Source of the DNA: a virus
Taxonomy: Duplodnaviria; Caudoviricetes
DNA length: 64,000 nucleotides
IMG/VR virus record: IMGVR_UViG_3300021400_001148
Span: 64,001 to 128,000 of that record
Reading direction: 5' to 3' (one strand)
Both the position numbers and the translations under genes were made by a program. This document shows positions 1-64,000 of the stretch, in pieces. Every line of letters begins with the position of its first letter. The first letter of the stretch is position 1. A model generated the notes under the pieces. The model was not told the DNA's origin. It saw only the letters and a program-made list of their open reading frames with translations, and ran no database searches.

Positions 1-186
1 AAAGTTCTTAGAAAATATCTTCTTGCAACCAAAGACACCGTTCTTGCCGAGGCTTCCCCGTTTGACAGGGTATATGGAATTGGAATGCTGGCAGATTCAG
101 ATGCAAGGATTTGGTCCAATTGGAAGGGGCAAAATCTTCTTGGCTTTGTGCTGATGGAGGTCCGTGATTATCTGAGGAAAAAATGA
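1..186 (+). CDS. NADAR family protein (YbiA-like N-glycosidase/ADP-ribosylhydrolase), C-terminal part; 5' end outside window
   Basis: Frame 1, not in the ORF track, reads LLATKDTVLAEASPFDRVYGIG...WKGQNLLGFVLMEVRDYL*. This matches the NADAR EASP.D..WGIG / G.N.LG..LM.VR motifs. Confidence 0.85.
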   Translation, partial: KVLRKYLLATKDTVLAEASPFDRVYGIGMLADSDARIWSNWKGQNLLGFVLMEVRDYLRKK

Positions 187-389
187 GAGAGGATTCGCCA
201 AAAATAGATGACTGGTTCGTATATAACCGACAACTCCGTAGGGCTGGTGTTTCTTTGGGATGGGAGGAATATGACAGGAATTTTTATTATGCTCACGGAT
301 ACAGGGACGGCCCGCCACCAGATTGTCTTTTAATGAAATACAATGGCGTGTTAACGCGAGTCATTAAGATGGATGAGTTTGGCTTGTAG
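183..389 (+). CDS. hypothetical protein
   Basis: 68-aa ORF overlapping the NADAR stop (ATGA). Confidence 0.5.
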   Translation: MREDSPKIDDWFVYNRQLRRAGVSLGWEEYDRNFYYAHGYRDGPPPDCLLMKYNGVLTRVIKMDEFGL

Positions 390-392
390 TCT

Positions 393-435
393 TGCGCCTG
401 GAATCAAGACATTTGTGAAAGTATTTGTATATTTG
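393..435 (+). promoter_or_regulatory. bipartite promoter TGCGCC...TATATTTG
   Basis: TGCGCC at 393 and TATATTTG at 428; the latter matches the Bacteroidota -7 box TAnnTTTG. Confidence 0.75.
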
Positions 436-473
436 TAAAAAGAAACGAGAAACTTAATTTAAAACAAAATTTT

Positions 474-899
474 ATGAAGCGTTTTGCAGACATCAAGAAG
501 GGAGACTCAGTCTACCTTATTTTCATCAACAAGGCCAATGGCTTCGGCGAAAACATCTACGAGTACAAGGTTAAGAACATCCACGCAACCTACCGCGACC
601 GTTTCGGTGAGAAGGGCAAGATGGTGAACATGGCTGGTACCTATACCCTTGAGAATCCTCGTCACCGCTCAAGGTATCTCAGGAATCTCGAACTTTCTTT
701 CGGTCCCGGTAGCCAGTTCGACACAAAGATGACCGAAAGGTCTAAGTTCATGGCCTTCACCACCGAGGACGAGGCTTCCTCTTTCTTCTCACGTTGGGTG
801 GATGACCGTGTCAACGCCCTCAATGCTGAAATCAAGCGACTCCACAAGCGTGACGAGAAGAAATGCGTCCGCAAGTACAAGGGTGAAGATAATGCTTGA
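474..899 (+). CDS. hypothetical protein; N-terminus distantly like 12918 and 44351
   Basis: 141-aa ORF after a promoter; MKRFADIKKGD resembles F.ELK.GD. Confidence 0.7.
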   Translation: MKRFADIKKGDSVYLIFINKANGFGENIYEYKVKNIHATYRDRFGEKGKMVNMAGTYTLENPRHRSRYLRNLELSFGPGSQFDTKMTERSKFMAFTTEDEASSFFSRWVDDRVNALNAEIKRLHKRDEKKCVRKYKGEDNA

Positions 900-1074
900 G
901 TTTTCTTTTTATGTGGTTTTAATACCACTTTTTATTGTTTTTTATTTGTCAATCGACTGGCCTCGGCATCAACCGGAAAACAGGTGGCTCCGGGGCCTTT
1001 CAAAAATTTTTTTGGGAATTGTTTGGCCCGTTTCAAATATCGTGTTTTTGTTTCACCTTTTAATGAGAGATTAG
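892..1074 (+). CDS. small membrane protein
   Basis: ATG at 892; two hydrophobic segments, with IVWP motif. Confidence 0.5.
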   Translation: MLEFSFYVVLIPLFIVFYLSIDWPRHQPENRWLRGLSKIFLGIVWPVSNIVFLFHLLMRD

Positions 1075-1076
1075 GA

Positions 1077-1226
1077 ATGGCAAAGTACAAAGTTGAACTT
1101 AAAATGGTCTACTATGTAGACAATGTGGTAGACAAATATGATGCAATAGATGCAGCATATGGAAAACTTCTTGCCGGCGAAGAGGCTTTCCAGAAGGAAT
1201 GCAAAAGTGAACTAATTTCAGAATAG
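1077..1226 (+). CDS. hypothetical protein
   Basis: MAKYKVELKM..., packed between its neighbours. Confidence 0.5.
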   Translation: MAKYKVELKMVYYVDNVVDKYDAIDAAYGKLLAGEEAFQKECKSELISE

Positions 1227-1228
1227 GT

Positions 1229-2059
1229 ATGGATAAATATGGAGAAATACTCCTTCTTGGTCCCTGTAGGCTGAAGTGTTTTTATTGCCTCGGCCGCGAG
1301 ATGAAAAAAGCGGCCAAGATTTCTTGCCTTGGAAAGCACTTCACTGAGTGGCCAAACTTCAATGTTTTCATACAAACCCTTTTGGATGAGGGCATCGACA
1401 AGGTTTACATTTCATCTGTGAATACAGACCCGCTTCTTTACGGATATATCAGTGAATTAATCGACTTTCTTAATACAAAGTTTAAGTATGTCGGTATTCG
1501 TATTAATGCGGCAATGCTCAATATAACAAAATATAGTCTGCTTGATAAACTCACGGAAGAAATATCAATCTCCTTAAATTCTAACCGTATTGGAAGGAGT
1601 CTTAGGATAGCGGGGCCCGCAGCCGGTCAGGAATGGCGGAATCTTTGTGAATACCTCGACACCAAACCTGGAGAAAAGCATACTATCAGGTTAAGTATAG
1701 TTGTAAACCGGCATAATGAGGATTGCATTCCGGAAATACTTGGATTTATCAGGGATAAATACTCAAAGCAAGTACAATATGTACAACTGAGAAAAGTTTA
1801 CAAATACAAAGACAAACGGCATACAAAGGAAGATTGGGAAGCATTTGAAAATACGAAGCGATGGCTTGAAGACAACAGTAGTTCTCAGGATGGATTCTAC
1901 GAATCACGAGTCTTTTCCTTCGGTGGGCTTAAAGTCTCGCTTTGGGAGGATGTTTTCTCACCGAACAGCGTTAAATCATTGAACTATTTTCCGACGGGGT
2001 TAATATCGAGAAACCATCTGCTTGTTCCCGCTTTTGAAAATGAAGAAATCTCGGACTAG
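1229..2059 (+). CDS. radical SAM protein
   Basis: N-terminal CxxxCxxC (CRLKCFYC), TDPLLY and ISISLNS segments. Confidence 0.75.
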   Translation: MDKYGEILLLGPCRLKCFYCLGREMKKAAKISCLGKHFTEWPNFNVFIQTLLDEGIDKVYISSVNTDPLLYGYISELIDFLNTKFKYVGIRINAAMLNITKYSLLDKLTEEISISLNSNRIGRSLRIAGPAAGQEWRNLCEYLDTKPGEKHTIRLSIVVNRHNEDCIPEILGFIRDKYSKQVQYVQLRKVYKYKDKRHTKEDWEAFENTKRWLEDNSSSQDGFYESRVFSFGGLKVSLWEDVFSPNSVKSLNYFPTGLISRNHLLVPAFENEEISD

Positions 2060-2208
2060 TCTCCGGGGTTTCTTTTTAGTTGTGTATCATATAGGCAGTC
2101 GCATTATTGTGACTTTTTTTTGTATATTTGCAACGCGGGATTCATCCCAATGACTAAAGCCGTGAGTTTTTTCCCGTAATTATCATAAAAAAAAAACAAG
2201 GAATTAAT

Positions 2209-2982
2209 ATGGAGCCAATAAAACTTTTGAGAGGTGATGCGTGCGAGGAATTGAGATACATCAAAGACGAGTCCGTTGATTTGGTGGTGACGAGTCCGCC
2301 ATATGATAACTTGAGGAAATACAACGGTGCTGGCGATTCTTGGAACCACGAAAAGTTTGAATGCATTGCGCAGCAACTTGCCCGAGTCCTTAAAAAAGGC
2401 GGCGTGATAGTGTGGGTTGTAAATGATAAGACCGAAAAGGGGTCAAAAACTGGCACTTCTTTCCGCCAGGCACTTTATTTTAAAGATGTGTGTGGTCTGA
2501 ACATCAATGATGTTATGATATGGAATTTGACCAACCCTATGCCACAGGTGAAGCAGCCACGATATTCCCATAAGTTTGAGTATATGTTTGTTTTCTCAAA
2601 AGGTGCACCGAAAACATTCAACCCTATCATGAGGAAAACAAAATCTGGAGGAAAACTTTATGATTCAACGGCCAAGAATATGGGCGGAGAAAGCGGGCGT
2701 CATAAACTTACTTATACAATAAATTCCGAGGCTGTTGATTACAATATTTGGGATATAGCCGTTGCACAGAACAAAACACCACATCCTGCGGTTTTTCCCT
2801 ATGAGATACCATACCGCCACATCAAATCGTGGTCTAACGAGGGTGATGTCGTCCTCGACCCGTTTATGGGGAGTGGGACGACCGGATTGGCTGCGATGGA
2901 CCTCAATCGTAAATTTATTGGTATAGAAATTAATGAGGATTACTTCACTTTAGCAGAAAACAGAATCACCGCATACAGATGA
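2209..2982 (+). CDS. site-specific DNA amino-methyltransferase, beta class (m4C or m6A)
   Basis: TSPPY catalytic motif precedes HPAVFP and DPFMGSGTT; no cognate restriction nuclease nearby. Confidence 0.92.
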   Translation: MEPIKLLRGDACEELRYIKDESVDLVVTSPPYDNLRKYNGAGDSWNHEKFECIAQQLARVLKKGGVIVWVVNDKTEKGSKTGTSFRQALYFKDVCGLNINDVMIWNLTNPMPQVKQPRYSHKFEYMFVFSKGAPKTFNPIMRKTKSGGKLYDSTAKNMGGESGRHKLTYTINSEAVDYNIWDIAVAQNKTPHPAVFPYEIPYRHIKSWSNEGDVVLDPFMGSGTTGLAAMDLNRKFIGIEINEDYFTLAENRITAYR

Positions 2983-3779
2983 AAACTGAGGAAATGGAAA
3001 AAATAGAGAAGTTTTACACTGAAGTCTATAATGAGGATAATCGCCTTAGAAATTCTACTGATAGGAGACATCAAGTAGAGGCAATTACTAAAAATTGTTT
3101 GCTGAACAGTGTAATAACCCCTGGTGACTGCGTTGCTGAAATCGGGGCCGGGAAAGGTTTTTGGGTTGGAAAACTTCTTGATATGGGGTGTTCTGTGAAA
3201 GCCTTCGACCTTGTTGAAGAACATGTAAGCATACTTAATGAAAGATTTAGGGGGCATCCGCGTTTTCTTGGCGCCAAAGTTTTGAACATTGCGGAACGAC
3301 CTTCCTGCGATGGGAAAAAATATGATGCTGTACTATTGTCCGGCCCGCTTTACCACCTCAAAGGCGACACTGACCGTATAAATGCCATTAAAAATGCAAG
3401 TAGGATGGTACTTTCCATGGGATGGCTTCTCATAGATTATTTAAGTCCTGCCAATGCTGCGTTGGAGTATATTCTTTCAGACGAAAAATCACCGAATACC
3501 TTCTGTCTTGACAAACCGAAAGAAGAAAACTTGTTTTCTTATTGCGAACCAGAAGAAATGGATTGGCTCTTGGATAAAAGCGTTAAAAATAAAATGTTTG
3601 TGTCACACCACCCCCTTGACGGAATGTCACGACTTTTCAGCGAACGCCTTGAGCGGCTTTCAGAATCTTCTTGGAAAGACTATCTCGCTTTATTGTGGGA
3701 AAAGGCGAGTCATCCGGTCACTGGGAAAGAGCTCTGCCACTGGAGTGAACATAACCTCGTGAAAATGCAAATTTTATGA
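2979..3779 (+). CDS. class I SAM-dependent methyltransferase
   Basis: EIGAGKG motif I and YDAVLLSGPLYHL. Confidence 0.85.
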   Translation: MKTEEMEKIEKFYTEVYNEDNRLRNSTDRRHQVEAITKNCLLNSVITPGDCVAEIGAGKGFWVGKLLDMGCSVKAFDLVEEHVSILNERFRGHPRFLGAKVLNIAERPSCDGKKYDAVLLSGPLYHLKGDTDRINAIKNASRMVLSMGWLLIDYLSPANAALEYILSDEKSPNTFCLDKPKEENLFSYCEPEEMDWLLDKSVKNKMFVSHHPLDGMSRLFSERLERLSESSWKDYLALLWEKASHPVTGKELCHWSEHNLVKMQIL

Positions 3780-4078
3780 GTGAAGAAAAAAACTACAGCC
3801 GAATTAAACTTTGGATACTTAAGGCATTTTTAAACACCCGTGGATATTTGAGATACCTGAGACTTAAAAAGAATGTATCTTATTTTGGTGGAAGGAATAA
3901 CCGGCACGGGGTGTATATGGGGAAGAGAACCTTCTATGAGACATTCAATGTTACCGGGCCGGGATATTGCTATTGGGATTCGAAACCAATAGAATATAAG
4001 TTGTGGGAACTTGGAATGTGGAAATGGAAACGCGTTGGCAGTAGCAAGTTGCGCCGTACAAAACGGTGGACGAAATAG
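3776..4078 (+). CDS. hypothetical protein
   Basis: 100-aa ORF coupled to the upstream stop. Confidence 0.55.
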   Translation: MSEEKNYSRIKLWILKAFLNTRGYLRYLRLKKNVSYFGGRNNRHGVYMGKRTFYETFNVTGPGYCYWDSKPIEYKLWELGMWKWKRVGSSKLRRTKRWTK

Positions 4079-4092
4079 TTTTTGTATATTTG
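4050..4092 (+). promoter_or_regulatory. bipartite promoter
   Basis: TGCGCC at 4050, TATATTTG at 4085. Confidence 0.75.
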
Positions 4093-4096
4093 CCAT

Positions 4097-4603
4097 ATGA
4101 AAAAAATTCTTTTTATATTGATAACTCTAATGGCTGTGTCGTGTGTCAAAAACATACCCGACAACAACTCATGCCCTACCCCCGTCTTCCATTTTCTTGA
4201 AGAAGGGGAATACACGCTTATTGGTGGTGTAAAAACGAGGTATTCATTGTCCTTTTCCGGCAGCCCGACTGACGGTTATAATTGGGTTACGGAGTATAGT
4301 AGGGAAAAGGAGCCCGACCGGTTCTGGACAGTTCTCAATTACAACGATATTCCGACACTTAAAAAGAACTTTAGTGAACTGAATTATGTTGTAATGAATA
4401 TGGTCTTTGTTGAGGGGTGGAAGATTTCTGTCTATGACAATACTGGAAAAGCATTTGATTTTACACTGAGTCAAAAATACTGTGTTGATGGTGAGCGAAT
4501 TCTTGTACTTGCATCAGAGCAAAAAACAATTGAAATTCCACACACCTTCATTGCCAAGGCCAATTTTTACATTGAAGAATACATTAAAAACAGCAAACTA
4601 TGA
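4097..4603 (+). CDS. putative lipoprotein
   Basis: MKKILFILITLMAVSC is a signal peptide II with lipobox Cys. Confidence 0.7.
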   Translation: MKKILFILITLMAVSCVKNIPDNNSCPTPVFHFLEEGEYTLIGGVKTRYSLSFSGSPTDGYNWVTEYSREKEPDRFWTVLNYNDIPTLKKNFSELNYVVMNMVFVEGWKISVYDNTGKAFDFTLSQKYCVDGERILVLASEQKTIEIPHTFIAKANFYIEEYIKNSKL

Positions 4604-5139
4604 ATATAGCATTGGTAGCCCACGATGGGCGTAAAAATGAATTACTAGAGTGGGTTGAATATAATTTGGAAGAGTTGAAAAACCATAATTTATTTGCAAC
4701 AGGTACAACTGGAAAGTTAATAAAATCTATTTCAAAAGAATACATATTAAATGATTATACTCCAACACCACGAGATTATGATGATTATGATGGTAGATAT
4801 GGTTCTACTTATGAAGTACCACATTGGCCAACATATCCTTTAGCAGATAAAGTAACATGTCTTTTGAGCGGTCCACTTGGTGGTGACCAACAGATTGGTG
4901 CAATGATAGCAGAAGGAAAAATTGATGTTCTTATTTTCTTCTGTGATAATCTTATTATGCAAGGTCATCAAAATGATGTATCAGCACTTACAAGACTGGC
5001 TTCGCTTTACAATATAGCGTTTGCAACGAATAGGACTACAGCGGATATGATATTAACATCTCCTTTGCTGAACGATAAAAATTACAAGCGGATTTTGCCA
5101 CCGGCAATAGAAACATATCAAAACAGACAGATTATATGA
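4600..5139 (+). CDS. mgsA: methylglyoxal synthase
   Basis: IALVAHD.RK, ATGTTG, SGPLGGDQQIGA, FFxD...H..DV.AL.R and ATN..TAD motifs, plus an insertion of about 30 aa. Confidence 0.93.
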   Translation: MNIALVAHDGRKNELLEWVEYNLEELKNHNLFATGTTGKLIKSISKEYILNDYTPTPRDYDDYDGRYGSTYEVPHWPTYPLADKVTCLLSGPLGGDQQIGAMIAEGKIDVLIFFCDNLIMQGHQNDVSALTRLASLYNIAFATNRTTADMILTSPLLNDKNYKRILPPAIETYQNRQII

Positions 5140-5396
5140 CAGGAATCGATTTAATTTCCCAAGAACGGGACGAACAAATTTACAAGCACGGCTACACAGT
5201 AACCAAAGACCTCCAGTACAAAAAAGACGAACTTATCTATGGGGCGTATGCTTATTTAACTGCTGCGTTGAGCGGTGAAGGCATTCATTACTGGCCGTTT
5301 AATCCTGAATCTTTTAAAGAGGGGGACAGAGTTAGTTGCCTTAAAAAAGCCGGTGCATTCATTGCGGCGGAGTTGGACAGACTCTTGGCTAATTGA
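5136..5396 (+). CDS. conserved phage hypothetical protein
   Basis: I..ER..Q..K.G....D...WP....FK...L.KAGA.I.AELDR pattern, common in phages. Confidence 0.7.
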   Translation: MTGIDLISQERDEQIYKHGYTVTKDLQYKKDELIYGAYAYLTAALSGEGIHYWPFNPESFKEGDRVSCLKKAGAFIAAELDRLLAN

Positions 5397-5443
5397 TTGC
5401 ACCATTCATTACATTTAAATACAATTTTAACGTAATCAAAAAC

Positions 5444-5866
5444 ATGTGTTTAGTAGTCGACAACAAATTTCATCCCACCGGCAAACCATTAACTGCAGGT
5501 GAAAACATCATAGTGGGAAAAGTACTAGCCATCTCTTATACGGGTAGATATTTAACCCCTTACCGTTTTAAAGAGGTTCGTTTTCACAATGATGAATGCA
5601 AACTTAAAAAGGTGTCACTAGGCGTGAAAACCGAATATTTTATGGAGGCTTTCGCTTCTTCTCCCAAGTTGTTTTTTGAAGTTGAGGAAGGCTATCATGC
5701 TTACACTTCCTTACCAATTGCACGGAATTTTGTAAGACACAGCGCTAATGGGAATACTTGGAAAATTTTCGAGGCATATATTCCGAAGGGGGCAGAATAT
5801 TATGTTGGAGTGGCGGGGGATATTGTTTCCTCGGAAATGGTAATCACTAACAAAATGATAAATTAA
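5444..5866 (+). CDS. Met-Cys paralog family A, copy 1
   Basis: MCL..TPY..GYHAY..IPKG..GDIVS. Confidence 0.75.
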   Translation: MCLVVDNKFHPTGKPLTAGENIIVGKVLAISYTGRYLTPYRFKEVRFHNDECKLKKVSLGVKTEYFMEAFASSPKLFFEVEEGYHAYTSLPIARNFVRHSANGNTWKIFEAYIPKGAEYYVGVAGDIVSSEMVITNKMIN

Positions 5867-5867
5867 A

Positions 5868-6311
5868 ATGTGTTTAGTAATAAATAAAAAGTTTCACAAA
5901 TCATGGCTGTTTTCCAGACCAAAGCCGCTTGTTGCTAAAACCAATATACCAGTGTTCAAAATATTGTTACCAATTCGTAATTTATACATTACACCATTTC
6001 AAAGAGCACGTGTATTTTTTGATGCCGACGGTGTTGCGGAAGGTAAAAAGACTGCTTTAGGCTTACAGCATCGACGATTTGAGGGTGAGAGCTGGTGGGA
6101 AGTGAATGAAGGATATCATAGTTACACGAATTCTATTGATGGAAAAGCAGCACTTGTAGATACACCGAGCGGTTCAATCTTCAATGCTGTAATCCCAAAG
6201 GGAAGCCTATACTATATTGGGGAAAACGGGGATGTGGTTTCTGACCAATTAGTGATATTGTCGCATCAGTACAACGGCGAAGGATATGATTTTTACAATT
6301 ACTCTAAATAA
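5868..6311 (+). CDS. family A, copy 2
   Basis: MCL..TPF..GYHSY..IPKG..GDVVS. Confidence 0.75.
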   Translation: MCLVINKKFHKSWLFSRPKPLVAKTNIPVFKILLPIRNLYITPFQRARVFFDADGVAEGKKTALGLQHRRFEGESWWEVNEGYHSYTNSIDGKAALVDTPSGSIFNAVIPKGSLYYIGENGDVVSDQLVILSHQYNGEGYDFYNYSK

Positions 6312-6317
6312 AAACGC

Positions 6318-6605
6318 ATGACTGATTACGAACTTTACGAACCGCACATTGAAAAGGCGGCATCCGAATACGCCGAAAACATTTGCAGAGAGGCAAACCT
6401 TTCAAAGTTTACTTGCCCAGGAGTTGATTACGCGTGCCGTAATATGGCTTTGCGACTATTATTAGATGGAATCGCGAAGCCCGACGATATTCTTGCTTTT
6501 CTTAATAGGAACAGCGGGCGATACAAAGGAAAATATATGGATTTTTGGTGGAATGTTAATAATAAATATAGGGATTATGTGCTTGACAATAAAATCCAAA
6601 AGTGA
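6318..6605 (+). CDS. hypothetical protein
   Basis: 95-aa ORF within the array. Confidence 0.55.
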   Translation: MTDYELYEPHIEKAASEYAENICREANLSKFTCPGVDYACRNMALRLLLDGIAKPDDILAFLNRNSGRYKGKYMDFWWNVNNKYRDYVLDNKIQK

Positions 6606-7014
6606 AATGCAGCCTGAGCCAAAGGTTGCTGAAAAAGACATTAATGTGTATAAAGTACTTAGAAGGGAATTCCGGCTGGGAAAATCAAAGTTCATAACTC
6701 CATACATGGGTCTCAAAATAAATTTCAGTGACGGAAAATGGGTGGGAGATGTGGACACTTTGTACCCACTCGAAAGCAGTGAATATGATATGAGATGGGA
6801 AGTACATACCGGGCTTCACGCATACAAGACTAAAGTGGCTGCGCAAGCAGATGTTAGGAATAGTGAGATGTATTCTAATATATTTTTTCCTCATTGCAAC
6901 GATTACGAAATGGTCATATGCAAAGCCTACATACCAAAAGGTGCCCGCTATTACATTGGAACAAAGGATGACATTGTGTCCGATAGACTAGTAGTTGAAA
7001 ATGTTACTGTTTAA
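6577..7014 (+). CDS. family A, copy 3
   Basis: Start moved to MCL at 6577; GLHAY..IPKG..DDIVS. Confidence 0.75.
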   Translation: MCLTIKSKSEMQPEPKVAEKDINVYKVLRREFRLGKSKFITPYMGLKINFSDGKWVGDVDTLYPLESSEYDMRWEVHTGLHAYKTKVAAQADVRNSEMYSNIFFPHCNDYEMVICKAYIPKGARYYIGTKDDIVSDRLVVENVTV

Positions 7015-7063
7015 CGGAACTTTGGTAAATCCTTGCTGGTAAAACCCATTAATCCAAGCAATT

Positions 7064-7513
7064 ATGTGTCTAACAATTAACAAAAAATTTCACAAGTCGT
7101 GTTTCGTTTTGAAACCAAAACCTTTTATTGCTAAAAGCAATATACTGGTGTATAAGCTCCTAGAGTATAAAGATGGCAGATACAAAACACCTTATCAGAA
7201 AGCTCCAATATGGTTTAGTGGCGGCAAATGGGAGGGCTGGCAAACGATGTTTGGTATGTCATATTGTGCCGTTAGTGGCTTTAACTGGGAAGTGGATGAA
7301 GGTTTTCACAGTTATTGGACTGAAACCGCAATAAGTGATATCCAAAAAGCTGGTAGGGAGATTTTTTATGCCGTGATTCCAGAGGGGAGCAATTATTACA
7401 TTGGGACATATGGAGATGTTGTTTCAGACAGGTTGGTAATACTGAACCATGAATACAACGGCAAAGAATATTCTTTTAAGAATTGCAAGAAGATGGAAAT
7501 CGTAAAGAAATAG
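7064..7513 (+). CDS. family A, copy 4 (close paralog of copy 2)
   Basis: MCL.INKKFHKS...GFHSY..IPEG..GDVVS. Confidence 0.75.
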   Translation: MCLTINKKFHKSCFVLKPKPFIAKSNILVYKLLEYKDGRYKTPYQKAPIWFSGGKWEGWQTMFGMSYCAVSGFNWEVDEGFHSYWTETAISDIQKAGREIFYAVIPEGSNYYIGTYGDVVSDRLVILNHEYNGKEYSFKNCKKMEIVKK

Positions 7514-7519
7514 AGATTT

Positions 7520-7987
7520 ATGTGTCTTAGAATTAGCAGTCCCCCAATGGTGGCGAAGAATGATTTTGTGATTTTTAAAGAACTACTGAATACAAATAAC
7601 GAACACACATGGACTCCGTATCAATTTATGGGTGTCACTTTTTTTGACGGAGAAGCAGTACTAGGGAGTGACCTCAGAAGGGTAGGAAATACAGTTACAT
7701 GTGGTATCCACGCATTCAGGACTATAAAAAAGACATCAGGCTTTCGTCTATCCAAAAGAAATAATCGATGGAGCCGGCTGGACAATTTGCATATCGCCGT
7801 TATTCCAAAAGGTACGAAATACTATGTTGGAGCAAACAATGACATTGTCGCGGAATTTATGATTGTTTTTAATTACCTTGAGGATTTTATCGAAAGCAAG
7901 TATTATGATAAAGTCCGTGGGACATGGTATACCACACCTATAAAAAAAATTAAAGAAATTGTGGAAAGAGAAGTTGCCAGAGATTAA
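7520..7987 (+). CDS. family A, copy 5
   Basis: MCL..TPY..GIHAF..IPKG..NDIVA. Confidence 0.75.
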   Translation: MCLRISSPPMVAKNDFVIFKELLNTNNEHTWTPYQFMGVTFFDGEAVLGSDLRRVGNTVTCGIHAFRTIKKTSGFRLSKRNNRWSRLDNLHIAVIPKGTKYYVGANNDIVAEFMIVFNYLEDFIESKYYDKVRGTWYTTPIKKIKEIVEREVARD

Positions 7988-7988
7988 A

Positions 7989-8084
7989 ATCAACAATTTT
8001 ACCCAGAAAACGGTTTGAATATCGACAATTTTACCCAGAAAACAGTTTGAATATCGACAATTTTACCCAGAAAACAGTTTGAAT
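7989..8084. repeat. 3 x 32-bp tandem repeat (ATCGACAATTTTACCCAGAAAACAGTTTGAAT)
   Basis: Units start at 7989, 8021 and 8053; the first has two mismatches; there are no spacers. Confidence 0.95.
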
Positions 8085-8093
8085 AAACTAGGT

Positions 8094-8759
8094 ATGGAAA
8101 CTAAACTTTCAGCCACACTAATAAACAAGAAATCTCTTTTCATTATGGAAAGGGGTTCTGTCGTTTATGGGACTAATCATGAAGACAGCGATATTGACCT
8201 GATTGCCGTACTTCCGGATGAATATGGGTTGTTGATTGATGAAGTGATTAAAGTGTGTCGTTCAGAAAAATCTCACGGTGTTTGTGAGTTTCTTGATGGA
8301 AATACAGACTATGCTGTGATGACGGAATCCACTTGGAAGAGATTATTGAAAGACCATAATGTTATGGCAATAGAAGCCATCTACACACCGTGGAAGCACT
8401 TAAAAAGGGGAATTGTTTATATGATAGACACGAGGAGAAATTTCACTCTTGTCTTTTCCAAACTAAGAGAATCTTTTTCGAGAACAGCATCCAATTCGTG
8501 GGTAAAGGCGAAAAAGAAAATTGAGGTTGAGAGTGATTTGAAATCAGCACAAAAGTCTCTTTTCCATTCACTGAGAATATTAAATTTCGCCAAACAATTA
8601 TGCAAGTACCGCGATATTGTTAATTTTAGTGCAGCCAATGGATATTATGACGAAATTTTGGCGACAGAACCCAAAACATGGGAAAAATATGAAGAAAATT
8701 TTAAGAAAGAATACAACAAATTGCATTCTGATTTAAGGTCTCTTGCGCCTAAAAATTAG
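8094..8759 (+). CDS. Pol-beta superfamily nucleotidyltransferase
   Basis: GSVVYGT....SDID motif followed by a helical C-terminus (KSLFHSLRIL). Confidence 0.8.
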   Translation: METKLSATLINKKSLFIMERGSVVYGTNHEDSDIDLIAVLPDEYGLLIDEVIKVCRSEKSHGVCEFLDGNTDYAVMTESTWKRLLKDHNVMAIEAIYTPWKHLKRGIVYMIDTRRNFTLVFSKLRESFSRTASNSWVKAKKKIEVESDLKSAQKSLFHSLRILNFAKQLCKYRDIVNFSAANGYYDEILATEPKTWEKYEENFKKEYNKLHSDLRSLAPKN

Positions 8760-8786
8760 AGATTTAGAAGAAAACATGTATATTTG
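8744..8786 (+). promoter_or_regulatory. bipartite promoter
   Basis: TGCGCC at 8744, TATATTTG at 8779. Confidence 0.75.
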
Positions 8787-8803
8787 TAAAAAATAGGAAT
8801 AAT

Positions 8804-9709
8804 ATGGAAAAGAAAACTCAGACTTACACTAAAATCAACACCTTGTACCGTCGCTATGTAAACCTTAAGAACTACGATTTGCCGAACAAGGCGTGGATGG
8901 TATTCCAAAATAAGATAATCCTTGGCAGTTACTCTGATGATTATATGGGGTATATTAAGGATTTGAAATTCGACTGCTTCAGTAAAGTGGACGGCACGAA
9001 CAGTAAAATCGTTTACTTCCCCTCTACAGGCGAGTGTTTCTGTGGTGGTAAGACTGATAATGCTGATATTGTCGGTACTGGCCAGAAGGCATTCCTTGAT
9101 GAGATTATTGAAAGGATTAAGCCTATTCTTGCGGAGATTTTCCCTAAGGAGAGTGCTAAGTTCGCTCCTATGATGAATGATAAGAATCAGATAAAATATC
9201 TCAACAAGGATTTTTACGGAGAGGAAGTCGTTCCAGAAAAGAATGACATTTATGCTGTAATGGTTGAAGAAGTCCCTGTTTACATTTATGGTGAGTTCTT
9301 TGGTAAGAAGATTCAGGCCGGCGGAAACTATGATAAGGAGAAGAATCGTTTCTCTATCTTCGATATTTGTCAGCAGGGTTGGTGGGTTCCCATCGATATG
9401 CTGAATGATTATGCACAAAAGCTCGGGCTTGATGTTGTTCCATATATCGGACAGATGACCATTCCCGAGGCAGAAACCATGGTTAAAGTCGGATTTAAAA
9501 CAAGGGTTCCGAATGTCGCAAATCCAGACTACCTTGAGGAAGGCATAGTTGCCCGTCCGGTAGTTCCAATTAAAGACCCTCGCGGAAAACGGATTATTGT
9601 TAAAATTAAAACATGTGACTACCGAGAACTTCAAGATGCGATTTGTAAAGTGGGGATTGATGAGTATGAGAAGTTCAATGCGTGGTACAAAGAAAATGTT
9701 GAATCGTAA
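8804..9709 (+). CDS. RNA ligase (Rnl2-like adenylation domain)
   Basis: KVDGTN (motif I), YGEFFG (III), FDI (IIIa), EGIVAR (IV), KIK (V). Confidence 0.8.
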   Translation: MEKKTQTYTKINTLYRRYVNLKNYDLPNKAWMVFQNKIILGSYSDDYMGYIKDLKFDCFSKVDGTNSKIVYFPSTGECFCGGKTDNADIVGTGQKAFLDEIIERIKPILAEIFPKESAKFAPMMNDKNQIKYLNKDFYGEEVVPEKNDIYAVMVEEVPVYIYGEFFGKKIQAGGNYDKEKNRFSIFDICQQGWWVPIDMLNDYAQKLGLDVVPYIGQMTIPEAETMVKVGFKTRVPNVANPDYLEEGIVARPVVPIKDPRGKRIIVKIKTCDYRELQDAICKVGIDEYEKFNAWYKENVES

Positions 9710-10764
9710 TGGCTAGACTTACCAACATACCACTTATAGAAAAGATGATTTCAGAGGGATACATCACAGTGCAGAAGCATCCCTCTGAAGACATTTATAT
9801 TTACAAGTATTCCAAAGTTTGTGCGATTGCACATATGTGGAATGAAGCCACGTTGCAGTGCCGCGGAGTTATTACCGACAAGGACTACAATGTGCTTTCC
9901 CGCCCGTTTTCAAAATTCTTCAATTTAGAAGAGATAGAAGATGCTTCTATAATCCCGATGGGCGAGGCTACTGCATACGAGAAAATTGATGGTTCACTGG
10001 GTATCACCTATTGGATTGATGATGTTCCGTATCTTGCTACAATGGGTTCATTTACATCTGAGCAGGCAATTCACGGCACCAAGATTCTTCACAGTGAAAA
10101 ATACCGCAAACTGTGGGATTTCATGCGTACCAACCGTGGTTTCACTTTCCTATTTGAGATAGTGTACCCGGAAAACAGGGTAGTGGTGAATTATGGTGAG
10201 ACAGATGATATATTTCTTCTTGCAATCATCAACAATGCACACCCCGAAAATGAAATACCAATTGAACTCTATTCAAAGTATTTCCAGACACCGAAGTGCT
10301 ACGGCACATTTAAAAATTGGATTAATCTTCGTGAGGAGTTTGACGGCACTGGAAGGGAGGGGTTTGTGCTTAAATTTGAAAACGGATTCAGATTGAAGCT
10401 GAAATATAAGGATTATTTTCAAAATCATTTCCTGCGGACATATCTGACAAAGAAATCTATTTTTGATTTCTTTGAAGATGGCCGCCTCGACGAACTATAC
10501 AATCTCACTAATGATTTCGAGGAAGAAGACAAAATAATGGTGAAGTCCTACATTGAAGGATTTGAAAAAAGGCTCGAAGAGATTGAATCTGAGGCCAAGT
10601 CAGAGTATCGTGAATTTGAAACGGATAAGGAAGCGGCAGAGTATTTTAAAACTTGTAAGTGGCGGGCGATTCTTTTTGCAATGAGGAAGGGTAAACCGTA
10701 CAGGGAACTTATGATGAAGGTGCTTAGAGATGAAATTAAAAAGGAAACAAATGCGATTAGTTAA
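9709..10764 (+). CDS. RNA ligase, T4 Rnl1/RnlA-like
   Basis: CRG...RPFSKFFN, EKIDGSL, FEIVYPENRVVV.Y, EGFV and KLK motifs. Confidence 0.88.
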   Translation: MARLTNIPLIEKMISEGYITVQKHPSEDIYIYKYSKVCAIAHMWNEATLQCRGVITDKDYNVLSRPFSKFFNLEEIEDASIIPMGEATAYEKIDGSLGITYWIDDVPYLATMGSFTSEQAIHGTKILHSEKYRKLWDFMRTNRGFTFLFEIVYPENRVVVNYGETDDIFLLAIINNAHPENEIPIELYSKYFQTPKCYGTFKNWINLREEFDGTGREGFVLKFENGFRLKLKYKDYFQNHFLRTYLTKKSIFDFFEDGRLDELYNLTNDFEEEDKIMVKSYIEGFEKRLEEIESEAKSEYREFETDKEAAEYFKTCKWRAILFAMRKGKPYRELMMKVLRDEIKKETNAIS

Positions 10765-10801
10765 TTATACTGGAAAGTCATGTTTTCCTTCCGGAAGAAA
10801 T

Positions 10802-10844
10802 TGCGCCTGAAAAGTTGTGAACCTGAAAATTTTTCTTATATTTG
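10802..10844 (+). promoter_or_regulatory. bipartite promoter
   Basis: TGCGCC at 10802, TATATTTG at 10837. Confidence 0.75.
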
Positions 10845-10865
10845 CAATATAAAAACACAAGTGAC

Positions 10866-11291
10866 ATGTGCCAATACAACAACACAATTTCAGTAAGCAA
10901 TCAGCCGAGGAAAGTTTACAAGGTACTCCTCCGTCAATTTCGTGGGAACAAATTGCGATATGTTTCCCCCATTGCCAAAATGGAATATCCACTCAATACA
11001 GTGGTTGAAATTGGAACAACAAGGGAGCCTTGTAATCCCGTCCCCCATCAGATAACTAACGGCTTCATTCATGTTTTTCAAAACTTCATTGACGCAAAAG
11101 AATACATTGGGGAACTTAGAGATTGGGATTATTATTTTCACCTAGTTGGAAAGTTAATAATTGTTGAGTGTTCAATACCAAGCAACACACGGTGTTATGA
11201 TGGGATAACAAGCCTGTCATATGAACACCCCAAGCACCCCTCTGTTGCAACACGGGTTTTAGAAATTGGGAGCGTAATTTACGAAGGCTAA
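10866..11291 (+). CDS. family A, divergent copy 6
   Basis: MCQ..VYKV..SP..GFIH.F..IPS....G. Confidence 0.65.
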   Translation: MCQYNNTISVSNQPRKVYKVLLRQFRGNKLRYVSPIAKMEYPLNTVVEIGTTREPCNPVPHQITNGFIHVFQNFIDAKEYIGELRDWDYYFHLVGKLIIVECSIPSNTRCYDGITSLSYEHPKHPSVATRVLEIGSVIYEG

Positions 11292-11302
11292 AACAGAAAC
11301 TT

Positions 11303-12146
11303 ATGGAAAAAGAAGAACTACTGAGGCACGCACGAGCATTACATGAGTGTAGCCTAACCCCTGAAGATTTGAAAACCGCACTAGAGCAGAAATTCCCCGA
11401 ACTCAAGGAGAGTGAGGATGAGAGGATAAGGAAAGAATTATGGGAGTATTTCCATAATTTACAGTTAAGTAGTGATTGTGATTTTTCTCCATCGTTGACT
11501 ATTGATGATATTCTTGCCTACCTCGAAAGGCAGAAAGAGCGGAAGCCAGCAGAAAGTATATCGCAACTGACTGTTCAAGGCAAAGGTGTTTATAAAATCT
11601 GTCCTCGTTGTAAAGAGCGTATGGTGAGGGACGATAGTAAGGTTTATACCTCTATGCCACCACAATATGGCTATGAATGCCCTAAGTGTGGAGAGATGGA
11701 ATTTGATACGGTTATGTACGATAGTCCTGAAATGGAAGAGCAGAAGTCCACTGAGTGGAGTGAGGAGGATGAGAAGATGCTCATTGGAGTAATTGATACT
11801 ATCAAAGATGCCATTGCTGAATGTGATTGTGATGATGTTGGTGCCAGAGCAATGCTTATCTACGAAAAAGAATTGAACTGGCTTGAAAACCGTTTCAAAT
11901 CCCTCCACCCCCAGCCCGGCACTGTGCCCGTAGAAACTGCCACCAAATTTGGTGACATTGAGTATAAACGTGGAGTAAAAGACGGAATACAGAGCGAAAA
12001 AAAGCCATCATTGGAAGCCGAGCGAGGAGCAGATGGATGCACTGAGAAGGGTGGCCTATAGGATGGGCAATTCCTGTTTCGGAAAAACCTGGGCAAATGA
12101 TGAAAATCTACACAGCCTATATGTTGCACTTGAAAAAATGATATGA
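11303..12146 (+). pseudogene. family F modular protein with Zn ribbon; +1 frameshift in the A7 run at 11997-12003
   Basis: ESEDERIRK, CPRC/CPKC and WSEEDE motifs. Removing one A restores HHWKPSEEQMDAL...LEKMI*, matching the paralog C-termini. Confidence 0.7.
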
Positions 12147-12149
12147 GAT

Positions 12150-12671
12150 ATGGAATACATTGATGCAGATAAGTTGAAAGCCGAGATAGAACGGCTTGAT
12201 GAGGAATATAGGACGCTTCGTGTAAACGGAACCATAGAACAAGCAAAGGCGGCCGATTTAGTTGTACATGTGATTCACGGCCTTTCTAATTTCATTCGCT
12301 GTTTCCAGCAGGAGCAGCCGGATTTCAATGATGTTGACCCGAAGCGCCTTGTCCACTCGCATTACACTAAAGTGCGTGAAACAAAGACAGGAAGAGTGTT
12401 TTGGGCCGAGTATTCCATCGAGGCGGCCGAATGGTATGAGGCTGGTACTGGAAAGGCTTACTCCATTTCCGATGTGGAGATTGTAAAGGAGCAACTGGAG
12501 ATGGATTTGGAGAAATTCACCGAAAAGATAAAGACTTTCCAAGGAAGATATAAGCATCCCGAAATTGTATCAATAAAAGGTGCTATGGCATTTATGGCAA
12601 GGATGTTCTATCAGTATCCTAATGTAGCAAGACAGTGGTATGATAGTCTTCCAAAAGCAACAATGGATTAA
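12150..12671 (+). CDS. family B modular protein
   Basis: YIDADKL.AEIER..QQEQP..EMDLEK. Confidence 0.7.
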   Translation: MEYIDADKLKAEIERLDEEYRTLRVNGTIEQAKAADLVVHVIHGLSNFIRCFQQEQPDFNDVDPKRLVHSHYTKVRETKTGRVFWAEYSIEAAEWYEAGTGKAYSISDVEIVKEQLEMDLEKFTEKIKTFQGRYKHPEIVSIKGAMAFMARMFYQYPNVARQWYDSLPKATMD

Positions 12672-12683
12672 CTCAAGAGTATT

Positions 12684-12914
12684 ATGGTAACAAAAAAGCA
12701 AATATTAAAGGCACAGGAAGCGGCTATTGATGCAGAAGTAAGCCTTAACGCGGCACTGGGACACCTTGCGGCTCTTGCCAGTGAGGTTCTCGGAAAAGAA
12801 GTTGTGGCTGATTTATGTGGAGGCGACGAAATAGAATTTCGTTCGGTTGACAACTCGGGAGTTGCCGATGCCTTTGATACAATATTGATTGAAGACATTT
12901 TAAGGCTGCTTTAA
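12684..12914 (+). CDS. hypothetical protein
   Basis: 76-aa ORF in an operon-like run. Confidence 0.6.
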   Translation: MVTKKQILKAQEAAIDAEVSLNAALGHLAALASEVLGKEVVADLCGGDEIEFRSVDNSGVADAFDTILIEDILRLL

Positions 12915-12917
12915 ATT

Positions 12918-13253
12918 ATGGCAAAAACATTTTCGGAACTGAAAATAGGAGACCAGTTGTGGATATGGTGGCTTGACACCCTCCTACAAACAACTGTTAA
13001 GGACGTAAAGATTCCAGTCAAGTCTATTAATGGGGAATATCTTTATTTGCAAATTGAGACGGAGAAGGGGAGTTTTACCGCCTTTTCTGATGTCATGAAA
13101 TGTTCAGCCTTTGTCTACGGTACTGACGGATTGGAACACAAGATTATCGGAACATCCAAAGAAGCGGTACGCGACACGCTAAAGGAAAGCCTTGAATTCA
13201 AGAAAAAAGAGATAGAAATGAAAACAGAGTTGTGGCTCAAAAATTTTGATTAG
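12918..13253 (+). CDS. family I protein (paralog of 44351)
   Basis: FSELK.GD..W.WW...AFVYG.DG.E.KI.GTSKEAV. Confidence 0.7.
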   Translation: MAKTFSELKIGDQLWIWWLDTLLQTTVKDVKIPVKSINGEYLYLQIETEKGSFTAFSDVMKCSAFVYGTDGLEHKIIGTSKEAVRDTLKESLEFKKKEIEMKTELWLKNFD

Positions 13254-13255
13254 AA

Positions 13256-13765
13256 ATGTGTCTGTTTGTACATAATAACAATCCCATACCGTTAGTGGCT
13301 GAGAGGGATATCGAAGTTAAGAAAGTATTAGTCTCTGTGTTTAAAACCGTGGAGAACCACTGGCGCATAGGATGGAAACAGCAATACGAGACACCGTTTA
13401 CCAACACTCCTGTAGTTTTTGTTGACGGCAAAAGTGTGATGGAAGCCAAGTATCTGACCGGCGATGTGACTTATTTCGGTGATTCTAACCCCGTTAAGAA
13501 TGTGAATTTTTCGCTTCTCACTGAATCAGACAGAGAGAGAATACGCCCTGAGACGATTCAATGGGTGGATGTTTATCAAGGGATACATGCTTACATTGAC
13601 AGGGAGACTGTGCTCCGTGAGAGTTCATGGTTTTCGTCAACGGTGCGTGAGAACTACCAAATTTTTGATGCGGTAATACCGAAGGGTACCAAATATTTCC
13701 TTGGGACTGCGGGCGATGTTGTTTCTGAAAAACTAATTGTCTTCTACAACCGTGATTCTCTCTAA
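13256..13765 (+). CDS. family A, copy 7
   Basis: MCL..TPF..GIHAY..IPKG..GDVVS. Confidence 0.75.
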   Translation: MCLFVHNNNPIPLVAERDIEVKKVLVSVFKTVENHWRIGWKQQYETPFTNTPVVFVDGKSVMEAKYLTGDVTYFGDSNPVKNVNFSLLTESDRERIRPETIQWVDVYQGIHAYIDRETVLRESSWFSSTVRENYQIFDAVIPKGTKYFLGTAGDVVSEKLIVFYNRDSL

Positions 13766-13785
13766 AAATTTTGTATATTTGCAAT

Positions 13786-14505
13786 ATGAGAATAGATTTT
13801 ACACTAAAAGATTATTTAAAGCATCCTCGGAGGAAGGTTATAACCGGAGCCGGTGAACCGGTGAGGATAATCTGCGTGGATAAACCCGGGGAGTATCCTG
13901 TGGTGTTTTACGAAACTGAAGTATCTCACCCGATGCCGCTCGTTGCCAATGAGAAGGGGATGAACCCCTCCGATATGAAACAGTTATATTTCTTTGCTCC
14001 GGACCCGAAATTCAAGACCGGAGACTTCATTACCAGAGTCGGTTTTTCCGACAGGCGTGTTGTTGGTGTTGACAAATCGCAGATGATTTACGAGACAGTC
14101 AATGAACAGGACGTCACCAACCCCCTTCCTTTTGAAGAACAGGACAACTGGACTTTGGTGGAACTTACCGAATGGGAGAAATCTATTGTGCCGCTTCTTG
14201 GTAATAAATGCCCCCGCGTCTGCGATTTGAAGGCCACGGCTGTAAAACTCCTCAAGGCTCTGAATGCAAAACCGGACTATCCCCGTCCGGAGTCTGTGCA
14301 GGACGAACGGGACGAAGAAGAAGGCCTGTCAAAGAACTTGCTTGATTTACCAGAGTGGCATAAAGTGGGATACCTCGGGAGCGAGTTGAAGAATTTTTCC
14401 CTTGACGGAGAAGAACCCGACCTCTGGCTTTATCACGGCGGGTACAGAATCAGGGTCAAGGATTTGGTGGAAAAACTCCCCGGTAGAAACAAACTCGATA
14501 GATAG
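13786..14505 (+). CDS. family J protein (related to 21156)
   Basis: RIICVD..YPVV..DLPEW..L.EKLPG; preceded by TATATTTG at 13774. Confidence 0.65.
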   Translation: MRIDFTLKDYLKHPRRKVITGAGEPVRIICVDKPGEYPVVFYETEVSHPMPLVANEKGMNPSDMKQLYFFAPDPKFKTGDFITRVGFSDRRVVGVDKSQMIYETVNEQDVTNPLPFEEQDNWTLVELTEWEKSIVPLLGNKCPRVCDLKATAVKLLKALNAKPDYPRPESVQDERDEEEGLSKNLLDLPEWHKVGYLGSELKNFSLDGEEPDLWLYHGGYRIRVKDLVEKLPGRNKLDR

Positions 14506-14509
14506 AAAT

Positions 14510-14743
14510 ATGGTAACATTTTTTTTCGCAATTTTGGCGGTGTATATCATCACAGTGCCTATCCTTGGTGTATTGTACGGGGATAGGGACATTACCATCA
14601 GTTTCTGGTCGATACTCTCCCTGATTCTGCCGGTCGTCAACACTATTGTCCTTTTTTATATTTTAATCAAGAACCCCGGTAAAAGGAAACACTTAGGGAA
14701 AGGCTTGAGGACGTTCTTAAACGAACTGAATGGAGGGTGGTAG
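14510..14743 (+). CDS. small membrane protein
   Basis: Two hydrophobic helices. Confidence 0.55.
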   Translation: MVTFFFAILAVYIITVPILGVLYGDRDITISFWSILSLILPVVNTIVLFYILIKNPGKRKHLGKGLRTFLNELNGGW

Positions 14744-16864
14744 ATGGAAGTACTGGAAGGGAAGATACAGAACATTGTCTTTCGCAACGAGGAAGATGGC
14801 TTTACCATACTTAAAACGGACAATGACACTGTTGTAACCTGCAAAGGAATGATAAATCCTGTGCGGGGTGTGGCTTATACATTCTCAGGTGGATGGGGAA
14901 GGGATAAGTGGGGTACAAAATTCATCGCAGAAACTGCCGAGGAGAGTATACCCCAAAAACCAATTGATATCATCAATTACCTTTCATCAGGATTGGTGAA
15001 AAACATTGGCCCGGTTTATGCGAGGGCCATTGTGGAATATTTCGGGGCGGAAACATTCAAAGTTCTTGACAGTAAGTCAAAAGAACTGTTAAAAGTGAAA
15101 GGGATAGGCAAGGGCCGGGCGGAATCAATATGGAAATCGTGGGCCGAGCACAAGAACATCCGTGAACTCGTTTCATTTCTTCACGACTTGGAACTACCGG
15201 TCAGTTTCGCCGTCAAAGTGTACCGCCGTTATGGAAACTCAGCAATCGAAGACATAAAGGAGGACCCTTACAGACTTCTTGAGGAAATGGATGGCGTAGG
15301 CTTTGAGAAAGTTGACGCCCTCGCATTAAGGCTAGGTATAGAGCCAACAAATACCCGGAGGTGTGAGGCGGGTGTGATGTACATTCTTTCTGGGCGTGCA
15401 GAGGCCGGGGACACATACTGTGAAAAACAGCATCTTTTTCAATGGGTCTCGGAACTTCTGGGTGTGAGTCATGATGTTATTGCCCCGGTCATTTCAGAAA
15501 TGTGTGACAAACGTACATTGGTAGACGATGGTGAGGAAAGAATATTCAAGTCTTCCTTATGGTATGCCGAACAAAGGGTTGCAACAAAAATAAGGAAAAT
15601 ACTTGCCGAATGCACAATTGGGGTTTCCTGTAATATAGATACGATTCAGAAAGTAACCGGCTTGGAGTATGATGATGTTCAAAAAAATGGAATAAAAACC
15701 GTCCTCAATTCCGGCGTGTCAGTGGTGACTGGAGGACCGGGCACCGGAAAAACGACAATTCTCAAGGCTGTAATAGAGGCGTTGAAATCTGCCCATTATA
15801 AAATAGCCGCAGCAGCACCAACAGGAAAGGCCGCAAAGAGGATAAAAGAAGTCACTGGCGTTGAGGCCAGCACAATCCATCGGCTTCTCGGATATATTCC
15901 GGGGGAAGAAGATTATGAATACAACAACAGTAACTTTCTTCATTATGATGCCATCATATTGGATGAAGCCAGTATGATAAACATCCAACTTATGGATGTG
16001 CTTCTTGACGCCGTTTCTCCAACAACAAAACTTATTATCGTCGGGGATGTGGACCAGTTACCCCCAATTGGGCCCGGCAATGTTCTCTCAGACATCATTG
16101 CTTCCGGGGTGGTACCCACTGTTAAACTTACAAAAATCTACCGTCAGGCCGAGGGTTCGGACATCATAGTGAACGCTCACAGAATAAATTCCGGACAAAT
16201 GCCGGCTGTTCTCAATTCAAAACCCGGGACTGATTTCTTTTTTATTGAAAGTTCTCCAGCAACAACCCCGGAGATGATAGCGGATTTACTTGAAAAACGT
16301 CTTCCAGCGAAATATGATGTTCCTTCGGCTGACATACAAGTAATATGCCCCAAAAAAGCAGGTACCTGTGGAATAAATAACCTTAACAAGGTACTGCAGA
16401 GGAGACTTAATCCTACTGGGATACAGATAACTTTTGGTGACACCGTTTTCCGTATTGGTGACAGGATAATGCAGACAAAGAACAACTATGACAAGAATGT
16501 TTTCAATGGAGAAACTGGCATTATAACATCCATTGACCCAATGGAAAAAATCATAACCTCCGATTTTGACGGTCGCACAGTACAATATATGCCGGGAGAT
16601 TTCAATGAAATAGTTTTGTGCTACGCGATGACAATTCACAAGTCTCAAGGTTCGGAATTCCCTATTGTCATAATTCCAATTTTCATTGAAGCATATAACA
16701 TGTTGGAAAGGAATCTGTTGTACACGGCTGTAACCAGGGCGAAGAATATTTGTCTTATTGTTGGAATGAAAGAAATGATAAGAAAGGCTGTTGAAACGGT
16801 CACATCGGTAAGGAGAAACACTAATTTGAAAGAGAAACTTATGGGTGGTCGCCCCCACGAATAA
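14744..16864 (+). CDS. recD2: RecD2-like SF1B DNA helicase
   Basis: N-terminal OB/HhH region, GGPGTGKT, DEASM, GDVDQLP, IYRQ, TIHKSQGSE and LYTAVTRA; 706 aa. Confidence 0.95.
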   Translation: MEVLEGKIQNIVFRNEEDGFTILKTDNDTVVTCKGMINPVRGVAYTFSGGWGRDKWGTKFIAETAEESIPQKPIDIINYLSSGLVKNIGPVYARAIVEYFGAETFKVLDSKSKELLKVKGIGKGRAESIWKSWAEHKNIRELVSFLHDLELPVSFAVKVYRRYGNSAIEDIKEDPYRLLEEMDGVGFEKVDALALRLGIEPTNTRRCEAGVMYILSGRAEAGDTYCEKQHLFQWVSELLGVSHDVIAPVISEMCDKRTLVDDGEERIFKSSLWYAEQRVATKIRKILAECTIGVSCNIDTIQKVTGLEYDDVQKNGIKTVLNSGVSVVTGGPGTGKTTILKAVIEALKSAHYKIAAAAPTGKAAKRIKEVTGVEASTIHRLLGYIPGEEDYEYNNSNFLHYDAIILDEASMINIQLMDVLLDAVSPTTKLIIVGDVDQLPPIGPGNVLSDIIASGVVPTVKLTKIYRQAEGSDIIVNAHRINSGQMPAVLNSKPGTDFFFIESSPATTPEMIADLLEKRLPAKYDVPSADIQVICPKKAGTCGINNLNKVLQRRLNPTGIQITFGDTVFRIGDRIMQTKNNYDKNVFNGETGIITSIDPMEKIITSDFDGRTVQYMPGDFNEIVLCYAMTIHKSQGSEFPIVIIPIFIEAYNMLERNLLYTAVTRAKNICLIVGMKEMIRKAVETVTSVRRNTNLKEKLMGGRPHE

Positions 16865-16873
16865 ACCCATTAA

Positions 16874-16916
16874 TGCGCCTGAATTGGAAAACTCTCTTTC
16901 GAAATTTGTATATTTG
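16874..16916 (+). promoter_or_regulatory. bipartite promoter
   Basis: TGCGCC at 16874, TATATTTG at 16909. Confidence 0.75.
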
Positions 16917-16944
16917 CAATGCGGAATTCAAAAAAAAAAACAAT

Positions 16945-17652
16945 ATGACACGAAAAGACTTACAGGAAAGGTACAATATCATTGGCCACAATAAGGATGT
17001 GTCCCTTTACAGAAAGAGAGGTGAATATACATACGGTATCGGATATTGTGGAAACATTTCCCTGAAAAACGGTAAGGCAATATTCAACGGTGCTCAATAT
17101 ACACAAATTGAAAGCCTCGATGAAGCACTGCGCAAGTGGGAGAAGTCTTTGCCATATCCGGTTGACACATATAATCCCCTCATGCGTGAATCCGCAAGAA
17201 TCGAACAAAGGGTCACCTGGTATCTTACTGATAAAATGGGATTTAAACATCCAAGAGAAAATTGGAAAGATGAATACATAAAAAACATCGGGCCGAATTG
17301 TAGATTAAAATTTACACTTGAAAGGAGCCGGGATGATTTTGATGATATAAAAATCCAGATTGTTTCAGAATATGGTGGTGCCTTTTTCAGGTATGAGTTT
17401 GATAACGCCGAATCAGGAATAGCGGCGATTTCAACAATTATCAAAGAAAGTGTCTTGCAGATGGCGGCAGATATGGTTGACTGCCTGTCCGTTTGCCCGG
17501 ATGTGGAAGTTCCGAACATTGAGTCATATGTTAAAACGAACGAAAATATTTTCGGGTTTAAGGAGGTAAGTTTTAAAGATATGATGATTTCCCTGCTCGA
17601 GAAAGAGCTTGAAAAACTCAAAAACGAGAAACAACCAAAAACCAACGACTAA
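16945..17652 (+). CDS. hypothetical protein
   Basis: Start placed at the ATG after the promoter. Confidence 0.7.
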   Translation: MTRKDLQERYNIIGHNKDVSLYRKRGEYTYGIGYCGNISLKNGKAIFNGAQYTQIESLDEALRKWEKSLPYPVDTYNPLMRESARIEQRVTWYLTDKMGFKHPRENWKDEYIKNIGPNCRLKFTLERSRDDFDDIKIQIVSEYGGAFFRYEFDNAESGIAAISTIIKESVLQMAADMVDCLSVCPDVEVPNIESYVKTNENIFGFKEVSFKDMMISLLEKELEKLKNEKQPKTND

Positions 17653-17665
17653 ATTATTAACAACC

Positions 17666-18442
17666 ATGGATAAGACAATAGAAATTCCCGAGAATAAGAC
17701 AATAGAAATTCCCGAAGGCTATGAGGCCAGAATAGAGGGTAACAAGGTTATCCTCATGCAAATAGAGAGCGAGGATGAGAGGATAAGGAAGGAGTTGGTA
17801 TCTTTCATCCAGAAGGAAAAAGAGTATATGGAGTCTAAGGTAAAGCCGGAAAACAGCCCAAGACTTATGTTTCTTATAGATACTCTTGCCTACCTCGAAA
17901 GGCAGAAAGATAAAATGACTGCGGAAGAATATGAAAAATCGGAACCATTCCAACTGAAGTTAAAAACCCAATATGTTAACGGGTATCAGGATGGATTAAC
18001 ACAGAAGCAGAAGCCTGCAGATAATAGTGTGTACCCTCCGTCGCTTGAAGAAGCAATACAGCTTTACTATGGCACTTACGGAAATGGTAAAGGTGGATTT
18101 GACCACATCTCACTTCCTAAATTCCAAGATATTGTCAAGACCTTTGTGAAGGACTATGGCCAGAAGTTCACAGAGTGGAGCGATAAAGATAGGGAGTTCA
18201 TCAAGGATTTATGTAATCTTTTAGCAGCAATAGCAAAAAATAATTATGTGGGCTGTTATTATGCACCAGAACTGATAAATAAAATCCGCTCCCTTCGCCC
18301 TCAGCCTCACTGGAAGCCAAGTGAAGAGCAGATAGACCATTTGGCATACGCTTATACGCAACTAAAATTACAGAAGTGCTATGCACCTCATGTGTACGAA
18401 ACACTTGGTTCACTTTACGACGACCTTAAAAAACAACTTTAG
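17666..18442 (+). CDS. family F modular protein
   Basis: ESEDERIRK, EWSDKD, WKPSEEQ and LYDDLKK motifs; 24-bp duplication (KTIEIPE x2) at the 5' end. Confidence 0.7.
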   Translation: MDKTIEIPENKTIEIPEGYEARIEGNKVILMQIESEDERIRKELVSFIQKEKEYMESKVKPENSPRLMFLIDTLAYLERQKDKMTAEEYEKSEPFQLKLKTQYVNGYQDGLTQKQKPADNSVYPPSLEEAIQLYYGTYGNGKGGFDHISLPKFQDIVKTFVKDYGQKFTEWSDKDREFIKDLCNLLAAIAKNNYVGCYYAPELINKIRSLRPQPHWKPSEEQIDHLAYAYTQLKLQKCYAPHVYETLGSLYDDLKKQL

Positions 18443-18618
18443 TCTATGGATATTTTTTTTTAATTATGGTCAATACGGAAAGAGTAGATTTATGCTTGCC
18501 GTTCATGAAAAAATAATCGGTGGCGGTTCTCGTTGCATTTGGAAGACTACCTGCAAATGGCCGGAGGGCACACCTATGAAGGTTCTTGAAGACAAGTTAA
18601 GGGCAAAAGCAAATAAAC

Positions 18619-19128
18619 ATGGATATTTTGAAACAACATATTGGACACTACATTGACGCAGACAAACTGATTGCACTTATAGATGCAAAACTTGAAGATT
18701 TGGGATTGAGTGGTTCTGTTTGGGTTGGAAGAAGTGTTCTCCAAGATTTAAAAAATAATATAATTACTTCTCTCCAGCAGGAGATGCTGGAAACATCAAA
18801 TAATTTGGTAGATGTCGACGCAGTAAGGGATGATTTTATGACGGAAGTCTATCGTGTACTTGATGCTGACCCCACAAATGATAGAGCGAATGCAATAATT
18901 AACGCATTTGATTCTTTGCCGACAATCTCTCAGGAACAGCCGGAGGTGGATTTGGAGAAAATAGAAAAAGCATCATACAAAGTCTTTCCTGCCAAGAAAA
19001 AACTTGGCGTCGAAAAAATCAAATACCCCAATCGAGAAGATGAAAACTTTTCCAAACGAGAAATATGGAAAGATGGTGTTATATGGGCAATATACAGCCT
19101 GAACAGAAATGTAAGAAAGGAGGATTAA
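18619..19128 (+). CDS. family B modular protein
   Basis: YIDADKLIA..SLQQE..QEQPEVDLEK..NVRKED. Confidence 0.7.
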   Translation: MDILKQHIGHYIDADKLIALIDAKLEDLGLSGSVWVGRSVLQDLKNNIITSLQQEMLETSNNLVDVDAVRDDFMTEVYRVLDADPTNDRANAIINAFDSLPTISQEQPEVDLEKIEKASYKVFPAKKKLGVEKIKYPNREDENFSKREIWKDGVIWAIYSLNRNVRKED

Positions 19129-19322
19129 GGTATATGCAATGGAAAGAATTAAAATGGTATAAGGCAGATAAGGATTATTCTTTTTCCTTTGTTAGATGCC
19201 TTGTTATTGCTAAAAATGGAAATGTAGTAATAAGAAACAATGCTAAAAAAGGTGAGCACTATATTCCACTGCCAATCATAGAAGATTTACCAAAAGATTA
19301 ACGCAAGAAAGGAGGCAACCAA

Positions 19323-19535
19323 ATGAGTTGGTATTTGATTGTATTGTTGATTATATTCTACATAGTAATGTGGATTATTACAACTATTGCTTTTGCACGA
19401 TGGGCAAAAAGTTCTGATTCGGGATGGCTTATAATAGGAGCAATATGGCCTTTAACTTTTATATGTATTCCTTTAGTAGCAGTGATTCTGTTTGTTGACA
19501 AGATTGCCAATAAGTACGGTTATAAGGAGAAATAA
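19323..19535 (+). CDS. small membrane protein
   Basis: Two TM segments, IWPL motif; similar in type to 43551. Confidence 0.6.
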   Translation: MSWYLIVLLIIFYIVMWIITTIAFARWAKSSDSGWLIIGAIWPLTFICIPLVAVILFVDKIANKYGYKEK

Positions 19536-19537
19536 CT

Positions 19538-19732
19538 ATGCAAGTTAAAATAGATTTTTCAGAAGATTGCAAAGCAAACAATTATAGTCTAGAGAGACCT
19601 GGCACCTATGCAATTTATGTTCGTAAAAACTGCTTCCATAAATGGAAACAAATACAATCATATGCAGATGTTTCACTTGCACTCTATGAGTTTCGCAAAC
19701 TAAAAGAGGCGGCACATGCGATTGAGCTCTAA
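19538..19732 (+). CDS. hypothetical protein
   Basis: 64-aa packed ORF. Confidence 0.5.
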   Translation: MQVKIDFSEDCKANNYSLERPGTYAIYVRKNCFHKWKQIQSYADVSLALYEFRKLKEAAHAIEL

Positions 19733-19752
19733 CGTAAGAAAGGAAAAATAAC

Positions 19753-19968
19753 ATGAAAGCACCAGAAAAAGTTTATATTGATGACTTGGCTGTTGTCAAT
19801 GATTGTGCCACGAAAATATCGTTAAAACAACTTCCAAACTTTTCCGAATATATCCGCAAGGACGCTCTGCTGGAGTGGGCGAAAACGGAGAGGGCAAAGT
19901 GCTCCAATGAAACTCATCCGTATGCACAATTTATGAATGTCGTTATTAACAAACTCAACTCAAAGTAA
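19753..19968 (+). CDS. family H protein (paralog of 43118)
   Basis: P.K.Y...EYIRKDALL.WAK. Confidence 0.65.
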   Translation: MKAPEKVYIDDLAVVNDCATKISLKQLPNFSEYIRKDALLEWAKTERAKCSNETHPYAQFMNVVINKLNSK

Positions 19969-19969
19969 T

Positions 19970-20758
19970 ATGACAAAAATTAAAATCCAAATAAAGAACC
20001 GCTGGACGGGTTCTATCCTGTTCGAGTATGAGAAGGAGAACAACACTATTAAGGATACCATTACAGAAGCGGTTAAGAGATGTGCAAACCTCCGTGATGC
20101 AGACCTTCGTTATGCAAACCTCAGTGGTGCAATTCTCAATGGTGTAGACCTCATGAGTGCAGACCTCTGTTATTCAGACCTCAGTGGTGCAAAACTCAGG
20201 TATTCAGACCTCAGTTACACAGACCTCCGTGGCGCAGACCTCAGTGATGCAGACATCAGTAGCACACATCTCCGTAGCGCATTCCTCCGTGGTGCAAAAC
20301 TCCGTGGCACAGACCTTAATGATGCAGACCTCGTTGGTGCAGACCTCGTTGGCGCAGACCTCAGTGACACAGACCTCCGTACCACAGACATCCGTGGTGC
20401 AAAACTCCGTGGCGTAAAAGGAAGCCCCTATGCCCCCCTCGCCTGCCCCTCTGATGGAGCATTCGTAGGCTGGAAGAAAGCCGAGGACAAGCTAATTAAG
20501 TTGCTCATTCCCGAAGATGCAAAGCGAAGCTCTGCAACCACGCAGAAGTGTCGCTGCAGTAAAGCACAGGTGCTTGAAATCACCGACCTTGACGGAACAA
20601 ACCCTGTGACTGAACTGAAACATGATGCTTATGACCATATCACTACTTACAAGGTTGGAGAAATAGTGTTCCCAGATAGTTTCGATGAGAATAGATGGAA
20701 TGAGTGTTCTCATGGAATTCACTTCTTTATCAACAAACAAGACGCAATAGACTATTAA
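19970..20758 (+). CDS. pentapeptide-repeat protein with C-terminal DUF5758-like domain
   Basis: A(D/N)Lxx repeats followed by CPSDGAFVGWKK...KCRCSKA...NECSHGIHFF. Confidence 0.85.
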   Translation: MTKIKIQIKNRWTGSILFEYEKENNTIKDTITEAVKRCANLRDADLRYANLSGAILNGVDLMSADLCYSDLSGAKLRYSDLSYTDLRGADLSDADISSTHLRSAFLRGAKLRGTDLNDADLVGADLVGADLSDTDLRTTDIRGAKLRGVKGSPYAPLACPSDGAFVGWKKAEDKLIKLLIPEDAKRSSATTQKCRCSKAQVLEITDLDGTNPVTELKHDAYDHITTYKVGEIVFPDSFDENRWNECSHGIHFFINKQDAIDY

Positions 20759-21159
20759 TGGTACACGCAAAAGAATTAATGCTTGGTGACTGGGTAAAGA
20801 AAGGAAATTTATTCGGTCGAGTGCTCGATATCGAGCAAAGGGAAAAATATGCCATTGTTGGCGTGGAGTTCGAGAGTGGGTATGATGTTTATGATGAAGA
20901 CGAATTAGACCCAGTTCCCCTCACACCCGAAATCTTGGAGAAAAACGGGTTTGGTTTCACCCGAAGCGACAATACGGATTCGGTGTGGAATGGTTGGTGG
21001 ATTTATAAGGGGCTTGAGTTGGCAACAGCATGTCTCGATAGAGAAGGGAATTGGCCTTGCTTCATTAACATATATGATTCAAACATAAAGTGTGAATATG
21101 TTCACCAACTCCAGCACGCATTAAAAATTGCTAAAATCGAAAAAGAAATTGAAATATGA
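20758..21159 (+). CDS. family E protein (paralog of 48730)
   Basis: EL..GDWV..P.PLTPEILEKNGF..YVH.LQ.AL...IEKEI. Confidence 0.7.
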   Translation: MVHAKELMLGDWVKKGNLFGRVLDIEQREKYAIVGVEFESGYDVYDEDELDPVPLTPEILEKNGFGFTRSDNTDSVWNGWWIYKGLELATACLDREGNWPCFINIYDSNIKCEYVHQLQHALKIAKIEKEIEI

Positions 21160-21800
21160 GAATACCTTTTGATATTAAGTACCGTCCGCAAATTGAAAGT
21201 AGAGAATATAAGGTAGAAACAAGAGATGGAAAGCCTACCAGAATTGTTTGTTGGGACATGGATAGCTACAACCCTATTGTTGCATTGGTAGCAAATTATC
21301 CAAACTATGATGGAAGCCTTAGTGAGCATATTTTTTCATATAGCATGGATGGACATTATAGTGCTACATGCTCCAGCGATGAAGACCTTTTTATTGTCAC
21401 GCCGGAGCCGGAAATGACGGCGTTTGAGAAAAAAGTTTACGCGTATTGCGATGGTAAAACCGTAGGCGAAGAACTAATAAAAAGAATTGCTAAAGAACTC
21501 CTTGACTATGCAAGAAAAGAACTTGAGCCAGAAGTATTAGAAAGACTTGAAGTTGCTTATAAGAATCAAGATGAGGTTGTTTATGAGAACGGGAAAAGAG
21601 ATGGCCAAGCCGAAGCCTTGAAGGACTTGCCGAGGTGGATGAAATGGGATACCAATAAAATATTTGATGATTCCAGATATGTTCTTATTCATACTACTGA
21701 TTTTAATATTTCGTCTGATATGCTCTTATACGACACTATTACAAAACGTGCAATTTTCGTTTCAGACCTTAAGAAACTTCCCGGTTTTAAGGAGGATTGA
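21156..21800 (+). CDS. family J protein
   Basis: RIVCWD..PIVAL..LKDLPRW..LKKLPG. Confidence 0.65.
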   Translation: MRIPFDIKYRPQIESREYKVETRDGKPTRIVCWDMDSYNPIVALVANYPNYDGSLSEHIFSYSMDGHYSATCSSDEDLFIVTPEPEMTAFEKKVYAYCDGKTVGEELIKRIAKELLDYARKELEPEVLERLEVAYKNQDEVVYENGKRDGQAEALKDLPRWMKWDTNKIFDDSRYVLIHTTDFNISSDMLLYDTITKRAIFVSDLKKLPGFKED

Positions 21801-22054
21801 ATATGCCAGCAATAGTAGGACATGATTATTCGTGGTGGGTTGATTACTCGTGGTCTTATGAGGTATTTGACGAGGAAAGCCATTCTTGGGTTTCAGAGCA
21901 TAGCTTTGAGGGTGAACGATTTGCCTGCCGGAAAAAAGACATCAAGAAAGAGGCGAAGGAACGAATTAAGGAGTGGGAACTTTGTGGAGTGCAATACAGA
22001 AATCTCAAAGTTCATATTGATGATTGCTATATGACAACCGCTTGCGAATGTTAA
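21797..22054 (+). CDS. hypothetical protein
   Basis: Packed ORF; true start may be the ATG at 21803. Confidence 0.55.
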   Translation: MNMPAIVGHDYSWWVDYSWSYEVFDEESHSWVSEHSFEGERFACRKKDIKKEAKERIKEWELCGVQYRNLKVHIDDCYMTTACEC

Positions 22055-22067
22055 AAGGAGGACAGCC

Positions 22068-22373
22068 ATGAGTAAAAGAGCAGAGGCTGCTGCCATGGAA
22101 GCCTATCCGCCAATATACACTACGGTCAAAAGGCATGCGAAAAGGGTTCAAAGTGAAAGAATAGATACACACCAGCCAGCGAGAGCTATATTTCAGCAGG
22201 GCTATGAGAAGGCCGAGAAAGACACGATAGAAAGAGCTGTTTCTTGGTTAATTAAAAATGCGGATTATTACATAGGCAGCATGGAGGTCAGTAGGTGCTT
22301 ACCAATTAAATATCATGTCTCATGCGCTTGCTGGGCTGACCTTAAAGCATTTATAGAGGAAGACAATGGATAG
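22068..22373 (+). CDS. hypothetical protein (related to 22366)
   Basis: RA..AA...YP...F.QGYE.A.KD. Confidence 0.6.
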   Translation: MSKRAEAAAMEAYPPIYTTVKRHAKRVQSERIDTHQPARAIFQQGYEKAEKDTIERAVSWLIKNADYYIGSMEVSRCLPIKYHVSCACWADLKAFIEEDNG

Positions 22374-22662
22374 AGCAGCAAAGGTAGCCTTAAAGATGTA
22401 CCCTCTCGACAAATTCGATGGAGAAATCGGTGATTCCATGAGAGCCGCGTGTTTCGTCGGTTATGCGCAAGCGATGTATGACCTTACACTGACTTGGGAG
22501 GATGTGAAGAATCTTGACCATTTGCTGCACGATGCCGACTTTGAAAACGGCAGGGCTGAGTCTTTGGGAAAGGAGATTCTCTTTGATGGTGATGAGGGAT
22601 TCTACGGAGAGGTTTTGAAACGCTTTAACGAACAGAGAAAGAAAGAATTAATTAATGGATAA
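22366..22662 (+). CDS. hypothetical protein
   Basis: RAA..A...YP...F.GY.QA..DL.LTWED. Confidence 0.6.
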   Translation: MDRAAKVALKMYPLDKFDGEIGDSMRAACFVGYAQAMYDLTLTWEDVKNLDHLLHDADFENGRAESLGKEILFDGDEGFYGEVLKRFNEQRKKELING

Positions 22663-22865
22663 GAAACAAAAACATACTGATAGAGAATTGTTGGAAATGT
22701 TAGTTGAAGCCATTGATTATTCGTTTCTAAAAACCAATGGTGAATACGACAAAGCACTGACATATCCAGTCATTGACAAAGTGCGATACATTAAAAATCA
22801 AATTGGGGCTGAAAAGTTTTTCGGAGTTTAAAACTTCTTTTGCCACGAACGAAAATTAAATTACT

Positions 22866-23177
22866 ATGCTTATACCAATTTTTATCCATATAAAAGAAAA
22901 ATCTGACGAGGAGATTCGCGAGGAAATGGCTCGTGAAGCTAAATGGCGTAAAATGATAGAGGAGGATGATGCACGGCGGCGTGCTCGTGAGCGTGAAGAA
23001 AAGGAGAAAGAAGAATACGAAAAAGAAAAGAGAAAAAGAGTAATCAGCGAAGAATACGAACAACTCAGGTATAGGGATGAGTGGGAAACACTCATCTTAC
23101 CTGAAGGGTGGAGCATCTTTGGGCAAAGATGTTTCAGTCCCATATCATTGTTTTATGAGGGTGAAATGCCCGTTTAA
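22866..23177 (+). CDS. charged coiled-coil hypothetical protein
   Basis: E/R/K-rich centre. Confidence 0.55.
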   Translation: MLIPIFIHIKEKSDEEIREEMAREAKWRKMIEEDDARRRAREREEKEKEEYEKEKRKRVISEEYEQLRYRDEWETLILPEGWSIFGQRCFSPISLFYEGEMPV

Positions 23178-23188
23178 AAATTTTCGCC

Positions 23189-23587
23189 ATGGACAAGAAA
23201 GTAAAAAACTTTGTTGAAGAATACAACAAGAGAATAGATTGGAATAAGGACATCCGCGACAGCCTTAATCTTGATTTCATTCCAATTCACACGGATATAA
23301 TCAAGAGTTACCTCACCACAAAAAAATTGGATAAGGAAGAATATGATTTGGAAAATGCCTTGTTTTATACCTATGATGATGGGTTAATGGAACTGCAGGT
23401 TTTCAACAAAACATATTATGATAGACATTACTTTTGGGTTCGGCCATATGAAACGGACGCTGAGAATTCATACAAAACGGAGACGATTGAATATATTAAG
23501 GGGGCAATTAACAAACGTTTGGAAGAGTTGCAACCATTCATTGCTGAAGAAAAGGAATTGTTAAAAATTAAAGAAAAGCTGTCATGA
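23189..23587 (+). CDS. hypothetical protein
   Basis: 132-aa ORF. Confidence 0.6.
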   Translation: MDKKVKNFVEEYNKRIDWNKDIRDSLNLDFIPIHTDIIKSYLTTKKLDKEEYDLENALFYTYDDGLMELQVFNKTYYDRHYFWVRPYETDAENSYKTETIEYIKGAINKRLEELQPFIAEEKELLKIKEKLS

Positions 23588-23841
23588 CAAAAGAAGAAAT
23601 GGTAAATGCTTACTACACAAATGGTGATGGTGGGCGAAATTATGAAGAAGCACAGAAACTAATCAAAGAAGCAATGGAGAATGGGGAACCATATGTCTAT
23701 CTCCCTGGCAAAAATGGTAGTAGGGGTGAGTTCATTTGGGCAGCAACAGAAGAAACGATTGCGAGGCTTCGTAAAGATGGCTTTGACATTGATAAAGTAT
23801 GGGACCCGTGGGAATATTGGTCGGTTGAATGGGGGTATTAG
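23584..23841 (+). CDS. hypothetical protein
   Basis: 85-aa ORF coupled to the upstream stop. Confidence 0.6.
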   Translation: MTKEEMVNAYYTNGDGGRNYEEAQKLIKEAMENGEPYVYLPGKNGSRGEFIWAATEETIARLRKDGFDIDKVWDPWEYWSVEWGY

Positions 23842-23843
23842 TT

Positions 23844-24305
23844 ATGACACTGGAAGAAAAACAACTGCTACTTAAAGACCTTTGTGCAAGGTTGCCGTAT
23901 GGAGTAATCGTTGACTACAAGGAAAATGAATTTGAGGTTCCACATTGGAAAATAACCACCATTTACCCAGAAACATTGAGTGGGTGGATTGGCTATGACA
24001 AGAAAGTCGGGGCAGGTTCTGAAAGCGGTAGCAGACCTTTTAACATTGGGGAAGTCAAACCATATCTTCGCCCAATGTCAAGTATGAGTGAAAAAGAAAA
24101 AGATGAACTTGCACTTATTGGAGATAAAGATTTTCAATCTGTTAGGGAATGGTATAATGCCGAATACATGAATGAAACTGGCACTCCTTGTCCAGTTACT
24201 TCCGGAAAAGTAGATTACTGTAATAAAAATCACCTTGACTATCGTGGTCTTATCACTATGGGCCTTGCTCTTGAAGCACCTAAGGGAATGTATAAAACTC
24301 AATAG
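23844..24305 (+). CDS. family C protein
   Basis: EEKQLLLKDLCARLPY..KPYLRPMSSM..DYRGLI.MGLALEAP.GMYK. Confidence 0.75.
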   Translation: MTLEEKQLLLKDLCARLPYGVIVDYKENEFEVPHWKITTIYPETLSGWIGYDKKVGAGSESGSRPFNIGEVKPYLRPMSSMSEKEKDELALIGDKDFQSVREWYNAEYMNETGTPCPVTSGKVDYCNKNHLDYRGLITMGLALEAPKGMYKTQ

Positions 24306-24308
24306 AAC

Positions 24309-24548
24309 ATGAAGAAATTTATTTTTATCACATTGATGGCTGCCGCCTTATGCTCATGCGATAATGTAGTTGAAAAAATGACTCCGGGAACTCCAGAGTC
24401 ATTGATTTCAGACACAAAATTAGTTGAGTTGACTTTTGAAGGATATTCACATCAGTTCGTCTACAATCACTCATATATTGGAGCCGGTGTATATGATGTT
24501 GAAATCGTGCATTGGCCAAGTTGTAAGTATTGCCAAGAGAATAAATAA
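24309..24548 (+). CDS. small lipoprotein
   Basis: MKKFIFITLMAAALCSC lipobox; C-terminal HWPSCKYC. Confidence 0.6.
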   Translation: MKKFIFITLMAAALCSCDNVVEKMTPGTPESLISDTKLVELTFEGYSHQFVYNHSYIGAGVYDVEIVHWPSCKYCQENK

Positions 24549-24974
24549 ATGATTGCAAAAGATTACATTAGTTTTGAGGCTGCCAAACTCTTGAAAGAGA
24601 AAGGGTTTGATTATCCTACAGAAACAGGCTACAATGAAGATGGACATACGATAGAAAGGGCTTGCAACATCGGCGAGCGTTCTATATACGGTGACGCTTA
24701 TAACTGGAACAAAGAGGAAATATATTACTCTCGTCCAACACTGTGGGAAGCGATGAGGTGGCTGAGGAGGGTTCGCAAACTGTACATTGAAATTCGTATT
24801 ATGAACTTTTCAATCTCTAAGAGTTATGATGTTCCGAAATATTACTGGATAGTCCTCGACGCCGAAAAAGTTAAATGGTTAGATGAATCTACGTGTTACA
24901 CGCCAAAAGGCTTTGACACTTTTGAAGAATCTTGTGAATCTGCCGTAAAGCATTGCCTTGAAAAACTGATTTAG
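24549..24974 (+). CDS. family D protein
   Basis: DY.SFE.AKLLKEKGFD..PTL..A..WLR..CE.A...CLE.LI. Confidence 0.75.
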   Translation: MIAKDYISFEAAKLLKEKGFDYPTETGYNEDGHTIERACNIGERSIYGDAYNWNKEEIYYSRPTLWEAMRWLRRVRKLYIEIRIMNFSISKSYDVPKYYWIVLDAEKVKWLDESTCYTPKGFDTFEESCESAVKHCLEKLI

Positions 24975-24977
24975 GAT

Positions 24978-25457
24978 ATGTACACAGAAAAAAACATAAA
25001 ACTCGCCCTGAACTATATGAAGGAGCAGGGAATATTGGAAGAGCGGGTTCCTCACTGTATGAAGTTGACACTGGCCGACTTCGTGAGAGAAGTACTTGAA
25101 TATGGGTGTTTCAGGGAAGACTGTCTGACAAATCCGGAAGTGTTGGTGCAGACTGTAAGGGATGTGGCAAGAACAATGTCCGAGAATCTGTTTGAGGATT
25201 ATAAAAGCGACGAGACCCTCGAATGGGGAAAATTCGATAAAGACCTTTTCAGGCGGATTAGATGTTGGCTCGATTCCTCTTTTCCCACATATAAGGATTC
25301 AATAGTCTGCGGGCAGTCCGATGCTTCCGCCTTGCACCCCATCACCGGGGGATATGTAAAAATCAAAGAGTCAGACCGGAACGTCAAAGTACCCGAAAAA
25401 GGGTATATTTTTGCTGGCGGAACACAAACCATAATGCCCGACGATTCGTTTCAGTAG
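24978..25457 (+). CDS. hypothetical protein
   Basis: 159-aa ORF. Confidence 0.6.
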   Translation: MYTEKNIKLALNYMKEQGILEERVPHCMKLTLADFVREVLEYGCFREDCLTNPEVLVQTVRDVARTMSENLFEDYKSDETLEWGKFDKDLFRRIRCWLDSSFPTYKDSIVCGQSDASALHPITGGYVKIKESDRNVKVPEKGYIFAGGTQTIMPDDSFQ

Positions 25458-25497
25458 AAGATACCTGTTGATTACCCCAAAAGCGACGGAAAACTTT

Positions 25498-25540
25498 TGC
25501 GCCGAGAGTAAATGACTCTCGGACTTTTTTTGTATATTTG
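25498..25540 (+). promoter_or_regulatory. bipartite promoter
   Basis: TGCGCC at 25498, TATATTTG at 25533. Confidence 0.75.
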
Positions 25541-25627
25541 CGATGTTAACAATTGGAAATATATTATTCACAAGATGTGGAATTTACGCCGGCATCAGGT
25601 CGGTACAGTAGACAGGAGACTGAGAAC

Positions 25628-26167
25628 ATGTGTTTGACAATAAATACATACCACCATTACGACGAAGAAACCGGGGGGATGAAGCCCCTTACTGCAGACC
25701 GCCCCATAGCGGTTTTCAAGATATTGCAGAGAGATTACTCTCCTCTTGACCTTGGGTATACCTACCATACCCCGTTCAGGTATTTCCCGGTAGATTTTCA
25801 CGGGAATATCTGTGAAATGGAAAGCTCAATGAACATACGCTGTCACTTTGAGAATTACACAGTGGAAGAGGGAATTCATGCCTGTCTCACCTACGGGGAG
25901 GCAAAGGAATTTATATCATCCCGATGTGGCCCGAGATGTTGCATTGTCCTTGCGGTCATTCCGGAAAACACCCCGTTTTATGTCGGGGAAGACGGTGACA
26001 TTGTCAGTGAGAAGATGAACATATACCGCATCTTTCAGTTCGAGGACCCGGGGATGGAAGTTGAGATATACGGAAAGAAGGTACAGATATTCGTTGACTG
26101 GTGGCGCAGGCAAAATCTATCAGAGGAACTCCAGAAGGAACTGGCAGGCCTTGGCCGGCGGATATGA
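25628..26167 (+). CDS. family A, copy 8
   Basis: MCL at 25628; TPF..GIHAC..IPE..GDIVS. Confidence 0.75.
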   Translation: MCLTINTYHHYDEETGGMKPLTADRPIAVFKILQRDYSPLDLGYTYHTPFRYFPVDFHGNICEMESSMNIRCHFENYTVEEGIHACLTYGEAKEFISSRCGPRCCIVLAVIPENTPFYVGEDGDIVSEKMNIYRIFQFEDPGMEVEIYGKKVQIFVDWWRRQNLSEELQKELAGLGRRI

Positions 26168-26203
26168 TTTGCACCGAGAAAAAAATTAGAACAATATCGT
26201 AAT

Positions 26204-26701
26204 ATGTGTCTTATAGTTAAAAACAGAAGTGGCATACCGCTCGTCGCGAAGGAAGACATCATGGTGCACAAATACATCAAGATGCTCAACCTCAGTGAAA
26301 AACTGGTTTTATACACCACACTTTATATGGACAAAAAAGTGGAGTTCGATAAGGACGGAATATGTATTCTTGAGGTTCCGGAAATGTGCGGGTATGTCAC
26401 GTTGAGTGGGCTTGGAAATATCAACTGCCGTTTTCCGCACAAAACCGACCACTACACCCACCCCGTTGCCTGTGTTATTGTGGAGCAAGGCATACATTCA
26501 TATGCAGTCGACAGTGCTGTGTACCATCACCCTTTCCGCTTTAGCCCGCAGTCGATAATGAAGTGCGTGGCCATAATCCCGAAAGGGACAAGGTACTTTG
26601 AAGGAATCAACGGTGATATGGTCTCTGAGAAACTCATCATATTCAAAGACGGGATGGAGACCTACTACAAAGCACCACAAATAGTACAGTGGACGATATA
26701 A
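26204..26701 (+). CDS. family A, copy 9
   Basis: MCL..GIHSY..IPKG..GDMVS. Confidence 0.75.
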   Translation: MCLIVKNRSGIPLVAKEDIMVHKYIKMLNLSEKLVLYTTLYMDKKVEFDKDGICILEVPEMCGYVTLSGLGNINCRFPHKTDHYTHPVACVIVEQGIHSYAVDSAVYHHPFRFSPQSIMKCVAIIPKGTRYFEGINGDMVSEKLIIFKDGMETYYKAPQIVQWTI

Positions 26702-26718
26702 AACATGAGGTATAAACT

Positions 26719-27738
26719 ATGGGTATTGAAGAAAAAGCAAAAGCATACGACCATGCATTAGAAGTCTTGCATAAGTATGATGGCGCGAGTATTATGTTTA
26801 CGCAAGACTTAAAAGAAGAAATGTTTCCGGAACTCAAGGAGGGTGAGGACGAGAGGATAAGGAACTCTTTGCTTGAGTTTCTTGACGATTTTTGGCATAT
26901 GGGAAAAAATGCTAATTTCGATAAATGGGGCAAGGCTGATTGTGCTGACTGGATTTTATACCTCGAAAAGCAGAAAGAAGGCAAGGAATATGTTTTCAGC
27001 CCATTGGCTGGTGTTGATATAACTACTGCTGCAGAGGAGGCAATCAGAAGGACAAAAAAGGGAGAGCATCTTGTTCTTGCATTTAATGGAGCATATATTC
27101 CGGTTATGAAAGGTAATAATGCAAAGGAGATTGTGGATTTCTATTATGCATACATCGAAAACCAGAAAGGGCAGAAGCTCGCAGAGTGGAGCGAGGAAGA
27201 GAAAGAAAGAATAAGGCAAAACGGTCGTCTGGATGTATGCTATAATCCCGAAAAATACGGATTATGTCATAAAATAGAGTGGAGCGAGGAAGATAGAGAA
27301 AATTTTGAGTGGTTTGACAAATTCTTCCGTGCTGAATCAGTAATAGCCGGAGGTAAAGATATTCCACAAGACAAATACCTTTGGTTCAAATCCCTCCGTC
27401 CACAACCAAAACAAGAGTGGAGCGAGGAGGATGAAGTAAAGATAAAAGTTCTTGACTCAATCATTAGGTATATCATCAAAGTTATAGACAAGGATGTACT
27501 TGAAGGATTCGGCACTAATTATGAAGAGTTATTTTCTTGGCTCAAATCCCTCCGCGGACGTCTAAAGCCATCGAGCAATTGGAAGCCCACCGAGGAGCAG
27601 ATGCGTTGTTTATTGGATTGCGTTCTCAAAGAAAATGGAAAACAATATCTTGATGGATGTGATAAACATCGTATTCTTAAGTCACTTTTTAATGAGCTTC
27701 AAAAACTAATTGATTGGGACGATATAGATGTTGACTAA
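26719..27738 (+). CDS. family F modular protein
   Basis: FPELKE.EDERIR, three EWSEE(D/E) modules, WKPTEEQM. Confidence 0.7.
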   Translation: MGIEEKAKAYDHALEVLHKYDGASIMFTQDLKEEMFPELKEGEDERIRNSLLEFLDDFWHMGKNANFDKWGKADCADWILYLEKQKEGKEYVFSPLAGVDITTAAEEAIRRTKKGEHLVLAFNGAYIPVMKGNNAKEIVDFYYAYIENQKGQKLAEWSEEEKERIRQNGRLDVCYNPEKYGLCHKIEWSEEDRENFEWFDKFFRAESVIAGGKDIPQDKYLWFKSLRPQPKQEWSEEDEVKIKVLDSIIRYIIKVIDKDVLEGFGTNYEELFSWLKSLRGRLKPSSNWKPTEEQMRCLLDCVLKENGKQYLDGCDKHRILKSLFNELQKLIDWDDIDVD

Positions 27739-28191
27739 AAAATAGGCATTTATAAATAAAGAATTGCTAATACGGAAACAGATATGAAACAGAATTATTT
27801 TACCCCAAGAGATAGGGGACATGTAGAAGAAATCAATATGTCTCTCTCACAATTAGAAAGAGACTATAAACTTGATTTGAGTTCTGAAAAGGAATGGCTT
27901 GATGGACTAAATGAAAGGTTCGGTAAGCCTTTGACAAGGGTAACAGAATGAAGTGCGGTAATAATTACCGCAAATAGAAACTAAAATAAGAAGATATGTC
28001 AAAGATTGATTGTAGAAACCGCTTAAAAAACGGCTGTTGTATTTTAACGGGTGGTGAATGCACACACGAAACATGTACTATCAAAGAGCCTGAATTAGAT
28101 ATTTCAGAGGAAGCCGACGTCTATCTTGAATTGCACCGAATTATGAGTGAAGAAGGCGGGGATTAAGCAGCCATTTCCATGAGGGAAAAAT

Positions 28192-29067
28192 ATGGAGCCA
28201 AATAGCAAAAATTATCATAATATGGAACTAGATAGCAAATATGAAGAAGCCCTTGAGAGGGCAAGAAAGGGGATGCCGATAGACGAGGTGTTCCCCGAAC
28301 TCAGGGAGAGTGAGGATGAGGAGATAAGGAAAGCGTTAGTAAATTTTTTTAAGAATACTCATGATTGGGTAAATCTTAAATATGATGGAAGCCAAATAGT
28401 TGCCTACCTCGAAAAGCAGAAAGAGCAGAAATCTTTGAACATTAGTGCTGCATCGGAATGGCTGAGGAAGCATGTTTGTCGCTATATGAATTCGGAGTAT
28501 AACGAGTTCCACAAAAGTGTAGAATACGATGGCAGTATTGACGAAGAAAGGCTTATCAATGATTTTGAGGGGGCAATGCAGAAAGAGCAGAAGCCCGCAG
28601 AATGGAGCGAGGAGGATGAAAGGTTATTGAATATCATTATAGACATTCTTGACAAAGAAGAGCATAATGGACATTTAATGCGTAACGACCTTAAGGCTTG
28701 CATCAAATTACTCAAATCCCTCCATCCCCAGCCAAGCCCACAGTTGAGCACAAATCATACCGTGTGGCACAATGCGAGCGAAGAAAAGCCTACAAAATTA
28801 CCCATAATTCATATATGGTATCACGGAAACAGAGTTAATGCGGTTACTCACGAAGATACTTGTCTTCAAGCAGAACTTGATGACATAAACTTCCAGCCGG
28901 ATGATAAATGGGCTTACGTTGAAGATTTGCTGAATGTTCAGCCTCATTGGAAGCCGAGCGAGGAGCAGATGAAAGCGCTGAAAGATGTGATTAATAGGGC
29001 ACTTTTGACTTGCAGACAACAGGTCCCATTAGAATCACTTTACAACGACCTTCAAAAACTACTTTAG
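28192..29067 (+). CDS. family F modular protein
   Basis: FPELRESEDE.IRK, EWSEEDE, WKPSEEQM, SLYNDLQKL. Confidence 0.7.
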   Translation: MEPNSKNYHNMELDSKYEEALERARKGMPIDEVFPELRESEDEEIRKALVNFFKNTHDWVNLKYDGSQIVAYLEKQKEQKSLNISAASEWLRKHVCRYMNSEYNEFHKSVEYDGSIDEERLINDFEGAMQKEQKPAEWSEEDERLLNIIIDILDKEEHNGHLMRNDLKACIKLLKSLHPQPSPQLSTNHTVWHNASEEKPTKLPIIHIWYHGNRVNAVTHEDTCLQAELDDINFQPDDKWAYVEDLLNVQPHWKPSEEQMKALKDVINRALLTCRQQVPLESLYNDLQKLL

Positions 29068-29070
29068 CCT

Positions 29071-29385
29071 ATGAAATACATTGACGCAGACAAACTGATT
29101 GCCGAGATAGAAAGGCTCGACAAGGTAAGCAAAGAAACAATGAGGTCCCCATCTGGTGTAGGTCTTGAATTTGCATTTGGGATTTCAGCAGGATATGCAG
29201 ACGTATTAAAACTCATCGCCTCTCTCCAGCAGGAGCAGCCGGAGGTGGATTTGGAGAAAGAAATTGAACAATACACAATCGGCTTTATTGGAGAACTTAG
29301 AAACTATAAAGATTGGACTCCAAGAATTGCTCGGTTCGCCCGCTACTTCTACGAACTTGGATTTAACGCAAGAAAGGAGGAATAG
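29071..29385 (+). CDS. family B protein
   Basis: MKYIDADKLIAEIER..SLQQEQPEVDLEKE..FYELGFNARKEE. Confidence 0.75.
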   Translation: MKYIDADKLIAEIERLDKVSKETMRSPSGVGLEFAFGISAGYADVLKLIASLQQEQPEVDLEKEIEQYTIGFIGELRNYKDWTPRIARFARYFYELGFNARKEE

Positions 29386-29387
29386 AT

Positions 29388-29804
29388 ATGCCATACGAAA
29401 TCAATGGAGTCAGTATTTGTATAGAGCGAGAATATTTGCGGGATGGACAGTTTCAGGACTTAATGTCTTATTATGATGACGATGGTACTTGTTTCTCAGA
29501 CTTTGACATAACAAACGAAGATATATATGAAGTCGAGAATCCGTGTTTTCTTTCTGACATTTTTGTTTTCCAAAAGAAGCGCTTTAATCATTTTATTTAT
29601 GGAGATATTGAAACTATTTGTTTCATAAAACTAAATGACAGGAATAAGATAGAAGAAATTGGGTTTGACTTTTCTTCAAGATTCCATTTAGAAAAAGATA
29701 AAACATACAAAAAAGCAACGGCACTACACAAAATTCCATTTCTTTTAATTGGTGATGAAATGTGGCTTAATGCAAGAAAGAAGAAAGTAAATGAAATACA
29801 TTAA
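29388..29804 (+). CDS. hypothetical protein ending in an NARK-type junction
   Basis: Body unrelated to family B, but C-terminal LNARKK. Confidence 0.6.
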   Translation: MPYEINGVSICIEREYLRDGQFQDLMSYYDDDGTCFSDFDITNEDIYEVENPCFLSDIFVFQKKRFNHFIYGDIETICFIKLNDRNKIEEIGFDFSSRFHLEKDKTYKKATALHKIPFLLIGDEMWLNARKKKVNEIH

Positions 29805-30090
29805 CACAGATAGACTGATTGCTGAGATAGAAAGACGAAAGAAAGAGAGAAGAGAATTTGTACAAAAGCGCGGGCTTTCGTCTCTTGGTAATGCTGCTCA
29901 AATTAGGGCAAACGAAGATGAGGAGATTCTTTCCCTCATCGTATCTCTCCAGAAGGAGCAGCCGGAGGTGGGTTTAGAGGAAGAAGTTAAGAGGTGGAAG
30001 GATAAACACGGAGTGGTTGGTATGGATGATTTGTGGCTCAAATTTGCATGTCACTTCTACGAACTTGGCCTTAACGCAAGAAAGAAATGA
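29791..30090 (+). CDS. family B protein
   Basis: MKYINTDRLIAEIERRKKE..EQPEV..FYELGLNARK. Confidence 0.75.
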   Translation: MKYINTDRLIAEIERRKKERREFVQKRGLSSLGNAAQIRANEDEEILSLIVSLQKEQPEVGLEEEVKRWKDKHGVVGMDDLWLKFACHFYELGLNARKK

Positions 30091-30250
30091 GTAACTATTA
30101 TTGTTTGTATTGTGAGTATTACAAGCCGACACAATGCGGTTCAGAAAATACCGAGCCGGAGGGTATATGTTGCAATCCGGACACGGCAATAGACCGTGTA
30201 TATGGTCATGAATGTTGTGAATACTATGACGCAAGAAAAGAGGAAAGTAA

Positions 30251-30967
30251 ATGAAATACATTGATGCAGATAAACTGAAAGTTAAGATAAAGGGGCTACA
30301 ATGCGAGCAAGGGTTTGATACCGGAGAGGCGGAAAGTGCCTATCAACTTGCTACAAAAGACATTCTTGTTTTCATTGACTCTCTCCAGCAGGAGCAGCCC
30401 GCAGAGTCTGACGTGATAAAAGGTGGAGACTTTATTAGCGATGGGAAAAGAGTCTTTCTTGTTCTTGCAAATGTGGAAGAAAGAAATCTCGGAGAAACAG
30501 GCTCAACCTTCTGCGAAGGTCATATTCTCGGCGTTGATGGTGTTGTGTATTGTAATGGGGACAACTTTATAAAGTTTAAGCGAGCAACCTCGAATGAAAG
30601 AGCAAAGTTTATTCATGATTTGAAGGTCGGGGTTGAACTTAAAGAGCAGCCGGCAGAGTGGAGCAAGGAAGATGAGATATTCTTGGGGGTCTGCAAGAAT
30701 GCCCTCAGTAAATATGAGCGTTCTGATAAGTGGGATGCCAGCATCATTTCAGAGTGGCTTGAAAATCGCCTCAAATCCTTCCGTCCCATGCCAAAGCAGG
30801 AGCAGCCGGAGGTGGATTTGGGGAAGTTTGATAAGGATGTGACTAAAATTTGGGGTAGATGTGCAGCCGAACCAAATGATTCAATCGCTTGTCTTCATAT
30901 TGAAACTTTTAATGAAGTTGCTCGCCATTTCTACGAACTTGGTTTTAATACAAGAAAGGGGGATTGA
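30251..30967 (+). CDS. family B/F chimera
   Basis: Family B termini enclose an F-type EWSKEDE...WLENRLKS.RP module. Confidence 0.7.
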   Translation: MKYIDADKLKVKIKGLQCEQGFDTGEAESAYQLATKDILVFIDSLQQEQPAESDVIKGGDFISDGKRVFLVLANVEERNLGETGSTFCEGHILGVDGVVYCNGDNFIKFKRATSNERAKFIHDLKVGVELKEQPAEWSKEDEIFLGVCKNALSKYERSDKWDASIISEWLENRLKSFRPMPKQEQPEVDLGKFDKDVTKIWGRCAAEPNDSIACLHIETFNEVARHFYELGFNTRKGD

Positions 30968-30968
30968 T

Positions 30969-31145
30969 ATGGCACATTGGTTTAAATGCCCTCATTGTGG
31001 TAGGGGCGTTTGTGATGAAATGGGCGAAAATCTCGTGGATTACGAAGAGGGTCTGTATAGATGTACCGAATGTGGTGGTATTATATCCACTGATGATGAT
31101 ACGATAGACTATGAAGAATATGCAAAAATTGAAAATCTAATATAG
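30969..31145 (+). CDS. small zinc-ribbon protein
   Basis: CPHC...CTEC. Confidence 0.6.
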   Translation: MAHWFKCPHCGRGVCDEMGENLVDYEEGLYRCTECGGIISTDDDTIDYEEYAKIENLI

Positions 31146-31177
31146 TTATAATGCAAGAATGGCAAATTCTAAAAACA

Positions 31178-31201
31178 AAGGGGTGGTTAATTCCACCCCT
31201 T
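31178..31201. terminator. hairpin between convergent transcription units
   Basis: AAGGGGTGG-TTAATT-CCACCCCTT with A/T-rich flanks. Confidence 0.7.
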
Positions 31202-31206
31202 ATTCG

Positions 31207-31497
31207 TTAAGGTATAAACAGCCATACCAAAGCCCCCACCACATTGTATAAGAAACAAACGTACCATTTGATGGGCCAGTTAATATCAACGTCTTTTGTA
31301 TGGCTCTTCCATAAGCCTAAAAGATATAAGGCATTGTGGGTTGCCCATTCGAATTTCATTGATATTCTTTTACGATGCTGAAAAACAAGGCACTCAGGAT
31401 GCTCTTTCTCAACGTCATCAAGTATCGCATCAAAGTTTTTCTTGGAAACCCCGTACGAGTCGTCAATGTGAATGTTGTTGGGTGTTACTGTTATCAT
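31207..31497 (-). CDS. hypothetical protein with C-terminal TM segment
   Basis: EWATHN motif, hydrophobic tail. Confidence 0.6.
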   Translation of the reverse strand: MITVTPNNIHIDDSYGVSKKNFDAILDDVEKEHPECLVFQHRKRISMKFEWATHNALYLLGLWKSHTKDVDINWPIKWYVCFLYNVVGALVWLFIP

Positions 31498-31525
31498 ATT
31501 TTTTGAATGTTTTACTTTTATTCCG

Positions 31526-31611
31526 TTAGATGCTTATTACCTGACTGTTTGCAGGCTGATAGGTAACAGGGATGATGTCTATCTGCAATCTATTACTTGA
31601 AGACGTTCCCT
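31526..31611 (-). pseudogene. orphan copy of the 3' end of the 34643-36157 gene
   Basis: Encodes GTSSSNRLQIDIIPVTYQPANSQVISI* versus GTSSSNRLQIDITPQIGATASVTYQPADSQIINI*; an in-frame stop precedes it. Confidence 0.75.
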
Positions 31612-31636
31612 ACAAAATTGCAAATAATAACTATAA

Positions 31637-31948
31637 TTACGGGAGGCCCGATGAATTTGTAAGTTCTACAACCGTAGGAACACCGTTCACAAACGAACTA
31701 AACATCAGTGCGTCGTGATTAGCACCATAACGTGTGACTAATTCCGATGATATCGCATACAGTGTATTATTGTTAGAATATTGCCAACGAGTGACAGGTA
31801 TTTCTTCTACATTATTTCCACTTTTTAAATAAAGAATGGGAGGGGCATTTGTTAAGTCGGACATATCAAATCCCTCGCCAACCTCAACAAGACTACATCT
31901 ATAAGAATCTGTTACTACTGGTGGTACTACTGGGTCTATTACTGGCAT
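31637..31948 (-). CDS. hypothetical tail-region protein
   Basis: AGGAGG upstream of the ATG. Confidence 0.6.
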   Translation of the reverse strand: MPVIDPVVPPVVTDSYRCSLVEVGEGFDMSDLTNAPPILYLKSGNNVEEIPVTRWQYSNNNTLYAISSELVTRYGANHDALMFSSFVNGVPTVVELTNSSGLP

Positions 31949-31961
31949 ATCGTTTCCTCCT

Positions 31962-32102
31962 TTAATTTGTGGAGCTTCCGCCCTCGTGATTTGATATTTT
32001 TATTATCTCTACTGTAATGTAATTGAGGTTCTCTTCCGGCTCAGTGATTTCCTCTTTTGCGTTTCCTACTAATATCTCTCCAAAGTATATCTTTCCTGTC
32101 AT
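31962..32102 (-). CDS. 46-aa protein with KIYFGEILV motif
   Basis: Manual translation MTGKIYFGEILVGNAKEE...; not in the ORF track. Confidence 0.5.
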   Translation of the reverse strand: MTGKIYFGEILVGNAKEEITEPEENLNYITVEIIKISNHEGGSSTN

Positions 32103-32105
32103 ATG

Positions 32106-32516
32106 TTATTTCCATTTTTTATTCTTGTAGTCATAATCGGAGAACATAATACCTCCCATAGCATAATCAATATCACTTGCTGACATAGATTCTATTTGTT
32201 CAAGACTACGCTTATTGTCCGGGCTGCCGAGTCCAATCTCAGTAAGATTCTTAGCCCGCATAAACTCAAGAATCTTAAGACGCTGCTCATCGGATAAAAC
32301 ATAAATCTGCCAGGATTTTGCAACGCGTAACAAGGAATACTTTACATAGCCATACCTCTCAATTACCGAACTTTGATATCCGTGGTCTTGAGCAATCTGA
32401 GCCGCAATCTTTTCGTGGTCAGAAGAACCATAGATATAGTCGGAATATCCCCACACCTCTCCATCGGGGGCTATCCATCCAATTTCTGTTTTTGTTATAT
32501 CTTTTAATATTTCCAT
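32106..32516 (-). CDS. hypothetical protein (GWIAPDG motif)
   Basis: GWI.PDG...H pattern; packed between its neighbours. Confidence 0.6.
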   Translation of the reverse strand: MEILKDITKTEIGWIAPDGEVWGYSDYIYGSSDHEKIAAQIAQDHGYQSSVIERYGYVKYSLLRVAKSWQIYVLSDEQRLKILEFMRAKNLTEIGLGSPDNKRSLEQIESMSASDIDYAMGGIMFSDYDYKNKKWK

Positions 32517-32517
32517 A

Positions 32518-33717
32518 CTATTTTGCAATATTTTCTCTAAATTTCACATAATCAACCGTCTCTTCGATTGGAATAGTCTGTTCTCCAAGACGCAAGCCAT
32601 TATACCACTTTCTATCAATCATACCCTCATATGCATCAAAAGGAACTATTTCCCTCTCTTGCTTGACATATTTCATTGCGGGATACGTTCTTACATCCTG
32701 AATCGGGTAAAGATTCGAATACCTGCAAGAAGTAAGAATACCATTAGCATAGAGATTCATATGATAATCGGTAATAAGATTATAGTATTCAACCTCTTCC
32801 TGAATAGTTTCTGCGGATACTACTTTCACAATCATTCCGTTTTGCCTGAATGTATGTTTACCAACCATGTCAACAGCATAAGTGAAAGCATTATCTTCTA
32901 AACACAGAAGTCTATGGCATTTTCCGTTAGAACCGACAAGATTCAAAATAGTACCATCTGAAAGAGTTATCTTGTGATACTCGTTTGTAACCATTGCTTT
33001 CGATATCCAGAGAGGTTTAGCACTTGCCACCTTGCCGTTATCGAAATCCCATACAAGAAGGTTATCATCATATGTGATATCTTCAACATTTTTCTTTACT
33101 CCATCAGATAGAGTAATTTTTGTTCCCCGGACAAAACATGGGCAATAACCATATTGAATCCAAAAACTATCAAATTCGTATGAGCCATCTTGAAAATGCC
33201 AACCGATATGAATATATCTCAAAGAATTACTCCATGAGGCAACAGCGCTCCCACCAAACTCACACCCATATGTTTTTCCATCAGTGAGGAAATCAAATAT
33301 GGTTCGATTAACCACAATATTCTTGGTCTCAACCTCAGTAATAAAAGGATTTGCTATTTGAGTTGTGCTTGTTTGCGTTGAACTATACCTAAAAGTATTA
33401 TAGGGCGAGTTTTCATTACATATAGCCTCTATACCTACACATAGGAAAGTAGCCCCAATTGGTTCTTCACTAAACTGATAAGTATGTGTGAACGATGGAT
33501 GATTTGTATCATACCCTGTAAAATCAGTAGCAACAATAATCCTTCCGTTTAGTTTGTTTAGCACCTTACTGCTACCCCCACCACCTCCACCACTTACATT
33601 CACCACAGCCTGTTCATACTCGCTGACATCGTGAGTTCCGTTCTCGGTAATGGTTACGCTACCTTCACTTGGCTTAGACACCAAGATATCACCTAAATAT
33701 ATTTTTCCTTTACTCAT
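32518..33717 (-). CDS. tail-associated protein with Hint (intein-like) domain
   Basis: CFVRGTKITLSDG..K.VEDI (block A) and YYNL......YANGILTS (blocks F/G); N-terminal ITENGTHDV repeat. Confidence 0.75.
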   Translation of the reverse strand: MSKGKIYLGDILVSKPSEGSVTITENGTHDVSEYEQAVVNVSGGGGGGSSKVLNKLNGRIIVATDFTGYDTNHPSFTHTYQFSEEPIGATFLCVGIEAICNENSPYNTFRYSSTQTSTTQIANPFITEVETKNIVVNRTIFDFLTDGKTYGCEFGGSAVASWSNSLRYIHIGWHFQDGSYEFDSFWIQYGYCPCFVRGTKITLSDGVKKNVEDITYDDNLLVWDFDNGKVASAKPLWISKAMVTNEYHKITLSDGTILNLVGSNGKCHRLLCLEDNAFTYAVDMVGKHTFRQNGMIVKVVSAETIQEEVEYYNLITDYHMNLYANGILTSCRYSNLYPIQDVRTYPAMKYVKQEREIVPFDAYEGMIDRKWYNGLRLGEQTIPIEETVDYVKFRENIAK

Positions 33718-33811
33718 TATTGTATCTCCTGTTCCGTGTTATATCCATAATTAATCCCGTGTTTTTTCCTATAAGAATATTTCCGAAATATGCTTTTTCT
33801 AATGTACTCAT
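33710..33811 (-). CDS. 33-aa ORF with KAYFGNILI motif
   Basis: Manual translation; overlaps the start of the next gene. Confidence 0.4.
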   Translation of the reverse strand: MSTLEKAYFGNILIGKNTGLIMDITRNRRYNNE

Positions 33812-33826
33812 TGTTACTTTACTTGA

Positions 33827-34426
33827 TTAATCCTCTGTTAAATAGAATGTTATTAAATCTGAAGAATTTACAGTGAAATAGCTTGACATAACGCTTTCTG
33901 CATTAAGAATAGGTAAACTCTTTGATTGCACAGTTATCGTTTGGCTCGATATTTTAGAACCAGTTTTGCTAATAACTATGTCTATCACACTATTGTTATA
34001 ACTAAAATAGTAAGACGTGGGTTCACCCTGCCCTAAAATATTACTTAGAAAATCATAAACACCTTCAATTGTTGCAGTGTAAGTGCCAGAAGCGCTCGTT
34101 CCAGCCGAGTTAACAACACATGCTACGTTCTCATACCATCCAACGATAGGGTCATCTTGTGTACCTGTACCGGTAAGTGGAAAAGGGTTTGGTTTAACTA
34201 TATATAAAGTAGTAGCATCCTTCGTGGTAAGAGCGGCATATTCACTTTCAGTAAGTGCTACTATAGAACTTACGCCATGTGAAGTAAAAGCGTTTATTTT
34301 ATTTAACAAAGATTGTATAACTTCATGAAGTGGGCTAGATGAGTCAGGATTATTTCCAGTATAATCACCGACGCCCTTAATATATACATCACCATTGAAT
34401 CCCTGATTTCCTGTTAATTTACTCAT
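33827..34426 (-). CDS. tail-fibre-associated protein
   Basis: LTESEYAALTTKDATTLYIV motif; NGDVYIKGVGDYTG module shared with the 1900-aa protein. Confidence 0.65.
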   Translation of the reverse strand: MSKLTGNQGFNGDVYIKGVGDYTGNNPDSSSPLHEVIQSLLNKINAFTSHGVSSIVALTESEYAALTTKDATTLYIVKPNPFPLTGTGTQDDPIVGWYENVACVVNSAGTSASGTYTATIEGVYDFLSNILGQGEPTSYYFSYNNSVIDIVISKTGSKISSQTITVQSKSLPILNAESVMSSYFTVNSSDLITFYLTED

Positions 34427-34432
34427 ATCTTA

Positions 34433-34612
34433 TTACACGTTTTTTTCTTTTTCCTTATTATCTTCAGGGTTGGGATTGTCTACTTCTTCATAGTTTTCAA
34501 TGCTGTCGGCATCTCCCAAATCCAAGCCATTGCCCATAATGAAACCATCTGCCTTGCGACGGAATACTTTTCCCTCATTACAGTAATATTGTCTGTTGTT
34601 TTCTGTTTTCAT
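34433..34612 (-). CDS. 59-aa putative tail-fibre chaperone
   Basis: Manual translation MKTENN..EGKVFRRKADG..LG..DSIENYEEVD; lies directly after a fibre gene. Confidence 0.55.
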   Translation of the reverse strand: MKTENNRQYYCNEGKVFRRKADGFIMGNGLDLGDADSIENYEEVDNPNPEDNKEKEKNV

Positions 34613-34642
34613 ATCTTTTGAATGTTCTATTTCCCTTTATGG

Positions 34643-36157
34643 CTAGATGTTTATTATCTGACTGTCTGCTGGCTGATAGGTAACACTTGCTGTTGCACCA
34701 ATCTGAGGAGTGATGTCTATCTGTAATCTATTACTTGAAGATGTTCCCTTCACACCCAAGCCAATCTTAATGTTTCTACAATAGTTTGTACTACTTGTTG
34801 TTCCTGTGCAGTAGGCATTAACATTTTGAACGCCATTTTCAACAATGAGATATTCTATGTAACCCTTTGTTTGTGCTGATGTTGTGGCACCCGTTGCATT
34901 GCCAGTGATGAACCATTGAACAGATTCACCGAAGGTGCTGGAGTGGCAATGGTCCCCAAAGGTGTTGGAGACGCAGCTGTTTCCAAAGGTGTTGTAGTAG
35001 CAGAAGTACCCAAAGGTATTACCGTTGCAGTTTGCCCCAAAGGTGTTGGATAAGCATCTGCTCGCAAAAGTGTTGGTGCTGCATCTGTTTCCAAAAGCGT
35101 TGGACTGGCAGTCGTTTCCAAAAGTGTTGGACTGGCAGTCGTTTCCAAAAGTGTTGGAGTGGCAGCCGTTTCCAAAAGTGTTGGAGTGGCAGCTGTTTCT
35201 AAAAGTGTTGGAGTTGCAGCTGTTTCCAAAAGTGTTGGAGTAGCAGAAGTGCCCAAAGGTATTACTGTTGCAGTTTGTCCCAAAGGTGTTGGAGACGCAG
35301 TTGTTTCCAAAGGTGTTGTAGTAACAACTGTGTCCAAAGGTGTTGGAGTAGCAACCACTTTCAAGCCTATTCGCATAGCATCCATAAAATGCACCATCTC
35401 TAAATTCATATGTTGATATAAAGCAGTTATTACTCAAAGCAAATGTAAATGATGACGGACTGTCAGGGTACAACTCATAAGGACTAAAACTTTCAATCTT
35501 ATTATCAAAAACACCATTATACTGACCTTCATCATTCGGCAATGCCTGTCCAACGATTGAAAGGTCTTCTATTTCATCATGCGCATTTATCCAAGTAAAT
35601 GTATAATACCAATAAGTCGTAGCAGTATCAACAGTGATACCTTTCGCACCATTTATTGAATATTGGCCTACCAAATCCGGTGCTTTCTGACAAGCAGTGA
35701 TTTTATATCTTGGGAACTGAATGTTCTTAAAGTCATAAGGACACTCATTATTCCACTCATCTTTCATATAGTAGATAACGCCACGCCCAGTCGCACCGGT
35801 AACGGCCCAATAAAATCTCTTATCATCATTGTCCAGACTATATTTAATCTCCCAAGCGTTTAGATTTGCACCGGCAGATGAGAAATATGTATCCCCTTCG
35901 TGCAGACAAGCCCTTGCGTTCTCGTTGAGTGTATGGTTATCGTCAGCAACGACAATAATATCAAACTGATGTCCTGCTGACTGAGTATCTTCTTGCACAG
36001 TTGTACAATTATAATCTGTTATACGATACTGCGTGCCCTTTACTAACTTTTTGGAATCTCTGAGGGATACCAACTCACTCCACGTAACGTCTTTTAATAT
36101 AAGTTTTTCAGTCACGCTTTTCAGTGAATCAATAACGAATTGTCTAATTGATGGCAT
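34643..36157 (-). CDS. tail fibre/receptor-binding-like protein with 11-aa NTFGxxC repeats
   Basis: W.EL..LRD...L..G.QYRITDY, NNECPYDFKNIQF and about 13 NTFG repeats (33-bp units, ~34930-35350). Confidence 0.7.
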   Translation of the reverse strand: MPSIRQFVIDSLKSVTEKLILKDVTWSELVSLRDSKKLVKGTQYRITDYNCTTVQEDTQSAGHQFDIIVVADDNHTLNENARACLHEGDTYFSSAGANLNAWEIKYSLDNDDKRFYWAVTGATGRGVIYYMKDEWNNECPYDFKNIQFPRYKITACQKAPDLVGQYSINGAKGITVDTATTYWYYTFTWINAHDEIEDLSIVGQALPNDEGQYNGVFDNKIESFSPYELYPDSPSSFTFALSNNCFISTYEFRDGAFYGCYANRLESGCYSNTFGHSCYYNTFGNNCVSNTFGTNCNSNTFGHFCYSNTFGNSCNSNTFRNSCHSNTFGNGCHSNTFGNDCQSNTFGNDCQSNAFGNRCSTNTFASRCLSNTFGANCNGNTFGYFCYYNTFGNSCVSNTFGDHCHSSTFGESVQWFITGNATGATTSAQTKGYIEYLIVENGVQNVNAYCTGTTSSTNYCRNIKIGLGVKGTSSSNRLQIDITPQIGATASVTYQPADSQIINI

Positions 36158-36588
36158 TATCTTGTCTCCTTATACTTTTTAAACGCTTTTTCTTTTTGTC
36201 CTGCTGTAAGGAAAAAGCCATTATTTTCAATGTAAGATTCATATATTATTTTTTCATATGCATGTTTTTCGTCAATTTCATCGAATTTTCCACTAAACTC
36301 TTTTAAGTCTTCGATTGTAAAGCCGAGGTATTCGACGAACTCCGGTACCAGAAATTTACCCGCCACCATTGGGAGTTTCGAGTTCTTCACATCTTTTTTG
36401 AAATCGTCTTTTGACATGTTTCTAAAAAAGAAAACATCTTTACCATGAAGTCCTCTACATTGGATAGAATTCCCTTTAAACGAGAATGTATCCATGATAC
36501 ATAATTCATCCACATCTTTCGGCTCAAACCCATCCATGCCACCAAAAAACACGCAACTGCCTATTCTAAAAGTTTTAATCGGTTTCAT
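36157..36588 (-). CDS. hypothetical protein, possible nucleotidyltransferase fold
   Basis: IGS.......KDVDE motif. Confidence 0.5.
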   Translation of the reverse strand: MKPIKTFRIGSCVFFGGMDGFEPKDVDELCIMDTFSFKGNSIQCRGLHGKDVFFFRNMSKDDFKKDVKNSKLPMVAGKFLVPEFVEYLGFTIEDLKEFSGKFDEIDEKHAYEKIIYESYIENNGFFLTAGQKEKAFKKYKETR

Positions 36589-36599
36589 AACTTTTCATT

Positions 36600-39500
36600 C
36601 TATTCAATCGCAATTATTGTTGAATACTTATTCGAGGGGTCCTCCCCTTCATAGTCACCCACACCTTCACCTTCTATCCACCTTACGACAAATGGACTAT
36701 ATGGTGTATTGATGTTATGTCCATCACATTCAAGAGTATGTGGATACAGGTCTTGGTATGTCATGTCCATTGGTAATAAACCGCCGTACATGTTTGAGCT
36801 ACCATCTGCGTAAAATTTGTATTCCACTCCCTCATATTCCACTGTTACTCCAACATCTTCCCAATATTGGTCGGGGTTATCATTATCTCTCACTGCTTGT
36901 ATGTAGTTATCCATTGTATCAACTCCGGCGTTATGCATTGACATGTACAAGCCATACTCATGGAAATCATCAAAATATATTTTTGCTATCGCAGAAGAAT
37001 GTTCTTGAATTGGTGTGCTTGAGTATTCCAATGTTTTAACGCATATTAACCTATAATCTACGTCAAGGTTATCGGTATATATATCACCCATCTCGTCCGG
37101 ACTACCATTAAATACAACAGCAAAAGGACAATAATGGTTATTCACGTTTGCTTCCATAGAGTTATTGTACAATGTTGTGTAGTCAAGATTTTTCGGTGCC
37201 AAGGCGTATATACTGTTTCGATTTTCGCCAGCGTTAAATCCCACCCACACGCGATATTCCGCGCCTTCATATTCCATAACATTGCAAGTCGGCATAAATA
37301 TATTCGTTCCCACATGGTCGGCGGCACTCATATTGTTGCAAACATCAGAGATATATTCCTGAATATTATTATAGCCAGATTCCTCTGCATATGTATTGCC
37401 ACCTTGTCCATCTTCAAAGTCATCAATATATAACGCGGCTATGTATCCACCACTAGCATCACCTTCGGTTCCTAAAATATAATCTAATTCAGACAATGAT
37501 AAACTTCTTATTTCACTTATATCGGCAAAGATTTTTTGCAAACTGTTATTAGAAGAAGGATTTGTCCCATTGTATCCACCAACCCCATAGAGGTAAGCGT
37601 TACCGTTCTGCATTATTTCAAAGGCGTTTTTGGTATCCGCCGTAGACGTACCAATACCAATAGAATGCTGAGTATTTCCTGAGTGACCGTAATCGAGTGA
37701 AAAAGTGTTGGATTTATTGAAATATCCCTCTGCATGCTCAAAAAGGTTCCGTGTTGTTGTGTTGGCACCTTCCGCATGAGAATAACCTCCGTTTGCTGTT
37801 GTACGATAACCTTCCGCATGAGAACAAGTGGCACTTGCTTTTGTGCGGTCACCTTCTGCATGAGAGGTATACCCGCTCGCCCTTGTGATATTTCCTTCGG
37901 CATGGGAAAAATTACCACTTGCAATTGTGGCGACTCCTTCCGCATGAGAATTCTCACCACTTGCGATTGCGCCATTACCTTCTGCATGAGAGGTATACGC
38001 GCTCGCCCTTGTGTTATTTCCTTCGGCATGGGAAAAATTACCACTTGCGATTGCGCAATAACCTTCTGCATGAGAGGTTGTTCCAGATGCAGTGGTGTCT
38101 TGTCCTTCTGCGTGAGAATACCAACCGAGTGCCTTGACAGACAATCCTTCCGCATGGGAATAATTACCGGCAGCATAATTGGCACTATCTGTGTCCATGG
38201 ATTCAGTATAATATTCAACCCCGGTGCTTAATGTCGCGCCACTCGCATTGAATAATACACCAAATATGTAAGTTTCGTCAACTTGTACTTCGGAGTCACA
38301 AAATACTGCATCAGTTATGACAGCAATTGGATGCTCGTGGTCACTATTTAAGTATACCATTGAACCGTCACGGGGACTATTCCAATCTCCCCAAAAATAA
38401 TATTCGAAAGACCTACCATAATGTTGCTGGATTGCCTGTTTTTCGTTATCGGTAAGTTCGGTTATTTGTGATTCAATGGTACTAATTTCACCGGAGCCTT
38501 CAGCGACCGCAAATTCACCCGACGCGATTGAATTACTTCGGCGCAATACAGCACTATGTTCACCCGTTCCCGCTTCAAATACATTCCCAGTATCCAAATT
38601 TCCAGAACCGAGGATTGAAACCCCATTAACAGTCTTGATATTTGTTCCACTGACGAGAGTATCTTGCTTCCCACTCACGACATTTTGCAATGTATTTGAG
38701 GTGCTTGCTGTTGCATTGGTACCATCATAACCACCGACGCCATATAAGTAAGTGTCACCATTCTGCATTATTTCAAAGGCATTCTTAGTATCAGCAGTTG
38801 ATGCACCAATGCCTATCGAATGTTGCGTGTTACCTGAATCGCCGTAGGTGTTAGAGGATTTATTGGATTTGTTGTAGCGTCCCTCTGCGTGTTCAGCCTC
38901 GTTTTGGGCTGTCGCATGTTCCCCTTCTGCATGAGAGCCGTATCCGGATGCCGTTGTCCCGACTCCTTCTGCATGAGAGCCGTATCCGGATGCCGTTGTC
39001 CCGACTCCTTCTGCATGAGAGCAGTATCCGAATGCCTTTGTCTCGTCTCCTTCTGCATGAGAGCATGTGTTGGATGCTGTCGTGTAACTACCTTCCGCAT
39101 GAGAGGATACCCCAGATGCTGTTGTGTGGTCACCTTCTGCATGAGAACCTGACCCGGATGCTGTCGCATGTTCCCCTTCTGCATGAGAGCCTGACCCGGA
39201 TGCTGTTGTTGCATTGCCTTCCGCATGCGATGCTCTACCAGTGGCGAAAGTTTTTTCACCTTCCGTATGTGATGCGATTGCTTGTGCTAGTGTTGCATTT
39301 CCTTCTGCATGAGCATAAGCACCAACTTTGGTATATGTTCCACCACTTAATGTGTTCTGGCTATCATTTCCACCAGTCTTTGTGTTAAATCCTTCGGTGT
39401 GTGAATCCTGCCCAGTAGCTTGTGTATTTTCACCTTCTGCATGTGCAGCCTGATTTAAGCTCATGGAACCTTGTCCTTCTGCGTGAGAGTAAAAGGCAAC

Positions 39501-42305
39501 AGCTTGTGTGTTATATCCTTCTGCGTGACCTGCTCTTCCTTTAACAAGCGTATACCATCCCTCCGCATGTCCTTGCATAGCTTGAACTTTAACCTGGTAG
39601 CCCTCGGCGTGTCCTTCTTCTTCGAGAACCTCATTTGAAAGTCCTTCCACATGCGAATAATTCCCGGAAGCTACATTTTGTTTTCCTTCAACATGAACAC
39701 CCTTTACGACAATACCATTCTTGGATATTTTATTACGGCAACCCTCCACATGAGAATAAGGGGCTTCTATAATAACGTTTCCTTGACCCTCAACATGTGA
39801 GCCCGTAGACTTTGTGTTGTAAAGTGAACCATCTGATGATGGTGGAACTTTTGTCGTATCACTGCCAAGATAATTGAGAGCACCTTCTATATGTGCATAA
39901 TTGCTTTCAACTGTATTTGTATATCCTTCTGCATGCGATGCGGTTCCAGAAGCCTCGGTTGATTGTCCTTCGGCGTGTGATGCAATTCCTGATGCTGTCG
40001 TTCCCGAACCTTCAGCAACTGAACTAACTCCACTTGCTACCGCACCACTTCCTTTCTGCTGAACACTATTTTCGCCGGAACCCGATTCCCAAAGAGAATC
40101 ATTTTCTAAAGATTTGATAACCTCCTGAACTGTTTTAGATGGTTTTGTTTCATCGGTTTTTAAATTGTTTCCTTCATAATCCCCAATACCATATAGATAG
40201 GCATCGCCATTCTGCATGATTTCGAAAGCATTTTTTCTATTAGCATCATCTCTACCTATACCTACTGAATGTTGCGTATTTCCTGAAGAGCCATAAATGT
40301 CTGAATGCTTGTTGGATATATTGTAGATTCCCTCTGCATGCTCAGTCTCGTTTTGGGCTGTTGTATTATACCCTTCTGTATGAGAGTTGTATCCGGATGC
40401 GGTGGTGTTTTCTCCTTCTGCATGAGAGGTTGTTCCGGATGCTGTTGTATTAAACCCTTCCGCATGAGAGTGGTATCCGGATGCGGTGGTGTTTTCTCCT
40501 TCTGCATGAGAGGTTGTTCCGGATGCTGTTGTGTGGTCACCTTCTGCATGAGAGTGGTATCCGGATGCCGTTGTATTATACCCTTCTGCATGAGAATCAT
40601 CTCCAGTTGCATTTGTTGTATTACCTTCAGCATGAGAGTTGTATCCGGATGCGGTGGTGGAACTACCTTCTGCATGAGAGTGGTATCCGGATGCCGTTGT
40701 ATTATACCCTTCTGCATGAGAATCATCTCCAGTTGCATTTGTTGTATTACCTTCAGCATGACTTGCACTACCTAACGCAGTAGTACCAATGCCTTCACTA
40801 TGTGATGCGTAACCTTTTGAGCCTGAATTTGATGAATAATAATTTACTTGAGAAATTATAAATTCAACATTCGCAGTCTTTTTATTCCCAATTCCTAATT
40901 TTTCAGATAATTGAAACCATTTTGAACCACCAGTGTATACAGCTGTTACTGTTATTCCTCTATCCGAAACATCAACCCCATTTAATTTGTATAGCATACA
41001 GCCTACTGAATAGACATCCGCAGCTGATGTACCTTCAGTTGTTTGATACAATCTAGTTTCCGTTGCAGCGGCTTTTATTGTGTCACTAATTGGTTGACCT
41101 GTTACTATAATTTTATAGCCAATCCCTTCAGCATGAGAATACCTACCTTCTGCTCTGGTATAACCTCCCTCTGCGTGCGAACCAACTCCCTGCGCAACAG
41201 TTTCAACTCCTTCAGAGTGAGATGATGCACCCTTTGCAGAATTGCTAAATCTACATTTTACATTAACGAATTCGTCCCCTTCTGTATCATTTGGAATATA
41301 ATCAGATAGATTAAGGTAGGTAGATATGCCATCTTCAGCTTCAATATTCTCAATATAAATAATTTTATCAAAATCTACAGTAGATGCACCAATGTTCAAA
41401 TGGCACAAATCGCCTGCATTTTGAACAAGAATGTATCTAGCAGATTCTCTATCAATTCGACGTAATGTTACCAATACTTCAGATTCGTGTTCATAGCCTC
41501 CCTCTTTATGAGAGCCATATCCTGTAGCAGAACCGCCTCTACCTTCGGAATGTGCAGCAGTTCCTACTGAGTAAGTACTATACCCTTCAGCATGTGCACC
41601 ATTACCATTAACTTTAGTTTGAAAACCTTCTGAATGAGCACCCTCTCCTTTCTCTACTTTGGTATAATATCCTTCAGAATGAGAAGAATTACCGGCGGCG
41701 ATTGCCCCAATACCCTCCGAGTGACTTCCGGAACCTTCTGACTTTGTTCCAAGACCTTCCGCATGAGCCCCACGGCCTGATGCCTCTGTATAAATAATAG
41801 TCTGTTCTCCTGTTTCTTTCCAATTACTATCATCAGTTACTGCTATAGAACCTTCTGCATGAGCTCCTTGACCTGATGCGTTTGTACCAATACCTTCGGC
41901 ATGTGATTTTTCACCACTTGCTTGAGTCTGTTGAGTATCTATGGTTCTTTCATCATCTTTGCCTTGGTGATATAATATCGAAGTACCACCATTCTCTGCA
42001 TGTGAATCTAAGCCTGATGCTATTGTTTCATGACCTTCGGCAACACTATTATCTCCACCAGCAACTGCCCCGGTTCCTTTTTGCTGAACACTATTTTCAC
42101 CAGAGCCTTTTTCCCAAATATCCTCTCGGGGCCCAAAAGTAACTATTTCATCACTGTCATTTTTAATAAACAAACCCTCCGTTCCTTCGTGGTAGTTCAG
42201 CGCTATTTCACCGTACTCTAAATCTATTGGTTGGGGAATTTTTCCTTCCCCTTCTGAAAGTGTTTCGTTGGAGCGTTTTAGCAATACAGTATATTTTTTT
42301 GCCAT
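36600..42305 (-). CDS. ~1900-aa tail fibre/adhesin with SHAEG (YadA-head-like) repeats
   Basis: N-terminal LKRS..P...L.YGEIALNY anchor. Blocks of 14-aa SHAEG..T.ASG repeats are closed three times by TQHS.GIG...KNAFEIMQNG.AYLYG. Alternative start at 42323. Confidence 0.8.
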   Translation of the reverse strand: MAKKYTVLLKRSNETLSEGEGKIPQPIDLEYGEIALNYHEGTEGLFIKNDSDEIVTFGPREDIWEKGSGENSVQQKGTGAVAGGDNSVAEGHETIASGLDSHAENGGTSILYHQGKDDERTIDTQQTQASGEKSHAEGIGTNASGQGAHAEGSIAVTDDSNWKETGEQTIIYTEASGRGAHAEGLGTKSEGSGSHSEGIGAIAAGNSSHSEGYYTKVEKGEGAHSEGFQTKVNGNGAHAEGYSTYSVGTAAHSEGRGGSATGYGSHKEGGYEHESEVLVTLRRIDRESARYILVQNAGDLCHLNIGASTVDFDKIIYIENIEAEDGISTYLNLSDYIPNDTEGDEFVNVKCRFSNSAKGASSHSEGVETVAQGVGSHAEGGYTRAEGRYSHAEGIGYKIIVTGQPISDTIKAAATETRLYQTTEGTSAADVYSVGCMLYKLNGVDVSDRGITVTAVYTGGSKWFQLSEKLGIGNKKTANVEFIISQVNYYSSNSGSKGYASHSEGIGTTALGSASHAEGNTTNATGDDSHAEGYNTTASGYHSHAEGSSTTASGYNSHAEGNTTNATGDDSHAEGYNTTASGYHSHAEGDHTTASGTTSHAEGENTTASGYHSHAEGFNTTASGTTSHAEGENTTASGYNSHTEGYNTTAQNETEHAEGIYNISNKHSDIYGSSGNTQHSVGIGRDDANRKNAFEIMQNGDAYLYGIGDYEGNNLKTDETKPSKTVQEVIKSLENDSLWESGSGENSVQQKGSGAVASGVSSVAEGSGTTASGIASHAEGQSTEASGTASHAEGYTNTVESNYAHIEGALNYLGSDTTKVPPSSDGSLYNTKSTGSHVEGQGNVIIEAPYSHVEGCRNKISKNGIVVKGVHVEGKQNVASGNYSHVEGLSNEVLEEEGHAEGYQVKVQAMQGHAEGWYTLVKGRAGHAEGYNTQAVAFYSHAEGQGSMSLNQAAHAEGENTQATGQDSHTEGFNTKTGGNDSQNTLSGGTYTKVGAYAHAEGNATLAQAIASHTEGEKTFATGRASHAEGNATTASGSGSHAEGEHATASGSGSHAEGDHTTASGVSSHAEGSYTTASNTCSHAEGDETKAFGYCSHAEGVGTTASGYGSHAEGVGTTASGYGSHAEGEHATAQNEAEHAEGRYNKSNKSSNTYGDSGNTQHSIGIGASTADTKNAFEIMQNGDTYLYGVGGYDGTNATASTSNTLQNVVSGKQDTLVSGTNIKTVNGVSILGSGNLDTGNVFEAGTGEHSAVLRRSNSIASGEFAVAEGSGEISTIESQITELTDNEKQAIQQHYGRSFEYYFWGDWNSPRDGSMVYLNSDHEHPIAVITDAVFCDSEVQVDETYIFGVLFNASGATLSTGVEYYTESMDTDSANYAAGNYSHAEGLSVKALGWYSHAEGQDTTASGTTSHAEGYCAIASGNFSHAEGNNTRASAYTSHAEGNGAIASGENSHAEGVATIASGNFSHAEGNITRASGYTSHAEGDRTKASATCSHAEGYRTTANGGYSHAEGANTTTRNLFEHAEGYFNKSNTFSLDYGHSGNTQHSIGIGTSTADTKNAFEIMQNGNAYLYGVGGYNGTNPSSNNSLQKIFADISEIRSLSLSELDYILGTEGDASGGYIAALYIDDFEDGQGGNTYAEESGYNNIQEYISDVCNNMSAADHVGTNIFMPTCNVMEYEGAEYRVWVGFNAGENRNSIYALAPKNLDYTTLYNNSMEANVNNHYCPFAVVFNGSPDEMGDIYTDNLDVDYRLICVKTLEYSSTPIQEHSSAIAKIYFDDFHEYGLYMSMHNAGVDTMDNYIQAVRDNDNPDQYWEDVGVTVEYEGVEYKFYADGSSNMYGGLLPMDMTYQDLYPHTLECDGHNINTPYSPFVVRWIEGEGVGDYEGEDPSNKYSTIIAIE

Positions 42306-42360
42306 AGAATAAATGATTTTCATATAAATATCTGCTGAAAAAAAATTCTCGCATCTTCAT

Positions 42361-42505
42361 TTGACATACTCCCACGAATGAATTCGTGGGATTCTTAAGG
42401 TTTTACAAACACCGCGGCCCGATTTATTTTGTCCCCTAGTTTGTCGATGCCCCGACGAAGTATATTTCTGGCGGCATTCAGGTCCCTGCCGTGGGACTTC
42501 CCAGA
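42361..42505 (-). mobile_element. IS200/IS605 remnant: tnpB 3' end plus right end/omegaRNA scaffold
   Basis: Minus strand encodes HGRDLNAARNILRRGI (TnpB RuvC-III-like), then the hairpin AATCCCACGAAT-TC-ATTCGTGGGAGT, ending in TCAA. Confidence 0.75.
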
Positions 42506-42534
42506 CAATAACTAATCCACCGGCTTCAGAAAGA

Positions 42535-42577
42535 TGCGCCAGAATCCGGGAGGAAATTGAAATTATTTGTATATTTG
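42535..42577 (+). promoter_or_regulatory. bipartite promoter
   Basis: TGCGCC at 42535, TATATTTG at 42570. Confidence 0.75.
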
Positions 42578-42639
42578 CAACACGGGACTAAAGTAGTGGG
42601 TTTTCTCCCGTAATTATCATAAAGAAAGGAGGAAAATAA

Positions 42640-42948
42640 ATGAAGTACATTAACACAGATAGACTGATTGCTGAGATAGAAAGGCGAAAGAAAGAGATTT
42701 TTGAAATTGGCGATGACACATTTGAGAACAGATGGGTTTGTGGCTCACTTGATGGTATCAAAGCATTTGCCATATCTCTCCAGCAGGAGCAGCCGGAGGT
42801 GGATTTCGAGAAGGAATTAAAAAACGAGAGGACTAAATTATTGGATGCGTTTGGTCCAATGAACGGAGAGCAATGTCTTGCTATTAGGAATTTTGCTCGT
42901 CACTTTTACGAACTTGTTAAAACCGCAAGAAAGGAGGAAAGTAAATGA
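42640..42948 (+). CDS. family B protein
   Basis: First 19 aa identical to 29791; SLQQEQPEVDFEKE..FYEL..ARKEE. Confidence 0.75.
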   Translation: MKYINTDRLIAEIERRKKEIFEIGDDTFENRWVCGSLDGIKAFAISLQQEQPEVDFEKELKNERTKLLDAFGPMNGEQCLAIRNFARHFYELVKTARKEESK

Positions 42949-43117
42949 AATACGAAGCTGAAGGTATCGTAACAGATGCAGGTGGTCTTTTTGGATATGA
43001 TGTAGCCGCGTTTACGTTTGATGAAAACCACACATACATCGTGCTCCTTCCTCACGTAGAAGGCGGCAAGTGGGGTGACAAAGTTAAATTAACAATTACC
43101 AGAGAGAGCAAATAACC

Positions 43118-43372
43118 ATGACAAGAGAAGAGGCAATACAGAAGTTAACACCTTTCATCCCGTATAAGATTTATGTGCCTCAACATAATATTGAAGCAGG
43201 GAATATTCAAGAATTGAACGAACTTATTGTAGCAGGTTCAACGGAATACATTCGCAAGGACGCTCTGCTGGATTGGGCAAAAGAACAGGCTTCTATCACT
43301 GAGAAACTTAATGGCAAAGGCGCTATGTTGAAAGCGTGGGATAGTTTAATTGATAAAATCGAATCGCTATGA
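43118..43372 (+). CDS. family H protein
   Basis: EYIRKDALLDWAK. Confidence 0.65.
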   Translation: MTREEAIQKLTPFIPYKIYVPQHNIEAGNIQELNELIVAGSTEYIRKDALLDWAKEQASITEKLNGKGAMLKAWDSLIDKIESL

Positions 43373-43550
43373 CACAAGAAGAAAGATATAAAGAGGCAAT
43401 GGCATTTATTGATTCAAACAAAATGTCTCATTTCAGTGAATCATACGGACCGGATTGCCGAGTATATAAAGACCGTACAGATGTTGTTAGTGTTAATGTT
43501 GCTAAACTTGCCGTGGATATAGCGTTAGGTAAATTATAATTTCATTATAT

Positions 43551-43742
43551 ATGGTATTTTGGATTATTTTGTCAATCATTGCATATTCATTGTTAGGAAC
43601 AATGATTTGTGCTAAGATTGGTGTATTATGTGACAGCGATAATTTTTTGGGATTGGATGATTTTTTGGCATTGATTGTTGATACTATATTGATTGCCTCC
43701 TGGCCATTGACGCTTATATTTCATTTTTTATTGGAGGATTGA
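43551..43742 (+). CDS. small membrane protein
   Basis: Two TM segments, SWPL motif. Confidence 0.55.
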   Translation: MVFWIILSIIAYSLLGTMICAKIGVLCDSDNFLGLDDFLALIVDTILIASWPLTLIFHFLLED

Positions 43743-43747
43743 GAGTT

Positions 43748-44143
43748 ATGACACAAGAAGAAAAAAAATTACTGCTGAAAGACCTTTGCGCGAGGTTGCC
43801 TTATGAGCCACACATCTACATTAAAGCCGGAAAAGCACATGCAGATATTGTGCTGAACGGGACACATATTCACGACTGGATGACGGTTCCATCATGTCAA
43901 AACATAACCATCAAACCATATCTTCGTCCAATGTCAACTATGACTGGGGAAGAGAGAAAATATTATATCCACCTTCTTAATTTAACAAAATCTGACAGAA
44001 TTGTAATATCAAAGGACGGATTAGGAACATCAGGAGCAGAGGATATTATTGATTATCTCAATGCACATTACCTCGATTTTCGTGGTTTAATCCCTATGGG
44101 ACTTGCTCTTGAAGCGCCTAAGGATATGTATAAAACCGAATAA
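43748..44143 (+). CDS. family C protein
   Basis: Family C termini. Confidence 0.75.
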   Translation: MTQEEKKLLLKDLCARLPYEPHIYIKAGKAHADIVLNGTHIHDWMTVPSCQNITIKPYLRPMSTMTGEERKYYIHLLNLTKSDRIVISKDGLGTSGAEDIIDYLNAHYLDFRGLIPMGLALEAPKDMYKTE

Positions 44144-44154
44144 AATTTCTGTAG

Positions 44155-44346
44155 ATGAAAATAAAAGTAAACAAGAATCAGTGGCTTGACGATTACATTG
44201 CAGGAAATTGGGCACGCGAAATGCGGGATTACGATTTGAGTGTTACCCCTAACCACAATACGGGCGAATTTAAAATGGAGGATGTTACACCTGAACAGTT
44301 AATGGATTACATCAATAAAGGCTACGGAATTAAAATAAACTGCTAA
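44155..44346 (+). CDS. hypothetical protein
   Basis: 63-aa packed ORF. Confidence 0.5.
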   Translation: MKIKVNKNQWLDDYIAGNWAREMRDYDLSVTPNHNTGEFKMEDVTPEQLMDYINKGYGIKINC

Positions 44347-44350
44347 GGCT

Positions 44351-44716
44351 ATGGGCAAGAAATTTTCAGAGTTGAAGGCGGGCGATTCTGTGTGGGTTTG
44401 GTGGTATAGTGAATTGTACGAATATGGACTTCACGAAATTCGTTCTGCTAAGATATTTTTGCTTACTGATGATGGGAAAGTAGAACTGAAACCGTCAGGA
44501 GAAATGTTAATGTCTTTAAACGGTGGCGGCGAATATGTAATACGCAACGACGAAAGCAACTATGAAGCATTTGTTTATGGATGTGATGGTCATGAATATA
44601 AAATTTTCGGCACGTCCAAGGAAGCAGTAAAAAACCTACTTCAAGAAGTTTTAACAAAAGACATAGAAAAAATTGAAGCCGACAAACAAAAATGGCTAGC
44701 CGAATTTGATAAATAA
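44351..44716 (+). CDS. family I protein
   Basis: Paralog of 12918. Confidence 0.7.
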   Translation: MGKKFSELKAGDSVWVWWYSELYEYGLHEIRSAKIFLLTDDGKVELKPSGEMLMSLNGGGEYVIRNDESNYEAFVYGCDGHEYKIFGTSKEAVKNLLQEVLTKDIEKIEADKQKWLAEFDK

Positions 44717-44720
44717 CACG

Positions 44721-45509
44721 ATGAGAATATTATGCATACTGCAAAACGCATGGGGTGACAGGGAACTTCCCATTACATTTATTCCCAATCCCTTCAATAA
44801 AAGCGCAAAAACCATCAGGAAAATGGTGGGTGACAACTTTTTTATGTTTTCCAACACAACCGATGTGGTAACGAAGACCTCAAGGGAAAAACCAAAACCC
44901 AATTACGAACACTTTGAAAAGGTGATAAAAAGGATAAAGTACTTCGACATGGTCCTCGTATGTGGAAAACAGGCGGAGGAAACAGTAAATAAATATATGA
45001 CGGAAATTGAATCGCAGGGAAAGCCAATTATGTTTGTTCCTCATCCTGCGGCCAGAAACCTCACTAACGCGAAATGTGAGGAAATTAGAGAACAAATAAA
45101 GAAATACGAAAAGTCCATGACACAAGAAGATAAACAACTATTACTTAAAGACCTTTGTGCAAGGTTGCCGTATATTACATATTATGACTTATCATACTAT
45201 GGGCATAAAACACGAGCCGTTTTACAAGAGCTTATAACAACAAAAGACCCATTAAAAAGTCTTGTAAAAGTTAACACCGTTGTCAGTCCAATTCCTTATG
45301 AGAATATCAAGCCTTATCTCCGTCCAATGTCAAGTATGACCGAGGAAGAGAAAAATGAATATTTTGGCAGAATAACAACAAATAGTCTTATTGAAACATT
45401 TTCACAACGAGTTATTGATTGGCTTAATACGCATCACTTTGACTATCGTGGTTTGATACCTATGGGACTTGCTCTTGAAGCACCAGAAGGAATGTATAAA
45501 AACGAATAA
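44721..45509 (+). CDS. UDG-superfamily-like domain in frame with a family C module (own ATG at 45117)
   Basis: ILCILQNAW..VLVCGKQA..PHPAAR followed by MTQEDKQLLLKDLCARLPY. Confidence 0.6.
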   Translation: MRILCILQNAWGDRELPITFIPNPFNKSAKTIRKMVGDNFFMFSNTTDVVTKTSREKPKPNYEHFEKVIKRIKYFDMVLVCGKQAEETVNKYMTEIESQGKPIMFVPHPAARNLTNAKCEEIREQIKKYEKSMTQEDKQLLLKDLCARLPYITYYDLSYYGHKTRAVLQELITTKDPLKSLVKVNTVVSPIPYENIKPYLRPMSSMTEEEKNEYFGRITTNSLIETFSQRVIDWLNTHHFDYRGLIPMGLALEAPEGMYKNE

Positions 45510-45741
45510 GCATGTTTTGGATTTATGTACTCATAGTCGTAGGATTATTATTAGGCTTATATCTTTCGTATAGAGCATTGAAGTCCGACACCGATGAAGA
45601 GGCAGTATCTTTTTGTTTCTTAAGTGGGGCAATTCTTGGTTTTTCCATTCTCGGAATAATAGGAATAATATCAAGTTAATAAGGAAAATGGGATTTGATG
45701 AAGAGTGTGCTTGTTTATATGATTTGGTAAAAATATAGGAT

Positions 45742-46065
45742 ATGGAAAAGGAACGTAAAAAATATGTAGACAATGATGTCTTTGTGTTTGACTGCGTATT
45801 GAAATGGGATTTGTCAAGAATCAATGATATAACCATCTATACAAAGCCTTTCCCTTCAAAGGGGTTTGTTGCAATGGAAGAAGAACTTGATGCGGCAGAA
45901 AAAACCGTCAGGGAAAAGTATTTCACACAGGAAAGAATCAATGAACTGAAACAAGAACTGATTCAAAAAATACAGGAGTGTGAAAACCCATTTGAAATCT
46001 CTTGTGTGGATATGGATGGGGGTTACAATGTTACAGAAGATATGTTGTTTGATGTAGAAAAGTAG
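45742..46065 (+). CDS. hypothetical protein
   Basis: 107-aa ORF. Confidence 0.55.
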   Translation: MEKERKKYVDNDVFVFDCVLKWDLSRINDITIYTKPFPSKGFVAMEEELDAAEKTVREKYFTQERINELKQELIQKIQECENPFEISCVDMDGGYNVTEDMLFDVEK

Positions 46066-46067
46066 AT

Positions 46068-46529
46068 ATGGTTACAGAAGACTACGTTAATTTTGAGGTA
46101 GCCAAACTCCTTAAGGAAAAGGGATTTGACGGGCCATGCTATAAAGTGTGGGAATCACATGGTGACTCGCAGACTCTTGTGGGGGCATCATGGTTTGCCG
46201 AAGGTGAAACAGTTGTTAACAGGGAATCAGTAGATGCTGCTGCTAAACAGTATGCTTATGAATATAACCTTAACAATAATGTTGAGGGATATTTGGCCCC
46301 AACCCTTCAAATGGTAATGAAGTGGCTGAGGGAAGTTCATAATCTGCACTGTTGTATTGACTACGATTTTGTTCTTGAGTGGTATTGTCAGATTACAAGT
46401 CTCAAAGAAACAGTTGAATATGACGATTTGGAAATGAAGCACTATCACCCCGATAAAGTTAATAGTTTCTCTTCGCCAGAAGAAGCCTGTGAAGTAGCAA
46501 TTAAATATTGTCTTGAAAATTTAATTTAG
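46068..46529 (+). CDS. family D protein
   Basis: Family D termini. Confidence 0.75.
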   Translation: MVTEDYVNFEVAKLLKEKGFDGPCYKVWESHGDSQTLVGASWFAEGETVVNRESVDAAAKQYAYEYNLNNNVEGYLAPTLQMVMKWLREVHNLHCCIDYDFVLEWYCQITSLKETVEYDDLEMKHYHPDKVNSFSSPEEACEVAIKYCLENLI

Positions 46530-46531
46530 AT

Positions 46532-46906
46532 ATGGCACAAGAAGAAAAACAATTACTACTCAAGGACCTTTGTGCAAGGTTGCCATATGAAACTATGTTT
46601 TATTCTGATAGATATGGAGAAGAATGTCTACTTAGTATTGACTTAGAGTATAACAAAGTCAATGAATTGTACTCATTAGAAGAAATTAAGCCCTATCTCC
46701 GTCCTATGTCAAGTATGACTGAGGAAGAAATAAACGAGTTTATCCTAATATCGGACACCGTGCTTTGGCTGGGTGATAAGAAGTCGACCAGTATATTAAG
46801 CCTTGAACAAATAGACTGGCTTAACGCTCATCACTTTGACTACCGTGGATTGATTGAAAAGGGCGTGGCCCTTGAAGCTAAAGAAGGAATGTATAACATC
46901 AAATAG
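46532..46906 (+). CDS. family C protein
   Basis: Family C termini. Confidence 0.75.
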   Translation: MAQEEKQLLLKDLCARLPYETMFYSDRYGEECLLSIDLEYNKVNELYSLEEIKPYLRPMSSMTEEEINEFILISDTVLWLGDKKSTSILSLEQIDWLNAHHFDYRGLIEKGVALEAKEGMYNIK

Positions 46907-46908
46907 TT

Positions 46909-47124
46909 ATGGAAGAAAACCTTACAAGATTAGAAGACTTTAACAATGCAGGGCAAGTCCTTGAATATAAAGGATATGTTATTAGTACTGACTATGACTC
47001 TGATTGTGACAACTATTGGAGAATACAAATTTGCAAACAGAATGGTGAACTAGTTAAATGTGGCGTTTATAGATATGAACTTGAACATATATTGGATAAA
47101 TTACCAGATTTAACTAAATCGTAG
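46909..47124 (+). CDS. hypothetical protein
   Basis: 71-aa packed ORF. Confidence 0.55.
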   Translation: MEENLTRLEDFNNAGQVLEYKGYVISTDYDSDCDNYWRIQICKQNGELVKCGVYRYELEHILDKLPDLTKS

Positions 47125-47131
47125 AAAAATT

Positions 47132-48082
47132 ATGACACAGGAAGAAAAGCAAATATTGTTGATTGACCTTTGCGCAAGGTTGCCTTATGGGGTTAAAGTA
47201 AAAATAACTAATGAGGGTGTTCTATCGGTTGATAGTGAAAAAGGAACTCTTGATGGTAAAGAAATCATGAGTGATGACTGCTTCACTATTAAATGTGATA
47301 AGGATAGTTGGATATTGTCATATGATGAATTCAAACCTTATCTCCGTCCAATGTCAAGTATGACTGAGGAAGAGAAGTGGGAATCTATTGATATTAAGAA
47401 AGGGGAATGCAACGGCTGTGTTCTTACTGGAAAAGGTGACCCAAATACAGAATTTATGCTAGTTGATTTCTATAATAAGCATCACCTTGACTATCGCGGA
47501 TTGATTCCTATGGGAATTGCTCTTGAAGCCCCGGGGAAATGTATGAAAATATATAAAAACAAACAGAATATGACAAGAGAAGAAAATATCACCGTTCCTC
47601 GCTGGTTTCTCGAAACAGTGGAAGATACGCTTCGGATTCAGAACAATATCAACCTTGATAAAAGTACCGGGGAAACCTGTCAGGACCGAAATGTAAAAGA
47701 ATCTCTCAACGGATTGCGAAAACTTTTGAGAGGCGAAGAACTAACCGGGGGAGAAAGATTGGAAAAGTTACAGCCCTCCCTTCCCTCCAATCTGGACGAG
47801 GCAGCAGAAGAAACAGCCAAAAAATATTATTGTTCGTGTTTGGAAAAGCACAATGAAACCGGCATTTGCGATGGGTGCGAAAATGTAAAACTATCTTTCA
47901 AGGCCGGTGCCGAGTGGATGGCCGGACAGGGATATGTCGATACTCACGCAGTGATAAATGAATATAGAGATTGGGGTGACGGGTTTGCAAATCTGGAACT
48001 TGCCATTGCCACCAATGATGATTTCTTTGAAGATTGGCAAGAACCGAATGAAATAATCATCCAAATCCGAAAGAAACAGTAA
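47132..48082 (+). CDS. family C gene joined to a family G gene (ATG at 47570) by a 1-nt deletion near 47535
   Basis: The paralog ending (G)MY..* survives out of frame (stop at 47556); the second half has QPSLPSNLDEAA..FKAGAEWMAGQG. Confidence 0.7.
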   Translation: MTQEEKQILLIDLCARLPYGVKVKITNEGVLSVDSEKGTLDGKEIMSDDCFTIKCDKDSWILSYDEFKPYLRPMSSMTEEEKWESIDIKKGECNGCVLTGKGDPNTEFMLVDFYNKHHLDYRGLIPMGIALEAPGKCMKIYKNKQNMTREENITVPRWFLETVEDTLRIQNNINLDKSTGETCQDRNVKESLNGLRKLLRGEELTGGERLEKLQPSLPSNLDEAAEETAKKYYCSCLEKHNETGICDGCENVKLSFKAGAEWMAGQGYVDTHAVINEYRDWGDGFANLELAIATNDDFFEDWQEPNEIIIQIRKKQ

Positions 48083-48084
48083 CC

Positions 48085-48411
48085 ATGAGAACAAAACCCA
48101 TACATCCCGATGAAGAACTTTTTACAAAGTCCGGCTTAAGTTATGAGCGTATCCCCATCCCAACAGCCGTAACAAAAATACTTAGGCGGAAGGTGGGAGA
48201 TAAGGTATTAATTTGCCACTATGCGAGAAATACGCACGACACGGCTGTATTGAACTATGTGAGTTTCAATGAGGGATTTTTACACCAATATGCAGGCTAT
48301 AGTTTCGGTATATCCCCGGGGCAAACACTAAAAGAAAAACTCATTATAGTGGCAGAGAATATTGCTGAGACTTGGCCGGAATATGCAGTAAGAAAACGAA
48401 AGAAACAGTAA
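48085..48411 (+). CDS. hypothetical protein
   Basis: Ends in KKQ* like both neighbours. Confidence 0.6.
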   Translation: MRTKPIHPDEELFTKSGLSYERIPIPTAVTKILRRKVGDKVLICHYARNTHDTAVLNYVSFNEGFLHQYAGYSFGISPGQTLKEKLIIVAENIAETWPEYAVRKRKKQ

Positions 48412-48413
48412 CC

Positions 48414-48614
48414 ATGACAAAAAGCGAGTTATCAATACTTGAAAATGCATTGAAAGAAATACAAGACAAAGAACACGAATGTTTCCGGCAGATGGCTTAT
48501 CTTAAAGAACACAAGTTTGAAATGGAACGAGCCGCCATATCTTATAAGCAAGAGGCGTATAACAATAGCTGGCTAATTCTTTCATTCGCAATAGATAAAT
48601 TAAAGAAACAGTAA
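48414..48614 (+). CDS. hypothetical protein
   Basis: Ends in KKQ*. Confidence 0.6.
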   Translation: MTKSELSILENALKEIQDKEHECFRQMAYLKEHKFEMERAAISYKQEAYNNSWLILSFAIDKLKKQ

Positions 48615-48729
48615 CCAAGGGCGCGGAATGCGAGATAGATGAATAATGGCATAAGTATTAAGTCAGTCGCGACGCATATCTCGAACGCGCCCTTTTTATT
48701 AACCCGGCGAAAGCCTAAAAGAGAAAAAG

Positions 48730-49131
48730 ATGATTAAAGTTACTGAACTTCAAATAGGAGATTGGGTGCAGAATCCGCTTGGATGGAAGGCACAAGTACA
48801 GTCTATTAGATATGTGAACACCATCAAAGATGAGTGGGAGTGGCTGGTTAAGATTGGAATCAATAATGAAACATTTCAAGACCATTTATCATTAACCGAA
48901 ATAGAGCCTATCCCCTTAACGCCCGAAATCTTGGAGAAGAACGGATTTTCATGCCGTGGTGTCTGGTGTCTTCCTGGTGAAGATTTGGGCCTTCGGCAAG
49001 ACGGAGACAGTTGGGGGCTACTCTCATATTACGCCGAATATGATGCTTTGGCGTTTTGCCATATCAAATATGTCCACGAACTTCAGAACGCCCTTCGGCT
49101 TTGTGAGATTGAAAAAGAAATCAAATTATAG
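48730..49131 (+). CDS. family E protein
   Basis: Paralog of 20758. Confidence 0.7.
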   Translation: MIKVTELQIGDWVQNPLGWKAQVQSIRYVNTIKDEWEWLVKIGINNETFQDHLSLTEIEPIPLTPEILEKNGFSCRGVWCLPGEDLGLRQDGDSWGLLSYYAEYDALAFCHIKYVHELQNALRLCEIEKEIKL

Positions 49132-49204
49132 TATATATCTTTGAAAACTATATTCAGATTACAATTATGACAATGGTTAAATATAGACGTTAATTTAGAA
49201 TAAT

Positions 49205-49606
49205 ATGATTGTTGAAGATTATGTCAGTTTTGAGACTGCGAAACTCCTGAAGGAAAAGGGATTTGATGAACCTTGCCATTGTTTGTGGAATAATCCTCAT
49301 GGCACCCCTTATAATTCTATCGATTGTATGATGACGACCTATGAAGATATAGACCCCGAGGTTGTCCATCATTGGTATCTTTGTCCAACCCTCCAAATGG
49401 CAATAAAGTGGTTGAGGGAAAAACATTTAATTTTCTTCGACATTTTCCACATTATCGGAGACATTGAAGATGGCGAAGAGTTCCAAATAGGGGTTTATGA
49501 AAAAACAAGCACGGATACATACACTTGGAAAAATTGGATTAAAGGAGAAACATACGAAAAAACCTATGAAAAAGCAATCCAATATTGTCTTGAAAATTTA
49601 ATTTAG
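49205..49606 (+). CDS. family D protein
   Basis: Family D termini. Confidence 0.75.
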   Translation: MIVEDYVSFETAKLLKEKGFDEPCHCLWNNPHGTPYNSIDCMMTTYEDIDPEVVHHWYLCPTLQMAIKWLREKHLIFFDIFHIIGDIEDGEEFQIGVYEKTSTDTYTWKNWIKGETYEKTYEKAIQYCLENLI

Positions 49607-49608
49607 CC

Positions 49609-49974
49609 ATGACAAGAGAAGAAGCTATTGAGACTATAAAGGATATTTGTCTCACGACAGAACAGTTAACACACATTGAGGAAGCATTGGAGTGTTTGCT
49701 CTCCCAGCCCTCCCTTCCCTCCAACCTTGATGAGGCGGCAGAGAAGAACTTTGAAACCATGAAGGTTCTTGAACACGAAAACATCTTTGAAGAAACCCAC
49801 AATAGAATCTTCAAATCCGGGGCAGAGTGGATGGCGGGGCAGGGATATACAACAGAAAAAACGGTTAATAGAACGCCTCTTAACGGACCAGCTGGAATAT
49901 GCTTGAATCTTCACGATTCCACCGGCTTTAAGATTGGCGACAAAGTAATCGTTCAAGTCAGAAAGAAACGCTAA
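49609..49974 (+). CDS. family G protein
   Basis: QPSLPSNLDEAAE..FKSGAEWMAGQG..VQVRKK. Confidence 0.7.
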   Translation: MTREEAIETIKDICLTTEQLTHIEEALECLLSQPSLPSNLDEAAEKNFETMKVLEHENIFEETHNRIFKSGAEWMAGQGYTTEKTVNRTPLNGPAGICLNLHDSTGFKIGDKVIVQVRKKR

Positions 49975-50532
49975 TTTCCGTATTCTCCGTAACACCATTT
50001 TAACGGAATAATAAAGATGCGGACTTTTTCCGTGAATAGAATAGTATGAAGTCGGTGTTTCCCCGGGGTACGGATGTGGTTGACAGTCAGGATGTTATGC
50101 GGAAGCGCTTTGGGGGCCCCGGGGAAAAATAGGGGAAGAAAGTGGAAGAAAATGGAAAAAAGTGGAAAAATTGGCCTTCCGAACTGCGGCTCGTGCGGCC
50201 GCGACCCCCTGGAAACAGTAAAAAATTATTAAGTTACGAAAAAAAATCGACATATCCCCGGGGCCCGGCGCAATTCAATCAGCGGCGAAGTCCTTTCCGC
50301 ATTCAGCACATTTTATCGGAATATATTCTGCACAATATTTTATTTTTGTATATTTGTATAACCCCGGGGGTCCGGCAGTTTCCTTTTCCCCTGACCGGTA
50401 TTATTCCCCGGGGTTTTTATTATAATGGAATACGTTCGGCTACATAAGGCTGCAATTGTCAAAAGGTCGAAAAATCATCTATAGGAAATTCCGGAAAAGA
50501 GGGTATTTTATTGTCAAAAGGTCGAAATTCAG

Positions 50533-50778
50533 ATGAAGTCCAAGTTCAAGATAGGAATGGAATCCCCGGGGGTTGTGATTGACACCACCTCTTGGGGATA
50601 TTCCCCCGGGGCGGGTGTGGATGTATTTTACCCACAGTGGATGAGGGCGGTTCTTTCTCCCCGGGGCGTGAACGACATCGGTGCCATATGGTTGTTCGGG
50701 GAAAGTATGAAAATGACCGGCCACGGGGATGTGTTCATCTTCAGGAACCAGAACCGGCTTAAGTACTACGGGAAATGA
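50533..50778 (+). CDS. hypothetical protein
   Basis: 81-aa ATG ORF. Confidence 0.45.
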   Translation: MKSKFKIGMESPGVVIDTTSWGYSPGAGVDVFYPQWMRAVLSPRGVNDIGAIWLFGESMKMTGHGDVFIFRNQNRLKYYGK

Positions 50779-50963
50779 GAAAGGTTGACAGTCCCTCTGG
50801 TTTTAGGAGGATTTTCGAAGTCGGGGTGAAATATATTTTCGACCCGTATTTCTGGTACTATTCCCGGTACGAGCCTCCGCAGGATGAAAATCCCAATTCT
50901 TTCAGGGACTGGAACAGATTTTCAGAGCGGTGGTAATATTTATAGAGGATAAAACTTTTATAT

Positions 50964-51149
50964 ATGCCAGAAAGGGTTTTCAGTGGACTTATGATTGCAT
51001 TCGGGCTTGGGGGTGTGTTCTATTCCCTCGCGCATCTTATGCTTGTCAATCCCATCGCCGGGGTTGTCGGTTTCCTTGTGAGTATGATTGTGGCGATACT
51101 GGGTCTGGACGACAGTGCGAAGAACGACGAACGCAACGGGAAAAAATAA
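50964..51149 (+). CDS. small two-TM membrane protein
   Basis: Two hydrophobic helices and a charged tail. Confidence 0.55.
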   Translation: MPERVFSGLMIAFGLGGVFYSLAHLMLVNPIAGVVGFLVSMIVAILGLDDSAKNDERNGKK

Positions 51150-51472
51150 CAGATTGAAACTTTTTTTGAATTTTTGCTTACGATTTTTTATTTTTTCGTA
51201 AGTGAATTTTTTGAAAACTGTAAGCAAAAAGGGGCTAACCTGAGAAAGGCTGGTCCCTTAATATTTTTTCGGTGTGTCGTGCATCCGTCTGAAGACATTG
51301 AGGCATTGGATGCTCCAGTTTATGAAATATACCTCCCGGGGGTTGGCGTTCATATATCCGCGGGAGACAAGTGCTCTTCTGGTGTTGAACATCTTGCTCC
51401 TGAGACTGATGGTATCTATCCCCGGGGAATCCGGTGTGCGGACACAGTGCCGGTAGAAAAATTCAATGTTTC

Positions 51473-51715
51473 TCATATTCTGTTTGGTTGGTCCCTGTGT
51501 ATCTTGTTTTCCGGGCGGTGCATTTTCCTGAACTCGTTGAGGTATTGGAGCGAGTAGTTTACGAAATAATGTGCCCCGGGGTCTTTGTTTTTGTCCCACC
51601 ACAGCATCTGGGAAGGAAAGACGAAAAGGCGGCCGTACCAATATTCTATGCCTATGCTTGCAGGGGAATCCATTGAATGTCCGGCGTGCTTGTTTGCAAA
51701 TTCAATCCATCTCAT
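51473..51715 (-). CDS. hypothetical protein
   Basis: One of a run of small Trp-rich coupled ORFs (51258-51911). Confidence 0.5.
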   Translation of the reverse strand: MRWIEFANKHAGHSMDSPASIGIEYWYGRLFVFPSQMLWWDKNKDPGAHYFVNYSLQYLNEFRKMHRPENKIHRDQPNRI

Positions 51716-51911
51716 AATAATAGTCTTCCGTGTGCTGGTCTACCCATTCCGGGTTTCTTGTCCGTGGCCAGTTGGGGCCGAGTCCAAGTGCGATGTCCCC
51801 GGGGTACTGGATAAAAGAAAAGCGCTCCCAGAAGAAAATATCATCGGGAGTGCTGTCGAAGAGGCTGTCCTCGGGGAAATATCTTGCCGGCGATTCTGGG
51901 CCCCTTTCCAT
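51702..51911 (-). CDS. hypothetical protein
   Basis: Coupled small ORF. Confidence 0.5.
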   Translation of the reverse strand: MERGPESPARYFPEDSLFDSTPDDIFFWERFSFIQYPGDIALGLGPNWPRTRNPEWVDQHTEDYYYEMD

Positions 51912-51913
51912 TG

Positions 51914-52420
51914 TTACTTCCTGTGCAGGGCTTCTACTGCCATTATTGAATAGGCCGCAAGGTCCCTCAGCGTGTCTTCAATGCTTTCGTCCTTGACCTT
52001 CTGTTCAACCCCGGGGGATGTAAGGGTCTTCAGCCTGCGGTACTTGTCGCCGATACGCATAACATATGAATTGATGCCGAACTCCTTGTAGGATTCATAT
52101 GCAGCGTCACCGTAATCGTTGTTCTTCCGTTCGTGGAGGTCCATAATCTCACGGGCGATGGTGTCAAATGTGAGGATGCGATTCGTCTGGAAATCTGCTT
52201 TGGCTGCGGCGACTCCCTCATCGGAAATTCTTTCCTTGTCAGGGCCACAGCTCTCCCAAGGGCGGTAGGTGGCGTATTCCTCCCACCATTTTTTTCCTTC
52301 AAGCGTTGGAGATTCCTTCACTTCCGCCTCTGGTGCCACATAGGGCTTCCCTGATTTGTCTTCCTCTACCGGCACATTCCAGTATCTCGGTGTGTTTGCA
52401 TTAAGTTTATTCTTTACCAT
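51914..52420 (-). CDS. DUF1599 / nucleotide-modification-associated domain protein
   Basis: KNNDYGDA...RI.DK..RL..L......DESIEDTL.DLA.Y. Confidence 0.8.
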   Translation of the reverse strand: MVKNKLNANTPRYWNVPVEEDKSGKPYVAPEAEVKESPTLEGKKWWEEYATYRPWESCGPDKERISDEGVAAAKADFQTNRILTFDTIAREIMDLHERKNNDYGDAAYESYKEFGINSYVMRIGDKYRRLKTLTSPGVEQKVKDESIEDTLRDLAAYSIMAVEALHRK

Positions 52421-52520
52421 ACTTTGTTTGTATTTTTTGTGGACCCCGGGGACGGTGACACTCCGCCTTACGCCCGGTAAAAGCCGGGGCTTCATAAACC
52501 AAAAGCCTCCCGGGGTTGTT

Positions 52521-53366
52521 TTATTCCAGCACTGTTATCGCACTGGGAGGGATGTTGTCGAAAGTGTAGACCGCCTGATACTGTCTGGGGTCATAGTAGA
52601 ACCTTGCCCCGGGGACTGCGGCCACATCTATTTCAAGCTGTACGAAAGTATCCCCCTCCGGATTCTTCTCCTTAAAATAAAATTCGGGTTGTATGGCGTT
52701 TTTCTTGGTGAAGAAATATATCCTCGATGTGTCGGCCTTCACATTCTCCGGTTTGAGCAGGGTCTCGTTTTCTCCCTTGGTGTGCCCGCCGAAGCCTTTC
52801 CACTGGCTCAGTTTGGGGTTGAGGCCGATGCGGAGGATTTTCTTCAGATGGCGGGTCTTGCAGAAATGGTAGAGTTTTCCCAGTTTCCGTACCTCGTCGG
52901 TAAGGTCCTCGGTGAACTTCTTCTCGAGCGAGACTGTCAGGCATCTCCCCCCGGGGATTCCCGAAAAACTTGAAACCCGTTCACTGACATATGCCCAGCC
53001 GAAATCCTGTGCACGGCTGATGGCTTTCCACTTGATGGTCTCCTCCATTTCCTGATTGGTTATGTGGATGATGATATGATTCTTATCCCCGGTAATCAGG
53101 ATGAACCCGTTGTACTCCCCCGGGGTGTATTCACTGGGGGTGTATTCATTGATGGGGCTCAGGTTGAGGAGACTGCACAGGTGCTTTACCAGCATTTCCG
53201 CGGGGTAGGTCCTCAACACCGCCTCGTCCAGCGCAAGAAGCGGGGCGTATTCCATCTTCGCCATATCCTCATCCAGTGACACCGGCCTGAGCCTTCCTCC
53301 GGTTATCATCTCCCCGGGGAAACCTCTGACCTCGCCGGTCTTTTCATCTATTCTTGCTTTTTCCAT
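52521..53366 (-). CDS. protein with C-terminal KptA/Tpt1-like ADP-ribosyltransferase fold
   Basis: LYH.......IL..GL.P, RIYF, LEID and YTFDNIPP.AI motifs; start placed after the TATATTTG box at 53374-53381. Confidence 0.6.
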   Translation of the reverse strand: MEKARIDEKTGEVRGFPGEMITGGRLRPVSLDEDMAKMEYAPLLALDEAVLRTYPAEMLVKHLCSLLNLSPINEYTPSEYTPGEYNGFILITGDKNHIIIHITNQEMEETIKWKAISRAQDFGWAYVSERVSSFSGIPGGRCLTVSLEKKFTEDLTDEVRKLGKLYHFCKTRHLKKILRIGLNPKLSQWKGFGGHTKGENETLLKPENVKADTSRIYFFTKKNAIQPEFYFKEKNPEGDTFVQLEIDVAAVPGARFYYDPRQYQAVYTFDNIPPSAITVLE

Positions 53367-53521
53367 CTCTATGCAAATATACAAAAAATATTTGGAATTG
53401 TGAATAAAAGACCCCGGGGGAAAGATGCCTTTATTAAAAAAAAGCGCACGATGGAGAACATACTTCACGGTTAAAATTAAATTCGCCCCCTGCTTGTGCC
53501 TACTACTTTCTTTCGACATTA

Positions 53522-53564
53522 TAAAGATACGAAAAATATTACTGACTTTACCGGCCTCGGCGCA
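53522..53564 (-). promoter_or_regulatory. bipartite promoter (variant box TATCTTTA)
   Basis: TGCGCC 35 nt upstream of the box. Confidence 0.6.
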
Positions 53565-53674
53565 ATAAAGCCCCCGGGGGGAAATAATACGCCCACACTT
53601 CGGCGCAGGTTGGAGTCTAGTTTCTGCGGTTGGGGTCACTGCTCCGCAAGTATGGCTACTTCCTTTCACCAGTA

Positions 53675-53717
53675 CAAAGATAGCAAAAAAATCTGAGAAC
53701 CCCGGGGACTGGGCGCA
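53675..53717 (-). promoter_or_regulatory. bipartite promoter
   Basis: TGCGCC and TATCTTTG, 35-nt offset. Confidence 0.7.
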
Positions 53718-53745
53718 AGGTGCGCTGCTGAAAAATGCGCTGCTG

Positions 53746-53828
53746 AAAAAAAAAAGAAGCCCGACATCTCACGACGGCGGACTTCCGAATAAATGTAAAT
53801 AATGATACTAGTAAATAATGATAAAAGT
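53746..53828 (-). ncRNA. candidate ~85-nt small RNA
   Basis: Lies between the 53834-53876 promoter and the terminator GAAGTCCG...CGGGCTTC-T9; contains TATCATTATTTAC twice. Confidence 0.5.
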
Positions 53829-53833
53829 CAGTA

Positions 53834-53876
53834 CAAATATACAAAAAAATTTTCAGACTTTGCCGTGTACGGCGCA
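53834..53876 (-). promoter_or_regulatory. bipartite promoter
   Basis: TGCGCC and TATATTTG, 35-nt offset. Confidence 0.75.
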
Positions 53877-53881
53877 GCCCG

Positions 53882-54703
53882 CTACATCTCGTCAAGCGGT
53901 TTCTGGGGAACACCGTCCAGAACCGGAAGGTCCCTGTCCTGACGGGCCTTGACAATCGCACGCCCGAAGTTACGGTAATAGGATTTCAGTACCTCGTCGT
54001 AGATTTTCTTGAACTGCCCCGGGGATACTTTGTATTTCTTCAACTCCAGTTCGGTACGCTTGTCGGAAAGGAAATCCTCCTTGTTGTCGTTGAGGTATTT
54101 GATGTTCCGGTATACCACTGTACTTTTAAGAGCCTTCTCTTCTTCTTCCGGGGATTTAGCCTGAAGAACAGCGGCGTAGATATTGTTGATATTGGCGTCG
54201 GTCTCCGCTTTCTCGTAGTAGTAAAAGACAAAGGCCACGGCTCGCGGAATCAAGCTCATGCTGGCGAGACTGGCAGTAGCTGTCCGGTATATATTCTCGT
54301 CACGGACCAAGTTCGGCCTGATTCCGGAAGCGTGCTGGAATGCGTGGTGGAGTTCGTGCTGAAGGTTCAGGGAACTGATGAGTTTCTTCTCACTGACGAT
54401 ATACCCGGAGTTGAGGTAGATGCTCTTCGTGGCTTGGTTGTAACTGGAGTTCATGCCACCCCAGGAACTCGCACGCTGGTAGTCGGCCATAGTCTGGAAC
54501 GGAACGACCCTGTATACCACGGGGATTTCAATTTCTTTCCCCGGGGTTTTTATAGTCGCCCACTCATATCCAGTCAGGGTGTCACTTATCGGAGGATTGC
54601 TCTTGACTTTCTCGGATATCGCCTTCCAGATTCTTCCGGCCTCCGAGGCGACACTGTCATTCACCCCGAGTTCCTCGTTGATGTACTGTTTGATTTCTTC
54701 CAT
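53882..54703 (-). CDS. HExxH zinc-peptidase-like protein
   Basis: LQHELHHAFQ with a downstream E (AETDAN). Confidence 0.65.
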   Translation of the reverse strand: MEEIKQYINEELGVNDSVASEAGRIWKAISEKVKSNPPISDTLTGYEWATIKTPGKEIEIPVVYRVVPFQTMADYQRASSWGGMNSSYNQATKSIYLNSGYIVSEKKLISSLNLQHELHHAFQHASGIRPNLVRDENIYRTATASLASMSLIPRAVAFVFYYYEKAETDANINNIYAAVLQAKSPEEEEKALKSTVVYRNIKYLNDNKEDFLSDKRTELELKKYKVSPGQFKKIYDEVLKSYYRNFGRAIVKARQDRDLPVLDGVPQKPLDEM

Positions 54704-54706
54704 GTA

Positions 54707-55201
54707 TCAGTTATTCGGGTTTGTCCAGCCCCGGGGGATGTCCGTGTAGGCATCGCCCCTGAGCTGCTGCTTCCGCCAGTCGGAGGTATAGTGGTAGACC
54801 TGCCCCCGGGCCGCCTTCAATGTTTTCTCATATGCCCGTCTGCACTCTTCCTTCGCCGCATTGACAAACTCCGGGGCCTTGTCGTTGAGGAACGCGTCGG
54901 AGTCAATCATATTGTAGGCCTTGCAGTAAAAAGCCGCAAAGTATCCGTCGCTCGGTGCCTTGGCGTATGCCTCAACAACTTTCTCCCACTCGTCGTTTAT
55001 GCTCTTCACATACCGTTTCTTGCCCTCGTCACCGGTCTTGTGTTCTGTCACGGTAGCACTGTAAACGACGGAACCTATGCATATCACGAACTCCCTGTAG
55101 GTTTCAGCATACACATAGTTGAAGTTGAGGTGCTCGTGCTGTGACTTCCCCGGGGTGAGGAAGAGCAGGAGAGAAATTATGGAGAGGATTGTTCTTTTCA
55201 T
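54707..55201 (-). CDS. exported hypothetical protein
   Basis: Signal peptide MKRTILSIISLLLFLTPG. Confidence 0.6.
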   Translation of the reverse strand: MKRTILSIISLLLFLTPGKSQHEHLNFNYVYAETYREFVICIGSVVYSATVTEHKTGDEGKKRYVKSINDEWEKVVEAYAKAPSDGYFAAFYCKAYNMIDSDAFLNDKAPEFVNAAKEECRRAYEKTLKAARGQVYHYTSDWRKQQLRGDAYTDIPRGWTNPNN

Positions 55202-55249
55202 GCGTTGAGGTAAAATGTGGGACTCAAACGAGTACCAATAGCGCCGGTA

Positions 55250-55558
55250 TCAGAGGTCCTCCGGCTTCTCGAGGGTTTTCATCTCCGCAAGGATGCGGGT
55301 ACGGTCGGCGGCGGTGAGGGTGGGCCGTGCGACAGGTCTTGTGTGTGGGCCGGCGGGGTTGGGGTCGTGCGGTGGACGGGTGTCTTCTTTTTTCCCCGGG
55401 GTGTTCCCTTCATCGTGAGTCACCTCCCGGTGTATGGTAAGCACTTCGTCCTCTATCACATTGACCTCGTCCTTTACATAGTCCAGTTCTGACTTAAGCA
55501 GATAGTATAATACTATTGCAAGGGCAATTATAATTGCCAGAGAATACACGGTGTTCAT
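55250..55558 (-). CDS. membrane-anchored hypothetical protein
   Basis: Start moved to MNTVYSLAIIIALAIVLYY. Confidence 0.55.
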   Translation of the reverse strand: MNTVYSLAIIIALAIVLYYLLKSELDYVKDEVNVIEDEVLTIHREVTHDEGNTPGKKEDTRPPHDPNPAGPHTRPVARPTLTAADRTRILAEMKTLEKPEDL

Positions 55559-55559
55559 A

Positions 55560-55868
55560 CTACTCTTCCGCGGGCCTCCACATCCCTCCTGAATAACGCT
55601 GGGTGTTGAGGATACCCAGAAACTCCTCCGGGGTGGCATATGAAACTCTCTCCCGGAGCACCCCGTAACCGTTGAAGGAAGTCCTCTCCTTGACAAAGCA
55701 GGCCCCGGGGTATCCGTCCCCTCCCCTGTAATAAGTAATGCAGTCATATCCCAGACTCTTCCTCTGGTTGTCTGAAAGGTAGAGGGTTGTAGCGTGGGAC
55801 ATCTCATATTCCCCGCAGCCGCTCTTGGCAATGATATTATCAATAATGGTGATACAAGAATTAGTCAT
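55560..55868 (-). CDS. hypothetical protein
   Basis: 102-aa packed ORF. Confidence 0.5.
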   Translation of the reverse strand: MTNSCITIIDNIIAKSGCGEYEMSHATTLYLSDNQRKSLGYDCITYYRGGDGYPGACFVKERTSFNGYGVLRERVSYATPEEFLGILNTQRYSGGMWRPAEE

Positions 55869-55870
55869 GT

Positions 55871-56575
55871 TTATTCTTCTAAGAGTTTTTTTAATTCAGC
55901 AGTCTTCTTTGGTAGCCCTAATTTTTCAATATGCTTTCTGATACTGGTTTCACTAACCCCTAATTCCCTAGATACAGCACTACGGTTGTAATCGTTCTCT
56001 TTTAATATTTTTATAAATTCTTCGTCACTTAAATTTATTTTGGCTCTTTGCTTTGATGCGCAAGAAAGACAATATATTGCTGCCTTTGTTTTGACCTCTC
56101 TCCCACAGATGGGACAATACTTTTTTTCTTTTTTACTTACCCCACAATAATTTTCTGTTTGGCTGTGGCAGTTGGGACATAAGATTTGCAAGTTTTCTAA
56201 TCTATTATCTTTATGGTTACCGTTTTTATGGTGTAACTGACACACCAGTGGTTTTCCTTGCCATTCACTAACACCGCATATCTCGCATTTATTCTCCTTA
56301 AAACCGTCCTTAATTAATCTGCTTTTTAATTTCGAAGAAGTAATGAATGTGCCATCTATAGTCAAGTATTCCTCGGTTTTTTTCTGTAGTTTTGGAATTT
56401 CTTTGGGGTGGAAAGTGAAATGCTGATTTGTGATATTGTACAATTCCATTTTCCTTTTAAGTGTACTAACATTATTTCCTTGGCATGGAATTCCTAATTT
56501 CCGCAAAGTTTCTTGATAAGAAAAACTGGCATTCACTGCCGCTCTTATGTCGCTTTCATTCCAATTGTATTTCAT
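55871..56575 (-). CDS. free-standing HNH endonuclease with Zn ribbon and C-terminal HTH
   Basis: CEICG..LHHKNGNHKDNRLENLQILCPNCH, CPICG..CLSC and SAVSRELGVSETSIRK. Confidence 0.9.
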   Translation of the reverse strand: MKYNWNESDIRAAVNASFSYQETLRKLGIPCQGNNVSTLKRKMELYNITNQHFTFHPKEIPKLQKKTEEYLTIDGTFITSSKLKSRLIKDGFKENKCEICGVSEWQGKPLVCQLHHKNGNHKDNRLENLQILCPNCHSQTENYCGVSKKEKKYCPICGREVKTKAAIYCLSCASKQRAKINLSDEEFIKILKENDYNRSAVSRELGVSETSIRKHIEKLGLPKKTAELKKLLEE

Positions 56576-56593
56576 ATTTTAACACTATTTAAG

Positions 56594-56665
56594 TTGCCCC
56601 ACCCCGAGTTGAACAGGGATTACTGGTGCCAAAAACCAGTGTAATTACCGTTATACGATAGGGCA
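56594..56665 (-). tRNA. tRNA-Gln(UUG), CCA not encoded
   Basis: Acceptor TGCCCTA/TGGGGCA; anticodon arm CTGGT-TTTTGGC-ACCAG; T-loop GTTCAA. Confidence 0.85.
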
Positions 56666-56727
56666 GTCAGTTATAAATAGTGTTAGTACGAATTTTTTTT
56701 ACTTTATTTACAAACATTTTAGTGTTG

Positions 56728-57264
56728 TGGTCCCTGCAGGACTTGAACCTGCGACCCACTGATTCGTACCACTATAGCTTTCGCTACCAAAATATTGGGT
56801 CTCCCACCCAAGAATCGCTTGTTACAGCTTATTTTGTTTGTGGTCTGGACTCTATCTTAACCATATTGAAATCTTGCAAGATATAAAGTATGACTTAATG
56901 CTGGGTCTCACAGCCATCGGCCACATAGGTTCTCTTTCCTCATACTCTATAATTTCAACTTAGGTTCCTCCTGTATAGTCTCTACACACTGTCTATAAAC
57001 TTAACCGTCTATTATCATTTAAGAAATTCGAACAACTTACAATTTCCATAGATAATATGGAGAACTTAATTTTTTACGGTTAAAGTTTAATAACATTGGC
57101 TCGGTATTAGCATGAGCGAGGTTCATCCATATGATGATTTTCTTAACCTTCTTTTAGCTTTAACCGAATTAGGGAGGTTCTACATCCGGAGTTTCCCCCG
57201 GTGCATACAATTTCTTTTTTCAAAGAACTAATCAGTTGCTCTGACCAACTGAGCTTAAGGGACC
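56728..57264 (-). tRNA. intron-split tRNA; anticodon uncertain, possibly degenerate
   Basis: 5' half GGTCCCT..AGCTCAGTTGGTCAGAGCAACTGA (57264-57232); 3' half AATCAGTGGGTCGCAGGTTCAAGTCCTGCAGGGACCA (56764-56728). Confidence 0.8.
56765..57228 (-). ncRNA. group I intron (IC3-like), no ORF
   Basis: Core elements P AATTCGG, Q AATACCGAGCC, R GTAGAGACTATA, S AAGATAGAGTCC; ACCAC/GTGGT pairing; terminal G. 5' boundary uncertain by a few nt. Confidence 0.85.
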
Positions 57265-57271
57265 ATCTATG

Positions 57272-57727
57272 TTACTCGCCGTCAGCGATGCGGTCGATGT
57301 ATCTTTCATTGTGTTCCGCCACACCGTTCGCTTTCCTGTCGAACTCCCTTATCTGGGAATAGAACTCGCCCAATACATCCTGAAGGTCGGCCAGCCTCTT
57401 CCTCAGGGACTTCACAGCATTCAGATAGGCATTCCTCTCGGCCTTGGCGCGGGAAATCCTCTTGCCCTTTTCCACATCGAAGGTATCCCCCGGGGCTACA
57501 GTAGCGTATCCTCTGGCAGTTCCAGTGACATCCCCACCCGTCATACGCTTTCCGTCAATCCATCCGTAAAAGTAAAGCCCCTCCATGATGTTGGTTATGG
57601 GACGAGGCAGTATCGCCTGATAATCGATGACAGTCACAACCAGATTCTTCTTCTCGTCGACATAAGTCTTGGGAGCGTAGGTCCGCAGCTTGATGCTGTT
57701 GCGGTTAAATTTGGTAAACTTCTTCAT
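57272..57727 (-). CDS. conserved phage hypothetical protein
   Basis: P.D.FDVEKGKRISRAKAE motif. Confidence 0.65.
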   Translation of the reverse strand: MKKFTKFNRNSIKLRTYAPKTYVDEKKNLVVTVIDYQAILPRPITNIMEGLYFYGWIDGKRMTGGDVTGTARGYATVAPGDTFDVEKGKRISRAKAERNAYLNAVKSLRKRLADLQDVLGEFYSQIREFDRKANGVAEHNERYIDRIADGE

Positions 57728-57754
57728 ATTTTTTCTCTTTTAAATTTCTTTCTG

Positions 57755-57797
57755 CAAATATACAAATAAATTCCGGAATAATGCCCAGAGTGGCGCA
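57755..57797 (-). promoter_or_regulatory. bipartite promoter
   Basis: TGCGCC and TATATTTG, 35-nt offset. Confidence 0.75.
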
Positions 57798-57900
57798 ATA
57801 TCGTACTCAAACGAGTCCTAAACCGCTTATATAGAGATGGTTATCATAGTTTTTGCACAATTTTCAAAGGGTATTATAACAGTGCAAATTACTATATTGT

Positions 57901-58146
57901 CTAGCAAACCCTTAGGATGGTAATGTTGAAAGGATTCGGCGATGTGCTCTTGACTGTCATGCTCTCCCCCGGGGAAAGAGCCTCAACCCTTTCCTGTGAA
58001 ACCCCGAGGACGAAGAAAGTCAGTTCATCCTCCCCCGGGGACACCGAGAGACTGGTCACCATAACTCCAGACGGGCCGTTCGGGGTCACGACAATATACT
58101 CCTTCCTCCCCTCTCCGTGGGACTGGAAATAAACATTCTCAATCAT
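57901..58146 (-). CDS. hypothetical protein
   Basis: 81-aa ORF. Confidence 0.55.
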   Translation of the reverse strand: MIENVYFQSHGEGRKEYIVVTPNGPSGVMVTSLSVSPGEDELTFFVLGVSQERVEALSPGESMTVKSTSPNPFNITILRVC

Positions 58147-58448
58147 AGTTCCTAGATTTTACGGTAACGGAAATCCACCCCGGGGTTTCGCTCCTCGAGT
58201 TGCTTCTTGATGGCCTGTGCGTCAGACCTCCAGTCACAGCAAGCAACCATTGTCCACTTGCCTGCATCGTCATTGTATCTGCTTACGATGTACATATTAA
58301 TACCTGTGCAAAATGGTTTCTTCGAAAGTTGCGTTGAGGCCCTGCCCCACCAGTCTGTAGTAGTAGTCCCTCGCGGTGGCATAGTCCTCAAATGTGGTGG
58401 GCTCATACCCGTCAGCGGTGCAGTCCACGAGATATCCGGTTACTGTCT

Positions 58449-58709
58449 TCATACCCACCTCCCCTTTGAATTGCGTCCGTATACCCTTTCCAGCATATAG
58501 ACATCGTCAAAGAGGTTCTCCGGCTTGTCCACTCCGTCACCTCGCAGGTCCGAGACTTTCTTTAGACGCCTCTTCAAAATACAGATGCCGGTGTTAACCA
58601 GATTTTTGTCAATCAGCCAGTCGGCATATACCTTTGCACCCTTCAGAGTGCTTTTGATGGCGTAGACGACACTGCCCGCGCCCTCAACCACATAAATGAA
58701 ATTGCCCAT
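58449..58709 (-). CDS. hypothetical protein
   Basis: AGGAGG upstream of the ATG. Confidence 0.6.
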   Translation of the reverse strand: MGNFIYVVEGAGSVVYAIKSTLKGAKVYADWLIDKNLVNTGICILKRRLKKVSDLRGDGVDKPENLFDDVYMLERVYGRNSKGRWV

Positions 58710-58801
58710 ATAGTTTCCTCCTTCTTTTAAGCCTCCGGGGGAAAATGGTACTCAGATGAGTCCGAGCCCCGGGGTATATGTAACATTTTTGTTTCTTACC
58801 G

Positions 58802-59035
58802 CTAAATATCCTCAACAATCTCCGCCCCGGCCATGCCATACCTGAGAAACTTTCCGTCAGACAGTATTCCGTCCCCGGGGAATTTCCCGTACTTCAAAGA
58901 CACATGTTTCCACAGTCGCCGGAGAAATACCTTTGCTTCCCCGATGGTGCGCAAGTGAACCCTGTCAGCGGTGCAGTATTCACGGAGGCGGGCTCTCTCC
59001 CACTCCGGCCCGCATAACTCTATCCTTGCCTTCAT
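58802..59035 (-). CDS. hypothetical protein
   Basis: Coupled ORF. Confidence 0.55.
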   Translation of the reverse strand: MKARIELCGPEWERARLREYCTADRVHLRTIGEAKVFLRRLWKHVSLKYGKFPGDGILSDGKFLRYGMAGAEIVEDI

Positions 59036-59298
59036 GCCACAATCCTCCCCCAGAGTTTTCTTACATCACCGGCACTCATCCTGCTCCAGTCCACGCCCCA
59101 CATCACATCAGAACCATACCAAGGTCTGCACTGCAAACCCAGGAGGTCACCGGCCCATACCATAGAATAGGCTTGAAACTTTGTGTGCTTGCGGTCTCTG
59201 AGCTGTTTCCCGAAATCCGCGACAACAGTCTCCACACCAGGCTGACAGCGAAGATGGTTCTCTATCTCCGCCACCATAATGTTTTTTGTAATCCTCAT
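59032..59298 (-). CDS. hypothetical protein
   Basis: Coupled ORF. Confidence 0.55.
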   Translation of the reverse strand: MRITKNIMVAEIENHLRCQPGVETVVADFGKQLRDRKHTKFQAYSMVWAGDLLGLQCRPWYGSDVMWGVDWSRMSAGDVRKLWGRIVA

Positions 59299-59299
59299 A

Positions 59300-59614
59300 T
59301 TATGAATACATTAAAGCCAGTACCTCGTCGGCAACCGTACCGAGGTCATAATAGATTTTCGTCCCGTCCATGCAGGTCAGCCACACCACCTCGCTCACAT
59401 CATCCCGAACCTGCCTCGCGATGTCCGCGGTCTTCTTGTCGAAGGCATAAAACGAGGTCGCTCCCCCGTGCCCGTCATTTGACACCCGTCCGATGGGCGT
59501 CCCGTCACAAACAAGTGTGGCAATGTAATCGCAGGTCTCTTCCGAGTGGATGCCGAACTCAACATCCCTCAAGGCGAACATATGCCCGCCAATGTACTTG
59601 AATCTCTTTTTCAT
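59300..59614 (-). CDS. conserved phage hypothetical protein
   Basis: SEET....A....DG..IG..SNDGHGG motif. Confidence 0.65.
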   Translation of the reverse strand: MKKRFKYIGGHMFALRDVEFGIHSEETCDYIATLVCDGTPIGRVSNDGHGGATSFYAFDKKTADIARQVRDDVSEVVWLTCMDGTKIYYDLGTVADEVLALMYS

Positions 59615-59633
59615 ATCTTGTTCTTCTTTGTTA

Positions 59634-59676
59634 CAAAGGTACAAAAAACTCTCCGGACTATGGCGGATTTGGCGCA
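59634..59676 (-). promoter_or_regulatory. bipartite promoter
   Basis: TGCGCC and TACCTTTG, 35-nt offset. Confidence 0.75.
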
Positions 59677-59920
59677 GCGTATGCGGATGTTACAAAAGTG
59701 GTGTTTACAAATGTAACATTCGAAAATGTAACATAAGTAATTGTTACAGAGGAAGTTATAAAAAAATATATTAAGTTACGAAAAAATTTTGAAACATCCC
59801 CCGGGGTAGGCGCAAGGAGGAAATGTCGGCACAAACAACTAATATAACAAAAAAATTTGGGACCCCCGGGGAGTTAGGCGCAAAAGTGGCAGCCCCGCTT
59901 GCGCCTAAAAAGAAAACGGG

Positions 59921-60115
59921 TCAGACCCGTTTCTTCTTCCGGCCGCGTGTTTTTTTCTCACTGCCTATTTCAGTTATTTTCTTTTTCTTCTCGTCCCATT
60001 TGTAGTGAGGGGTTTTGAAATAATCCAAACTTTTTTTATACCAATTTGGCAGGTTTGGCATCCGCCCGCACCCGACACGCAACATCGCATCGTTTATTTC
60101 CTTTTCAGTAAACAT
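59921..60115 (-). CDS. basic hypothetical protein
   Basis: K/R-rich tail. Confidence 0.5.
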   Translation of the reverse strand: MFTEKEINDAMLRVGCGRMPNLPNWYKKSLDYFKTPHYKWDEKKKKITEIGSEKKTRGRKKKRV

Positions 60116-60336
60116 TATTTTATCCTCCTTATTTTGCTTTCAGCCACCCTCAGAATTCCGTTGATACGGGAATCGTCCTCAACGAAGAATCCGATGTAAT
60201 CTTCATTTTTGTGTTCCTCTGCGTAGGCAACAGCATCGTCACCGGTTTTCTTTATATACAGCCAATAGTTTTCGGCCGGCAGGTTGTGATATCGCCTTGC
60301 AATATCAACCGCAGTGCGGACATTTGCTGTTATCAT
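60115..60336 (-). CDS. hypothetical protein
   Basis: Coupled ORF. Confidence 0.55.
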   Translation of the reverse strand: MITANVRTAVDIARRYHNLPAENYWLYIKKTGDDAVAYAEEHKNEDYIGFFVEDDSRINGILRVAESKIRRIK

Positions 60337-60896
60337 TTGACGTATTCAATTGATTCGGGAATATCAAGGGCGAAGTCCTCCGCATCCCAATACCTACCAT
60401 CTGACATGCCGTTGAGGAATTCAAGTTGCGCCTGCTCATAAATTTCCTTGTCTTCTTCGGGCCCAACAAACTTGAAGTGCTCGTCAAACTCCTCACCCCA
60501 TTCTGCAATTTCGCTCATATAGGGGTCGATAACCCTCTCGCATTCGAAAGAGAAATAGTTCTCATCATTCGCGGGGCAGAAGAAAGGATACTGGTCTTCC
60601 ATAGTCTCCCGTGCATGTTCCCAACATACAACATCGCCACTGTTTACGGTCCTGAACTCCGGGGCGTACTGGTAGACATAAACATTCTCGACAGACCACT
60701 CTTTCTCCTTGCTGAGCAGTTCCTCGTTGCAGGCCATACCGAAAAGGTCTTTCAATTCAGAGTCATTTGCCGGAACGGCTGAAAGAACGATATTGTCATC
60801 GGCCTGATTTCCGTCAATCCATTTTACCCTGCCGATAACCCCGTGGCGATAATCGTATACAAGTTCACCCTTTGTTAATTCATGATGTCTTTTCAT
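60333..60896 (-). CDS. acidic hypothetical protein
   Basis: Start after the promoter; YPFFCP..DEN.F.FE motif. Confidence 0.65.
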   Translation of the reverse strand: MKRHHELTKGELVYDYRHGVIGRVKWIDGNQADDNIVLSAVPANDSELKDLFGMACNEELLSKEKEWSVENVYVYQYAPEFRTVNSGDVVCWEHARETMEDQYPFFCPANDENYFSFECERVIDPYMSEIAEWGEEFDEHFKFVGPEEDKEIYEQAQLEFLNGMSDGRYWDAEDFALDIPESIEYVK

Positions 60897-60916
60897 AACT
60901 TTTTCCTTTTGTATTA

Positions 60917-61014
60917 CAAAGATAAGGAAAACATTTGATACTTTATTTGTTTTGGCGCAGCGAGGGCAGCCACCCTTGCGCCTAAAAGAAAATGGTACTC
61001 GTCTGAGTACCATT
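60917..61014 (-). promoter_or_regulatory. repeated junction: hairpin, GGCGCA..TGCGCC inverted repeat, promoter
   Basis: Related copies at 59876, 61773, 62490 and 63516. Confidence 0.75.
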
Positions 61015-61714
61015 ATCCCCATAGGTTGTGAGTAACTTCTTTCATCTTCTCGATACGAGGGCCCCAAGTCTTTTCAAATTCCGCGTTTTGATATTCATAT
61101 CCGCGGCGGAGAGACCTTGATGCCTGCATCCGTGATATGTAGGCCTCTTCGTTGGTTGTCTTATAAACCTTGTAGGGCTTGTTGGTGTTGAGGCGGCAGT
61201 CCCATGTGGTGACATCTGCTTTTTCCAGTGTACTCTGATTGAGCTTCACCACCCACTTGTGGTTACCATAGTCAAGCACACAGATATAGACTGTAGCCAT
61301 GGTCTTGCGCTGTTTGCGTTCAGCATCCCTTGCGACCATATCGGCATTCACCTTACAGTCCTGCCTTGAGTCGCACCGCTGAATATCCATCCCGTGTTTC
61401 TTACCCACAAGATACGCCTTGTTCTCCCACCGCCATCCGTGGTGTTCATAAGGCCAACCCATCACATTGCACCAAAGGTGGCACATTTCGTGCAGGAGCA
61501 CCTTGAGGTATTCCTTTTCAGGAACATCGTAGTAATCGGAAATCTTGATGGTGTGAATGCCATAGGCTTCCGGTTTGTGCTGGCCGAGCATATGATAGGT
61601 GTGAGTTATCTTAAACCTGATACGGCTGACAGGCGGGAGGTCATTGTTGAAATCTTCCGCATTGTATTTCTCGTACCAACTTTTAAGTGTGTCAATTGTG
61701 AGTTTGAATTGCAT
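61013..61714 (-). CDS. SprT-like zinc metalloprotease
   Basis: YN...F...LP...VLLHEMCH......HG..W. Confidence 0.8.
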   Translation of the reverse strand: MQFKLTIDTLKSWYEKYNAEDFNNDLPPVSRIRFKITHTYHMLGQHKPEAYGIHTIKISDYYDVPEKEYLKVLLHEMCHLWCNVMGWPYEHHGWRWENKAYLVGKKHGMDIQRCDSRQDCKVNADMVARDAERKQRKTMATVYICVLDYGNHKWVVKLNQSTLEKADVTTWDCRLNTNKPYKVYKTTNEEAYISRMQASRSLRRGYEYQNAEFEKTWGPRIEKMKEVTHNLWG

Positions 61715-61735
61715 AGTCCTTTTCTTTTTGTTACT

Positions 61736-61833
61736 CAAAGATACAAAAAAAAGTCCGAGACGTCCAAACATTAGGCGCAACCGCGGCAGCCACCCTTGCG
61801 CCTAAAAAAAAAATACGGGCCGAAACCCGTATG
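61736..61833 (-). promoter_or_regulatory. repeated junction with promoter (36-nt offset across an A run)
   Basis: ATACGGG/CCCGTAT hairpin, AGGCGCAA..TTGCGCCT and TATCTTTG. Confidence 0.75.
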
Positions 61834-61834
61834 T

Positions 61835-62428
61835 TTAAAACTCTTTCTGATAGTTGATTGCCACTTCCTTGTTTTCATCGTCGGTGGCATTTGCACACGC
61901 ATCGAAAATCAGCCAAGCAAGTTTGCGGTCGCGGGATGCAGTGCGGTGTTCCTCTTCAGTGTCATCCACAAACATCTCGTCCCACCACATATTGATTGCG
62001 GTGTCGCTGAGTTTTCTAAGTTGCTCCTTGATGCTTTCATCTTGTTTGAGCTCATCAATGTCAGCATCGCACGGACCGGAATGATATCCCTTTTCAATCT
62101 GTGCGGGGGTAAGGATGAGGTCAATAGGGAATGAGGAGCCACTTGAAACCATATAGGCAAGACCAAGACTCACGAGATAATCGTACTCTGTGATAACCTT
62201 TTCTTCGTGGTTATCATCCCCGAAAATGGTGTCAATTTGGGCGTCTTCCCTTGAGCCGTAGGCAACCCAATCCCCGTCCTTGTCCGCCCATTCAAACGCA
62301 CGGCCGGTCTTTTCGTTGATGATAACAAAATTGACTTTGGAATCCTCAATGTATTCGTTTATACTCTTACCGAGGCTATTTGCCTTGTCCTTGAGCAGTG
62401 TGTAAATTTTCTGTGAAAGTCCTAACAT
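61835..62428 (-). CDS. acidic hypothetical protein
   Basis: Start after the promoter. Confidence 0.65.
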   Translation of the reverse strand: MLGLSQKIYTLLKDKANSLGKSINEYIEDSKVNFVIINEKTGRAFEWADKDGDWVAYGSREDAQIDTIFGDDNHEEKVITEYDYLVSLGLAYMVSSGSSFPIDLILTPAQIEKGYHSGPCDADIDELKQDESIKEQLRKLSDTAINMWWDEMFVDDTEEEHRTASRDRKLAWLIFDACANATDDENKEVAINYQKEF

Positions 62429-62453
62429 GATTCTGTCCTTTTTGATTACATCA

Positions 62454-62550
62454 CAAAGATAGTATTTAATTTCGTGATGGTGTTGGATTAGGCGCAAAGC
62501 CGGCAGCCACCCCTGCGCCTAAAAGAAAACCCCGGTGTGCTCCGGGGTAT
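62454..62550 (-). promoter_or_regulatory. repeated junction with promoter
   Basis: ACCCGG/CCGGGGT hairpin, inverted repeat, TATCTTTG at 35-nt offset. Confidence 0.75.
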
Positions 62551-62553
62551 CCT

Positions 62554-63006
62554 CTATCGCATAAATTGGATGATGGTTTCAAGGTCGGTGTCATCAGCCA
62601 CCTTCATCAAATAATCATAGGAATATTTGTCCCAATCGAAATCGCTGAGGTAGACTTCTTCCGTGCCGTTGAAAATTTCCTTGTCCACCATTTCTTCCCA
62701 GTCCCGATAATAGAGGGCTTTCATAACCCAGCCGAGTTTATCCCAAGGGGCGGTGGCGAAAATCTTGTTTATTTTCTCGACAAGTTCGGGGTTGTGCCCG
62801 TTAGTGGTGTCCATTGCGTTGGAAATCCTTGTACAAGCAACCTGCCCAGAAGAAAGATTGTCAAAAATTTCGGCCTCGAAAAAAGTATCCCTTGAAGCAT
62901 CCACCATGTATCTTGCTTTCTCAATAGCATCACTCCTATTTTTTGCACTGACAATCTTATTTACCTGCGTGTTGTAAAAAAGTGTTACGCTGTAGAGTTG
63001 TTCCAT
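62554..63006 (-). CDS. acidic hypothetical protein
   Basis: 150-aa ORF. Confidence 0.6.
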   Translation of the reverse strand: MEQLYSVTLFYNTQVNKIVSAKNRSDAIEKARYMVDASRDTFFEAEIFDNLSSGQVACTRISNAMDTTNGHNPELVEKINKIFATAPWDKLGWVMKALYYRDWEEMVDKEIFNGTEEVYLSDFDWDKYSYDYLMKVADDTDLETIIQFMR

Positions 63007-63009
63007 TTT

Positions 63010-63303
63010 CTATTCCTCCTCTTCATCATTGTTTTCGTCTTCATCCTCATCTTCGTCCTGAGGGCCGTATTCATATTCTTCCCAGTTGTCGTAGCCGAGG
63101 TGCTGAGCAATGAAATTCCTTTCAAACCAAAGGAAATCATTGATTGCAGTTTTAGTCGGTGGTTCATCGCTATCGCAAAAGCATTCGTCAATGAACGATT
63201 CTACGGAATCCACATCGCCTTTTTCGATAAGAGTGTCGAGGGTGTCTCTTCCACCGCTCCAAGCCTCGAAGTGCTCAAGGTCTGTTTCCACCAAGTATTT
63301 CAT
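63010..63303 (-). CDS. very acidic conserved phage protein
   Basis: FEAWSGG.DTL...T.INDFLWFE and a D/E-rich tail. Confidence 0.65.
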   Translation of the reverse strand: MKYLVETDLEHFEAWSGGRDTLDTLIEKGDVDSVESFIDECFCDSDEPPTKTAINDFLWFERNFIAQHLGYDNWEEYEYGPQDEDEDEDENNDEEEE

Positions 63304-63479
63304 ATGCTTTTTACTGCTTTGATTAAACTTTTCTTAAAGTACTCCCGTGCGTATTTGGCAATAGCCTTTTTCTTCGCACTTGCAAGGTCTTTGGCCTCGA
63401 TGGTGTAGGTCTCGCAAGGCCCGTAGTGGTAATCCACAAAAATTTCGAATGTCTTCATATCTTGTTCCCTTTTGTATTA

Positions 63480-63580
63480 CAAATATAGTGAATGTATTTC
63501 AGAGATTGTCCGGCCAGGCGCAAAGTGGGCAGCCGACCTTGCGCCTAAAAGAAATGCCCCGGGAAAAGGAGCCCCGGGGC
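63480..63580 (-). promoter_or_regulatory. repeated junction with promoter
   Basis: GCCCCGGG/CCCGGGGC hairpin, inverted repeat, TATATTTG at 35-nt offset. Confidence 0.75.
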
Positions 63581-63600
63581 GAAACAAAAAGAACAAGACA

Positions 63601-63927
63601 TTACACTGTGTTCCAAATACTCCAGTGTATTTCATCATCGTATTTGAGGGCATCATTCCAGAGTTGCTCCAGATGGTGTGCCCAAGCCTGAAACTGCGGG
63701 GACATCGTTTCCAAATTCACTTTCCTGCCAAGAGAGACATTTGCAAAGGAATCAACATCACTCCAATTGCACCGGATTACACTTCCATCACTCGCCTGCG
63801 AACAGCCGACATAAGTTCCGGCAAGCCCCTCTCTCTTCCGAAGTTTTTTGTTGAGGGGAAAATAAAGGGAATATTCATCAACGTATCCCTCGTATTGTTT
63901 AGGTGCTCGGTAAAGTCTTATTTTCAT
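63601..63927 (-). CDS. hypothetical protein
   Basis: LGRKV......P motif; 108 aa. Confidence 0.6.
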   Translation of the reverse strand: MKIRLYRAPKQYEGYVDEYSLYFPLNKKLRKREGLAGTYVGCSQASDGSVIRCNWSDVDSFANVSLGRKVNLETMSPQFQAWAHHLEQLWNDALKYDDEIHWSIWNTV

Positions 63928-64000
63928 TTCTCAGTTGTCTTAAGTGGCAATAAATAAACTCAAGGTCATCGGTTGACAATTGTCCCATACCACACTGTCT

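Follow-up and report, generated by a model that had tools for sequence, protein, structure and literature searches.

A gradient of an 8-bp palindrome anchored on a conserved non-coding edge in a rumen jumbo phage and a relative

Results

Genes and sequence features around the edge

We analyzed a window of 64,000 nucleotides (positions 64,001 to 128,000 of IMG/VR record IMGVR_UViG_3300021400_001148). The window lies in a 355-kb rumen jumbo phage, the likely host of which is Cryptobacteroides. Coordinates below refer to the window unless the genome is named. A zone at 50061-59871 holds 34 exact copies of the palindrome CCCCGGGG (hereafter, the word) and is densest at its left edge, with eight copies in the first kb.

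The zone begins at a non-coding edge (49975-50530) where transcription converges. This edge is homologous to that of L354, a second phage with 40-70% protein identity, in which a promoter-like element with a site, purine-rich repeats and the outermost site are found. The purine-rich GGAA-type repeats lie at 50131-50170 (+ strand), and a 17-nt core is identical in L354. The last leftward promoter-like element (50220-50275, - strand) consists of a TGCGCC box plus a variant -7 box with the word in its spacer (site 50256), and L354 has the same arrangement. Further, two copies of a 17-18-bp direct repeat lie at 50455-50527 (+ strand). This repeat is also present twice next to the convergence of G001, a word-free relative (E=0.002).

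Among the genes of the zone, a small gene at 50533-50778 (+ strand) contains three sites, one of which is shared with its L354 ortholog. A DUF1599 (nucleotide-modification-associated) gene at 51914-52495 (- strand) contains two sites, one shared with L354. A 281-aa gene at 52521-53366 (- strand), for which similarity to ADP-ribosyltransferases is a lead only, contains four sites at positions where its paralogs lack Pro-Gly. One of these sites is lost and regained 15 bp away in other strains. A 273-aa gene with a HExxH motif (53882-54703, - strand) contains two sites. An early promoter at 53680-53717 (- strand) has the word in its spacer (site 53700). Two tandem promoter-like elements at 59762-59882 (- strand) each have the word in the spacer (sites 59799 and 59864), and the second is conserved with its site in L354. 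An array of dyad-headed cassettes starts here. Four copies of a second dyad, GTACTC-N4-GAGTAC, lie at 55220, 57803, 58748 and 60995 (span 55220-61010). All nine genomic copies of this dyad lie in the early block, which ties the zone and the cassette array into one unit.

A site-free AT-rich insert (55871-57264, - strand) comprises an HNH gene (55871-56575), tRNA-Gln (56593-56665) and an intron-split tRNA (56727-57264). The absence of sites from the HNH gene (34.5% GC) alone has P=0.09, whereas that from the 1.78-kb HNH/tRNA/intron gap has P=0.002. L354 has no HNH gene at this position, and thus the suggestion of the initial annotation that this gene may be a later arrival is supported.

The word is enriched at the DNA level

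The enrichment described in the initial annotation was confirmed. Besides the 34 copies, we found two in the preceding 50 kb (47529 and 48314), both within the 10 kb to the left of the zone, one after it (63572), and 72 in the genome, against 3.1 expected under an order-3 Markov model. Dinucleotide shuffles of the zone gave a mean of 0.38 copies (maximum, 4 in 1000), and local Markov models of orders 1-3 expected 0.4-1.6. Of the 34 copies, 21 are coding, in all three frames (2/9/10), and 13 are intergenic. Synonymous-codon shuffling of the zone genes gave 1.8 +/- 1.3 coding copies (maximum, 7 in 2000) against 21 observed. The word is also approximately 20-fold over-represented in genes outside the zone (26 vs 1.2). 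Further, 19 of 21 Pro-Gly pairs spell the word, and Pro-Gly itself is in 3.3-fold excess (21 vs 6.4 expected), compared with five Gly-Pro. Proteins were altered for the word: paralogs lack Pro-Gly at those places.

We next asked whether composition or assembly could account for this result. The zone has approximately 49% GC against 41% for the genome; however, the enrichment survives the local nulls, is reproduced in independent assemblies and strains, and recurs in another species. An independent assembly is 100% identical over 20.8 kb across the edge, a Logan contig spans it, and other strains keep the same order. Thus, the region is not a chimera, the possibility that had been named beforehand as one that would overturn the observation, and an artefact is refuted.

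The initial annotation also noted many 7/8 variants. These are largely shifted overlaps with exact sites; without the overlaps there are 15, approximately 3-5-fold over background, against approximately 30-fold for the exact word. Of 37 CCCGGG hexamers in the zone, 34 carry both outer bases, as do 29 of 38 in L354 and 19 of 22 in L356, whose array promoters also carry the word. A 6-bp enzyme would not demand the outer bases. We detected no flank preference and no clear helical phasing. The reversed word GGGGCCCC is not enriched, in contrast to what an explanation by A-form DNA would require, and as to G-quadruplexes, the sites average approximately 290 bp apart.

These results bear on the restriction decoy and the SmaI/Cfr9I-type link suggested in the initial annotation, neither of which is supported. 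The word contains CCCGGG, CCSGG and CCGG, and 14 of 61 host-family genomes have no copy, which hints at restriction pressure. However, these genomes are not enriched (0-63 sites each, at most 25 per Mb, against approximately 3400 per Mb in the zone), and piling cut sites into early DNA runs against the avoidance of other palindromes there. A profile search for the XcyI family (PF09571) returned no nuclease. A restriction decoy of the SmaI/XmaI/Cfr9I type, or the site of a host protein, is therefore very unlikely. The initial annotation further linked the word to the methyltransferase at 2209, and this link is unsupported. The gene belongs to a large generic family (482 clusters at E<1e-30), has a 45%-identical paralog elsewhere in the genome and shows no tie to the word; its closest homologs lie on contigs too short to bear on this link.

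The density is a gradient anchored on a conserved edge

The density was not that of a flat zone. It was 3.4 per kb in the zone, 0.41 per kb over the next 27 kb, 0.11 per kb in the core and 0.035 per kb in the 114 kb to the left. The thin tail starts at 63572-63579 and comprises 11 sites over 27 kb, ending in a mini-cluster at genome 149.5-150.5 kb, outside the window. Two outlying sites (47529-48321) lie just beyond the edge, and L354 also has two within 1.6 kb beyond its edge. Density fell with distance from the edge in both phages (Spearman rho -0.81 here and -0.79 in L354), although most positions differ: of the coding sites compared, two are shared, five are found only here and four only in L354. 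Between strains, 31-32 of 34 sites are kept, and both observed gains lie within 35 bp of a loss. However, site bases are not significantly more conserved between strains than other G/C bases (p=0.08 and 0.38).

The word is absent from 43 more distant relatives except for single copies. Distant relatives share the block and its edges but lack the word or any coding-level substitute, so the word is not needed for this architecture. Apparent clusters of other words in the distant relatives G001-G003 were collagen-like or LRR protein repeats. TCCGGA in G002 (15 of 24 in its early block) is mostly intergenic, with 3 vs 1.3 in genes, and is not a true analogue. A scan of viral contigs for a triple-site pattern gave 43 hits, which were tandem repeats or high-GC chance matches, none of them related. 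Searches for related loci or phages using zone genes returned nothing.

Rapid positional turnover and the genome-wide excess of approximately 20-fold raise the possibility of molecular drive without function, in which a methylation-linked repair or gene-conversion ratchet, as proposed for HIP1 (PMC5861425), writes the word wherever heteroduplex forms, most of all at a repeat boundary that recombines every cycle. The phage has five DNA methyltransferase genes of unassigned specificity, none with an ortholog in G001-G003, including an MvaI/BcnI-type one, and strain-level conservation is not significant. On the other hand, this reading must also explain amino-acid changes, gains next to losses, and an 8-bp rather than a 4-6-bp word. 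None of the four losses seen is a C-to-T change, and no enzyme tracks the word. The methylation-linked mutational origin suggested in the initial annotation is not excluded for the low genome-wide background but does not by itself explain a 30-fold one-sided gradient. We consider drive as the whole explanation unlikely.

Sites in promoter spacers raise the possibility of early-gene shut-off, in which a phage repressor or nucleoid protein would bind the word to silence the early block, with spacer sites as operators and coding sites as roadblocks. Four of seven zone promoters carry the word between the TGCGCC and -7 boxes, against 0 of 66 elsewhere; six array promoters in L356 carry it at variable offsets; and in phage CBB the iterated word AGTACT abuts -35 boxes. 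However, none of the array promoters of this phage carries the word in the spacer, 21 of 34 sites are coding, and density follows distance from the edge rather than promoter number. Shut-off is therefore also unlikely.

The edge closes an early block resembling a long terminal repeat

The edge at approximately 50.0 kb closes a 36.5-kb block of early genes (genome 114.0-150.5 kb). The block consists of small, spaced, co-oriented genes with their own promoters, read away from one boundary, like the annotated 22,456-bp repeat of CBB and the early-gene 39-kb repeat of PA5oct (PMC7318152). A homologous element sits at the upstream boundary in G002 and G003, and here is interleaved with three more exact sites. 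Other 4-bp palindromes are most avoided in this block (0.66-0.68 vs 0.74-0.83). None of the 20 contig ends examined in ten relatives showed the edge motif.

In sample ERZ12302819, the contig holding the block had coverage 13.26 and a core contig 10.65. This ratio of 1.245, from one pair of contigs that differ in GC (42.8 vs 39.9%), implies 1.69x for 36.5 kb or 1.95x for 26.6 kb. It matches a 2x repeat of the 26.6-kb array alone (expected 1.259) better than one of the whole block (1.355), and hence the zone may lie just outside the repeat. A low-coverage sample gave only 3.06 vs 2.66 (1.15).

To identify a protein that reads the word, we scanned 140 lineage-specific proteins and the small zone genes against Pfam and PHROG and found no DNA-binding family. 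A search for T4 gp16 gave no match to a small terminase. A candidate reader at genome 238971, shared with G009, was rejected because it is also present at 68% in G010, which has no site in 51 kb, and because its nearest named family is a 3D domain.

Discussion

The interpretation in the initial annotation, a regional mark such as a protein-binding platform for first-entering or packaged DNA, was partly supported: it fits the evidence and is sharpened to a gradient anchored at a conserved edge of a terminal-repeat-like early block. Our analysis establishes that the word is a DNA-level signal with strict 8-bp specificity, and that its density falls with distance from a conserved edge in two species while most site positions differ. 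What follows, including any binding, methylation and the position of the genome ends, is inferred from sequence and contig coverage.

We tentatively propose (probability approximately 0.42) that the word is a self-address read by a sequence-specific, two-fold symmetric protein, most likely a phage-encoded homodimer, and that the gradient is a loading platform for it beside a genome-end cut. In this view, the edge at ~50.0 kb is the downstream boundary of a long direct terminal repeat of about 36.5 kb (approximately 0.65), so that one copy of the zone would form the last 10 kb of the linear chromosome. Given that, the reader would be the small terminase or an accessory end-processing protein (approximately 0.6). 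It would bind many sites cooperatively, so that cutting and packaging start at this edge on concatemers and run through the zone first. The mini-cluster at the other boundary would serve the second cut, and the sparse sites elsewhere would help to tell phage DNA from host DNA, in which the word is rare. However, the terminase is T4-like, a family that classically packages headfuls without fixed ends.

Alternatively, a dimeric protein, carried in the head or made first, may coat the sites and block exonucleases that chew in from the physical end, or may anchor the DNA as in the T5 injection stop. A one-sided decay from a sharp edge is what a nuclease moving in from an end would select, and the block avoids other palindromes, as DNA exposed early would. 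T5-like phages leave open how their first-step DNA escapes degradation (PMC10644984). In contrast, Chi-type words are asymmetric and enriched in the host, whereas here only the full palindrome is enriched and the host group is not. Further, by the geometry of CBB, the left end lies upstream of the cassette array, at the boundary that has only 3-4 sites; if that end enters first, which is an assumption, the dense arm is not the first DNA exposed. End protection or entry control thus appears unlikely, although it is the strongest of the alternatives.

Comparison with other systems shows what differs here. HIP1 of cyanobacteria (GCGATCGC) is likewise a strongly over-represented 8-bp palindrome found in all reading frames and between genes, without an established reader (PMC5861425), and the over-representation of the present word falls within the 15-300-fold of HIP1-type palindromes. 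However, HIP1 is chromosome-wide and periodic and has methylated cores, whereas the present word is in a phage, is not enriched in the likely host, and forms a 30-fold one-sided gradient anchored on one boundary. In P1, methylated GATC (Dam) is needed at the pac site for packaging (PMC12707154), and T7/T3 right-end pac signals and SPP1 pac boxes are also repeated short sites beside the place where packaging is thought to begin. Those signals are compact, mostly under 300 bp, whereas here the sites run for 10 kb through genes, with a tail and a genome-wide background. The jumbo phages CBB (22,456 bp; KU574722), PA5oct (39,080 bp; PMC7318152) and XacN1 (65,875 bp; PMC5852040) have long direct terminal repeats and share with the present phage a block of small, spaced, co-oriented early genes, and T4-like head and terminase genes. 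Similar words (AGTACT, CCCCCGGGGG) occur in other jumbo phages. In CBB, AGTACT reaches about 7 per kb in the repeat but falls only to about 4.5 per kb in the first 40 kb, with no sharp edge. Literature searches found no report of the present word or of AGTACT enrichment in jumbo phages. The T5 injection-stop signal is a cis-acting, repeat-rich region at the inner edge of a terminal repeat (10.1101/866236), and the zone is of similar length (about 10 kb) to the T5 first-step-transfer DNA (PMC10644984); however, the T5 signal is a 1.2-kb non-coding region, and T5 is a siphovirus with two-step injection. Chi, matS and parS are also short words whose density carries positional information, but Chi is asymmetric and host-enriched, and matS and parS are longer and fewer. 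Neither rewrites proteins over a 10-kb gradient.

A bolder possibility, which remains doubtful, is that a lineage of jumbo phages uses a graded self-address: a phage protein would read the local density of a short palindrome, written through 10 kb of genes, to find the boundary of its long terminal repeat, start packaging there and tell its own DNA from that of the host. Other jumbo-phage lineages may do the same with other words. We found no account of how jumbo phages with repeats of tens of kilobases choose and cut their ends, and HIP1-type palindromes had no established function in the review consulted (PMC5861425). Here, the same kind of word forms a gradient that points at one conserved boundary in two species, which ties it to a place and gives sharp predictions of where the end lies, which protein binds and which bases matter. 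If right, this reading also offers a sequence-only way to locate termini in uncultured jumbo phages, and shows selection on a DNA signal strong enough to change proteins.

The 8-mer is enriched and strictly specified

To examine whether the density of the palindromic 8-mer reported in the initial annotation was genuine, we counted exact copies and compared them with several null models. The window lies in a complete 354,809-bp circular contig with a 100-bp overlap, a jumbo phage with a T4-like terminase and major capsid protein that was found in rumen assemblies. Exactly 34 copies were present at 50061-59871 (the zone), with two in the 50 kb before and one after, and the genome held 72. A dinucleotide shuffle of the zone gave 0.38 copies (maximum 4 in 1000), and a synonymous-codon shuffle of the genes of the zone gave 1.8 +/- 1.3, whereas 21 were observed. 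The sites fell in all three reading frames (2/9/10) and between genes (13). The initial annotation had named two conditions that would refute the pattern, loss of the excess under codon- and GC-aware nulls and a chimeric join, and neither was fulfilled: the excess survived such nulls, and an independent assembly was identical over 20.8 kb across the left edge of the zone. Note that a second assembly, a scaffold of 362,907 bp identical over the 20.8 kb compared, is 8.1 kb longer than this genome. Thus, the reported enrichment is real.

We next asked what kind of signal the word represents. Only the exact word counted. One-base variants that did not overlap an exact site numbered 15, about 3-5x background, compared with about 30x for the word. 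Of 37 CCCGGG hexamers, 34 carried both outer bases, and there was no flank consensus or clear phasing. These results point, by inference, to a two-fold symmetric reader with nuclease-like strictness, and against a 6-bp SmaI-type enzyme. Further, proteins were changed for the word: Pro-Gly occurred 21 times against 6.4 expected, and Gly-Pro 5 times. Of the 21 Pro-Gly pairs, 19 spelled the word. The 281-aa gene at 52521-53366 (-) contains four sites, and its paralogs, at genome positions 57880, 339219 and 350109, lack Pro-Gly there. The 281-aa protein has ADP-ribosyltransferase/DarT/Tpt1-like features (Atlas score 0.86), which we regard as a lead only. Between strains, 31-32 of the 34 sites were kept. 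Both gains detected were within 35 bp of a loss, although one of these is in a 15-bp tandem duplication, and base-level conservation was not significant.

The density of the 8-mer forms a gradient anchored at a conserved edge

To the right of window position 50.0 kb, the density was 3.4 per kb for 10 kb, 0.41 for the next 27 kb and 0.11 in the core, and it was 0.035 in the 114 kb to the left. Genes outside the zone still held 26 copies against 1.2 expected. A second phage (L354), whose proteins are 40-70% identical, spans the same region and has 29 copies in 20.9 kb, rising to 4-5 per kb at the same edge. Density fell with distance from the edge in both phages, with rho of -0.81 here and -0.79 in L354. 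In aligned genes, 2 sites were shared, 5 were present only here and 4 only in L354. The DNA of the edge itself is homologous, comprising a last promoter-like element with a site in its spacer, purine-rich repeats and then an outermost site. A third relative has 19 copies in 18.6 kb of its cassette array, and fragments of closer relatives carry the background excess. In contrast, of 44 distinct related virus records searched, only the closest (G009) had more than one copy, and 40 had none. In those examined, no other word is written through the genes of the block that the edge closes; TCCGGA occurred 13 times in 6 kb of the early array of the distant relative G002 (199-205 kb), out of 24 in its genome, but mostly between genes. 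What is conserved is therefore the word and its profile, within one sub-lineage, and not the individual sites.

The edge closes a block of early genes

The edge is the point at which transcription converges, and it closes a block of small, spaced, leftward genes with their own promoters that runs from genome position 114.0 to 150.5 kb. Four of seven promoters in the zone carry the word, which would suit a role in shutting off early genes, but we consider this reading unlikely. Five TGTAAC/GTTACA repeats were located at window 59689-59780, just upstream of the last promoter of the zone, and form the densest such cluster in the genome. A tRNA gene at window 56727-57264 (-) is split by an insert of about 460 bp, probably an intron, and its ortholog in L354 has a 123-bp insert at the same place; this gene was missed by default tRNA and Rfam scans, and the anticodon calls disagreed.

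A second dyad, GTACTC-N4-GAGTAC, was confined to this block here (9 of 9; window 55220, 57803, 58748 and 60995, and five more to genome position 143165) and in the related genome G001 (7 of 7), which ties the zone and the array together. It also occurs in the arrays of L354 and of L356, a relative bearing the word, and is probably the operator of a conserved regulator. At the far boundary, upstream of the cassette array, a duplicated G-run/A-tract element (genome 150180-150460) has homologs in G002 (209223) and in another distant relative, G003 (37580), and is interleaved here with three more exact sites. This element is a candidate left genome end or origin.

The genome as a whole lacks GATC completely (0 versus about 2000 expected on both strands), and ACGT, AGCT, CTAG and CCWGG are strongly avoided. 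CCGG is over-used about 1.4x in genes everywhere except the cassette array (0.64). Other 4-bp palindromes are avoided most in the early block.

We then compared the block with the long terminal repeats of other jumbo phages. The record of phage CBB annotates a 22,456-bp terminal repeat, and this phage has the same build, with spaced, co-oriented small genes read away from the left end. Within this repeat (1-22456), AGTACT was dense, at about 7 per kb, often directly before the -35 box of early promoters, and without a sharp edge in the 40 kb examined. The 39-kb repeat of PA5oct holds its early genes (PMC7318152). In one sample, the contig containing the block had a coverage of 13.26 and a core contig 10.65, which implies 1.69x over 36.5 kb or 1.95x over the 26.6-kb array alone; the 10-kb zone alone cannot account for this difference. 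A long terminal repeat, which may or may not include the zone, is therefore likely, although it is inferred. The smooth rise to the 50.0-kb edge in L354 favors that edge as the boundary. Protection of the DNA end or an injection stop at such a boundary is possible, but we consider it unlikely.

Search for a reader of the 8-mer

To identify a possible reader, we examined the likely host and the proteins of the phage. The only evidence for the host was an IS1595 gene with 90-91% identical relatives in Cryptobacteroides and other Bacteroidales. Sixty-one genomes of that family held 0-63 sites, at most 25 per Mb, which is about chance and over 100-fold below the zone, so the 8-mer is not a host chromosome word like Chi or HIP1. 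We consider a host protein or a restriction decoy very unlikely. No DNA-binding family, XcyI-type nuclease or T4 gp16 was found in our searches for a reader.

The initial annotation had suggested the possible involvement of the orphan methyltransferase gene at window 2209. This is one of five methyltransferases; it has a 45% identical paralog and 482 homologous clusters, and nothing links it to the word. Three orphan DNA methyltransferases (one C5, one MvaI/BcnI-type and one paralog of the gene at 2209) are clustered at genome 156464-159603, without orthologs in G001-G003. The MvaI/BcnI-type enzyme may merely make CCSGG-containing words safe to carry, which is an inference. A methylation or conversion ratchet was considered as improbable as early-gene shut-off. 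Thus, the interpretation in the initial annotation was supported in part: a protein-binding platform remains within the reading that we favor, whereas the link to the methyltransferase at 2209 is not supported.

Interpretation

The 8-mer shares two features with HIP1 but lacks its genome-wide spread; it therefore works like an iterated palindrome but is not classed as HIP1. Further, the gradient is far longer than known pac sites and runs through genes. A literature search found no paper on this word or on such gradients.

We tentatively favor the view that the gradient is a loading platform for a homodimer of a phage end-processing protein or small terminase (probability about 0.42). The word, its strictness, the gradient, its anchor and its range among lineages were demonstrated from the sequences, whereas the terminal repeat, the reader and a role in packaging are inferred. 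In the geometry of CBB, the edge would be the right-hand terminus. T7-type phages start packaging at the right end from signals just inside it. P1 gates its pac cut with clustered methylated GATC (PMC12707154). In this view, many sites near the cut, few at the second boundary and a thin background elsewhere would fit cooperative loading plus self-recognition of the phage DNA.

What the first reader, a model, noticed from the sequence alone, without database searches (positions are those of the whole stretch)
56728..57264. Group I intron in a phage tRNA with an unresolved anticodon
Seen: a ~465-nt ORF-less intron with IC3-like P/Q/R/S elements inside the anticodon loop. Three readings are possible. 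(a) Terminal G at 56765 and 5' site after 57227 give loop UU-AGU-AA, an unusual A34 Thr-type anticodon on a body lacking the Thr C2-G71 pair. (b) A 5' site after 57231, where a P1 U-G wobble fits best, with the same 3' end gives a collapsed loop, as if a CAU tRNA had lost 4 nt. (c) That 5' site with a 3' end after GUGG gives UU-ACG-AA (Arg). There is also an extra A near position 9. Known: the Azoarcus tRNA-Ile intron sits after position 36.
Basis: partly seen in the sequence, partly recalled or inferred. Interest (0 to 1): 0.7.

Follow-up and report, generated by a model that had tools for sequence, protein, structure and literature searches.

The report
Group I intron in broken phage tRNA-Ile
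A self-splicing (group I) intron sits in a gut-phage tRNA gene that descends from tRNA-Ile2 (anticodon CAU) but has truly lost four bases of its anticodon loop, so the intron looks intact while the tRNA it interrupts most likely can no longer decode.

Summary
A minus-strand tRNA (57264..56728) is split by an ORF-less 466-nt insert with all group I core helices. Rfam's group I model misses it, but 22 IMG/VR phage loci share its core. Nearly all of them lie in tRNA anticodon loops.

In 16 of 16 unique relatives, the conserved intron tail GUGG-UANG| and a 7-nt loop place the 5' site after a U.G wobble. The guide triplet covaries with the exon end.

By that rule the three closest homologs are tRNA-Ile2(CAU) genes split after U36, the classical Azoarcus position. 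ARAGORN's "Arg(ACG)" call comes from the intronic UACG tail.

This copy lacks CUCA (positions 32-35), has an extra A after position 8/9, and has guide GUA instead of GUG. Five assemblies carry the deletion, including one from a second study, so it is not an assembly error. A close relative in a bovine-gut run has CTCAT and GUG.

Canonical splicing (U57231.G57208; omega-G 56765) would give a 72-nt RNA with a 3-nt loop. Reading (b) is therefore supported. Readings (a) and (c) are disfavoured.

First-reader notes in this scan report similar phage tRNA introns on other genomes.

The parts
57231..57264 (-). tRNA 5' exon: acceptor 5' strand GGTCCCT, 3-nt connector TAA (one A too many), D arm, anticodon stem ACTGA, and a single loop nucleotide U57231
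   Evidence: Homologs L024, L018 and L015 read TA-GCTC and ...GA-CTCAT|.
56765..57230 (-). Group I intron, 466 nt by the family's splice-site rule, with no ORF
56728..56764 (-). tRNA 3' exon: AA, anticodon stem TCAGT, variable loop GGGTC, T arm, acceptor AGGGACC and discriminator A. CCA is not encoded.
57206..57208 (-). Internal guide triplet GUA (GUG in the three CAU homologs and in the X5 relative). G57208 pairs with U57231 as the U.G wobble, and U57207 pairs with A57232.
   Evidence: (57206 T>C on the + strand in X5).
57209..57211 (-). P10 guide AUU, complementary to the first three 3'-exon bases AAU (56764-56762)
57212..57227 (-). P1 extension hairpin UUCUUU-GAAA-AAAGAA
57186..57201 (-). 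P2 hairpin CCGGGG-GAAA-CUCCGG. Its sequence varies but stays paired across the family.
57173..57177 (-). P3 5' strand CCUCC, pairs with 56967-56971 GGAGG
57163..57168 (-). P4 5' strand UUCGGU (P element), pairs with 57100-57105 ACCGAG (Q element)
56977..56982 (-). P7 5' strand within the R element GUGUAGAGACUA
56847..56851 (-). P7 3' strand within the S element AAGAUAGAGUCC
56840..56843 (-). P9.0 5' strand CCAC, pairs with 56769-56772 GUGG. G56769 is the omega-G that reading (c) would need.
56775..56786 (-). P9 hairpin UAGC-GAAA-GCUA
56765..56768 (-). Intron tail UACG. G56765 is omega-G by the family rule. ARAGORN misreads these four bases as an anticodon.

Best explanation
This is an IC3-type group I intron from a family that is common in tRNA genes of animal-gut phages. 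It sits at the classical 36/37 position of a tRNA-Ile2(CAU, lysidine-type) gene.

In this phage lineage the 5' exon has lost the four loop bases C32-U33-C34-A35 and gained an A between the acceptor and D stems. The intron's guide triplet has changed from GUG to GUA. The intron itself is intact.

If the intron splices, the sites set by its own structure are U57231.G57208 in P1, and omega-G 56765 positioned by P9.0 and P10. These join ...ACUGA-U to AA-UCAGU.... The product is a 72-nt tRNA-shaped RNA whose anticodon arm ends in a 3-nt loop (UAA), so it cannot decode. The gene is therefore most likely a recently inactivated tRNA that still carries a working or near-working selfish intron.

Shown here: family membership, splice-site rule, Ile2 ancestry, that the deletion is real, and an intact allele in a relative. 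Inferred: that splicing still occurs and that the product has no function.
For: Family and fold:
- 22 IMG/VR loci share the R element and align along the whole core.
- All core helices pair in this copy, with no deviation at conserved intron columns.
- RF00028 scores the nearest homolog, L024, at E 3.9e-9.

Splice-site rule:
- In 16 of 16 unique relatives, the tail GUGG-UANG| plus a 7-nt loop puts the 5' site after a U that forms U.G.
- The last three exon bases pair 3 of 3 with the triplet before UGC. Four triplets (GUG, GAG, GGU, GAA) covary with four exon ends (CAU, CUU, ACU, UUU).
- P9.0, P9 and P2 also covary.

Ancestry:
- L024, L018 and L015 give the loop CUCAUAA.
- Their ligated exons are 89% identical over full length to the E. 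coli gene that PGAP annotates as tRNA-Ile with anticodon CAT.
- A 364-kb phage record (G001) carries an intron-less allele with CUCAUAA.

Deletion:
- Alignment to L024 shows exactly CTCA missing.
- The short form stands, with no differences, in contigs of X1, X3, X7 (a second study) and L153.
- The relative in X5 has 'TGAG put in behind 57231' on the + strand (CTCA on the tRNA strand), and G at the guide position 57206.

Site choice:
- The P1 register for site (b) folds at -3.4 kcal/mol, against +2.3 for (a).
- P10 AAU/AUU forms only from omega-G 56765.
- ARAGORN finds no tRNA in product (b).
Against: - No spliced product was seen. The RNA-library contigs (X3, X7) cover only unspliced sequence, and contigs cannot show a 72-nt RNA.
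- P1 keeps only two exon pairs (U.G and A-U), against three in every relative, so splicing may be poor or lost.
- The acceptor, D, anticodon and T stems of this copy are all still perfectly paired, with compensated changes relative to the homologs. This fits a very recent loss, but also fits continuing selection for some other use.
- Readings (a) and (c) each give a formally acceptable 7-nt loop that ARAGORN accepts.
Confidence: 0.72

Rival explanations
1. Reading (c): the loss of four exon bases is offset by using G56769, 4 nt upstream, as omega-G. The intronic UACG then becomes exon and the loop reads UU-ACG-AA, a tRNA-Arg(ACG) on an Ile2 body.
For: ARAGORN calls exactly this, in the gene and in the ligated product. 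The deletion is 4 nt and the tail is 4 nt, preceded by a G, so the loop length comes out right.
Against: - G56769 is the closing pair of P9.0 (CCAC/GUGG). That helix pairs 4 of 4 in 13 of the 16 relatives as scored, and covaries to CUAC/GUAG.
- In every relative where the tail can be tested it is intronic. L011, L012, L017 and L023 would otherwise have loops of 8-9 nt.
- P10 does not form with UAC.
- ARAGORN gives the same 'Arg(acg)' call for the three intact CAU homologs, so the call comes from the tail and not from this copy.
- The D loop has U, not A, at position 20. From established knowledge, A20 is the main bacterial ArgRS identity element beside C35.
- The phage already has an ordinary tRNA-Arg(ACG) at G000 351799-351873.
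Confidence: 0.08
2. Reading (a): the 5' site has moved to U57227 and omega-G stays at 56765, giving the loop UU-AGU-AA, a tRNA-Thr(AGU).
For: This reading keeps the family's omega-G and a 7-nt loop. The exon end AGU can make two wobble pairs with the guide GUA. ARAGORN accepts the product. The phage has no other Thr tRNA.
Against: - U57227 is the first base of the P1 extension hairpin and pairs with A, not G.
- Forcing U57227.G57208 costs +2.3 kcal/mol, against -3.4 for the homologous register.
- The site is 4 nt inside what is intron in L024.
- The body is Ile2-like with G2-C71. From established knowledge, ThrRS uses C2-G71. A34 outside Arg(ACG) is not deaminated by bacterial TadA.
Confidence: 0.04
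3. The intron no longer splices at all. With P1 reduced to two exon pairs and the guide mutated, the transcript stays as an unspliced precursor, so both gene and intron are dead at this site.
For: P1 has 2 of 3 exon pairs here, against 3 of 3 in all 16 relatives. Only unspliced sequence appears in the RNA-library contigs.
Against: The U.G wobble, the P1 extension, every core helix, P9.0, P10 and omega-G are all intact. Contigs cannot report a small spliced RNA, so the lack of a joint carries no weight.
Confidence: 0.2
4. Assembly or sequencing error: the real phage has CTCAT and an ordinary tRNA-Ile2.
For: The missing bases lie next to a sequence repeated in many introns of the same community, where assemblers break.
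Against: The short form was assembled five times by different pipelines, including from a run of another study and year. All five show no differences across the junction and carry the extra A. The guide change at 57206 travels with the deletion, whereas the X5 relative has both the intact loop and GUG.
Confidence: 0.02

Closest known systems
Azoarcus-type group I intron in bacterial tRNA-Ile2(CAU), class 'Ile2.5Ug', subgroup IC3 (Williams 2020 preprint, doi 10.1101/2020.01.27.920355)
   Same: - Same host tRNA type and same insertion point, after U36 (homologs L024, L018, L015).
- Same P1 logic, CAU paired with GUG and a U.G wobble.
- Same R-element core, GTAGAGACTA-N11-CCTAAG. That pattern also retrieves seven bacterial intron-split CAU tRNAs.
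   Different: - It is phage-borne.
- It is 466 nt rather than about 190-215 nt, because of insertions in P5, P6, P8 and P9.
- Its 3' end is GUGG-UACG|, like the bacterial Leu and Arg introns, and not ...ACAAACCGG| as in the bacterial CAU introns.
- In this copy the exon lacks C32-A35 and the guide reads GUA.
Bacterial and cyanobacterial tRNA-Leu(UAA) and tRNA-Arg(CCU) IC3 introns (classes Leu.3Ug and Arg.5Ug)
   Same: They share the core and the 3' end: a GNRA-capped P9 hairpin, then AGUGG-UA[ACU]G|. Phage relatives of this intron sit in Leu(UAA) at the same 34/35 site.
   Different: The host tRNA differs. The phage family also uses site 33/34 in Leu(UAA), and sits in Lys(UUU), Arg(UCU) and Ser(UGA).
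Group I introns of phage protein genes (T4 td/nrdB/sunY type; Jug jumbo gut phages, PMC12880540)
   Same: They are self-splicing group I introns carried by phages. Large gut phages hold many of them.
   Different: Those introns interrupt protein-coding genes. A 2014 review states that all phage introns seen up to then were in protein genes, despite the many phage tRNA genes (PMC3984707). The Jug phage paper does not mention tRNA at all.

Membership tests
Group I intron (IC3-type tRNA intron) | Conserved core helices P3, P4, P6, P7, P8 and P9, with P/Q/R/S elements in the right order | tested here: met
   P3, P4, P5, P7, P8, P9.0 and P9 all pair fully. For P6 only the best candidate helices were listed, not scored. 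The helices map onto the RF00028 consensus through the L024 alignment. The R-element pattern is shared with bacterial tRNA introns.
Group I intron (IC3-type tRNA intron) | Significant match to the curated covariance model (Rfam RF00028) | tested here: inconclusive
   There is no hit on this copy at E<=10. The closest homolog, L024, scores 41.5 bits with E 3.9e-9, and L017 scores 31.1 bits; both are below the gathering score of 50. This copy's long P6 and P8 insertions are the likely cause.
Group I intron (IC3-type tRNA intron) | 5' splice site after a U that forms a U.G wobble in P1 with an internal guide sequence | tested here: met
   This holds in 16 of 16 relatives, with a covarying guide. 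In this copy U57231.G57208 and A57232-U57207 pair, but the third pair is G x A.
Group I intron (IC3-type tRNA intron) | Terminal G (omega-G) positioned by P9.0 and P10 | tested here: met
   G56765 follows the conserved tail. P9.0 is CCAC/GUGG and P10 is AAU/AUU.
Group I intron (IC3-type tRNA intron) | Self-splicing with guanosine | not testable with these tools
   The RNA-library contigs show only unspliced sequence, and contigs cannot report a small ligated RNA.
tRNA-Ile2 (CAU, lysidine type) | Body like annotated tRNA-Ile(CAU) genes | tested here: met
   Ligated L024 is 89.2% identical over 100% of its length to the E. coli tRNA-Ile with anticodon CAT. The exons of this copy align to the same gene apart from the indels.
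tRNA-Ile2 (CAU, lysidine type) | 7-nt anticodon loop CU-CAU-AA | tested here: not met
   This copy lacks CUCA. The canonical product has the loop UAA, and ARAGORN finds no tRNA in it. The loop is present in L024, L018, L015, G001 and the X5 relative.
tRNA-Ile2 (CAU, lysidine type) | Standard cloverleaf with a 2-nt connector (positions 8 and 9) | tested here: not met
   The connector is UAA, which ARAGORN draws as a bulge. The homologs have UA.
tRNA-Arg(ACG) | Loop NU-ACG-AA produced by the intron's real splice sites | tested here: not met
   It needs omega-G at G56769, which is paired in the covarying P9.0 helix, and no P10 forms. ARAGORN makes the same call on the intact CAU homologs.
tRNA-Arg(ACG) | A20 in the D loop (bacterial ArgRS identity element, from established knowledge) | tested here: not met
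   The D loop AGUUGGUCA has U at position 20.
tRNA-Thr(AGU) | 5' splice site at U57227 with a U.G wobble | tested here: not met
   U57227 pairs with A57212 in the P1 extension. The forced register costs +2.3 kcal/mol.

The most novel reading that the evidence does not exclude
The locus is not dead. One option is that the exon deletion and the 4-nt intronic tail together re-code the gene: a shift of the 3' splice site turns intron UACG into exon, making an Arg(ACG)-reading tRNA on an Ile2 body. The other option is that the spliced, anticodon-less, tRNA-shaped RNA is kept for another use, for example as a decoy for host enzymes that target tRNA. Either would explain why all four stems are still perfectly paired.
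Probability: 0.08. Interest if true: 0.8.

Novelty: new member of a known kind. Interest (0 to 1): 0.42.

Why it matters
The kind is well known: an IC3 group I intron after U36 of tRNA-Ile2 is one of the four classical bacterial tRNA introns. Three points add something.

First, the intron belongs to a family with a nearly invariant core. That family sits in at least five tRNA types (Ile2, Leu-UAA, Lys-UUU, Arg-UCU, Ser-UGA) and at three loop positions in large animal-gut phages. A 2014 review recorded phage introns only in protein genes, and I found no later paper in the held library that describes phage tRNA introns.

Second, the family gives a clean natural retargeting series. Four guide triplets match four exon ends. 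This fixes the splice sites without experiment and shows that the guide triplet tracks the exon end at each site.

Third, there is a practical warning. The conserved intronic tail UANG makes ARAGORN report false Arg(ACG), 'Stop' and 'Pyl' tRNAs, which could be mistaken for suppressor tRNAs in phage recoding surveys.

The locus itself is a dated snapshot of an intact intron outliving its host gene, with the intact allele still circulating in a related strain.

Tried and rejected
- Rfam scans of the window at gathering and at E<=10 gave no group I hit on this copy. RF00028 over the whole phage record hits three other places, not this one.
- blastn of the locus against the GenBank phage collection found no match.
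- Exact-pattern scans for the 5' exon in IMG/VR found nothing. Scans for the reconstructed intact junction found nothing in IMG/VR or JGI metagenomes. A gapped pattern that accepts both forms found only the short form, once (L153).
- The family R element, searched exactly in 185,579 species genomes, found nothing.
- No spliced joint appeared in the RNA-library contigs. Contigs cannot show a 72-nt RNA, so this is not evidence either way.
- The joint 56764->57232 in the DNA run X5 has AACAG between the sides and only 24 matching letters per side. I read it as an unrelated intron-less tRNA (loop CUGUUAA, Asn-GUU), not as splicing.
- Folding the P1 region alone predicts only the extension hairpin, with z = -0.5. 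The exon-guide pairs are too few to show up in a free fold.
- A synteny search with the upstream 1.2 kb in five related phage records matched only the tRNA exon.
- ARAGORN's labels 'Stop(tta)' (L016, L026) and 'Pyl(cta)' (L012) were rejected. By the family splice-site rule they are Lys(UUU), Arg(UCU) and Leu(UAA).
- A third CTATAGTGGTA match in the genome, at 266,993, lies in coding-like sequence with no tRNA, and I treat it as chance.

Full report
WHAT IS THERE

The window is bases 64001-128000 of a 354,809-bp IMG/VR phage record. On the minus strand, 57264..57231 and 56764..56728 form the two halves of a tRNA. The acceptor stem is GGTCCCT/AGGGACC, the D stem GCTC/GAGC, the anticodon stem ACTGA/TCAGT and the T arm GCAGG-TTCAAGT-CCTGC. 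An insert of about 460 nt separates the halves. It holds no minus-strand ORF of 50 aa or more. A normal tRNA-Gln(UUG) follows at 56665..56593. Default ARAGORN and Rfam see only the Gln gene.

IS THE INSERT A GROUP I INTRON?

Rfam RF00028 gives nothing here, even at E<=10. However, the R-element string GTGTAGAGACTATACAGGAGG occurs in 22 IMG/VR loci. These align with the insert along the whole core, with BLAST E-values down to 5e-49.

Nearly all of these loci lie inside tRNA anticodon loops. RF00028 scores the closest relative, L024, at 41.5 bits and E 3.9e-9, and L017 at 31.1 bits. Both are below the gathering score of 50. The L024 alignment assigns P1, P3, P4, P5, P6 and P8 to the blocks shared with this copy.

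In this copy the P1 extension, P2, P3, P4, P5/5a/5b, P7, P8, P9.0 and P9 all pair completely. At the 160 columns conserved in at least 15 of 16 relatives, this copy differs at only two, and both are in the 5' exon.

A looser R pattern, GTAGAGACTA-N11-CCTAAG, retrieves at least 120 bacterial loci. These are intron-split tRNA-Leu(UAA), Arg(CCU) and CAU tRNAs and others, that is, the known IC3 tRNA introns. Many have the same 3' end...GAAAGC-N-AGTGG-TA[ACT]G|. The insert is therefore a member of the bacterial-type IC3 tRNA intron group. Its expansions in P5, P6, P8 and P9 probably defeat the Rfam model.

WHERE ARE THE SPLICE SITES?

All family members end in GUGG-UANG (GUAG-UAAG in two). If omega-G is the last G of this tail, the number of loop bases left in the 3' exon is fixed. 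A 7-nt loop then fixes the 5' site without any reference to the guide sequence.

In 16 of 16 unique relatives this site follows a U. That U pairs with a G, and the last three exon bases pair 3 of 3 with the three bases just before the conserved UGC that leads into P2. Four triplets (GUG, GAG, GGU, GAA) match four exon ends (CAU, CUU, ACU, UUU). All loops come out as CU-NNN-AA.

P10, formed by the 3'-exon start and the bases 5' of the triplet, has 2-4 pairs in 14 of 16. The GUGG of the tail pairs with CCAC just after P7 to form P9.0. It covaries to CUAC/GUAG in L027 and to CUAC/GUGG (U.G) in L016 and L022. P9 (UAGC/GCUA against UAGU/ACUA) and P2 also covary.

In L011, L012, L017 and L023, treating the tail as exon would give loops of 8-9 nt, so the tail is intronic.

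WHAT IS THE tRNA?

By this rule the three relatives with the same exons as ours (L024, L018, L015) read ...GA-CUCAU|intron|AA-UC.... The anticodon is CAU and the intron lies after U36.

ARAGORN's 'Arg(acg)' for all three, and for ours, arises from the intronic UACG tail. Its 'Stop' and 'Pyl' calls for L016, L026 and L012 are equally spurious.

Ligated L024 is 89.2% identical over its full length to the E. coli gene that PGAP annotates as tRNA-Ile, whose anticodon is CAT. It shares the acceptor stem GGCCCCU/AGGGGCC. A 364-kb phage record (G001) has an uninterrupted allele with the loop CUCAUAA. Intron-split CAU tRNAs of beta-proteobacteria have near-identical D arms and loops. This is the classical 'Ile2.5Ug' setting (Williams 2020).

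WHAT IS DIFFERENT IN THIS COPY?

Aligned to L024, the 5' exon lacks exactly CTCA...GAGCAACTGA----T|TAGTTCTTTG against ...GAGCAGCGGACTCAT|TAGTTCTTTG. It also has TAA instead of TA before the D stem. The guide triplet is GUA instead of GUG.

The homologous 5' site is therefore after U57231, with U57231.G57208, A57232-U57207 and G57233 x A57206. P10 (AAU with AUU) and P9.0 keep omega-G at 56765.

The ligated product has the anticodon arm ACUGA-UAA-UCAGU, and ARAGORN finds no tRNA in it.

Reading (a) needs U57227, which pairs with an A inside the P1 extension. The constrained fold is +2.3 kcal/mol, against -3.4 for the homologous register.

Reading (c) needs G56769, which is paired in P9.0, and no P10 forms. 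The body also lacks A20, and the phage already has an ordinary tRNA-Arg(ACG).

IS THE DELETION REAL?

Logan contigs of four runs were laid on 56500-57500.
- X1 is DNA from a 2013 gut metagenome and is probably the source sample. It covers 56967-57500 with no differences.
- X3 is an RNA library of the same sample. It holds a 747-nt contig over 56967-57500 with no differences.
- X7 is an RNA library from another study (2017). It holds a 284-nt contig over 56970-57253 with no differences.
- The ENA contig L153 carries the same junction and the extra A.
- X5 is bovine-gut DNA from a third study and holds a close relative, with 15 substitutions and 8 gap positions over 57152-57500. The relative has TGAG inserted behind 57231 on the + strand, which is CTCA on the tRNA strand. 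It also has 57206 T>C, which restores the guide to GUG, and changes at 57249-57255 that remove the extra A.

Reconstructed from the difference table, the relative's D loop is 4 nt longer (AGTCACTTGGTCA). I could not inspect that contig directly.

The short loop is therefore a true allele, seen in two studies. An intact-loop allele with a matching guide circulates in a related strain.

No spliced joint was seen, but contigs cannot show one.

INTERPRETATION

The simplest account is a recent inactivation of a phage tRNA-Ile2 gene by a 4-nt loop deletion, plus a 1-nt insertion. The guide change is either drift after the loss or part of the same decay.

The intron is untouched. Its relatives are under selection in working tRNA genes of the same phage community and share long identical blocks. 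For example, the P5 extension of this copy is identical to that of the Leu(UAA) intron in L028, so exchange between copies may also keep the intron intact.

All four tRNA stems still pair perfectly, which argues that the loss is young. It also leaves a small chance of a new use: Arg-ACG by a shifted 3' site, or an anticodon-less tRNA-like RNA. I put the dead-tRNA reading, with or without residual splicing, at about 0.72.

LITERATURE

- IC3 introns in bacterial tRNA-Ile2, Leu, Arg and fMet are classical, and 17 further settings have been reported in bacteria (doi 10.1101/2020.01.27.920355).
- A 2014 review states that all phage introns then known were in protein-coding genes, despite many phage tRNA genes (PMC3984707).
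- The paper on 360-402-kb 'Jug' gut phages reports about 18 group I introns per genome in protein genes and does not mention tRNA (PMC12880540).
- Three full-text searches found no paper describing group I introns in phage tRNA genes. This is an absence in the held library only.
- First-reader notes of this scan report similar introns in phage tRNA genes of this and other genomes. They are unchecked.

VERDICT

This is a known kind in a new setting (phage) and a broken state.

Noticed in passing
L011-L032 (IMG/VR loci): A family of group I introns with a nearly invariant core sits in phage tRNA genes for Leu(UAA) (sites 33/34 and 34/35), Lys(UUU) (34/35 and 36/37), Arg(UCU), Ser(UGA) and Ile2(CAU). 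The guide triplet matches each exon end. ARAGORN mislabels several as Stop(tta), Pyl(cta) or Arg(acg), because the intronic tail UANG can be read as part of the loop.
   Followed up: partly
G000 1-99 and 354711-354809 (outside the window): The record's 99-nt 'direct terminal repeat' lies wholly inside the P6 region of a family intron. The exon before it, at the record's end, is a tRNA-Lys(UUU) 5' half. The exon after it, at the record's start, cannot form an acceptor stem with that half. The repeat may therefore join two different intron copies, and the 'DTR, 100% complete' label is doubtful.
   Followed up: partly
G000 1208-1364 and 165938-166058 (outside the window): Two further tRNA genes carry short anticodon-loop inserts of 71 nt (in a class II, Leu-like tRNA) and 46 nt. 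Both are far too short for a group I core. ARAGORN labels them Glu(ttc) and Phe(gaa). Rfam's tRNA model scores the second at 53.5 bits.
   Followed up: no
G000 202540-202737, minus strand (L001): This is the best RF00028 match in the phage record, at 47.8 bits and E 5.9e-12, just under the gathering score. An earlier first-reader note calls it a tmRNA T-loop intron.
   Followed up: no
window 55871-56575, minus strand: A 234-aa ORF just downstream of tRNA-Gln has weak, sub-threshold matches to HNH_3 (E 8e-4) and to HTH domains. It may be a free-standing homing-type nuclease next to the ORF-less intron.
   Followed up: partly
L024 1400-1503 and 693-758: The P5 extension of the closest homologous intron contains a tRNA-like segment (RF00005, 30.8 bits). 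A RAGATH-1 hammerhead-like match (50.3 bits, gathering score 56.3) lies about 550 nt upstream of that tRNA.
   Followed up: no
L156 1458-1532 (G001 about 296.8 kb): A 364-kb phage record carries an intron-less tRNA-Ile2(CAU) very like the exons here. An intron-split tRNA-Leu(UAA) lies about 600 nt away.
   Followed up: partly
window 57241-57256, as seen in run X5: The related strain with the intact CAU loop appears to have a 13-nt D loop (AGTCACTTGGTCA), 4 nt longer than in this copy and the other homologs. The tRNA may therefore be under relaxed constraint in that strain too. This is reconstructed from a difference table only.
   Followed up: no
L017 and L019: These phage loci hold dense tRNA arrays (10 or more genes), and L017 also holds a tmRNA gene (RF00023, 106.7 bits), next to intron-split tRNAs.
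   Followed up: no
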